A stretch of 48,676 bases of DNA from positions 1 to 48,676 of the forward strand of contig RBZT01000842.1 in NCBI GenBank assembly GCA_003693705.1. The letters are read 5' to 3'. Below are positions 1 through 48,676 of the stretch, piece after piece. The notes under the pieces were generated by a model, which worked only from the letters and a program-made list of their open reading frames with translations, searched no databases and was not told the origin of the DNA. The stretch comes from Polymyxa betae A26-41 (Eukaryota; Protista; Endomyxa: Phytomyxea). Both the position numbers and the translations under genes were made by a program. Positions within the stretch are counted from its first letter, which is position 1, and each line of letters opens with the position of its first letter.

Positions 1-1243
1 CATCTGCATTTAAGAGAAAAAAATCAGCAAAGGAAGGCCCAGCTTTGACCAAAGAACTCAATCGTGGCCGCGACTTGATCGCAAACTGGATTATTTTTGA
101 ACGAAACTTATTTGCTCCTGGGCAGTATGGGAATCCTTTCGAGGCTTTGTATCATATATTGCAAGACGTTCCGGCCGTTTTGCAGCCCAGTGTGATTTCT
201 AAAGCACAGGTACATATATGCGTACGACATGTTGGCCTGGTTGGTAATTTGAGTGATAGAAAAGTTTGATCTGTTCGAACGGACACGTTTTGAAGGTCGT
301 TGATCTGAATTTGCCAATTTTGGTAAAACAACAAACCCCAACGATATTGCTAACGACTAAGTGTCATACAGCACATCACGGATAGTATGATTTCCAGCAG
401 CGGATCAATGTCTTTGCAGACAATTCTTGAAAAGCTAGCAGGTTCGGAAGGTGCTCAGTTCAGATTAGCAAGAAGCTGCAAGGATGAAGGATGCAATGAG
501 GTGAATATACACTTAAATTTGAAACTTGCCCCGTTGTCGCTATGTAACTGAACGTTAACCAGGAGCTTGATGAGTACATCAAGATTGTAAATCTTCCATC
601 TAATGTCTTGTTCATTGAGCTTGGACAGAGTGATGATCAGATGGAAAAACGATTGGGTACCATCGATTCGGGCAAAATTAATTGCCCTCAGAGAATCAGA
701 GTCAACGACAATGACAGGATATTCACTGGAAGAATTAGTTCAACCAGTCAAGAAGGCAGTCACTTTACCACCCATGTTCAGCGATTGAACGGACGAATGT
801 CTGGTGGATACTATTATTTCGATGATCTTCACAATCAAGGAAGAGCGACACATGTTGACATGGATCTCTAGTTCCGGAAGTGGTCATATTACTTGGTGTA
901 TACCAAAAGCAGCGACACAATGTAACGAGAATGCACATCGTCAGATGCACAATGAATACAGCATGAGAATATACAGCTGAAAGTATTATCCTAAGCTAGA
1001 CTGTCTAGTAGTTCGCTAAAATAGTTAGTGTCTAGCAAGCGCAGCCCACCATACAATTGTCGGGAGGCTGCGCTCAGCCTGTCTACCTAGGGTTTTTGCG
1101 CCAGTGTCAAGCCTGTCTACCTAATTCTGTAGCCCACCATTAAAAAGGTAGACAGGAAGAGGTAGGCACCCTCGCATTTCTCTGCCTGTCTACCTTGTGC
1201 CTGTCTACCTTTTTCTGTAGGCCCATATTTAATTGCACGCCTA
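1..1243. mobile_element. Right end of a probable hAT-type DNA transposon relic (left part outside the window)
   Basis: Five copies of GCCTGTCTACCT (1077, 1111, 1184, 1199; inverted core AGGTAGACAGG at 1146) precede TGCACGCCTA at 1234-1243 (reverse complement TAGGCGTGCA, a hAT-like TAGG terminus). The upstream coding content is too decayed to call firmly; the + strand has weak hAT-like scraps (LIANWII, ELDEYI). Confidence 0.45.
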
Positions 1244-1911
1244 ACTAAGGGCAAATGAGCCATCGCCGGCGTTTTTTGGAAAAACCCCGTGGTGTCTATA
1301 ATATAGACACTATGGAAATCAGGGCTAAGGTTGTGAGTAACTCGAATTGAAAAACCTGTAGTGCAAACTTTGGTCGATTATGGTCTAAGGATTCTTAATC
1401 GTAAGGGCTTGGATTTGGAACGGTTTTCGACTAGTACCTAATTAAATATTACTAAGAATGGAATACTGGACCGGACATCTGAATCCTTCAAATAGTGCCA
1501 ATTCGCAAATTGATCAGAAAAGTCCGTCTTTAATATTTTGTAAAATCGTACGCATTCTCATAAACTGCGCCGTCATTTTCGTAGATTCTATTTTGCAGAT
1601 ATTTGCCGAGACGAAGGCAAATTTCCAACAATAGACAATTTTCGCAACATCGTTCATACATAGAAATAATACATAGATTCTCGGCACACAGACTTCCAGG
1701 CACAGTTTGGCAGGCCGCGTCTATAGATGGTTTCTGTATCTGAACGCAGAATCCCAGAAATCTGTATATCCTGCTCATCACAGAGTGTTTCTTCATTCTC
1801 AGGGGCTACGCAAAGGAACGAACATCGACCTAGATTTACATTTGCTCTTATTAATAGTTATTACACATCTACGACAATGAAATCCCAAACGTGTGATAGA
1901 CAGTAGACTAA

Positions 1912-2052
1912 TGTGACGAATTCTGCTCAAAATAAAGATGATTTTTATATATCCAAATCCATGAATCAGAATTCAAAGCATACAAAGAGCTGATTGATTC
2001 ACCACCAGTCATTCGAGCCACTGTAACATTACTGAGTGGCCAGGTCGTCACA
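1912..2052 (-). repeat. 3' LTR of gypsy element 1 (141 bp)
   Basis: Bounded by the inverted termini TGTGACG...CGTCACA and directly preceded on the minus strand by the polypurine tract GAAGGAAGGCGG (2053-2064). No second copy in the window. Confidence 0.75.
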
Positions 2053-2096
2053 CCGCCTTCCTTCGAGACAAGTTTTGGAAAAACTTGTGTTGCGGA

Positions 2097-4208
2097 TTAA
2101 TGATGAATGTTGGATTCTGGTAGAAGATTGGCCCAAATGAAAGGAGCAATTGGGTGGTTCGGCGAGTTGTCCAGGAAATCGCGTATCGCCTGCGGATTTT
2201 CAATTTTAACACTGAAATCAGGGCACCATGAATTCTCGGTGTCATGAAATCTCTTCCATTTAATTAGGTATTCAAGGTCTGTATTCGTCGAATCTAAACG
2301 AACATCACAATTTTTTTCGATATGTCGAGGAGCGCTATCAAATGCGAACTGAGTAATAATTTCCTCAATGACGTTTAAATGTTTGTCCGAATAAAGTTGA
2401 AGTCGGTCACCATGGACCTGATTTATTTCATGTGTGAGTAAATTCTCAACGGAAAAAACATAATATGGATGAAGGTCGACGACCCTGTAAGGACCTTGCC
2501 AAGTTAGAGCCAATTTATGAATTGCTCGTTTTTCTGGAACCGCGCGTAAGACGTAATCACCTATACCGAAATTAGGAATGGTCCGATTGCGAGAATAATA
2601 TTCCCGTTGCTTAGAGCGCTGTCTTTCCGTAATGTGGAAGACATTTTTATGCATAAACGCAAGGCTCTGCTGGAGTTTTTCAACAGTTTCAGAGATTTGC
2701 TGAGTTGATAGTTGGATCGGGCTAATGGTCCAGACTTTCGGATTGAAAAAAATTGCGTCCAATGGATTATCGGCGGGTAATCCCGTCATGACAGTAATTG
2801 GAGCTCTATCTCCTAAACGTTTTTGTGGCCGGTGATTGATTGTATGCTCAACGAGTTTTATAAGCCATGGCCAATCATTCATTTCCCAACGCAATTCCGA
2901 AATAAGGGCTCGTAATAAATTTAATATTTCTCGGTTTATAATTTCAATACTTCCATTAGCATAATGTGCATAAGCAGTCACAAAGTGCTGCTCAATTCCT
3001 AACCGTTTTGAAAGATTTCGCATAGTCTCAGCCATGAAATAAGCGGCTTGGTCTGATACAAATATATTGGGCCTTCCAAAAAGGGCTCTCCATTCAAGCA
3101 GTGTCTCAACGGTAATTTGCGTGTTCGGAGTGATAGCAAGCTTAAGTAAGACCATGCCTGAGAAATCGTCTCTAATAACAAATAGCCACTGATAATTAAT
3201 GGACTTTTCAAGTTTTGGGCAAATATATAAAAAATCAAAATGTAAAAATTGATTCGGTCTAGTACCATGACATGCCTCTCCGAGCGGGCGTGGGATTTGA
3301 TGTCCCTTTCGAGTCGGCGAACAAAACAGACAGGAAGAACAAATAAGTTTGATGTCTTCTGTCATTCCTACCCAAGTTGTAATGCTGTCTTGTAACCCAA
3401 ATGGCCACTTCGAGAGCCTGCATGTGCAATAATGCAAAGTCGAAATGTAAGGCCTTCGACATTGTCTAGGTATAAACACCCGACCATTAGAGTCAACCAA
3501 TAAACCCTCCGAATTCATCAGCAAATTGCTATTGGGAAAGTATAACTTTTGCTCTCTAGCAATCTCAGAGGTGTCTGGCCAGACAATATTTAGGAGCGGT
3601 TGTACTCTAATGTTAAAATCTGGGTCATAAATGGTAGGATTAATATGTTCGTCATGATGAACTATCGACCGTCTCAATGAGCGAATATGTGGAACGGGGT
3701 CTTTGTCATAATAACCTCCTCCCCAGCGTGAAATCAAATCTGCCCAATGATTAAGCTCACCTGGGATATGATGGATTACGTAATTGAAATCACGTAATTC
3801 TATTCCCCAGCGAATAAGACGCTCCGCTGATTGCTTGGAGCATTTCACCGTATTATACATGGAAAATAAATTTCGATGATCTGTAAATATGTGGAATGGT
3901 TTTGACATACGTAATAAGTAGTCAAGCTTTTTTATAGTATTTATAATGGCGAAAGCCTCTTTGTCAATTGTGGCCCAATTTAGCTCCGACCTATTGAAAC
4001 GGTGACCTACGAATCCTAAGGGTTCGTGGTGCTGCTCATGAAATGATTTCTTAAGATCCTCAATGGGTATTTGTGTAACAATACCGGAACTGCAAGCATA
4101 GCTTGCGTCACAAAAGACGCATTGAATCATGTCATCATTGGGATAACTTAATCTGACCGAATTAATAATAGCTGATTTTTGTCCGATTGTAGCGCTCCGC
4201 AATTCCAT
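2097..4208 (-). pseudogene. Gypsy pol remnant: RNase H, integrase, chromodomain
   Basis: FCDAS, HEPLGF, KEAFAI and FTDHRNL (RNase H); CSSCLFC, LHFDF, SDQ and NGSIE (integrase; part of the zinc finger is read out of frame); YLIKWKRFHDTENSW (chromodomain). Confidence 0.9.
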
Positions 4209-4236
4209 TCTGATGCTGTCGATACGGTGTTGAAAG

Positions 4237-5195
4237 TTATCTTAATGTTGGATTTAATAAATTAGCAAGGTCATTTGAAATCAAAGCCAAGTCAGCACCA
4301 CTATCGAGTACTGCGTCGCATGTTATGTTACTGCAGTCCAAAGTAACTTTAGCTATCGTTTGGCAATCAGCGTTAGCAATGCGAGCGATGATATAGTGAT
4401 AAGATTTAGGAGGTTTATAAGTGCCCTTATTAATTAAATGCTGAATACAGAGCTTCTTTTGCTATTCTGGGGATGGTTTTTCAGGACCGTTGTAATATGA
4501 TGCCCTTTCTTCTGGCACTGAAAGCAAATCATGTCGCTTTCTGACTTTGAATCCAGTTTCGGCTTCTTCGATTTTGTATTGCCTGCATTGCCCGAAAAAG
4601 ATCGTTTTGAAGAAAAAGATCGGAAACGGGAAGAATTCGGAACATCATAATGAAATATGGGCGTGTAATTTTCGACCTTTTCATAAAGAAGTGCAGATAA
4701 TTTAGTAGGATCACGTTTAATAGCCGGATTCCATTGAATGGCATTCATAACATCATTTTTAAATTTCCAAGGTAAAAGAGCATCAACAATAGCGCGAACA
4801 TAATGTTTACGACCCTGTTCGCTCTCAAAAATAGACCCCCAATGGTTGTCATGAATAAGTATTTCACTGTTGATTAAATTCAAAATTCGGTCACGACGCG
4901 GTAACGTAAGGTCTATTTTTAAGCTTTTAGACACCGTCTCACCTATCGTATGAAGGGAATCCTTATCAGCTATGAGATAATCCTCAAAAGCTTCCAAAAG
5001 TAATTCATCAGTAAGATCATCAAGAATCACACCTGCAAGTTTCGTGTTAAGCACTGGGGGCGATCATCATTCTCATGGGCTGAATGGACAGTATGCAGCC
5101 GATACTTTACAAGACGCCTTTGTAATAAAGATAATCGTGCTTAAACGAAACGATCTCCTTTTTTCCAAGTATCTCCAACTTAATATTGATTTTGA
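4237..5195 (-). pseudogene. Gypsy gag and N-terminal half of the aspartic protease
   Basis: ORF 4434-5054 has CFQCQKKGH; hand translation of ~4240-4400 gives IIARIAN...DAVLDSGADLALIS; the upstream EIVSFKHDYLYY segment matches the gag N-region of gypsy element 2. Confidence 0.8.
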
Positions 5196-5315
5196 ATCTG
5201 CCGGGAGACGTCTGGCGGAAAGTGCGACGCACTTTTCGTTTGAACCCTCTCTTCCCCTCTCTCGTTTTCCTATAGATGAACAATAAACACTATAACTCTA
5301 TAAGGGAAAAGGGAT

Positions 5316-8300
5316 TATTGAGCTCTCTGACGTCGAGTTCGAGGCTGTGCTTGAGCAGAGGAGTCCTGTTCTGGACTCTGGCGTCGCTGCCGTCGTGCTC
5401 GCTCGCTTTGAGGCGTAAGCGATCGGCGACGACCTCTTTCTACCGCGTTGGTGAGGGTCTCTCTTTGGACGGACCCTCTAAACTAAACGGTCAGCAGTGT
5501 GCATTAAATCCGTGCAGGATCGTGTCCAAAGTCCTGCAGTTTGAAACGCAAGCAGTCACGCCGCAAATGATACATCGTGCGGTGGTCTGAGTGTTGCATA
5601 TAGGGCACCAGCGCCGGGTTCCGACATGCAGGATTTCATGGTAGACGTCCGTGCAAAGATGAGTCGCCCGTCCCACTGGTCCATTCAGCCAAGCAAAAAC
5701 GTTTCTTCCAGGAGGAGCTTGCGCTACGTTGCCATCGGCAGCGTTCACGCGTTCAGATGCAGAAGCACCTGTTCCCAGCTCAGCAACGTCCTGCATAGAG
5801 TAGATAAATGCCGGCGAAGGAGTCCAAGTTTCAGTGAACTTCTGAGGAAATCAGAGAAAGAAGATATGCGGTTCAGGCGCTGTTTCAACTGCTTGTATGT
5901 CGAGAAGTGAGCGAGCTCACTTTCAACTTGAAAAAGCCGGTTTATCATATGCGCGTTCATCAAAAAAACCATGATGAACCGGATATAGATGAACGCCCGA
6001 TGGGTCAATGACCGGAAGTCAATTTTGACATTTGCCAAATTTTAGAAACAATATTCTGGCCACCTTTGAAATGATTCCAGTGATCCACAGCAAATGGCAC
6101 GAAATCATGAGCTGGAGGCAACGGATTGCCCGTACGCTGTCGCCAGGATTCAAAAGCTTGCAGCAATTTGCTCCAGATTTTATCAGTGTGCAAATCCACA
6201 GCATCCCCAAATTCAGTAGGCCGAAGATCAACTAGATTAGGAGATTCCAAATCTGTAAAGTACTGCGAGTGCTCAGCACATTTGGTCTAGAGCATTGACG
6301 AAAACAACGCTCGACAATCTCGAGATACCTGGATCAGAAGTGAATATATCATGCTGCTGGTGTTCGCTACAACGAAGAGGCAATGATCAACGGAAGTGAC
6401 AGAACAATGATGCAGAACCTGGGATCTGTAGGCAGGAGTCCAGACCAATTTTCGAAACAAAGGATGATCGAATGATGTGACAAAAAGACGCTGTCCCAAA
6501 GTCGAGGTCAGAATAGAAGCTTCGTCTAAACGCCTGTGGGCATCTTCAGCAGATTGATGTGCTGTCATAGTTTTCAGCTCCAGAATACATACGAGCGCTT
6601 CTGATCCATCCGAACTTGAAAGATTCAAAACCATTACCCCGTCTATAGATGTTGCCATCAGATGGTCGTTAGTACCGTCCACTGACTTCTTTCGCAGCAA
6701 TCCCCGCTCTACAATATCACCCATAATGCGAAATCATTGGCCATGATCATCAAAGAATGCCGGCAGCGCGCGACGAATGTTCGATTCATTGACGCTTCAT
6801 AACTTCATATAAGAATTGGTGAAAGGCTTCATAAACCACTTCTCCATCAAACTGGCAGTCAAACGAACGTTACTACGAGGTAAGGTTTCGGTGGGCTCGA
6901 GCAGTCGCTCGATCAGATCCTTCTTGATTCCCCGAGAATTCCGATTCCTAGAGTTGCACAGTATCCGTAACTCTGACACCGTTTTGTGGTTTAAATCGTC
7001 TCGATTAAATGCAGGGAGATTTCTCCGTCCTGTGATTCCAATGATAGATAACAACTCCGGCTCGACGGGGGTATCGAACCGCTCAAAAACAGTTAGAAAG
7101 AACAGCGTGAGCAAATGTTGAGGTGATGGACCCGATCCGCAAAAAATGAAATTCAGCTCCGCCTTGGCTGCGTGTTAGACAATCAATGCATTGGTCAACC
7201 GTGGTTAGAATCATTGGATGGCCTGGTTCAGATACCGTGAATGTGCCAGCACGTTTCGGTCTGTGGACCCAGATGGCAGTCCTTGGTGCGGTTGAAAAAA
7301 GCATTGCGACTCTTCCTCGTCTACCAAATGTAGGCGATACCATACACCCATTTGTCAGCAAACTTCTTTCGAGCAACATATATGCTTTTAGCACCTTTGT
7401 CCATCACCAGACGACAGTTGCTGTGAGCTATACCACCGAAGGCAAAAGGCGCAGATTCGATGCGTTTAAATGTGTCAATTATGTGAAACCTTCGCGCACA
7501 GAACTACTCAATCAGTCCAGGAAGTAGGTAACCTCAATCAATATCAATCTTTTCATTAAGCCCTTGAACTTGTTCAGGAAGGCCAGCAGATTGCATCCAC
7601 ATCATGATAACCTTGACAATATCAGAATAACTTTCCTCTTTGCCCAGAAGTCTCATTCCAAGAACCGCAGAGGATACAACGGATACAGCATTACTGGAAA
7701 CATCGCCGAAAGCTTTCTTAGGGTTGTTAACCCTTGTGAAACCCATATCCTCCGACAGAGCAGAAGTCAGACGATACTGGTCGTCATCCAGAGCTATAGA
7801 CATTTCGCCACGAATATAAGCCAGTCTACATGAAGCAACGGTTACCGCCTGCTCCGTTGCCTGAACTCCTAAGTCAACCGCAAATGGACAATCCCACGAA
7901 CTGCCATTATCCGAATCTCTGCGAGCGTTCAAGCGCCTAATAATCTTCTGAAAAAAGTCTTTGTCAAATGAAGAAGCAATGGGGTACAGAGAACTTTTAG
8001 CATGATCAAACAAACGTGCTGGCGTTGGTTCGGTATATCGAGAGATACCTGTTAACCTAAAAATATGCTGCCAAATCGGTTCCTGCTCCAGGAAAGCTCT
8101 CTAAAAAGCCTCAGGTCTATTTTGGGTTTAGTGTTTAGGGTTGGCAACGTTACCTGATGGCAGCCCTTCTCGAACAGCACTAAGCAGGTTACCAGCAAGC
8201 GCAGATAGAAAATAGTTTACGATATCATAACATATAACCTCGGCGTTTCTGGACTTATTCAGAATCTGCCTCACATTGCGGCAGACGGCTGGAATTTCAC

Positions 8301-8471
8301 GAACAGCGTCTTCATAAAGCATCCCTCCTGCGATGTCGTTACAACTGAAAATTCGCCCATTTGAGCAGCTGCAACATAACTCCACTGAAAAGGATTATCC
8401 TCAGTATCGTCTTCCGAGATATCGGACGCTGAATAATCGTACGTATCGAAGAACTCCTCCAGAGACGCCAT
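5316..8471 (-). pseudogene. piggyBac-like DDD transposase with embedded SAP and YqaJ-like nuclease domains and a C-terminal Cys-rich domain
   Basis: Motifs in piggyBac order: SIALDDD (7780-7800), NNPKKAFG, IDID*GY (~7528-7548), HIIDTFKR, VAMLFST, then SAP (6896-6997), YqaJ-like GLL...ATSIDG...LELKT...YRSQ (6287-6724), WNHFKGGQN (~6053-6080), FLMNAHM and RWCPIC...CIICGVTAC (5491-5640). Broken by stops and frameshifts. Confidence 0.75.
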
Positions 8472-8482
8472 TGAATCAGTAA

Positions 8483-8992
8483 TAGGGCTCCGACCGGGTA
8501 CTAACGGGTCGGGTACCTGCCTCTATCCGGTACCCGTGACCCGTCCATACAAAATATTAAAAAAGGTTGCAAACAAACAAAAAATGATGGGACTTTTTTA
8601 TCTTTTTCAGATAGCACTTACCAAACATCAAAGAAGAGAAGGATTCTAGTTTCAAAGAATGTTGCCCAAGCCCAATCACGTCACGGCCGCAATTGAATTT
8701 TCGCTCGACAGCGAATGAAGAGCCCGGAATCAAATTAATCGACCAAATGTCTTTTGCCACAGCGCTGAGATTAGGAAACAGTTGAGCGTGTGCTTTTCAG
8801 TAGCCTAACGGATCAACTGCAGGATCCTCACATCGTAAATCGGTGTACTTATCCACGCACAGAAACAAAGTCCGTGCCTATCAAACTACCCGACGGGTAT
8901 TAGGGTCGGGTACCACCCCCTATCCGGTACCCGACCCGACCAGTACCCGACCCGGTTTTTCCGGGTACTACCCGTACCCGGTCGGAGCCCTA
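8483..8992 (-). mobile_element. Non-autonomous hAT element (510 bp)
   Basis: Perfect 19-bp TIR TAGGGCTCCGACCGGGTAC; 8-bp TSD ATCAGTAA (8475-8482 and 8993-9000); GGGTAC/GTACCC subterminal repeats; internal hAT dimerisation-domain remnant AKDIWS...IPGSSFAVERKFNCGRDVIG (8557-8775, minus). Confidence 0.95.
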
Positions 8993-9859
8993 ATCAGTAA
9001 GGAAGCGCTGTCAGCGACGACTAGGCCCAGAACGGGAATTTCGTGCAAACGTTTTTTGCGGGCTAGGGTTTAGGTCATTCCGAATATGACTGCAAAATTT
9101 CAGCGATTCTAGATTAATTGTTGAATTTATAGAATTGGTCAGAATTGGCCATTTTCCTGCTTTTAAATTAAAGTGTACAATAAACACATACGTGAAGTCT
9201 TCAAACTGTCCGTGAGTCGCCGATAGTTTTAGAAAATTAGCAGCGAAATTTTGCGCGAATTTGCGGGCTTTGGAAAGGTTGGTCGAACAGGTTTGGGGCC
9301 TGATCGGCGAAACAGTTTGGGGGCTGGAACTATACGAAAAACCAGCTGAGATGCATGCTTTCGATTCAAATGTTGAATCGGATTCGTATTTGGAGCTGTC
9401 TTATGATAGCGATGGACTTGAATCGGATCCTGAACCTCAGCCGGCAGGATTGCCGGCACCACCGAATCAGGATATCAAACCCGCTGCTGCCCGACAGGTC
9501 GTGGAAGCAGTTGAACTCAGCTCGCTGATGTCTATCCATGCAAGATATTTCAGTGAGTACAGTAAGGGCCGTTGAAACGTCACCCATCTAATTCCAAATA
9601 AGATCTGGCCATCGGTAATTGAGATTATTTTCCTATCTGAATAAAATGCTAACTAAACTTGGAGATTTACTCTGAGTATAAGAAATGTTTTCCCGAATGC
9701 TGTATTACCGAGAAGCAGTTGAAGGCTCATATCAGAGTCACCAAAAAGGAATTGAAAACTGGTCTCTCTGATGGAGACAGCGGAAATGTCGCTCTTCAAC
9801 CGGGCGAGTTCCTTGAGAAAATCATAAAACCAATGCCCACGCCAGTCGTAACGTATTAC

Positions 9860-12330
9860 CAGGCCTTTACATATAAGGCAATCTATTTATAGATGCCTTA
9901 AATGCCGTTTTTCACTTCGATGGGATGCCGTTTTTTAAAAAATATTTTCATCAGTTTTTTGAATTAATATGAGCAATTTTCGCTGTTCCGCAGTCCGTAG
10001 ATCCCTCTCTGTAGAACTGCAGCTCAAATCGACCTGGAATTTGCTGACATCGACGATCTATGCCTTCCCTTCATGAAAATCCTGAGGCAGGAACAGAAGC
10101 CGGCTTTCAAGAACCTGCTGCAAAAAGGGCTCGTAAAGGCTCTGCTGGATCGCGGTTAACTCCTTTTCAGAAAAACACTTGGTAGAGTATGGATTAGCTA
10201 TTTCAGCGAGAGATCCTTTGTCATCTGCTGTCGTTGCTGTGCGTTGCCGATTTTGTATATCGTTTGGGCGAGAAGCGAACTCCAAGAGTACATCCAGCTG
10301 TTGGACCTTTGAAGGTCCGCCCTTCCGGCCGGAGAATTATCGTCAACCCCACTTGAAGAACCATCCAGCGAAATGGAAGTAGTACAAGTCGAGTTCAAAG
10401 GAAGAAATGGAATCATTCTTTGACGTTTCTGAAAGCGAAAGCATGCGAACAAACTCGAGGCGTATTTGGAGCCACGATCTTCCACGCTGCGATTCCAATT
10501 CAACAAGAAAATTGTCGATGTGATCATTTCGGACATGCTTTTACCGCCAAACGCTCAGGAATCTACGTCTTTGATTGTTTTTGATGCCGACCACGAAGTA
10601 TATACTGTGGAAGTGAACCAAGTCAAACAATTCGAGCTAGCTGTGCGTTTTGTTGGGCATGGAATGTCTTTCAGAATGGCCGCCGCAGCAATCCAAGACG
10701 ATAAGCAAATACTTACTGTTCCTAAGCTGGGCTTTTGCAACGAGCTCCATGTTGCGAAATGTGTCCGCATTGCTTGCGCCGCCTCGTTTCAAGCAATTAT
10801 GGACGCTTTAACTACATGCTGGGCGTTTTCTGTTGCATTTGACGGCTCCACAGATATTCACGGGACCTCGTTCATCGATGTTAGGGTTCGGTTCTTTCAA
10901 GCCGCTAAGATTCATAATCTTCATGTGATTGCAGTTCCTTTTGAAGGACGTCATAGTGGGGCGGCAATGTTCGAGATGTTCACCAAATTGTTTCAGGCGT
11001 TTTGTCCGGATGGGCCTAGCAAACGCATTGGCTGTTCAACAGATGGAGCTGCGAACATGACTGGTAGCATTTCTGGTGTCGTTACACGCATCCAGCAGGA
11101 AATCACGAATCCAGGCTTCATCTGGGTCTGGTGCTTATTACATCAAATTGACATTGTCATGCAAAAGGCATTCAAGTCTATCGATGAGGGCCGATATTTG
11201 AAGACCCTTACCAGCCTGGTCTCGCATCTTCGGAAGCAGAAGTTTTTCTGCGATAAGTCCAGGCGGTGTGTCCCCTGTTATCTGCCACCCGTTGGGTGTC
11301 TGAGCCGTGTTTCCCGTTTTTTGCTTGAACATCGAGCAGATATCTTCGACCATTTTGACAAGATTGAGGAAGAAGGAGGTGATTCAATTCGTTTTAGACC
11401 CGACGCAAAATGGTGGATTCTTCTCGCTGCGGTTGCCGATATCTCCACTCAGGTCAACCTTGTCGTGCAGAAGCTTCAAGGCAAAATAGTGACGCTTTCA
11501 ACCCAAACTATCAGTTGATTGCTAACCTGAAAAGATGCTCCTTTGTTGAAGGGCCCTTGAACAGTCCGGAGTTTGAAACAAATGAGCGGGCATTTGATTT
11601 CATAATTGGCTGTTGGGGATTCTCGAAAGAGGAGCTTTCTGGATTTCTCAAAGACCAAGGAATCTTTGTGTTTCAGTCACTTCAACAGTTGAGCAATTTG
11701 GATGCGGTCAACGTGTGCCAGTTAGTGGCAGAATTCCTTTCGTTCATTCTGGAAGGGCTGGTAAAAGTATCTGCAGTTCGAGGAGAAACCGCTGATTACA
11801 TTCATCCGCCAAAGTTACCTCAAGAGATTGTTGCACTAAAGCCTCGCGATGTGACTGTCGTACCACTCTCGACTTATGCATTCTTGGGACGCCTCCAAGA
11901 TCGATCGGATTGTTGAGCAGCATAAATTGCTCATAGAGGCCAACAGACTGGAACCTCGTCTGCCCGGTGCACTTGCGAAACTTGGTGCAAACTCCGACTT
12001 TCAGGAAGCTCGGGCTATTCCTGGACTGAAAGATCGTTTCCCGGAGTTAGTTGAGTTCTTTGTGGGCTTGTCCGTTTCCGAACACTGCAACAGTCGAATC
12101 GGACTTCTCGGTCTTGAAATGGGAAAAGGATGCTCATCGAAGTGCCCTGAGCAATTTTTCGCTCGAAAGGAATTCTTCATTGTCGTCAATTCGTTGCCAA
12201 TTCAAAATAAAAGCCCCGCATTGTTGGAGTTTATGTAATTTTGCCTTATATGCCTTATATTGATCCTATCCGATGCCGTTGTTTACCGAAAATCGGCATA
12301 TTCGGCATTTGCCTTATATGTAGAGGCCTG
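9860..12330 (+). mobile_element. Full-length hAT DNA transposon (2471 bp), decayed
   Basis: 22-bp TIR CAGGCCT(T/C)TACATATAAGGCAA (21/22 match); 8-bp TSD CGTATTAC (9852-9859 and 12331-12338); TGCCTT/TGCCGTT subterminal repeats. Confidence 0.95.
10060..12238 (+). pseudogene. hAT transposase, frameshifted
   Basis: N-terminal CRFC...HLKNHP zinc finger, FSVAFDGSTD (first Asp), STDGAANMTG (second Asp), WCLLHQ (CxxH), FPNTATVESDFSVL (catalytic Glu and dimerisation region), spread over ORFs 10179, 10466, 11410, 11876 and 12051. Confidence 0.9.
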
Positions 12331-12666
12331 CGTATTACAGCTTCGCGAAACTGTCGTTGAGAATTTGAATGCGAAGAAGAGAAAAGAAGCTCCCCAAGAA
12401 GACTATGGAGGTCAGGAATCGAAGAAACCTGCTGTACGTACGAAAGCACTGATGTTAGAAACCCAGGTCGATTCTGTGAAGATCTCGGATGACCTCAATC
12501 GTACAAATCAGAAGCGGGATCTTCTGATTGAGGCTAAGCTCTCCCAGGTACGGTTTGCTAAGTTGCAGCAAGCTTTCAGTATCGGCCTTATCTCGAAAGA
12601 AGAGTTCGATCATAAGGCTCGGATTTTATTGTTAGATGAGTTTTGAGTTTTTGAATAAACGGCTGT

Positions 12667-13502
12667 TTAAAAGTCGCCACCCCAGCCTACATCATCTTGA
12701 AGCATGAGACCTACCTCTCCAGCCATATCATGGTGCCGGCGCTGTATAAAGTTCGTCAAAACAGCAGCAGCACGAAAAAGATGAGGGAATTTCTGATGGG
12801 AAGCGTCACATAGTTTCATAAACCGTCTCCATTTTCGTTTCAGGCCCGCTGATTCCCATTCAACTTTGACCCGATACCCAGCATGCATTGCATTGAATGC
12901 ATCAGCAACGCTGATATCGCCATCAATCGTAGCTTCTCTTTTGTCGACCCTTCGCATTATATACATTTCTTCACCTATATATCCTGGATCTCCTAAGACG
13001 TATTCAAAATAGTCACCATCATGTCGGAAATACTCTCTCCAATTTGCATGGAAATCAGATGCTCAAAGAATGTTGACATCGTGGAAAGAGCCCGGATATC
13101 CCGGGTCAATATAAATAAAAAAACATCGTGGTCAACAATAACAGTGTTGTTATAGGCATACATAGCTTTTCGGCCATTATACCATTTCTTGTGTAGTTTC
13201 TTTTTCTCCTTGTTCGATGGCCGACGGATTTGCACAAGGGTCCCATCGATATGACCTATACAGCCTTGAAATTCTAGCAAGCGCTCTGCCAACGTTCTCC
13301 GACGCTGCTCGTTCGGCCATGAAAGTTCATCTTGTAACGCCTCGTTTATACAAGAAGCGACGAAGATCGCATCGTCGCAAGAAGATAAAGGCGCGTAATT
13401 CCATCCATATGCTTCCAGTTGAACAATCTTATAGTGTTTTAGATATAACACAAAATGGAGAACCCGCTGCTCTGGACTCAGCTTAGGAGGTCTTCCAGAC
13501 AC
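12667..13502 (-). pseudogene. PIF/Harbinger (HARBI1-like, DDE_Tnp_4) transposase of element A
   Basis: GCIGHIDGT, YNGRKAMYAYNNTVIVD, LGDPGY (~12980-13000), FNAMHAGYRVKVEW and LTNF motifs; frameshifted. TIRs not identified. Confidence 0.9.
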
Positions 13503-13734
13503 GAGGTTCCATTGGCTTCAGACAGCTGCCACTCAGATTCAAAAAGGCGTTTTGCCCAAAACGGAGTTGAAACTGCGTTTGCGCCGCAGAACGGCGTTTT
13601 CAACCTGCCTCTAGACTCACTCTACGGAGCTCCAGCCAAGCAGATTTTTTAATATCTGCAGAGGTCCCCGACCTCCGCAACTCAGTTCCATCTCTAATTA
13701 GAAGATGCGCCCTTGGAGTCTGGACGTCGTGGTA

Positions 13735-14170
13735 TCAACTCCATCCAAAGCGTCGGGATGGCCGATGCAAATCTCCGCCACTGAGTATTTCCAAAAGAAA
13801 TGGATCCCTCAATCTGTTGGCCAGAGCGCATTTATTCAGATTTTCTTGTTCAATGATTAATGGACATATTCTCGTTTCAGGTAATAAAAGACCACGGAAT
13901 AAATACTTGAAACACCCTCTAGTTGCCTGACAAAATCGATACAAACATTCTGCTGCAGTTGATTCGCCTGCTCGGACGTACGCATCAATTCGTCGAAAGC
14001 AATCCCATATGCCAGAGCGCGTATCACAGCCGGGGTTTTTTGTAACGTGGAGACGCGGATTACGTAGAGCAGCACATTTTTGCTCAAAATAATCGTCTTC
14101 TTGTGCTTGAAAAGCGTCTACAAAATATTCACGGCCAAAAACAGGATTCTCTGAAAAACAATCAGAACAT
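13735..14170 (-). pseudogene. N-terminal fragment of a PIF-type Harbinger transposase
   Basis: FSENPVFG, DDYFEQK, RALAYGIAFD and GESTAAECLYRFC match the N-terminal regions of the transposases in elements B and D. Confidence 0.75.
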
Positions 14171-14199
14171 CCCTTGGACATGCCCGGCGTCGTGATCTC

Positions 14200-16200
14200 T
14201 TTCACAGTTTGCAAGAACCTCCCTTGTGAGGCTGATCGTCATCACTGGAAGGTTCCGCCAGTAAAAGAGCGACCACAAAGAACAGAAACAATGCTGGAAG
14301 CATCTAAAATTTTCCCACAAATCACGAAGTTCTTTGAATCTGTAAAAAGCATAACTCAAGAAGATGGCAATGAAGTTGAATATATTACGGAATTACGCAC
14401 CTTAACGTGTACAGGAACTGTTGAAAATGCTTCAAAGCTACTACGGCCAACGAGAACCCATGTCTGCAATCAACGTGTTGAGAATGGCATCAGAGACATT
14501 TAAAAAAGGACTTTTTGAGATTGACGGCCGTGAAACGATTTCTTTACAGGATTCAGTCATACTGAGGGCCATGTGGGCGGTTCCAATTAGCGCTCCGATC
14601 GGTAGTCTCGGGTCGGGTACCTGCCTACTACCGGTATCGTATCCGGAAAACCGGATACGATACCGGTAGTATCGGCTACAGAAACACGAAATTGGAATAA
14701 AGGAGCGGAAACAACTTCTACTGTTCATTTTTTCAATGCACACTTGCCGAACAGTGATGAACTGAGCGTCTCTGGCTTCAAGGAGTATCTACGAAGCCCA
14801 ATCATATCTCGAACTCCGTTAAATATTCTTTCAACCGCCACTGATGAATCCAATAATGGAAAGAATGTCCTTGGCAACTTTGCTGAGGTTCGAAAAACTG
14901 CTTCGGATGGGGTTTCCAGAAATCCAAGGAATCGACTGCTGGATGCTCTCAGCGCAAGCTCACGTACTGATCCACTTCATCATTACCTGTTGCTCTGCTA
15001 CAGTATGGGAGACTATAAATTTCGGTAGTTTTCGGTATCCAGTCGGATAGCTCCATAGTACCGGTACCCTACCGGTATCCGATCCGAACACCGATACTCG
15101 GGTAGTATCCGACCGATTCGGAGCCCTAGTTCCAATTAAATTGTCAGTGAACTGTATTCAGGTTCTAACACGGAATTGATGCTCATAGCATCCGGCAGTG
15201 GAATCCTACTTCTTAATGCATCACAATCTTCCAACTCTGAATCAAGGCAAACGTCAGAACTGTAGATAATCGACATTTCCCCGAGTTGTGTTACATCGTA
15301 AATCTGACAACATTGCTAACGCTTTATTTGATGCTATCTGGGATCTCGACCATCTGGGCGATAACAGCCGATAATGCCAGCACCAACGTTGTTATGCTGT
15401 CACTTTTCCAGACATTACTGAATCAATCATGACCCAGCTGCGGATCAGAATGATGATGATGATACAGAGCCTGAGGAGACCTCGCAAGAATCAGTTCAGA
15501 ATGTGAAATTCTTTCTCATCTGTTCTTCAATTGTGAGTCAGAAAGGGGATGAAAGATTGTGACTTCATGAGTTCCAGTATTGGGCGTTTTCGTGAATTCA
15601 TTAAAAAGGTTAATGCCTCTTCCAAGCGTCGTGAACGCCTTGAAGCAGTTTGCGGTGATCTTCGAATCAATTTTCGTTAGCTTTTGTTGGACTGCGGAAT
15701 TCGTCGGAATTCGACATGGGACATAAATCACATGATCGATGTTTTTTCTGCAAATGAGATGCGCTCTTCCGAGGTTTCTAAATGACATGCTCTGGTCAGA
15801 ATTATCTGATTTCCATTCGATTGTGGGACATTTCAAAGAGGCGACAGTGTTGTTATCTGGTTTGACATACCCCAAATTCGGCATCGTTATTCCGGTGATC
15901 TACTGTCTTCGGGACGAAATGCAACTAGCAATTGACAGTTGTTCAGGTTCCAAGTCGACTCACACGATACAACTCGTCAAATTAAAGCTGCAATAAAAAA
16001 ACTGAGCCAGAGCACGATGTTGTCGGCAATGATTTTGCGATATGCGCCGGAATCCTTGACCCCAGGGTCAAAAAACCTGGAAAATGTGGAATTGGTGTCC
16101 GACGACAGAAAACTACGATCAAGGTCATCTATGATGAACATTAGAGGCGTCCGGAAAGTCAACGTATGCTTTTTACGCCCTTCATCGAAAGATAAAAGTG
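14200..16200 (+). pseudogene. Old, heavily decayed hAT transposase relic interrupted by the 14588-15128 element (boundaries approximate)
   Basis: Hand translation gives RFREFIKKVNASSKRRERL...LLLDCGIRRNSTW (cf. LxLDxxTRWNST) at ~15585-15720 and WSELSDF...FKEATVLLSGLTYP...VIP in ORF 15739-15996. Confidence 0.7.
14588..15128 (-). mobile_element. Non-autonomous hAT element (541 bp), relative of 8483-8992
   Basis: TIR TAG(C/G)GCTCCGA; 8-bp TSD GTTCCAAT (14580-14587 and 15129-15136); shares subterminal CGGGTCGGGTACCTGCCT with the first element; minus strand encodes DSSVAVERIFNGVRDMIGLRRYSLKPETLSSSLFGK (dimerisation domain). Confidence 0.93.
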
Positions 16201-18310
16201 TAAATCGTAGGCTCCCGTAACTTCCTTGTACTAAAAAATAACGTAGAAGATACGTTAGTTATAGGTTGCGCCCATCGGACTCCGTCAGCATTCCCTGCCT
16301 ACCGTAGCGGTCACCTATACTCGACTATTTGTCCAGAAAGTACAATTCTGCATTCAAAAAGTCCGTACGCAAGTTTTCGGAGAAAGTCCGCAATTTTAAA
16401 ACTCTTATAATTCTGCCATAATGGATGCAGGAATGGTTCGATGGCCCCGGTACTTTCGCATAGCGTGCTCAACCGGCTTTATCAAGAGAAACTGCTCGTT
16501 AAGAAAATATGATGTTAAACGGCGACAGTTTTCCATTTCCTCCAGTGAGTGAAACTTCGAGGCAAGCATTTTGATCAATAACGCACATCACCTGCATCTT
16601 CCGTTTCGCTTTCATAGCGAACAACGAAGATCTTCCAAAAAAATCGTGGGTTTTACGAGTTCGAGGTATCGCCCCGGGAGTCCATCGAATAACATCAATA
16701 TCGAGAAAAACGTCATCTTCTACGTTAGCTAAATCGTCTAGCCATTCATCTGTCACAGCAGCTGGGCCGGGGCTCGGCACCATAACGTTCTCAACGGTAC
16801 CCTGGCGAGGAAGACGGGCAGCCACCATGCGACGAGCATGCTGATTCGTTTGTTCGGACGTGGCATCGAATGGCACCGCCTGCCAGCGATTAAGCTGACA
16901 TGGATTCGCAAATCCCGCACTTGACAAAACTGCGAGTGGCGCAGCCCCCGCATTTATTTTGCGTGATCGTATATCACATATTTGCGTACGGTATTATACC
17001 GTCAAAATCTCATCAATGCCTTATTAAAAACTATAAATGCGGAAGCCTATAACTCCGTTGATATTTCGAGTTTACAAAATTGGAGAGCTGAACTGTATTC
17101 CTCTGGACGAGATCTATCGATTGCAGTTGTCATAATCTTGATATGGCGTTCCGACACGGATCCTTAGGGTTTTTAGTACCCCAATCTGAAATTGTCCAGT
17201 ATAGCTGACCGCTACGGTATATCTACGATTCCTGATCTGTTCAAGCTGTTCAACATTGTCTACAACGGCAGAAAAGTTCGCGGATCCATTTTTGTTAACG
17301 GAATGGGAGGATAACGACAACGATGCTGCTGTTGATCCGTCCTTTCATTTATTCGGGAGTCGCATAACTACGCGCTCAGGCTGCGCCCTCACTTCACAGC
17401 TGTTGGATCTGAACGGGCAATCTTCCTGACCACGTTGATGGCGATTCTAGTGTCGATAGTGAGCGGCCAGTCCATGACTTCTTAGACAGGTTCGTTTCAG
17501 GGCCGTATCGAAACTTTACCACCAGTCTGGCTTTACTTCGGACGAATGGACAGTAGGGAGCTGTAAAGTCATCTGTCTATCCTAACTCAATAAAATTGCC
17601 AGGAATTCGCTGCCATTATGTTTGCAGTCTGTAGAGCAGAGGCTCCTAGCTGCGATCTTGTTTCTTAGAAAAGTAAAACAAGCCTTCGTAGAAATTATTA
17701 TAGACAGCTGACCAGAAACAATCGTGTCGCGACGATGCTGCTCGTTGGAATTGGTCCCGATTCTCAGCTTGCGAAGATTTTATATTGATAGCAGGATTGA
17801 TCACCAATACTATGGCCAACGAAATCCAGTGGTTTAATGAAGAAAGGCGACGCGAACAGGCTCGAAAAACACCCTTCTTTTAAGGGTGCATCGGATTCAT
17901 AGACTGCACGCTTGCCGAAATCTGTCGGCCGTCGAATATGAATGAGCATCTCTCAAGACGTTACTACACGAGGCGTAAAACGATATATGGGTTCAACAAT
18001 ACTATCGCGGTTGACCGTGAAGGGCCTTGGGCGGATAATCTTTATTGCTTCGGGTTATGCAAGATCATATCACGATACCACTATCCTGAAAAAATCGGAT
18101 TTGTATCGTAAAAGCATCCACAGCGGTTGCGTGATTTCATGCGTGACTGGGTAAATCGCGCATGCATGAAATATTCTTGTCTCCCACCGGTGCGTGTTTG
18201 CATGCGCCCGAGATCCCGCAACATGATTTCGTGCGTTGTATTTGGCGCATGAAATCTCGCATGCGTTTAATAAAATTTTCAAATTTTCTTTAGCATTCTC
18301 TCTCTATTCA

Positions 18311-19235
18311 ATGGCTTCACATTTCAACTCGAGCGAAGGAAAGCGCCTTTGTGTGGCCTGAACATCTATTACCCTGGATCCCATTACTGGCAATAACCAA
18401 AAGAGAGAAGATCTGTGGAACTGGTGCTATTCAGCCCGAACAAGAAGGATACCGCAATCACGAGCAGTTACACACTCGATTCCGGGTGCGTTCAATCACA
18501 ATATTCATAGAAGTGTCACAAACGAGATTTATAGGCTATACAAACTTCGGTGAATAAATTTATTTCGTCCCTGTTTACTGCTACGTCCGACAAACGTTCT
18601 GGATGGAATGACGCAGATTAATATCAGCGCGCCAAAAAGCTTTTTCAGTCAATGGCTAATAATTAATTTCTATTGGATCAATGCTACCTAACACTGCAAA
18701 GATTAGAGAAATTCCATACGCTGCCTGCAGTTTCTGAAAAGAAACTTGCGACAGTCGATGAATTGCTTTCACCAGCTAACGATTGCAGCGGATCGGTCGT
18801 TACGAAGAGTCCGACCAAGGCCCCCAGGGAAAAAACAGGCCAAACGATTGGCGTTTGCCACTCCTGATAACGAATAACCGCAAGCAAAGCTTGCCAGAGT
18901 CTGTGCTCAGACTGAGCTGCTCAAGAATCAGCTGATAAAGACCGGTCAGTTGCTAAACAGATGGCCGAGTGTCGTAGCATGCTCAAGCAATGGCTGAATC
19001 CAACATCTAAGGACTCTGACCCTTTGCTGGCCGGTCCCAGAGGAGCTGCTCGACCGTCAGCTTCGAATTGCTCGTAAGCAACAGGTGCTACAGCGCCTAA
19101 GTGAGTCTATGCCGCGTTCACAATTTGTGGAATTACCCAATTTTTTTCCTTTGATGAAAGCGGGAGCCCATCTGATCAGGAGAGACTTGATGATGCGCTC
19201 ATCCGTTCTGTTCTCGAGGAGCCAAACGTAATCTA
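18311..19235 (+). pseudogene. Myb-like (NAM-associated type) accessory ORF of element B
   Basis: MASHFNSSEGKRLCVA*TSITLDPITGNNQKREDLW and a downstream KRSGWND motif match the accessory ORF of element D. The end coordinate is approximate. Confidence 0.7.
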
Positions 19236-19299
19236 AGGAGAGCAGATTGCTATGTCAGTAAACGGGGACTCTCGGGAAGTTTAGTGTATGTGTGGACCT

Positions 19300-20629
19300 G
19301 TAGCAACACTTTTCTTCATCTCCAAATCATTCCAAATATACTTGATCAAGCTTGCTGATGCCGCTTCGAGTCAGTTTTGTTTTGGATTTGTCGCAATCTT
19401 GAGCTTTGTCTCAATAATGGTGCTGGCAGGTCGCTGCAATTGTCCTCAACTATGAATGGATGCTCCGGTTCATACTGTAGATCTTGCTCAGAATAAAGAG
19501 AGTCCAAATCGTTGCCTTAAAATGGTAAAAGATTAGATACGATATGGTCTGCCATATTGAGCAAAATACCCTTTCATAATCTAAGATATGGTTGTGTAAA
19601 ATCACACAGCAACGGATCACTGTTGCCATAGCAAGTCGATTCCATAGCACACACGGTTTTGTTAAAACATGGAATCGGCGTTGCAGGATCCCAAACGCAC
19701 GCTCGATATCCTTACGAACACTTTCCTGCTATTTTGCGAAAAGCTTGGACTTTCTTGTCGATGGGTTGTGGACTGTTTTGACGATGCAGGCATGTTCGGT
19801 ATAAATACCATCTGATAACCAGTAAGCGAACTTAAATCAATCTCCGAATATGTCGTAGATGACTGATGGCGCTCGGTCTTTAATTATGATAGAAATGCGA
19901 CCTGTAAAATGAAATTAATTAACAATATTCATACGTGAAACAAGGCTAACCGGTACCTGTCAAGAACATTGATTTCCCACTTTCTTTGCCAGATTTAAAT
20001 TTCCCCTGTCAGGCAGTTGGACAATTTGTCCAGCGCCGACGCATGCAATCCATACTCCCCAAACACCCAGGGAATCCACGGCCTACGTTTTCGTCCAAGA
20101 TTCGGTCGATGCCGGACTTGGTTTGGTGAAAGAAGAGCAGCTTTGCCATAGATTCGATCAATCGCCAAGCAAAATCGCTTGAGGCTCTCCAGCGCTGTAG
20201 ATCGACCCATGCAAAATCTGTCTTGAACCTCGACAGCAGATCATCCGCTAGACAGAATTCGCACGCTACTACTACTTTTTGATCAGGTGAGAGCCCCAAT
20301 CGATTCGTACAATCGCTTTTCTGCCGGAAGTAGTTATCATCGTGGACAACAGCGCTGAGGATATCATCAAATAATGCTATTGGCATTCGATAAATTTCTA
20401 TTAAATTAGAAGGGCCGAAAACTGGATTCGCTACTCAATAATCTTCTTTTGATAATCTGTCGTAGAGCAATCGAGGTCGTTCTTTGTTGGGGTTTAATTG
20501 GCGCAATCATCGCTATCGGATTCCGAGCTGGAAGGAATTATCAATGCAAAGACGGCATGCTATCATTCGATAGCATCTCGAGATACAGTAAATACTCTTC
20601 TATGGCAGCTTTGAATCCTCTGATTCCAT
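19300..20629 (-). pseudogene. PIF-type transposase of element B with a 55-nt intron
   Basis: DNYFRQKSDC, RGFPGCLGSMDCM, INVLDR/SHF, LSDGIY, RKDIERAFGILQRRF and CVILHN motifs; an internal deletion removes the LEAV...WHAFFG segment. Confidence 0.88.
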
Positions 20630-21138
20630 GGATATAAATTTTTTATTCAAAACGTCCAATCACGCATGACAGATACACAACCCGTTGTGAAAAGCACACA
20701 ATGCGTTTATTCTATGCGTAAATGGTGCGTTAATTGGTGTAAATCACGCATGAAAATCACGCAACCGCTGTGGATGCTCTAACTGGCGTAGGGCATCACA
20801 TTGAACGAGGAGAAATATTTCGAAGATCTTTTAGGAGATCATAAGCTTCCATTCTATTCGGGTATCAATTCGTGGGTCTGAACATAGCCTGCATTATCTG
20901 AGCCGATATGCTTATCATGCGCCGCGTTGATATACGTGAAGATGGTGGATGTTGGACCAGTGCTCAATGCATTCAACAAACGTCACGCCGGTATGCGTAC
21001 CCAGGTCGAATGGGGCATCGGAGAGTTGAAGATGTAATAGCGAATTCTTCGATCTGCTTCTCCTATGCGGAAACCAAAATTTCATCTCATTATGGAATGC
21101 TGCTGCATATTGACCAATTTTCATCACCGCAGGAGAAT

Positions 21139-22200
21139 CTAATCTCCAGCTGAACGATTTAGGCAACATTGATGGAGGCGCCTTGGGAGTTGGACTCGAG
21201 GCAGAGTGAATGAATTATTCATTTTTATTCCCACCCTACATCCACTTAATTCAGCAATTTTGCTTGTTGGAATTCTTCTTCGCTGAGAATGTTGTGGTTT
21301 TCTCAGGATCAAAACTTCCAAAGCAGCTCTGTTCAGCATTTCTTTTTTCAAACGCATTTCCAGTTCAGCAGTTTTCTTCATGAGTTCGTGTTTTTCAGAC
21401 TGCTCTCTGAAAACCTTCAACTGCAAAATTGTTGGTGACAGGGAATTGCTGCAATATTCTCAATTGCTACAGTAGAACGCGACCGGCTCTCTTTTCTCGT
21501 CAGATCAGGATCATTTTCTGAATCACCTTCATCACCGACAACGACTCTGTCGCCTTCACTAGCATCATTTTTGATTCGCTTAGGGGAAGGACAGTTAATG
21601 AGGTCGTATCCCATCTGATGCATGACTAGACCGGTATGTATCGGATTCTTTTAACCGCTTTAGGACTTCGATATTATGCAGCTCCGGTTTGTTGTCGTTC
21701 TCCCCTCTGGAGGTGCTCGTATTCAACGACTTCAGATACCAACTCAGATTGCGTTAAAACTGACGAATCCGCTTGGGATCTTGAACAGGTTGGTTTCCAA
21801 AAAAACTCCTCGGTAGCATCTTTCATCACATTTTCCCAAACTTTGCTTGAAATAGATTGCTTAGGACGCTTGCCGGATTTTACATTAGAGATGTGATTGA
21901 TAGAAATATGATCTGGATGGTTTATTTACTTTTGCAGAATTCGGAAAAATGGATCTGGTTGATTTCACAAGTCATTCCAACAAATTTGATCTAATATCAG
22001 CGGAGCGAGATTTAACAGCACTTGGGGGCAGTTCCACACAATCGTTATCGGTTTCAGACATTGCAGCAGGCATACAGTCCAGCGGCTTTTGCTTGTCGGT
22101 CCAAACTCGGTGAGGATCTTTCAGCCTCTTGTTCATCCATTCGCTAAGGTATCTATATCCATCCGTCTTGGTCAATTTCCGATCCGCGCGCATCGACTTT
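21139..22200 (-). pseudogene. Probable accessory ORF of Harbinger element C
   Basis: Fragments on the strand convergent with the element C transposase: Trp-containing N-region (YLSEWMNKRL...WTDKQ), acidic linker and coiled-coil C-terminus (ELMKKTAELEMRLKKEML). Confidence 0.5.
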
Positions 22201-22949
22201 CCTTTAACAGCAGGGCCAACTTGAAGTTGCCTTCAATTTAATAAACTCATCCATCAGCAGGTATTCGGCAGTTGTTGTGCGCCTTCGAGTAGTTCATTTC
22301 CTGGAATTGGCAGTTTGCTTTGACAAACTTGAACTCATTATGACCAAATTTGCAATCGTTGATATTAAAAAGAAACAGTAGGGCAATTTCAGAATGCGTA
22401 CAGATACAGTAATGAATTAACGATGCAAACCAGCCATGCATTTATATCTTGGCCAGCCACATCGGATGCTCCAGACGGTCGGTCAGTGACTCAAGCATTA
22501 CCAAACTTGATATTTATATACTATTAGTCACAAATACTGGGAATTAAACTGACTGTTCGCTGTTTATTACAGGCCAGGCGAAAGATATGCGATCTGAAAG
22601 GTTACTCTGTAACCTTCGCCTGGCGGGACGTCAAATGTGTGAAGACTCCAAAACCTGACCGTCTCGACTAGCATTAGGGTTAGGGTTCTCCACGTTAGAT
22701 CCCAACTATTTGTTAGCGCGAGTCGATCTCCGGCTCACGCTCTTGCTCTTATTCCTAGACATTATATGCTATACGCGATCGTGCGTTTTGTAGCAAAATC
22801 GTATACGATAATTTTCAGATAAAGGAGTGAGTTGTATTGATTCACAAAACTTCATCACATAGGTCGTCGTGATTCATGCCTGCTCATCCATGGAGAAGTC
22901 AGCAAGCGCCCGTTGTCGCATCAGAATCTGCAACAAAATGCTTGAAAGC

Positions 22950-23200
22950 AACGTGTATTCTGCAGTCCTCGTGTCGAATGCCATCATCACGACAGCTACA
23001 CGCGCTGTCGATGCTGGATAAAACCGCCAAGCGATGGGCCAGCGTGGCAGCAATGGTGATTAACTTCACCGGGTTCAGAGCAGCAATTAGGCAGGATTAC
23101 CTAAACGACTGATGTCACAGATGAAGCTGATGATTTGAGGCAGAAACATGTTAAAAAATAACGAGAAAACGACGAACCGTGTTGCTGGGTGGGTTGTGCG
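22950..23200 (+). pseudogene. Possible retrotransposon gag fragment
   Basis: LSMLDKTAKRW...FRAAIRQDY followed by LMILRQK resembles the Retrotrans_gag pattern; short and decayed. Confidence 0.3.
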
Positions 23201-23221
23201 CTTTCAAGCTCTTGAAAATTT

Positions 23222-23830
23222 CTACGCAACATCACCTTTGGTACCCCCTAATAAGACTTTATTGAAAGAACGGGCAGCTTGATCCTTTGCGATGATCCGC
23301 TGCCTCAACGCCATTTTCCCGGCATAAATTAAAATTTTGCTGAGTCGAGGTCGATTGTTTTGGGATAGCGTTGACCAATTTCTATAATCAGTTGTCGACG
23401 GCCTTCCCCGTTTTTGAGCTTTGGTTCTTGGCGCTCTCACAACAGCCGTATCGTGAGTGGAACTATGTCCGTTTCGAAGATCGCGGTCGTTGGCGCTAGC
23501 ACATCACAGAACCCTGGTAACGTTTGTTGATAAGCCAGACGATACTCCAGTTCCCAAATATTCTTGACAAAATCGCTATATGCGCGCCACTCCTGACTCA
23601 GTTTTTCAATTATTTTCAATGATTCAGATTCTTGCCGTTCAAACCGAACTGATGAAGTGCTGAAGAAATTGCTGCAGGCTAATTTTTGCAGTGAAATGTT
23701 TGGATGAATGAGCCTTGCACACTTCCTCCAATGTCAGGATTCAGCTTCTGAATGAAGGTCAATGCACTTGAGAGCTGGCGTACCTGTTTTCGCACGACTG
23801 TAGTTGTCGTTGCAGTTTTTCAGCTGACTG
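23222..23830 (-). pseudogene. Possible C-terminal fragment of a MULE-type transposase
   Basis: SWIM-like CNDNYSRAKTGTP segment (~23775-23815) followed downstream by RAPRTKAQKRGRP; no catalytic core seen. Confidence 0.3.
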
Positions 23831-24446
23831 GATGTACTAAATTGCAGAATTCATATCATTGATGAAAGGATCACTGAGATGTCCCTGAGAAGGAACGGCC
23901 TGTTCAGACTGGAGAGCTACGTCAGCATGTCCGTCCGACCTTCTCGACATCTCGCTGCAATTGTTAGCCCTTGATGAGGTCATGCTCACTATCGACACTT
24001 CAGGTAATCAGGCGCTAGTGTCAAGTGAAAATTCAGATTATAGGTCAGTGCAGGATGCATCACCAAGTGTCCTGCAGTTTGTCAGTCAAAAGCTGCCCCG
24101 TTATGCCGACGCCCACGGCACAACCTGTTGGCTGCAGCCAAGTTCCCGGCGCGATCGTCAACCTTAACACTTCCGCCCGATTGGCCGGAGAGTTCTCCCA
24201 ATGATAAAAACTTGCCGGTCTAGCGCAAAAACGCCTTCGTCGGAGCAGCTTGTGTGAATACGTCCTGTAGCAATCGGCACGATCTACGATCAGATTACAA
24301 AGGAACGAAGGTGAAATCCCAATGAATATGTATTTCAATCATAGAGACGTCCGGGACCCAAAGGCCGTCACAGTGTCCGAAGGACTCCGTCTTAGCGCAG
24401 CTTCGTCGTATCTTGAAAACTTGCAAAATATTATTGTATTTTTTTC

Positions 24447-24502
24447 TAATGAAGTAATAAAAAGTACCGTAATAATGAAGTAATAAAAAGTACCGTAATA
24501 AT
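24447..24502 (+). repeat. 26-bp perfect tandem duplication
   Basis: TAATGAAGTAATAAAAAGTACCGTAA twice plus TAAT, exactly where the copia RNase H frame (...DDMTAD) breaks off. Confidence 0.9.
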
Positions 24503-27285
24503 TTGCTATAGTCCGCGGTCATGTCATCAGTTGGACAGTATTCCAACCGTATCGCTCCTTCCAGAATTTTGTCTCTAGTAAAATGATATTGAACCTCAAT
24601 ATGCTTGGAGAGCTTTGATATTCGCTCGTTACTCGCCAAAGCGATTGTAAATTGATTGTCCTAGAAGACAACTGTGACAGCCTTTTGCTCACATTCTAAA
24701 CGCAGCCAAACCGCCTCCCTGGTGGCTGCTCATAATGAAGTGAACTCGGCCACCGCAGTGGAGTGGGCTGCCAGCTGCGCATTCTTGTCGTCGGTTTGCC
24801 CATGAGAGAGGCCCGCCTCCATAGAGTAAGATGAAGCCCGCGACCGGCGCGTTACCATGCAGCAGGCAAAATCGGCGCCGGCGTACCCCATCAGGTTGCT
24901 CTTGCCGCTCCCACCGAACTCGATGCCAACATCGGTAGTCGCCTGTAAGTAGCGGAACAACCGCTTCACAGCTTGGACATGTTGCTGACCAGGATTTCTA
25001 GCACATATTTTTTGAAGTTAGTCCAACACCATGTGCCATGTCTGGTCTCGATCACATCACCTGATACATAAGCGAAAAAACCGCTTGAGGATACGGGTAG
25101 TCCACCGCCGGTTCTCTCAGCCACCTCTAACATTGCCCCAATCGCAACAAGACTCGCGATCGGACGACTATCGGCCATGACAATGCGCTCCATTGATTAT
25201 TCTTGATCGATTTCTTTCTACCTTCAGGACCAGCACGTAGCTCACGTCTCTCAAAGACCGTTTTAAATCATGACCTTGATTCGTCGATCGAGATGCAATA
25301 ACCAGATCGTCTCATATATCGCCACAAAAACAAGGTTACCGCCTTTCGCGCGTATGAGCACGGGTCGTGTCCAGAATTGATGAAATGGATGCGCTTTAGC
25401 TTCGAATCAATCAACTTCCACCAAAGGCGGCCCTCCTGCTTAAGGTCATAGATGCAGACCAGTTCGTATCCGTCCTCATTCTTCTGCTTGAATCCCCCAG
25501 GCTGCTCGAGGTACGTCTCCTCTTCCAGATGCCCATACAAACACCGTTGAGTCCACGTCCAGCTGCTTAATTTCCATATCTTCCTGGGAAGCCACTGGCA
25601 GCATTGCTCGCAATGAAGTCAGAGAGCCAGCCGGCGACGTCGGCTTCGTGTAATCGATTCCGGATCGCGTTGTGACCCGCGCCACATAACTTGCCTTATA
25701 TCGCTGTATGGAATGCCCCCGAAGCGTCCGTTTTTGGCTTTAAAGCACCATTTCCCGCTGATGGCTGTTCTCCCAGCACGGGAACTAAATCCCACGTCTT
25801 GTTTTTCGTGAAAGACGAGAATCTGTCTCGGCAGGTTCTTCAGCCTTCGTCGTTAAGGACTATTCATCCATGAACCTAACTGGTCGCCGCCTTGTCCTCT
25901 TCCCTGCCGCTTCATCAGGTGCAGATCGTTCAACTCTCTCAATCCTCAATTCAGCTGGTCGTCAAACGTTGTTAACAACTTATCGTCATTCGTATTGTCA
26001 CTTATATTCTGTTTCATCCCCTTCTTTAGATCATCCCTAGGTCCATTTCGTTGTTCGTCCGGTCGCAATCGGAACCGGTGTCACATCACTTGACGATCCT
26101 ATCGTAATCTTGCCAATAACCGCTCCCCGAGAGATGAATCGCTGATTAGTGCAGAGGCGCTTAAAGACTCCTGCTTTTGCACCTTCTGAGTATCCTAGAA
26201 AGATGCAGTCTTGAGATTTCTCATCTAGCATTCGTCTCAGAGTATCAGGTACGTGAACTTGTGGTTTGGCCCGACCAGACGAAGCTTAATGAGGTCAGGC
26301 TTCTTCTCCCATAGCATATCGAACGGCTAAGCCATGTCTTGGTTGCTGGCCGTCGGCGTCCTGTTCCTGATATACGCCGCCAGGGTTGCGTCGTACTGCC
26401 AATATTCATGAGGTGTCCGGCGTCGATCAGTAAGCAGAGCGACATCTCCATTTCTCGTTCGATTCAACCTTGCAGCACGTTCACTCTGCTGCGGTGTCCG
26501 TGGTGCCGACCGCTCCCACTTGATCCCGTTCTTTTTCAGGTACTCCTGCCCCTGACTGTTCAATTACTCACCAACACCATCGGTCAACAGTCGCTAGATC
26601 TTCAGCTCGCGTTGACGCTCGAAAGCTGCCTGAAATGCCTTGAGCGCCATCGGCTGCTGCGGCTTTTCCTTTAAGAAGCTCAGGTGAATCCATCCTTTGA
26701 AGGCGTCGAGCTAAGTGACCGTTGATATATTCCCTTGCAGTAATCGAGTCCTCATTTGTCCGCGTAAGTCTCTATGGATGAAATCACATATTTTCCTTGT
26801 TTTTGCTCGTCTCTTTCTTGGGTATCGGTTCTCTTGTCATTTTCGCTTTCATGCATGTTTGACATGACTTGTCAGGAATGCTTTGTTGGTGCTAGCTCTT
26901 GATCGAGGGCAAAATCCTGGATTTGCTCATCATGATGATTGTCTCAAGATTTGTGTGCCCCTAAGCTGGTAAAAGTCGATAATGTCACTTTCTTGCACTT
27001 CTGTTGCGGTCGCCGCTATTACTCGAAATTCACCTCCATATATGCCAGCAGTCAGTGCAACTCGGCCATTCTTCATTAGCCTGCATAGGCCGTTCTCCAT
27101 CACGAGCTTGGCTCCGGACATAGCTGACGAAGCCGCCACGGAACGACGGAGAACAGGTTCTCTTGGAGTCCGGGAACAAAAATTACGTTCGAAAATCTCA
27201 CGTCCGTTGGGATCAGGGCTTTTCCCTTGTGAGGTCAGGGCTTGTCCCTTGTGAGTTGCCTGCAACCGCGTTCCGTCGCCCAAAA
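24503..27285 (-). mobile_element. Ty1/copia pol relic without LTRs
   Basis: Copia domain order on the minus strand: protease end (VLGDGTRL), integrase (GQEY...WERSAPRTPQQ; LDEKSQDCIFLGYS), RT (KQLDVDS, LEEETYLEQPGGF, LKQEGRLW), RNase H (KHIEVQYHF, YCPTDDMTAD). Confidence 0.9.
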
Positions 27286-27410
27286 CAGGCCCTGTGAATT
27301 GGCCTAAAAATGGCTTACGGCTGCCTAATCTCCGTGGGACGCAATTTTCTGCTATCAATGGCTTAAAATGTCCAAATTTTGCCATAATGGCCTTATAGGC
27401 CAAATGCTCA
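27286..27410 (+). mobile_element. Probable left end of a hAT-like element truncating the copia relic
   Basis: Starts CAGGCCCTG exactly where copia protease homology stops; followed by repeated TGGCCTAAAA, TGGCTTAAAA and TGGCCTTATA motifs. No partner end found. Confidence 0.4.
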
Positions 27411-29249
27411 GAGCATATGACAATCATAACCCTAACCCCACTGCTAACCGAATCGAATTTGCATCCTCTCTTGGGTTGCGCCAAGGTCCAATTGAGTTAC
27501 AGTTTTCTTCAAAGTCAACTGGCAGAATCACACACGTTACTACGTAGTAGTGGTGCGCTGCTGGGTAGGTTTTGAAGCATAACACCAACCAGTCTGCTGC
27601 TCATTCTCAGAACGACTGTTACATCACACCTTCTACTCAAAGAAATACTGTAGGCGCTGTGACTCCGATTGTTTTCTTTCTTTGGATTCAATAAAAGTGA
27701 TAAACTTTGACCTTGAAGTTAAAACGATCAGAAAGGCGAATCAAATGCTAATTTGTTTGATGCGGTTGATTATTGCAATGATTTTTGTATTTTTAACCAG
27801 AAAGAAGAGTGCCAATATCAGCACATACTCAATTCTGTGCATAGGCCAAGTACTCCGTAGAATCAGATTCTCTGCGCAATGTCCGCATCAGATGAGATTG
27901 AGACCGCTCAGGTAAATTCAGAGTAGACTTCAATAGTTTAGGAAAACGTGGTGGAAACTGCAACAACTTCGAACAAAGCTTTCCGAACACATCGTTATAT
28001 CGACCATGATGGATACAGATATGTTTTTTCAAGGGCAGCAAAAGGAATCGCATAGGTAGACCTTTTTCGAAAACTCGATTTTTCCCACAGGGTTTGCGGG
28101 TGTGGTTTTACTGGTGATTCTAACTTGAACGATGCACGATACTTTACAAAAATTACTCCCTTCTCTCTCAAAATTTGTCTTGGGGGAGGTAGTGTATGGG
28201 AATTATAAAAATAGATGAATTTCTCCCTGTTATGATTGGACTTGGACACATCCCTGGATCAATGGTGCTGAACAGCAAGGCGCGATCCCTGTGATTCTAA
28301 TTCAACAGTTTATGAATACAGATTTATTTTATCGTTTTTTAAAGATCACACGCTTTTCTGACTCCGCAATTTTCACATCACAGTCGGGCATTTTTATTTT
28401 CCACGTAGAAAAATAAAGTGCGTCTCTATGGTGCATTCTGACTGTGCCCCTTACAAATATAAACCCATAAACTCCGTTGATATTTCGAAATTTTCCAATC
28501 GAGGGCCGTTGTTTTATTCCTTCCGTCGAGATCCATCGAATAACAGCATTAATTTGGTCCAGAACTTAGGCTGTGCCGAGCAGATGCTGATAATCCACTG
28601 CCCATACTAATTTATGACAGTCTAGATGTCCGTGACGGTACTATCGATGTTATTTTATTGGATGCTCCAGCCATCGCTTTAATCTTGGAATGAAAAGAAT
28701 GCTTGTAGCTTATCAAGACATTTTTGAGGATATCCAAGGAATTATGCTGCAGACAACATCTTTGCTCGACAAGTCTATTCCCATTTGACTAATGTAGTTG
28801 AAAATGGTCGGCAGCAGAAGCACGCTATCTATCTGTCTGATAGAGAGAGAGAGAGAGAAGACGCAAAAACGATGAACGTGTGGTGCTTCAATGAGTCAAA
28901 GACACAGAATGTTATGCGGAATGAGACCTTCCGTGTGTACTCGACAATTAGAATAAATATGAAAGATGAAGAGTCAAAGGAGCAATGACATCAAAATGGT
29001 AGACGCTACAAACTAGAGTGTCTTGTCCGCGGACAAGACAATGCGGGATGACCATGTCAGGAGGTCGCTACCAGTCGTGAGCGACCACGGCGTGAAACCG
29101 GTCGCGTACCGCCCAGACCATGACTTTAAGAGACCGCGCCATGCTTTCGGGACACGACAAGACGTCCGATCTCCTACGGAGGGCGCAGCTGGAAGCATTT
29201 TAGACACGCATCAAGCAGCGGCCCCGTGTCATTCTACTTGATAACAATG

Positions 29250-29411
29250 ATAGGAATAACATGAACTTATTCCTCGTCCTCACGCAGGAATAATTCCTCC
29301 CCTACTTTGCGTACCTAGGGATTAATCTCCAATGATCTCTGACAGGAATAGACTTTTCCCACCCGGGAATAAGAATTATTGCTTGAGGGAATTTATATTC
29401 GGCAGCCCCTG
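29250..29411 (+). mobile_element. Probable right end of a hAT-like element
   Basis: Cluster of GGAATA/TATTCC motifs in both orientations ending in CAGCCCCTG (reverse complement CAGGGGCTG). Confidence 0.4.
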
Positions 29412-29723
29412 GCCAGAATTACCATAATTAAGATTCTTATGGCATCCCGCTGAACTTAATTATGGCAAATTTGCAAGATCTCTAATAGCATCCACGCCGC
29501 GCATTTTTATTCTCCGATCTAAGCTATATTAGCAATAGAATAGCAAAAATTTGCCACACCGCGCAGTTCTATTCCATTATCTAAATTTGATCGATGTTAT
29601 CTTGCCCTCTTTCGCGGCTATTTAGCAACAGATCTATTTATGCAAGATCGATCAAAATGATCAATTCATCGGAAATGTGGTGGAAATATAATATCATTTT
29701 TCTGAACTCAACTGAATTTCGTC

Positions 29724-30747
29724 ATGGAACGTAATTTGGGATGGACGCAAATTGAAAATGATTGTCTTGCCAAGGCGTGGCTAGATGTATCCCAGGACTC
29801 AATCACTGGCACTTCCCAGACCCTGTCTGTTTTCTGGGAAAAGTTCTGTTGGTCTTTAACTAGCTTCGAGATGAAGAAGCAAAGGGCAATCTGGAACGAA
29901 AATGGTCAGCCCAGAAAACCAGATGGGATAACATCAAGAGAGATGTCAGCAAATTCTGTGGCCTGTACAGCAAGGTGAAAGCACTGAAAAAGTCTGGATG
30001 GAGTGATGACATGTACCGGAATAAATCTCTAGAGCTATGGAAGCGTCTAGAATACTTAGGGCAAGGCCTTCGATCCTGAAAAACTCCCCGAAGTGGTTCT
30101 CGACATTCCGAATGCTTGCAGTACATCAAAACGCAAAAGCACCCAAAATCTGCTTCCCGCACCCGCACAGAACCATCACCAACTGGGATATCTACGAACA
30201 GCCCAAAGAACGACCCCCTGCGGAAGGCAATAAGTATGCGAAAAATAGGAAGAAATCCCAGCTGGCTGGCGACGGAATGGGAGGTCTCTTTTCACAGCAG
30301 GTGGTTCTGAGTCGTGAGTTCATTGAAGTGACAAAAAAACGAGTTGCCATTATGGAGGACCAGCGCAACATGTCTTTATTTGCAATGCGTCCTGATTCGG
30401 AAGAAACAGCTTCAAACTTATCTCGGCCGAGATTCTTCGGAACTTGCAATCCATGTCTTCATCCACGTCTTCAATTGTGATAGTGCCCCACACCCAAGCC
30501 CACGTCGATCACTGATGAACTCCTGTTGCCTCTCGGCAGTGGGGAAGAACCTTCACCACCTGAGACGCCGGTTGTCGCGGTTGCAGTTAATGAATCAGTC
30601 GAAACTGAGGTCGAAACCGGGCGTGCTCATGAAGACGATCATAATCATTGTTCGTCTCCCACGGTTGCTGCAAGTCCCACGCTCGATCATATGTTCTCAC
30701 CTCTTTCACCATCTACTTTCCTGCAGACCCAGAAATTGATGCTTTGA
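29724..30747 (+). pseudogene. Myb-like (NAM-associated type) accessory ORF of element D
   Basis: WTQIENDCLAKAWLDVSQDSITGTSQ...FW, KSGWSDD and ERPPAEGNKYAK motifs; frameshifted. Confidence 0.85.
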
Positions 30748-30786
30748 TGTCCATTTTATGAAGAAATAAATTGATAGCTCTACAAT

Positions 30787-32058
30787 CTACTCATCACCAT
30801 AATTGTTCCATACATGGTCAATCAATCGTGTCGTGGTCGATAATAAAGCTGGCGATCTTGCATTCTCGCCATGTTGTTAGCCAGCTCTCCCATAAAAATG
30901 TCTTCTCTGTCAACACGAGGTAGGACATCAAATTCTTCTAGACTTTCAAACAAAAATCGTGAGTAGACTGCCGTCGTACCATTCGTCCTCAATGATCATA
31001 TTTTCCAAGATTATACAGGCAGTCAGAACTGTATGCATGGCGTTTCGATCCCAGAGTTTACAAGGAAGAGCTAAGTTTCGAAAACGCTGCTGCAATACAC
31101 CAAAACAGTTCTATATCTTTGCATAGATCTTCTGTAAATCCGCCAGCAGACGTTTCTTCCGTCCGACCGGTTGAGATATCGTTTTCACGAAAACCGGCCA
31201 ATCTGGATAAATGCCATCGGCAAGATATCCCTGACGGTACTCATTGCCATTGATTGTGAAACTGATTGCAGAAGACTCTCCTCGAAGAAGATCATGGAAC
31301 AGAGGTGATCGGTCAAGGACGTTCAGATCATTTTTTGAACCGGCCATCCCAAAAAAGGAGTGCCATACCCTTAAACGGTAGCCACAAACTGCTTCCAGGA
31401 CCACAGTTAGAGCTCCGTTTTTGGCTTGAAATGCTCCTTTCCATGCATATGGACAGTTTTTCCACTTCCAATGCATACAGTCGATAGAACCTAGCATTCC
31501 TGGGAAGCCGCGCCTGGCGTTCTTGTTTAGAATCTGCTTACAATCATCGGTGTTTGGTTTTCGAAGATAGGTTTCATGATAAAGGTCAATTATTGAACCG
31601 CAAAAGCGTTTCAAAGTATGCAGGACTGTAGTCTCGCCCATAAGAATAAGTTCGTCAAGCTGATCGGCTAATGTTCAATAGGCTCGGAACCGCAATGCAC
31701 ATGTGACTTTGTGTTTCGGCGTACACCCTGGGAGCCCTAAAGCATCTACTTTCTGCTGGAAATAGTCATAATTGGCAGAAAGATCATAAAAAATTCTATC
31801 AAAACGATCGCGCTGCATTCTAAAACGAAGGCAGAACTTCTCCAGTGAATAGGTAGAGCGAAAAGCTCAGTATTCACGCTCACGTCGTTCAGCATAGAAA
31901 CCCTTGTCCCTTTCGATGTTGGCATCGCGCTGTTTGCCAGCATTCTTCGAGTATTCATAGTTAGCGTTGAGATTCGCCTGCATTATATTGGTAAAAAAGA
32001 ATTCATCTTCGTCAGTATCGTCCATCTATTGCTGGAACAATTCGTCAGCAGGCGACAT
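30787..32058 (-). pseudogene. PIF-type transposase of element D
   Basis: RGFPGMLGSIDCMHWKWKNCP, LEAV, NDLNVLDRSPLF, YLADGIYP, CFGVLQQRF and LIDHVW motifs. Confidence 0.92.
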
Positions 32059-32468
32059 TGCTAGCAATGTTTGAAGACGCCAATTTATTACGTTACCTAC
32101 AGGATAGAACTGCGGATAGCTACGGTCGCGATTTGAAAATCGTGTTCTATTTTATTACAACCAGTCTATTTCGGCACTATTTGAGAATAGATTCGGTAAA
32201 ATAAAAATGCGCGCCGTGGATGCTCTAAGTTTTGTCACAGTTTAATTAAAAGATCATACTGTTTTGACTGGATAAAGCCTTCAAGGGTCAGATTTGTCTA
32301 GCCTTGCGTTTCAGTTTGAGTTTTTTCCCAATTAAAAATTAAAAACCAGATTCTACCGATGTCCTGTTTGCGAAAGCTGTGGCCAATCCCCATGCGAATG
32401 ATACCAACTACTTGAACTGATCTTGCATGCCACCCCAAGCATCGTTGAAAATCGTGGACTGGTTATGC

Positions 32469-33712
32469 TTAATGATTGCTTTTGTTTAACCACGAGTCTA
32501 ATGAATTGTAACCGGCCAACATTTGCTGATGGTCCTTTTCGATATGGTCGATATCAGATTTAACGATCATTGTTTTTGCTTTAATCAGGTCGCGGACGAA
32601 GCCGATTCTGACGGCCACGTGTTTCGTTCGAGCAGGAGTCTTCTTTCCTGTGACCAATGCGAAGTAACTTTCGTTTTCCGCGTAGATCAATGTCGGTCTT
32701 GTGATGTCGATCAGGCCGATATTGCTCAGAAGTTTTCGAGTCCCCACCAACTCCCTTGCTGCGTCGGCGTTCATTTCATTCTCGGTGGTGGAGAGAGAAG
32801 TAATCAGTTTGGCGATTCTACTTCCAGCTAATCGGGCTGTTGGTCATGTGCACGAACCCGGTCGTTGATCGCGCGTCAGCCTTGCTACATGCGAAGTCGG
32901 CGTCTGCATAACCGATGAGGTCATACTTTTTCGCCTTCCTGAACACAATACCCATGTTAATTGTGCCCTTCAGGTACCTCAGAATGCGTTTCAAGTTAGA
33001 GACAGAGGCGGATGTGGGATCTGAGATGAGTCTCGCCACGTAGCTTACTGCTTGTGGGATGTCTGGTCTTGTGCTGTTTGATAGGTAGATTAAGCTTTCG
33101 ACGGCTTCCCTGTATTGGACAACCGGTGTCCGTGATCTCGATACGGACGTCCAATTGTTGCTCCTTAATCGACGGTGTCTTGACGACGTTAGCGTCCAGC
33201 ATGCGAAGTCGCTCCAGAACTTGTACAAAGTAGGCACTTTGCGTGATATGGACTGCCCCTTCGCTATCCTTGGTGACCTTCCACCGAATATGTGATGGAT
33301 GTAGCCTAAAGTCTTGACACGAAGTTGTTTGAAGATGCGTTCCTCGAAATCCAGAAGCGCCTGCTGAGACCGCGATGAGACGATGATGTCGTCAACGTAG
33401 ATTGCGAGTAGGATTGGGTGCTGTGATGTCCACGATTAACGAAGAGATAATCGTCGAATATAGGTTTGCTGAAGCCAAGATTAGTGAATAGTCTCGTGAC
33501 GTGGCTGTACCATGGTAGTCCTGCTTGCTTTTGGCCATAGATGGCTTTGTTGAGGCGACAGACCACCGGCTCATCCTGACAGCTGTTAGTCTCGAACCAT
33601 TTGGGCTGGGATATGCAGATCTAAGCGTCGAGGCTCTTGTTGAGGTAAGCACTGTCGACGTCAAGCTGTTTAACGAGCCCATCTTGAGTGTGTAGGCTGA
33701 TTAGTGTCCGTT
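32469..33712 (-). pseudogene. Ty1/copia RT-RNase H relic
   Basis: KQLDVDSAYLN, RLNKAIYGQKQAG, YVDD (~33390-33401), YADADFA...RSTTG and RTKHVAVR motifs. Confidence 0.88.
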
Positions 33713-33762
33713 TCGTCGTCAGGCTCCATCGTAGACAGCTGCCGATACTTGATAATGTTATG

Positions 33763-33894
33763 TGTTGGAACAGAACCTGAATCAGTAGAGCGCAGCCTTT
33801 CGTCACCTCCGTGACCGCGCAATAAAACACCTCCCTTGCTCTAGTTCTCATATTCCGAGTCCTCACTCTCTCCCTCTCCCTGATAAAACTAAGA
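33763..33894 (+). repeat. Copia 5' LTR
   Basis: Direct repeat of 43717-43848; runs TGTTGG...AACTAAGA and contains AATAAA. Confidence 0.95.
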
Positions 33895-33945
33895 GATTAA
33901 GAGTCCCATCTAGCTCCCGGCCAACGAGCGTGGCAAGTCAAAAGC

Positions 33946-36525
33946 ATGAGCAACGATCAACTCGAACGCGCTCTTGTCCCAATATTTAACGGAACAAACT
34001 TCCAACAATGGCGTCATCGCATGGCCAACCTTCTCATCGAAAAGGACCTCGATGTGATAACTGGCATTGAATCTACATTAATGCCGACAGAGACTGCACC
34101 GACAATAACCGAGACACTGGCGAGGCAAGATCGCAAAGCTCGCGCGGCAATCCAGCATAGAGTGGATGACACAGTCTTAACAATCATTGAGAACTGCCCA
34201 ACCGCTCGTTCAACATGGCGTCTGCTTCACGCCACATTCCAAAGAACGACCACGGCAGCCATGGTCGCAGCCCTGAAAGATGCAGTCAGTGTCAAAAAGG
34301 GAAGCAATAACATGCAGACCTACATCGCAGATGTACAATGCAAATGCCGAACATTAGTTAACTCTGGCATGACCCTAGAATCTTTGCCTGTTGCCATACT
34401 ATTAGCAAACGTAAAAGACGAATATCCTGAAGTAATATTAGCATTAGATGTTCTTGACAAAGTCACGATCGAGAAAGCAGCTACCATGCTCCTAAACGCA
34501 GAAACTTCTCAACAATACACCATAAGCCCCCAACCAATCCCGGCATCCATAGCTCAAGAGTTGCAAGCGCTTCGTATGAATGTTGAGGGACTCAAACGTG
34601 ACAAAAATCAACATAAACATTTCCAAGGAAAGCCATGTTCTCTTCATGGTCCAGCATCGACGCATACAGATGAGCAGTGTCGTCAACAAAACGGAAATAA
34701 AGGACCGTTATCATTGTATTCTGTTTCTGCGCTGTCATTATCTGAAGAAAAAGATACGTGTTTTATCTTGATTCGGGCGTAGGACAACATATGGACTACA
34801 ATGGATCCGCCATGTCCAACTACGTTGAGAAAAAAGGCCCAAATGTCCAACTAGGAGACAACAGCTCCATTACTTCTGAAGGTTTTGGCACAAGCCATGT
34901 CGAACTGGGAGAGGTATCGGCGTCCTCAATAAAGTTCTTCACGTGAACGTGCTTGGAAAGAAATTAATCTCTGTTGGACAAAGCACAAGCTCTGGGGTCA
35001 AGTTCTGGTTCAATGGAGACACTTCTACAGTCTATGAGGACAAAGATTGTAAAGAGCCCACAGGAAATGTTCTCACTGTAGTCCACAAAACATCTGACAA
35101 TTTGTACTCAATTCACAGCGTTAGCCCTCAAACTGTTCCAGCGATTCCTGCAAATTTTGCACAACGAGGTACAACTGCGGATTGGGATACCTGGCATGAA
35201 CGTACTGGTCACCTGAACAACAAAGTCATGGAGCGATTATGCACCAGTCTCGCTAATGGAATGAATGTTAAAGGAAAGCACCAATCCTCCAGGAATGTTT
35301 GCGAGCCTTGCATACTTGCCAAGATGACCAGAGCCACTTTCTCCCCAAGCACGACGACGACAACAAGGCCAGGACAGCTCGTGTTCACCGATCTGGCTGG
35401 ACCATTTCGTGTCCCTGGGCTTGTGTCGTCAGCTCTCTATTTCGTCACTTACCTAGACCATTTCACTCGTATGCCCAAAGCTTAGCTCCTCAAAACGAAA
35501 TGTCAACAGCTTGAAGCATTAAAACTCTACAACAACGAGATGTTCAGTACAACTGGCAACAAAATTGCTAGTCTGGAATCATTACAGAGCGACAACGGAG
35601 GGGAATATCTTCCAAAGGCTTGCCAAGAATATTATCAGCAAGAAGGAATCCATCACCAAACCATTGTCGCCTACAATCCTGAATCGAACAATGCTCCCGA
35701 ACAGCTGAATCGCTCAATTCTGGACTTGCGGAAAGTCTTCGGATCAAGGCAAAATTAGGCCCCGAATTCTGGCCCTTCAGCGTGGGAACCGCCCTATATC
35801 TCCTGGCGCGTCGTCCTCATTCGGCGCTCCCCCATCACATGACGCCGTTTGAATCATGGACAGGACGGAAGCCAAGCATTGCCCATCTTCGCGTTTTCGG
35901 ATGCGATGCTTGGATTCATGTCCCACAACAGCTCCGTAGAAAACTCGATCCCCGAGCCAAGCGCGCCATATTTATTGGTTATGCTAATAATCAAAAGGCT
36001 TACAATCTCTTCGATCCAGTAACAGGCCGTATTTGATCGAGCCGAGATGCTGTCTTTGATGAAACATCGTTCACATTTAGAAAACCTGGTGCTGCTATCG
36101 AATCTCAACCTGCACCACATCTGTCCAATACCGATGGAGCCTACCCATACATTGCTGAAAACGTCGGTCCAGGCAATAAGATTGAATAATCACCAGAGCC
36201 CGAAAACCTCCCCTATGTCAATACACCGGACGAGGCCAGATACTATAGCTCTCAAGACGACGACAGCGAAACTCCCTACCAATCCGAACCTGTCACATCG
36301 CCCTGCACAAACGATGATGAAAATTCCATTTCTCATGTCGCCCTCGAAACCAATGCATTAGAACACATCGAGCGTCGACACTCTGTTCGCACCCGGCCAC
36401 CGATCGCCCGCTACATACCCGGTAAGAAGGCTCTAACCGCTCATCCATCTCAGGATCGTTACCCGAGACCGCATCTCGAAGGACTGTCAGCATCGGATAT
36501 TCCCATTCCCAGCTCCCTCAGGGCG
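33946..36525 (+). pseudogene. Copia gag, protease and integrase (5' half of the polyprotein)
   Basis: FNGTNFQQW (gag), FYLDSGVGQHM (protease), WHERTGHLN...CEPC, VFTDLAGP, LQSDNGGEY and KLDPRAKRAIFIGY (integrase); several frameshifts. Confidence 0.92.
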
Positions 36526-36722
36526 TGTGTCAATATTTGCAGAATATTTCCAGAAAAAGACCCTTATTTTATTATATATATAAACGGCCCTATATTCAGG
36601 ACGACTCCGCCACGGACTCAAATGGACTCCGTGACGGAATAACCGGACTGGAAATGGAAGCTCGAATACAGAATTCATTTTAGCCCCAAATCACCAAGAT
36701 CTGAACCCGTAGATCTGCTACA
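36526..36722 (+). repeat. Gypsy element 2 5' LTR
   Basis: Direct repeat of 41959-42155; contains a TATATATAAA box. Confidence 0.96.
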
Positions 36723-36743
36723 AAGACGTCTTATCTAGCAACG

Positions 36744-39700
36744 ATGACTGTGAGGATTACTGAAGAAGAATCGCAGAACCACGTGGACGACATGTCAGTC
36801 GAATACGAAGAAGATGATCACCGCAGTGATGCGGTGAATGAAGAAGCCGAAGATGAAACTGCGACAGATGAAGCCGGTGACGACAATGACGAGTCTTCCG
36901 AAGCATCAATGGGGACGGCGGAGGCCATCGCCAATGGTGCATTCTCCAATGCTGACATTGTTCGGCAGCAGAGCATGCACCGGGAAGATCCAGAAGAGGT
37001 AGCTGACCGTCGTGGTAACAGCTATCGTGGGGATGGGCAGCGCAGCGCGGCCTCTGGCGGCCTCGCCGTTCTGGAAACCAATCGGGCGCCGATCCTGAAG
37101 ATCCCCGACCGGAACCGTATGTTGAAGTTTCGGAAAGATCGAGAGCGCTACCTACGCGTTTTTCGAGAGGCTGAGTTCCGGGGAGTAACCCCACGCTCGT
37201 TGGTATGCTGCATTGAACCGTCGATGTTAAAGTTTATTTGTGAAAATTAGCTTGAAATATCAGTCGAAGATGTGACGGATCAGGATATCGAAGGTTGGAT
37301 GGACGGTTTTCTGGCCTCCGACCTTTCCAACGATGCGCTCATGGACAAGAAGCTGAAGGCCGTTAAGATGGACCCCCGCATCACACCTCCCAGTGGTCGA
37401 GTGATGGCTATGATGATCCGTTTCGATCAGATTGTCCAAGAAAACGGATGGGGTGACGTCTTCAAAGAAGAAGGGAAGAAGCGGAAGGTAAAATATTAAC
37501 TGAACGCTGTTGAACCTGTAGGTCTTAAGAAGATTATGGAGACCGCGGTAAAAAGAGCGCCGAAGCTGTGATCGCGGCCTCAGGCGTTCGGCATAATCCC
37601 TGAGATGAAGGCCAAGAGCCATGAGGAGACCGCAACAGCGCTGAAGGCGGTTAGCGAAAGGAAGACCACGGGAAAGAAGCGCTCCCGTGAACAACAGGTA
37701 ACTGTTAATCCGAAGAAACCCCAGAAGGAGAAGAAACCGAAGAGTAGAGAAATCGAAGAAAACTGTACGCTGGAATGTTTCAGCTGTCACAAAATTGGGC
37801 ATCCGGCCTTTCTGTGCCCAACCCATCCCTTGACTAAAGCGGAAATTCGCGCACTTTTGATGGAGAAAGAAAATAATTCAAGAAGAAACATTCAAAGTAT
37901 CCATTGGTATGCCGAATTGGGAGAAGGGTAGATGACAAACAAATAGATGTTAGGATCTGTGAAGGTTTATACGTACCAGTTATCCTAGATAGTGGCGCCA
38001 CGGCGGTGTCTCTAATACCAAAAATAAGAGCCGATCGTGCTATGAAAATTGACCCTACCATAGAGAAGATACAGCTCGCAGAGCCCGTGCGGTTACGTCT
38101 GGGAGATAATGTTACAGAGGTAGTCGTCACGGACGCCGTAACTCTAGACATTAGACTACGGACATGTGCGGGTGAAGTCGTATCACGCCGACGGAAGTGC
38201 CTGATATGGGATGTATCCAGTGACGAAATCATACTGGGGAGCGACCTGCTTGAAGAACTGGGAATAGAGCCAAAAACTGCGCTCGACGCACTGATTTGGC
38301 TGAAGAATGTCACAAACGAAGCTAATGGCACCCAGAGAACCGATGAAGAATCGCCAAACATTGATATCGAAGAAGGGAGTGACCAGGAAGAGGGCGCAGT
38401 AATTGGGTCCGTGGACCAAACGGAGGTGCGGTCCGAAACTGAAGCAATGCTGAAGAGAGCAGAAGAAAATGGTGTCCCCAAAGAATGGCGAAATAAACTG
38501 AAGAATATATTATACAAATTTGAAAAAGCATGGCAGGTGGAGTTAGGGCCAGAACCGCCAGCAAAGGTCACCCCTTTCGTGACTCAGCTGAAGCCCAATT
38601 CACAACCTTACAAATGCCCGGCAAGAAAATACAAACCAGAAGAAAGCGAATCCTACAGAAATTCGTAGAAGAATTGATGAAATATGGACGGGTCTATGAA
38701 AATCAAAATTCAAAGTGGGCCTCTCCTGTAGTTGTAGTGAAGAAAGGTGACGGTGGAAAAAGAATGTGCGTCGATCCGAGAGCAGTCAACGCGATCAGCT
38801 AGAGCACAGCGTGGCCTATGCCATTTTTAGAATCCATAGTCAACCATTTAGCGGGATCCAGGCACTGGTTCAAGCTGGATGCATTCAAAGGATTCTGGAT
38901 GATGCCGCTAGCAGAAGATTGTCAAGAAATGCTCTCATTTATGACAGATAATGGCGTGTATACGCCTAGAAGGTCAATTCAGGGCGCTTTAAATTCAGCG
39001 ATCCAGTTCCAGGCAAGAATGGCTGGAGTCTTTAAAAGCCTCCTTAATCAAGCCTTGATTATATGGATTGATGACCTGCTGGGACATGCGAAGACATTAG
39101 ATGACTGGTTCCAGTATCTTGAGAAGACATTACAATTGGCCGTAGAAAGTAACATAAAGTTTAACGTGAAGAAGTGTGAACTCTACAGTAGGTCGGCCAA
39201 ATTCTGTGGACGAATATTCTCTCCGGATGGCGTAACCTACGACCCGGAAAGGATTGAGACCCTGCTAGCAATACCGCAGCCCAAAACTGCGCGAGACCTG
39301 CAGCAATTTCTCATGGCTACTCAGTGGATGAGCCGATCGATTCCAGAATATAATAAGACAGTTTGATGCTTACAAGATATATTTGAAGAATCAATGAAGA
39401 ACCAGCCCGCACGAACAAAAAGCGTATCGAGACAAGTTCGCTTATCGAAGTATGGCTGGGGCCCGCAGCATGCGCTGGCTTTCGAGAAGCTGAAGACCGC
39501 GATCGCATATCGTACAAAGCTTTCATTCCCAAGAGATGATATGATTCAGTGTATGTTCACTGATGCGAATGAATATAATACATCTGGAATGGTTACACAA
39601 ATTCCGATTGAAGGTTCAGAAAACCCAATTGGACTACAGAGACATGAACCGCTAGGGTTCGTGGGACATCGGTTTAACGGGTCGGAACTAAACTGGACAG

Positions 39701-41565
39701 TTGCCGAAAAAGAAGGATTTGCCATAAAAGATACAATGCAAAAGCTTGATTATCTATTGCAATTGAAGAAACCATTTAAACTTTTCTGCGATCATAAAAA
39801 TTTGATACAGATTTTTTCTCTGCATCCGGTTTCGAAACCTACTGCGCAGAAATCGCAGAGATGGGCCCTAGAAATGCAGAGATTTCGTTACCAGATAGAG
39901 CATATCAAAGGCGAAGAAAATTATCGGGCTGACCTCATGACACGCTGGGGGGCCAGTACGACAAGAGAAGAAGTGGGCCTGTCCTCATAAGAAGAGCGAA
40001 AGTATTGAAGATCACAGACGAAGGGCGAGTACGACCCGTGCAGAGGCTTGATTTTGTATGGCCATCGATAGAAGAAATCAAAAAGGCGCAACAAGACTTT
40101 TTACAAGTCAAAAACCCTAATTACAATGGAGACGGGTTATTAGTTACGCATGATAAACAGAAGATTATAATTCCTAAAAAAGCTGAAAATTTGAAGATTA
40201 GGCTTTGTATAATTGCGCATTCAGGCGAAAACAGCGGCCACCTAGGCTATCAGGCTGCTACGCAGAAACTTTCGCAGTATTTTTACTGGCAAAACTGCGC
40301 AGAAGACATTCGCACTTTATGTAACTCGTGTTTACATTGCCTACCAACAAGAGGGGGGATACGTATTCCTAGGCCGCTAGGTACACAAATTCACGCATCC
40401 AAATGCAATAAAGTGATCCAGATGGACTGGATTTATGTATGGCCAACGAAGAAAAACGGGATTCATGAATATCAGTGGAACCTGATTTTGCGCGACGACC
40501 TTTCGGGCCTCGTGAAGATAACACCCGCAAAGATCCCTGATACAAAAGTCACGGTCGACGAACTGATGGAATGGCGCGCGTTGTTTGGGACCCCGGAGAT
40601 ATTGGTCTCAGACATGGCGTCGTATTTTGTGTCCGAAACCATGAAGAAATTTGCGCTGAAGTGTAATGTTACACAGCATCTCACTACAGCGTACGGGCAC
40701 TATAATAACGGAAGCATCGAAGTGGTGAATAAGTGCTATCTATCGCTGATGAGAGCACTGCTTTCCGAGTTACGTTGGGACAAGGAATACTGGCCCTGGT
40801 TGAATTCCAACGTTGAGCATACGTTGGATCATAGACAGCAGAGCCGACTCAACGGAAACGCTCCCATAACAGTGATGACTGGCTTACAGCCAGATAAACC
40901 CATTAGAAGAAATTTTCAAAAATCCAAAAATTCTTAATTTTATTAAAATAAGAATGTCGAAAGACCAGATTCAAAAACTGGTAGATGACCTTGAAAATGC
41001 GTAAGAAAAACTGCATAAAGAAGTAGAAGAAACGTCTCGGAAGCAACGGGATGCGAAGAAAAGGACCGCAAACAAATACCGAAGAGAGCCGAATTTCGGT
41101 ATCGGCGATTACGTGTTAGTTGGCATAGCGGAGCCCGCTAAAATGTCCGGAAGCAAACTTTTCTGAAAGTGGCGCGGCCCGTACCGAATAGTCGCTACAG
41201 AAGACCACTACATATTCGAAGTCGAAAACATCGTGGATTCGCGCAGAAAGTGGATTCAAGGAGACAAGATACGATTCTACGCAGATGACAAACTTAACGT
41301 TACCGAAGAGATAAAAAGTCAGTTTGCACATGATAACGAAAGTTATCAAGTTGAAGACCTTAAAGGATGCCGTCTGAATGCAGAAAGCAACCAGTTAGAA
41401 TTTTTAGTCGAATGGAGAGGTTTCTCACATGACGAAGACTCGTGGGAGCCACTTAAGACTCTATATGAAGATATTCCTGCGAAAGTAGAGAAATATATTA
41501 AAAAGTTAAAGTTAGAAGGCCACGAACTGGCAGAAGAAGAACCTGGGTTTCTGAAATCCAATTGA
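36744..41565 (+). pseudogene. Gypsy gag-pol polyprotein (gag, PR, RT, RH, INT, chromodomain)
   Basis: CFSCHKIGHPAFLC, ILDSGAT, WASPVVVVKK, KLDAFKGFW, IWIDDLL, FTDAN, HSGENSGHLG...CLHC, SDMASYF and EFLVEWRGFSHDEDSWEP motifs; multiple stops and frameshifts. Confidence 0.95.
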
Positions 41566-41958
41566 AAGTCAATAAATAAATTCATGCTGTTATCCCACTG
41601 GGTTTTAATGCGGATTATTTATGTAGACAAGTAAAGAATGGATCAATAGATGAGGTCCAGAAATAATTGAAGATTGACCAATTGTTACAAAAATAATTAT
41701 TTTTTTATATAGAGAAAGAAGAAAGATGATGAAGGCTAGCCCGAAGACAGACGGCAGACGACCGATGACTGTAGATTGAAGACAGATGACTGATGACAGT
41801 AGACAGACGACCAGAGGACGGAAGGCTGAAGACTAGATGATCGAAGACATGAATGAAAACAGACATTACGAAACCCTAAAACCCTAAACCCTAACTGTGA
41901 AATTTAGGTACTGTATAAGAACGATTCAAGAGCCAAACGAGTTTTTCGAAGAGGGGAG

Positions 41959-42155
41959 TGTGTCAATATTTCCAGAATATTTCCAGAAAAAGACCCTTAT
42001 TTTATTATATATATAAACGGCCCTATATTCAGGACGACTCCGCCACGGACTCAAATGGACTCCGTGACGAAATAACCGGACTGGAAATGGGAGCTGGAAT
42101 ACAGAATTCATTTTAGCCCCAAATCACGAAGATCTGAACCCGTAGATCTGCTACA
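41959..42155 (+). repeat. Gypsy element 2 3' LTR
   Basis: Direct repeat of 36526-36722, preceded by the PPT. Confidence 0.96.
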
Positions 42156-43700
42156 GGAGGCACTATCCTGTGAGTACGCTGGTTACTGGTTTGATGCCGC
42201 GAATCTGTATCTAGAGACACTACACAGATTCGGAACCTGGAAGCTGAGCGAGCTCCCAAACGACCGTAGTGCAATCAACTGCAAGTTAGTTTTTTCAGTC
42301 AAAGCAAACACAGATGGTAGCATTAGAAATTCAAGGCCCGCTTAGTGGCCAAAGGTTTCTCCCAACGGCCCGGCCTCGACTACACGGAAACCTATTCTCC
42401 TGTTGCCCACATTGCATCCTTTAGATCCATTCTCTCACTAGCAGCACAACATAATCTTTACCTCCGACAAGTTGACATCGTAGGTGCCTTCCTCAATGGT
42501 GTATTGGACGAAGAGCTGTACTTGAGACAGCCTGAAGGGTTCGTACAGCATGGGTCGGAGCATCTCGTTTACAAGCTTGTGAAGGCGCTCTAAGGGCTAA
42601 AGCAAGCAGGGCGTGTGTGGCACAAACGTTTACACGAATTCCTAATTACAAGTTGTGTCTCACCCAAACAAAGGCCGATCCATGTGTTTACATGAAGAGA
42701 AACGCCACAGACATCGTGATTCTGGCAATTCATGTTGATGACATGCTCATGGCCCACAACAACAAGAAGATCGCAAACGATATGATAGCAAAACTATCCT
42801 CTGAATTCGAAACCATTGACCTGGGGGCTCCATCACAACTCCTTGGAATGCGGATCACAAGAGAAGGCGAAACTGGACCAATAACTTTAGACCAAGAAAG
42901 ATATACTGTGAAAATACTTTCCCAATTCCAGATGCTGAACAGTAAAGCGACCTCAACGCCCCACCAGCCTAATGTACACCTATCACGCTCGATGTGCCCA
43001 AATTCGCCAACCGAAGAAGAAGAAATGAAGGCGAAACCCTTCAAGGATTTAATCGGTTCTCTATTGTGGCTATCACTGAATAGCCGTCCTGATATCGCCC
43101 AAGCCGTTGTTTCATTGTGTCGTTTCTCATCAAATCCTGGAAACCTACATTGGACGGCGGCTAAGTATGTGTTACGATATCTCAACGGCACCCGAAATTA
43201 TGGCATTACATATCGAAACGACACCAACCACCGCGAAGTTTTTGCATACTCAGACAGCGAATGGGCAAATTGCCGTGACACACGACGATCGACAACTGGT
43301 TATGTATCCATGCACGCTTTAGGTCCAATTGCTTGGAAGTCCAAGCTTCAAAAATCAGTCGGAACGTCGTCCGTGACAGCCGAGTATCAAGCCTTATGTG
43401 ATACCGCAAGAGAAAGTGCTTGGATTCGACAGCTGTTCAAGGAGGTCGGATTTTGCATGCGGCATCCAACCACTATCAAGGAAGATAATCAGGGTTCTAT
43501 TTCGATGACCCAAAATCGCAGGACTGATGCTCTCACGAAGCATATAGAACTCAAGTACCATTATACGAGAGACTTGGTGGAACAAAAGAAAATTCAAGTT
43601 ATCTACTGCGAAACCTCCAAAATGTTGGCCGATTTCTTAACCAAACCAATCAACACCCAGAATCTTATCAGGTGTCGTGAACTTCTTGGATTATCTCCCG
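42156..43700 (+). pseudogene. Copia RT-RNase H (3' half of the polyprotein)
   Basis: GTWKL, ARLVAKGFSQRPGLDYTETYSPV, QVDIVGAFLNG, IHVDDML, YSDSEWA, EDNQG, KHIELKYH and MLADFLTK motifs. Confidence 0.94.
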
Positions 43701-43716
43701 TTCGTTCGAGGGGGCG

Positions 43717-43848
43717 TGCTGGAACAGATCCTGAATTAGTAGAGCGCAGCCTTTCGTCACCTCCGTGACCGCGCAATAAAACACCTCACTTGCTCTAGTT
43801 CTCATATTCCGAGTCCTCACTCTCTCCCTCTCCCTGATAGAACTAAGA
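43717..43848 (+). repeat. Copia 3' LTR
   Basis: Direct repeat of 33763-33894. Confidence 0.95.
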
Positions 43849-44091
43849 TTATGAGCATAAGGTTCAGAAGGGAGACATGAAAAACCGGGCGAATTCGTAA
43901 ATCTTCAGGAAGAATGAGCTCGTAAGCTACTGGGTTAATCAAGCGTTTGAGAATAAAAGGTCCGAGTTTTCGTTCCGATAGTTTGCCACAGGGTCGTTTC
44001 GAAAGAAGATCTATGGTTTTAACAACACCGTTGGAGAGAATCATGATAGAATAATAATCTATATTCACCCAGGTTACGCTAGATTGTATCA
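43849..44091 (-). pseudogene. Integrase C-terminal fragment of a different gypsy lineage; target of the copia and gypsy-3 insertions
   Basis: KRPCGKLSERKLGPF...PVAYELILPEDLRIRPVFHVSLL (GPF motif); it continues across the copia TSD into 33713-33762 as EPYAHNIIKYRQ. Confidence 0.8.
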
Positions 44092-44306
44092 TGTGAAGCA
44101 AATTATTACTTTATTACAAGAAAATACAAGAATAGTTGGCAAGTTTCCAAGCTACAACGAGGCTGCGCTAAGAATCGCCCAAGGAGTCCTGCGGACACCG
44201 GGACGGTCTTTGGGGCCTGGACGTTTCCATGACTGAAATACAGATTTATTCTAGATTTTGCCTTCGTCTTTGCGTGTCAAATTCGTAGACTTTTACGATG
44301 ACTACA
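44092..44306 (+). repeat. Putative 5' LTR of gypsy element 3 (215 bp)
   Basis: Starts TGTG where the flanking integrase homology ends, ends CTACA like the element 2 LTR, shares an AATACAGA motif, and lies 19 nt before the gag ATG. No second copy is available to confirm it. Confidence 0.7.
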
Positions 44307-44325
44307 AAGAATTCTTCCTATCAGG

Positions 44326-47300
44326 ATGGCTGTATTAACGATTGCAACTGATGACGAACCTATGCTCGATGATGAGGAGATAGTCTATCACCGGAGAACT
44401 CCAACCGAAGAAGACGACGAAACGGGCCAAGGGTCTGTTGAAGAAGTTGATGATGACCATAGTCAGCGAATGCTGAACAATGGCGACCACCAGGACACGG
44501 GCAATAGCCTCGGAGCGCCCAATAATGAAGAATTGGTGGATAACCATAGCCGCCAGATGACTGATGGCCGAACACGAAGCGTTCCTACGGCGATCTCGCT
44601 GTGGACGAGACGAACAAGTCTCCGGTACTCCGGAAACTGGATCGCAAAGCGATTCTAAAATTCGTCGACAGCAGAGAACGCTACCTGCGCAATTTCCACT
44701 ATGCAAACACAGCAAGGAATCCACGTTCGTTGGTTTCGATGGTATAGACGACTATGCTGGAGACGGTCTGTGAATGCGATCTGGCTATAGATGTTGACCA
44801 TGGCATCGAGGCTTGGATCACCCAGGCTTTGAAAGAGGATCGGTCGCAGGATTCACAGATCGAGAAGAAGATGAAGCAGATGAGGAAGAACTTGATGATT
44901 GAGGCCCCCAGTATCCGGATCACAGACCTGTTCGCCCAATTCAATAAAATTGTCAAAGACAATGGTTGGAAACATCTGAGGATGGGCAAAAGATGAAAAT
45001 TCGGTTCCTTGTGAATGCAATTGAACCGAAGGAGCTTAAAACTATAATTAAGAGCAAGATGAATCGAAAATTGAGCCCCGACTTGCGAAGCAGCCCACAG
45101 CGTTCCTGTTACTACTGCGTGAGAAGACCATCAACCATGAAGAAACGCGAACGCTAAGCAAAGGGAGGAAGACGACAAGAAGAAAACAGTGCGCAAACGG
45201 CAGCGCAATGATGGCCAGAAACCCCGTGAGATGACGAAGAACGAGAACAAAGCGGACCGGTCCAAGCTGAGATGTTTCAACTGTGGAAAATATGGACACG
45301 CAGCATTAAAATGCCCGGAAGGCCTGTCCAAAGAAGAGTCCACAAGCGGCTGAAAAAGCGCGATAATAAATTCAAGAAGTATTCCAACTACGCTATGGTC
45401 TGCAGGATTGGTAGTGTCCTACTTGGCGCATTAATCATCAGGGGAACAGATGAAGTCAAGGTCACAGAAAAAGATTCCAAAGGCGACGACGCCTTATCGG
45501 AAGATTTCGAAGATTTTGATGATATGGTAATAAAAAACCACACAGATGTCGAAGAAATCGAAGAAGGCCTGAAAACCTAAATTTGCTTATTTTTTTATTA
45601 GATTTGGTAAATACCAAAATTAAACCTGCCTTAACTGAAGAAGCTAGAAGAAATGGATTACCAGAAGAATGGACGAGGAAACTCATCTGGCTCATACACA
45701 AGTATCGAGATGTATGGCGGGTGACGCTGAGCCCAGACGCACCGGCGAGAGTGCAGCCGTTTGTATCCCGGCTAATACCGCAAGCAAGGCCATTAAAATG
45801 TCCCAATCGGCGGTATAATTCAGATGATAGCAAATTTTTACGACAGTTTATCACAGAACTGGAAACCAACAATTTCGTAGAAGAAAACCCCAATTCAGAA
45901 TAGGCTTCCCCAGTTGTCGTTGTGAAGAAACAAGATGGCAGTAGAAGGATGTGCGTAGATCTGCGAGGAGTGAGCGCAATATCGGCAAGTACAGCATGGT
46001 CAATGCCATTCATGGAAGCCATAGTGAATAATTTAGCTGGATCCAAGTTCTGGTTCAAACTAGACGCGTTGAAAGGCTTTTAGATGATGTCATTAGCAGA
46101 GGAATGTTGTGAAATGTTCTCGTTCAAGACAGGCAGAGGAGTTTATACACCGAAAAGATCCATACAGGGCGCTCTGATCTCTGCTACGCAGTTTCAGGCG
46201 AGGATGACTGCAATATTTAAGAATCTAATTCAAGAATCTTTAATTGTATGGATTGATCACCTATTAGGGTACGCAAGTTCACTGGATATCTGGTTTAGTA
46301 CTCTAGAAACGACATTAAGACTAGCAGCTAAACATAATATTAAGCTGAACGTGAAGAAATCTGAATTGTTCACTTGAAGAGTTGAAGTTTTGCGGACGAA
46401 TATTCACTACGGGCGGAGTCACACACGACACCGCCAGAATAGATGCGCTGCTTGCGATTCCGCAACCAAAAACGGCCAGGGATCTGCAGCAGTTTCTGAT
46501 GGCAACACAATGGATGAGCAAGTTTATCCATGAATACAATAAAAAGGTTCATGTCTTACAAGATATATTGGAACTTAGTATGAAGGATCAACCATCGATG
46601 AACAAAAGCATAGCGAGGCAAGTCAGACTCTCCAAGTATGGATGGAGCCCAGATCATGCGCTCGTTTTCAAGAAGCTGAAGACAACGATAGCCAACAATG
46701 TTAAGCTGGCATATCCGAGAGAAGACATGGTGCAGTGCATGTTCACAGCTGCCAATGAATCGAGCACTTCAGGAATGGTGACTCAGATTCCAATGGAAGA
46801 TGTAAACAAACCTGTAACGTTAGAGAAGCATGAGCCATTAGGATTTGTAGGCCACCGGTTAAATAGATGTGAAATGAACTGGAGTGTTGCCGAGAAAGAA
46901 GGGCGCGCAATAAAAGACTCGATGCAGAAGTTGGATTATTTATTACAGATGAATCGACCATTCAAATTATTCAGCGATCATAAATACCTGATACAAATAT
47001 TTTCGCCAACGAATGTGTCAAAACCAACTGCTCAGAAGTTACAAAGATGGGCCCTTTACATGCAGCGATTTCACTACCAAATCGAGCACATCAAAGGAGA
47101 AGAGAACATTTGGGCCGATCTGATGACAAGATGGGAAGCGAAACCAGTTGATATGAAGTCCCTACGCATCAACTGGTCCGCAGAGTGCGCACAGTAACTG
47201 TCCCAGATGACCAGAGGATTAGACCTTTACAAAACTCCGGGTTTGTATAGCATACTGTAGAAGAAATACAGAAAATTCAGAAGAAATGGTTATCAAATAT

Positions 47301-48200
47301 TGACAGCCGAAAAAACATGAAGACGGTTTAATAGTCACAGATAAGAAAGAAGTGATAATTCCGTTAGAAGCAGAAGAAATAAGATGCCGGTTATGTTTAA
47401 TCGCCCATGATGGAGGAAACAGTGGACACCTCGGGTACCAGGCCAGCACGCAAAAACTGACGCAGTTTTTTTACTGGAAGAACTGTACCGAAAACGTAAA
47501 GACGGTATGCAGTTCATGCCTGCACTGCTTGCCCACCAGAGGAGGAATGAGGATTCCACGACCTCTAGGAACCCAGGTTCATGGTCAGCAACCGAATGAA
47601 TTGTTACATATGGATTGGATTTATATCTGGCCAATGAAGAAGAACGGTATTCATGAATACCAGTGGAACCAAATTCTACGAGATGACCTTGTAGGGATGA
47701 TAAAGATAACACCCGCAAAAATTCCTGATACCTCCGTGACAGTAGAGGCACTGATGGAGGGGAGGGCCCTGTTCGGAATACCAAAAATTGTGGTCTCTGA
47801 TATGGCGTCCTACTTTGTTTCGACGACTACGAAGGAGTTCGCCAAAAGGTGTAATAAGAAGCAGCATGTCACCACGGCATATGGACACTACAATAATGGC
47901 ACTTTTGAGATTATCAATAAAAGTTATTTAGCATTAATAAGAGCCCTATTGTCCGAACTCAGATGGGAGAAGGAATACTGGCCATGGCTGAACCGTTATG
48001 CTGAGCACACTATAAACCACAGAGGACAGAATCGTCTGAATGGTAATGCGCCAGTAACAGTGATGACTGGATTGAAACGTGACTAACCTCTTAACGAAAT
48101 TTTATGATTCCCAGTACGACGGAATTTTACAAAAATTGCGTTGACAGGAAGAGCGTTCAGATGAAAATTGAAGAATTGTGGGACATGCTAGACAGCATGC
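44326..48200 (+). pseudogene. Gypsy gag-pol of element 3
   Basis: CFNCGKYGHAALKC (~45273-45315), SPVVVVKK, VWIDHLL, HEPLGFVGH, HDGGNSGHLG...CLHC and SDMASYF motifs. Confidence 0.93.
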
Positions 48201-48676
48201 ACAAACTGCGCGACGAAAAATGTGCGTTCGCAGAATGTGTAGAAGACCATATTAGAAGCCTTACTCAAAAGTCAAACTGAAAATCTACTATTGTTTTTCA
48301 AGCTTTAATCCCAATGGGTTTGAATGCTGAAACTACAGCAAATGATCAGAAAGTCCGATTTTAGATGACATGATGAAATGTAAATCAATATAAATATAAA
48401 AATTTATATGATGACATTGATGACTGTTGACTGATGGCTGATGACTGATGACTATAAATGAAATTCGATGGTAGCGCTATGATGACTTACAATATAGACG
48501 AATTTTTATGACGAATTCGATGATCGGATCTGATAATGATGACCTTTGGATGATGAGATGACATGGTGAATGTTGGTATTGCGTCCAATCCCGAGAGCAT
48601 AACACGTCTATACGCGGGGAGGAGAAAAGGCTCACACGACAGACAATCTCGCTGCCACCGCGAGCCAACACTCGAC

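What the first reader, a model, noticed from the sequence alone, without database searches (positions are those of the whole stretch)
5316..8471. piggyBac-like transposase with a SAP domain and a YqaJ-type nuclease built into its catalytic core
Seen: on the minus strand the piggyBac landmarks occur in canonical order: D1 SIALDDD (cf. SIDE), NNPKKAFG (cf. PxKPxKxG), D2 IDID*GY (cf. DNxF/Y), IIDTFKR (cf. GTvR), VAMLFST (cf. VxmLST), D3 WNHFKGGQN (cf. YNxxMGGVD; the Asn is one G>A change from Asp), MNAHM and a C-terminal CxxC...CxxC...C domain. Canonical piggyBac has only a few tens of residues between LST and YNxxxGGVD; here there are ~400 codons holding a SAP motif (LNHKTVSELRILC...RGIKKDLIERL) and a lambda-exonuclease/YqaJ-like PD-(D/E)XK motif set (M..(G)..NE, GLL, ATSIDG, LELK, Y.SQ, CLFVV). 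From 7114 to 6005 the SAP, nuclease and D3 segments share one frame broken only by three point stops, with no TIR or TSD around the insert, which favours one fused ~1050-aa protein over a nested insertion. Known: YqaJ-type nucleases occur as separate accessory ORFs in ISL2EU and some Kolobok elements. Inference: a two-nuclease transposase in which a second active site could process ends, flanks or the donor gap. It may belong to an already named divergent piggyBac offshoot; I cannot check that.
Basis: partly seen in the sequence, partly recalled or inferred. Interest (0 to 1): 0.85.

Follow-up and report, generated by a model that had tools for sequence, protein, structure and literature searches.

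The report
piggyBac transposase with embedded exonuclease
The window holds a dead copy of a piggyBac-type jumping gene whose cutting enzyme carries a second nuclease (lambda-exonuclease-like) and a SAP DNA-binding motif inside its catalytic core. This layout is conserved in many unannotated eukaryotic proteins, and I found no paper describing it.

Summary
On the minus strand, 8471-5400 is a decayed gene with 6 frame changes and at least 12 in-frame stops. It is collinear with residues 36-1049 of an intact 1074-aa homologue, P0003.

The AlphaFold model of P0003 (pLDDT 83.5) matches piggyBac transposase on both sides of a roughly 340-residue insert (Z 24.7). The insert itself matches lambda exonuclease (Z 15). 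A family profile hits piggyBat at E 1.7e-11 in three stretches, and the third catalytic Asp aligns after the insert.

Both catalytic sets are invariant across about 40 homologues at roughly 20% identity. These are the transposase DDD triad and the nuclease D, ExK, Q and W/R residues.

Relatives in the same genome carry piggyBac hallmarks. A 3693-bp copy is bounded by TTAA|CCC...GGG|TTAA, and about 970-bp deletion derivatives have 4-bp target duplications. The window copy has lost its left end. Its right terminus is degenerate, and a hAT-like MITE is nested in it.

The family is large, with 1607 representatives, including Plasmodiophora and Chromosphaera. None is annotated as a transposase.

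The scan found this family before on other pieces of this genome. What the exonuclease does is inferred only.

The parts
5295..8482 (-). Body of the decayed piggyBac-like element: 3' non-coding part, coding remnant (8471-5400) and the first 11 bases of the 5' leader. The left (3') end is truncated at 5295, so about 242 bp including the terminal inverted repeat are missing.
   Evidence: The DNA match to C403:359-3480 and to the deletion derivatives starts at 5295. tblastn of P0003 covers residues 36-1049.
7290..8471 (-). N-terminal half of the piggyBac core: the helical DNA-binding/dimerisation part, D1 (7777-7800), D2 (7528-7548, with a stop next to it), GT.KR (7462-7482) and the beta-stranded insertion domain (VAMLFST, 7290-7310).
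6140..7166 (-). Lambda-exonuclease/YqaJ-like PD-(D/E)XK domain. It holds the N-terminal W/R motif (7116-7166), G..NE (6779-6796), GL (6695-6706), S.D (6638-6655), ExK (6569-6583) and Q..HH (6407-6430). The lower boundary is approximate, taken from P0003 residue 799.
6902..6994 (-). SAP motif, nested inside the nuclease domain.
   Evidence: Pfam PF02037, 30.9 bits, E 2e-7. The family profile hits the Ku70 C-terminal SAP at E 8.9e-10.
5946..6079 (-). Return to the piggyBac core: the WN..KGG.D motif (D3, here mutated to N at 6053-6055) and the following helices.
   Evidence: Profile positions 776-835 align to piggyBat residues 404-463. The codon was checked.
5400..5607 (-). C-terminal Cys-rich domain (CxxC...C...C..H, 5548-5607) and basic tail.
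   Evidence: Profile positions 931-973 align to piggyBat 537-575. The C/H columns are conserved in 38-39 of 39 sequences.
8483..8992 (.). Foreign 510-bp hAT-like MITE nested in the 5' leader. It has a 19-bp TIR and an 8-bp target duplication, ATCAGTAA, at 8475-8482 and 8993-9000. It is not part of the element.
   Evidence: The empty site is seen in the C403 copy.
9001..9191 (-). Rest of the 5' leader and subterminal region of the element. The final 8 bases of the terminal repeat (GATCAGGG) cannot be recognised.

Best explanation
**What it is.** Window 5295-9191 is a dead, 3'-truncated copy of a piggyBac-superfamily DNA transposon, interrupted by a MITE.

**The protein.** The single transposase of about 1000-1070 aa has this order:
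1. piggyBac N-terminal helical domain;
2. RNase H-fold core with D1 and D2;
3. beta-stranded insertion domain;
4. a lambda-exonuclease/YqaJ-type nuclease domain with a SAP motif nested in it;
5. the core helices carrying D3;
6. more helical domain;
7. a Cys-rich C-terminal domain.

**Shown.**
- Both folds are present.
- The two-nuclease layout lies in one ORF.
- Both catalytic sets are invariant across distant homologues.
- Relatives in the same genome have TTAA or TTAA-like 4-bp duplications, CCC...GGG termini and non-autonomous derivatives.

**Inferred, about 40% likely.** The DDD core performs piggyBac-type excision and integration. The embedded 5'-3' exonuclease, held on duplex DNA by SAP, resects the 5'-phosphorylated ends left at the donor break or on the excised element. 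That would steer repair to homologous recombination, restoring the element at the donor site and giving a net gain of copies.
For: - **Structure.** The AF2 model of the intact homologue P0003 has pLDDT 83.5 and pTM 0.76.
  - Foldseek's top hits are piggyBac 6x67_C (E 1.3e-7) and piggyBat, then Tn5, then lambda exonuclease (E 5.9e-4).
  - VIA gives 6x67_C Z 24.7, rmsd 3.5 A, 375 aligned, model 90-926 against chain 117-520.
  - VIA gives lambda exonuclease Z 15.0-15.4, rmsd 3.2 A, model 455/460-799.
- **Sequence profile.** The family profile hits piggyBat at E 1.7e-11 in three stretches, with about 430 profile positions where piggyBat has about 29 residues. It also hits piggyBac (E 2e-4), LHK-Exo (E 7e-4) and R354 (E 4e-3).
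- **Pfam.** DDE_Tnp_1_7 scores 40.7 bits in P0106 and 28.3 bits in P0090, against a cut-off of 22.4.
- **Conservation.**
  - Transposase: D1 35/35, D2 40/40, D3 41/41.
  - Nuclease: D 40/40, E 40/40, K 40/40, Q 41/41, R 40/40, W 40/41.
- **One ORF.**
  - P0003 and P0047 are uninterrupted ORFs.
  - The C607 copy is one frame over P0003 residues 36-1035, with 3 stops and no frameshift.
- **Element ends.**
  - C607:3119-6811 is bounded by TTAA|CCCTGATC...GATCAGGG|TTAA.
  - Five deletion derivatives of about 970 bp carry the same TIR and 4-bp duplications.
- **Position in the fold.** In piggyBac the insertion domain and the helix before D447 contact the flanking TTAA and the target DNA (PMC7351741). 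A module inserted between them should therefore lie near flanking or target DNA.
Against: - No biochemical or expression data were obtained, and no RNA run holds the stretch.
- The model is of a homologue about 50% identical to the window copy, not of the broken window copy itself.
- I could not read model coordinates, so the distance between the two active sites and the orientation of the module are unknown.
- Pfam YqaJ never clearly passes its cut-off (best E 5.4e-4).
- The Pfam match of P0106 runs to profile position 344 before the insert. Taken alone, that would place D3 upstream.
  - The printed piggyBat alignment places D3 after the insert.
  - So does the structural range to residue 926.
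  - So does the invariance of D833.
- Lambda exonuclease works as a trimer and piggyBac as a dimer or tetramer, so how an embedded copy would assemble is unclear.
Confidence: 0.9

Rival explanations
1. The SAP-nuclease block is a separate mobile element or gene nested by chance in a piggyBac gene, so the two-nuclease protein does not exist.
For: The window copy is riddled with stops and frame changes. A foreign MITE is nested nearby, so nesting does happen in this region.
Against: - The block lies at the same place in every aligned row that spans that region, at about 20% identity.
- It lies within uninterrupted ORFs.
- In C607 it lies in one frame.
- No TIR or target duplication bounds it.
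- The model packs it confidently, with pTM 0.76.
Confidence: 0.02
2. The protein is real, but the embedded nuclease is a structural or DNA-end-binding module. It might recognise 5'-phosphate ends, nicks or forks to choose targets or to assemble the complex, and it does not resect DNA.
For: The W/R motif is conserved. In lambda exonuclease this motif is the 5'-phosphate pocket (my own knowledge; the alignment here is weak, E 0.5-1.4). SAP is a DNA-binding motif.
Against: The metal-binding D and ExK residues and the Q are invariant in 40-41 sequences. That is not expected for a purely structural role.
Confidence: 0.15
3. The nuclease takes part in the transposition chemistry itself. It might open or trim the hairpin or the 4-nt 5' overhangs, or process the second strand. 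This would alter the seamless TTAA excision typical of piggyBac.
For: - The module is inserted right before the helix that contacts the TTAA hairpin in piggyBac.
- The target duplications of the deletion derivatives are TTAA-like but not strictly TTAA: ATTA, CTAA, CTAT and TTAT.
- The piggyBac YN motif is WN here.
Against: The DDD core is complete and invariant, and in piggyBac it suffices for all steps. One copy does show a perfect TTAA duplication.
Confidence: 0.2
4. The family members are domesticated host genes rather than transposons.
For: NCBI annotates the Plasmodiophora member as an ordinary SAP-domain protein. No canonical ends were found around P0047 and P0021.
Against: - In this genome there are many decayed copies.
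- TIRs with target duplications and non-autonomous derivatives are present.
- Most public members sit on element-sized contigs of 3.7-6 kb.
Confidence: 0.05

Closest known systems
Canonical piggyBac transposases (Trichoplusia ni piggyBac, PDB 6x67/6x68; Myotis piggyBat, PDB 9c0f; Pfam DDE_Tnp_1_7)
   Same: - Same helical DNA-binding/dimerisation domain, RNase H-fold DDD core and beta-stranded insertion domain.
- Same motif set (S.DD, D.GY, GT.R, .N..KGG.D), the first and fourth nearly as in piggyBac, the second as DN.Y and the third identical.
- C-terminal Cys-rich domain.
- CCC...GGG termini and a 4-bp TTAA(-like) duplication.
   Different: - About 340-430 extra residues (a lambda-exonuclease-like domain with a nested SAP) lie between the insertion domain and the helix carrying D3. 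piggyBat has about 29 residues there.
- The motif is WN instead of YN.
- The target duplications of the derivatives are not strictly TTAA.
- Most members fall below Pfam's piggyBac threshold.
KolobokE and ISL2EU DNA transposons
   Same: These are cut-and-paste DDE transposons that also carry a lambda-exonuclease/YqaJ-type PD-(D/E)XK nuclease (PMC9587614; PMC4122938 and PMC4482050).
   Different: - In those elements the nuclease is a separate ORF (ISL2EU) or lies downstream of the transposase domain (KolobokE).
- Their transposases belong to other superfamilies.
- Here the nuclease is inside the catalytic core of a piggyBac-type enzyme.
Lambda exonuclease, LHK-Exo, RecE, mimivirus R354 (YqaJ / PD-(D/E)XK exonucleases)
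   Same: Same fold (Z 15.4-12.4). Same motif set: W..R, G..E, D, ExK and Q.
   Different: - Those are free-standing proteins that form rings or dimers.
- Here the domain is embedded in another enzyme.
- It carries a SAP insert after its first helix.
Other DDE transposases with enlarged insertion domains (Tn5 beta domain; hAT helical domain; P element GTP-binding domain)
   Same: The extra material lies at the same topological place, after the fifth strand and before the last catalytic residue (PMC7351741; the hAT and P element cases are from my own knowledge).
   Different: None of those insertions is a second nuclease with a complete active site of its own.

Membership tests
piggyBac superfamily | piggyBac-type fold: helical DDBD plus RNase H-like core plus beta insertion domain | tested here: met
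   - Z 24.7, rmsd 3.5 A, 375 residues aligned to 6x67_C.
- Foldseek E 1.3e-7.
- The nearest ESM Atlas models are piggyBac-derived clusters.
- Tested on the homologue P0003, which aligns with the window copy over residues 36-1049.
piggyBac superfamily | Sequence membership (Pfam DDE_Tnp_1_7 or a significant profile match to solved piggyBac proteins) | tested here: met
   - Family profile against piggyBat: E 1.7e-11. Against piggyBac: E 2e-4.
- P0106 scores 40.7 bits and P0090 28.3 bits, over the 22.4 cut-off.
- Most members, and the window pieces themselves, are below the cut-off.
piggyBac superfamily | DDD catalytic triad | tested here: met
   Family: 35/35, 40/40 and 41/41. In the window copy itself D3 is Asn and a stop follows D2, so this copy is inactive.
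piggyBac superfamily | C-terminal Cys-rich domain of piggyBac type | tested here: inconclusive
   - The stretch aligned to piggyBat 537-575 has an independent E of only 0.51.
- zf-Tnp_2 gives E 0.015-0.017 in 3 members, while other members hit B-box models.
- The Cys/His columns are conserved in 38-39 of 39 sequences.
piggyBac superfamily | TTAA target duplication and 5'-CCC...GGG-3' termini | tested here: met
   - C607 copy: TTAA|CCCTGATC...GATCAGGG|TTAA.
- Five derivatives carry the same TIR and duplications ATTA, CTAA/ATAA, CTAA, CTAT and TTAT.
- The window copy lacks both termini.
YqaJ / lambda exonuclease (PD-(D/E)XK) | Fold | tested here: met
   Z 15.0-15.4, rmsd 3.2-3.4 A, 204-206 of about 226 residues of lambda exonuclease. 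LHK-Exo gives Z 14.0.
YqaJ / lambda exonuclease (PD-(D/E)XK) | Catalytic D ... ExK, plus the Q and the N-terminal W/R motif | tested here: met
   Invariant or nearly invariant in 40-41 sequences. All are intact in the window copy (6638-6655, 6569-6583, 6407-6430 and 7116-7166).
YqaJ / lambda exonuclease (PD-(D/E)XK) | Pfam PF09588 above its cut-off | tested here: inconclusive
   7 of 44 members match, with a best E of 5.4e-4. The window piece gives E 0.12 and 13.1 bits, against a cut-off of 22.
YqaJ / lambda exonuclease (PD-(D/E)XK) | 5'-3' exonuclease activity on DNA | not testable with these tools
   This needs biochemistry.
SAP domain (PF02037) | Pfam match above its cut-off | tested here: met
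   The window piece scores 30.9 bits against 23.9, E 2e-7. 20 of 44 members match.
ISL2EU / Kolobok nuclease-bearing transposons | PHIS- or Kolobok-type transposase, with the nuclease as a separate ORF or a downstream domain | tested here: not met
   The transposase is of piggyBac type and the nuclease is internal to the core.

The most novel reading that the evidence does not exclude
This is an old, widespread lineage of piggyBac transposons that depends on a second, built-in 5'-3' exonuclease. Excision would be mechanically coupled to end resection and homology-directed repair. The element would therefore behave as a copy-and-paste transposon and give up the seamless TTAA religation that defines canonical piggyBac.
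Probability: 0.3. Interest if true: 0.85.

Novelty: new variant of a known kind. Interest (0 to 1): 0.74.

Why it matters
- **A new layout.** piggyBac is a workhorse of genome engineering and its structure is known. A natural lineage with a complete second nuclease and a SAP motif grown into the insertion-domain site shows that this site can host a whole enzyme.
- **A testable question.** What do the YqaJ-type nucleases of DNA transposons such as ISL2EU and Kolobok do? That has stayed open (PMC4482050 says the function of these extra ORFs is unknown). Here both activities sit in one polypeptide with separable active sites, so the question can be tested directly.
- **A possible tool.** If resection is coupled to excision, the enzyme could be a starting point for transposases that promote templated repair.
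- **An annotation gap.** The 1607 representative proteins found include at least 30 full-length ones, and those looked up are currently labelled hypothetical, SAP-domain or B-box proteins.

Tried and rejected
- **Searches that gave no piggyBac hit.**
  - hmmsearch of PDB sequences with the two narrow alignments A3 and A2, built only from close copies, gave SAP hits only. The broader 44-sequence profile was needed.
  - phmmer of P0106 against PDB found nothing.
  - Pfam DDE_Tnp_1_7 searched in six frames over the whole genome found nothing, and its controls did not ring either, so this is not informative.
- **Word-index protein search.**
  - With the C-terminal ORF it found only 2 relatives.
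  - With the N-terminal region of P0003 it found only itself.
  - The exhaustive representative search was needed.
- **Element ends in other organisms.**
  - Searching the window for the terminal repeat gave only chance-level matches, 6 against 3.6 expected.
  - No clear TIR pair was found around the ORF of the ENA contig L025, nor TTAA-flanked ends around P0047 and P0021.
  - P0047 does show CCCC...GGGG-type ends with shared subterminal palindromes, but an imperfect duplication.
- **Sequencing runs.** No RNA holder was found and organism names are coded, so the host and expression remain unknown.
- **Readings rejected.**
  - Nested insertion of a foreign element.
  - Assembly artefact: exact pieces recur in two studies.
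  - Tn5/IS4 rather than piggyBac: Z 15.7 against 24.7.
Full report
**1. The observation**

| Landmark | Window coordinates |
|---|---|
| Start MASLEEFF | 8448-8471 |
| D1 SIALDDDQ | 7777-7800 |
| NNPKKAFG | 7705-7728 |
| D2 IDID*GY | 7528-7548 |
| IIDTFKR | 7462-7482 |
| VAMLFST | 7290-7310 |
| SAP | 6902-6994 |
| Nuclease motifs | 6779-6368 |
| WNHFKGGQN | 6053-6079 |
| LMNAHM | 5946-5963 |
| CxxC domain | 5548-5607 |

- The segment 7093-6020 is one frame with three stops: 6797-6799, 6734-6736 and 6287-6289.
- The Asn in the D3 motif is AAT, against GAT in the 92.5%-identical copy on contig C403. The stop beside D2 is CGA>TGA.
- tblastn with the intact 1074-aa homologue P0003 covers its residues 36-1049 over 8465-5400 in five pieces.
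- The motif frames show six frame changes, and I count at least twelve in-frame stops. The copy is a pseudogene.
- Exact pieces of it occur in contigs of two independent studies, so it is not an assembly artefact.

**2. One protein, not a nested insertion**

- The genome (27 Mb in 1001 contigs) holds many related pieces: 24 matches to the nuclease piece and 40 to the N-terminal piece.
- Paralogues only 37-40% identical keep the pre-SAP strands, SAP, nuclease, D3 motif and Cys-rich tail in one open frame. Examples are L005:607-2700 (698 aa) and L010:1189-2784 (532 aa).
- The copy on contig C607 aligns to P0003 residues 36-1035 in a single frame, with three stops and no frameshift.
- In other assemblies the whole protein is an uninterrupted ORF: P0003 at 1074 aa and P0047 at 1155 aa.
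- An exhaustive profile search of 1.84 billion representative proteins found 1607 matches at E<=1e-3, 683 at 1e-10 and 177 at 1e-30. At least 30 of those listed are 950-1450 aa long with the matched block in their C-terminal 600 residues.
- Named sources are Plasmodiophora brassicae ('SAP domain-containing protein') and Chromosphaera perkinsii. The rest come from metagenomes and run assemblies and are labelled hypothetical or B-box proteins.

**3. What the parts are**

Pfam on single pieces gives only SAP above threshold (E 2e-7). YqaJ and DDE_Tnp_1_7 appear as weak hints.

Across 44 aligned members (A4):
- two pass the DDE_Tnp_1_7 cut-off: P0106 at 40.7 bits and P0090 at 28.3 bits;
- seven hit YqaJ, with a best E of 5.4e-4.

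The A4 profile against PDB sequences gives the following.

| PDB protein | E-value | Note |
|---|---|---|
| piggyBat | 1.7e-11 | three stretches, listed below |
| piggyBac | 2e-4 | D3 region |
| LHK-Exo | 7e-4 | |
| mimivirus R354 | 4e-3 | |
| Several SAP proteins | up to 6.5e-8 (Ku70 C-terminal SAP) | |

The three piggyBat stretches are:
- profile 75-346 to residues 102-375, covering D1, D2 and GT.R;
- profile 776-835 to residues 404-463, where WN.KGG.D aligns with YNKHMKGVD, which is D3;
- profile 931-973 to residues 537-575, the Cys-rich domain.

So about 430 profile positions stand where piggyBat has about 29 residues.

AlphaFold2 on P0003 with A4 gave pLDDT 83.5 and pTM 0.76.
- Foldseek ranks piggyBac first (6x67_C, E 1.3e-7), followed by piggyBat, Tn5 and lambda exonuclease.
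- VIA-align gives 6x67_C Z 24.7, rmsd 3.5 A, 375 residues, model 90-926 against chain 117-520.
- VIA-align gives lambda exonuclease Z 15.0-15.4, rmsd 3.2 A, 204-206 of about 226 residues, model 455/460-799.
- Tn5 scores Z 15.7, well below piggyBac.
- The ESM Atlas agrees by features, with 28 of 30 nearest clusters being DDE_Tnp_1_7. It also agrees by shape.

**4. A correction to the anatomy**

The lambda-exonuclease alignment starts at model residue 455-467. That is the conserved QGG.EW..LR.G.ITS motif, which lies before SAP (window 7116-7166).

This is the N-terminal W/R motif of YqaJ-type nucleases. SAP (model about 519-553) is therefore nested inside the nuclease domain rather than preceding it.

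The order in P0003 is:
1. core strands and D1 (258);
2. D2 (341);
3. insertion-domain strands (392-434);
4. nuclease with SAP (about 458-799);
5. a strand, then the helix with WN..KGG and D3 (833);
6. helical domain;
7. Cys-rich domain (978-1013).

In piggyBac the insertion domain is residues 372-433. Y439 and N440 touch the TTAA hairpin, and D447 sits on the next helix (PMC7351741). The module is inserted exactly at that joint.

**5. Both active sites are kept**

Counts are from A4, at about 20% identity to P0003.

| Site | Conserved |
|---|---|
| D1 | 35/35 |
| D2 | 40/40 |
| D3 | 41/41 |
| Nuclease D | 40/40 |
| Nuclease E | 40/40 |
| Nuclease K | 40/40 |
| Nuclease Q | 41/41 |
| Nuclease R | 40/40 |
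| Nuclease W | 40/41 |
| Nuclease G..NE | 39/40 each |

A separate alignment of the nuclease domain alone gives the same invariant set.

**6. It is a transposon with piggyBac ends**

- DNA comparison shows the window copy matches C403:359-3480 from 5295 to 8477. It resumes at 8992 after a foreign repeat.
- Seven deletion derivatives of about 970 bp share the two ends of the element.
- Five are complete. They start CCCTGATCCGCA and end CGGATCAGGG, with 4-bp duplications ATTA, CTAA/ATAA, CTAA, CTAT and TTAT.
- The near-intact C607 copy (C607:3119-6811, 3693 bp) is bounded by TTAA|CCCTGATC...GATCAGGG|TTAA. It has subterminal palindromes.
- C403 and C823 carry the same left terminus. So does the P0003 element in another assembly.
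- The window copy lacks the left 242 bp. At its right end the last 8 bases cannot be recognised.

That holds for this decayed copy only.

**7. How it probably works**

- **Shown:** two complete, conserved nuclease sites in one transposase of a mobile piggyBac-type element.
- **Inferred from the known piggyBac pathway:** the DDD core excises through hairpins and leaves 4-nt 5' overhangs.
- **Inferred from the lambda-exonuclease family:** the module digests the 5'-phosphorylated strand of a duplex end.

My preferred reading, at about 40%, is resection of the donor break or of the element ends. This would favour homologous repair and so restore the donor copy.

The alternatives are direct processing of hairpins or overhangs (about 20%) and end or nick recognition without resection (about 15%). 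The remainder is unknown.

**8. Comparison and novelty**

- The element meets the piggyBac tests on fold, profile, triad and ends. The Cys-rich domain is only weakly matched.
- Among known transposons with lambda-exonuclease/YqaJ nucleases:
  - ISL2EU encodes the nuclease as a separate ORF (PMC4122938 and PMC4482050);
  - KolobokE encodes it downstream of the transposase domain (PMC9587614).
- Seven full-text searches found no description of a piggyBac with such a domain. Repbase could not be checked.
- The scan has noted the same family on four other pieces of this genome, and one follow-up reached the same reading.
- I rate it a new variant of a known kind.

Noticed in passing
window 8483-8992: A 510-bp hAT-like MITE with a 19-bp TIR (TAGGGCTCCGACCGGGTAC) and an 8-bp duplication, ATCAGTAA, at 8475-8482 and 8993-9000. 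It is inserted 11 bp upstream of the transposase start codon. The C403 copy shows the empty site, and many copies exist in the genome (about 76-91% identical).
   Followed up: partly
L035:764-1733 and six further loci (L036-L041): The roughly 970-bp non-autonomous derivatives of the element contain internal telomere-like stretches (GGGTTTAGGGTTTAGG) that the autonomous copies lack at that place.
   Followed up: no
L043:1639-1657, 1830-1848, 5226-5244, 5280-5298; L047:2833-2856, 2887-2910, 6238-6257; L035 ends: Each subfamily has its own subterminal palindrome with an AT-rich centre, repeated near both ends. Examples are ACCCGTTA..TAACGGGT, AGAGGGAATATTATTCCCTCT and GTGCATATTATGCAC. The outermost 8 bases, CCCTGATC, are shared. 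These are possibly binding sites of the Cys-rich domain that co-evolve with it.
   Followed up: no
L047:2680-2830: The right end of a second, related element (ending CGATCAGGG, followed by TTAA) lies about 100 bp from the left end of the element that encodes P0003. The family's ends therefore cluster there.
   Followed up: no
window 4901-5288: Left of the truncation point, two unrelated repeats abut the element. 4901-5182 matches contig C755 at 89%, and 5184-5288 matches C637 and C441 at 87-92%. The truncation probably came from a later insertion or rearrangement.
   Followed up: no
L048:2640-2740 and 6600-6710: A distant family member (P0047, about 20% identical) has CCCC...GGGG-type ends and shared palindromes (CCGGTCCGAAAGATTCGGACCGG). 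Its duplication is imperfect (ATAT/ATAG). It sits between a LepA-like gene and another ORF.
   Followed up: partly
P0071, P0157 and other members: Some members are annotated as 'B-box zinc finger', and three of 44 hit the B-box models instead of the piggyBac zinc finger. The C-terminal Cys-rich domain may have diverged or been exchanged within the family.
   Followed up: no
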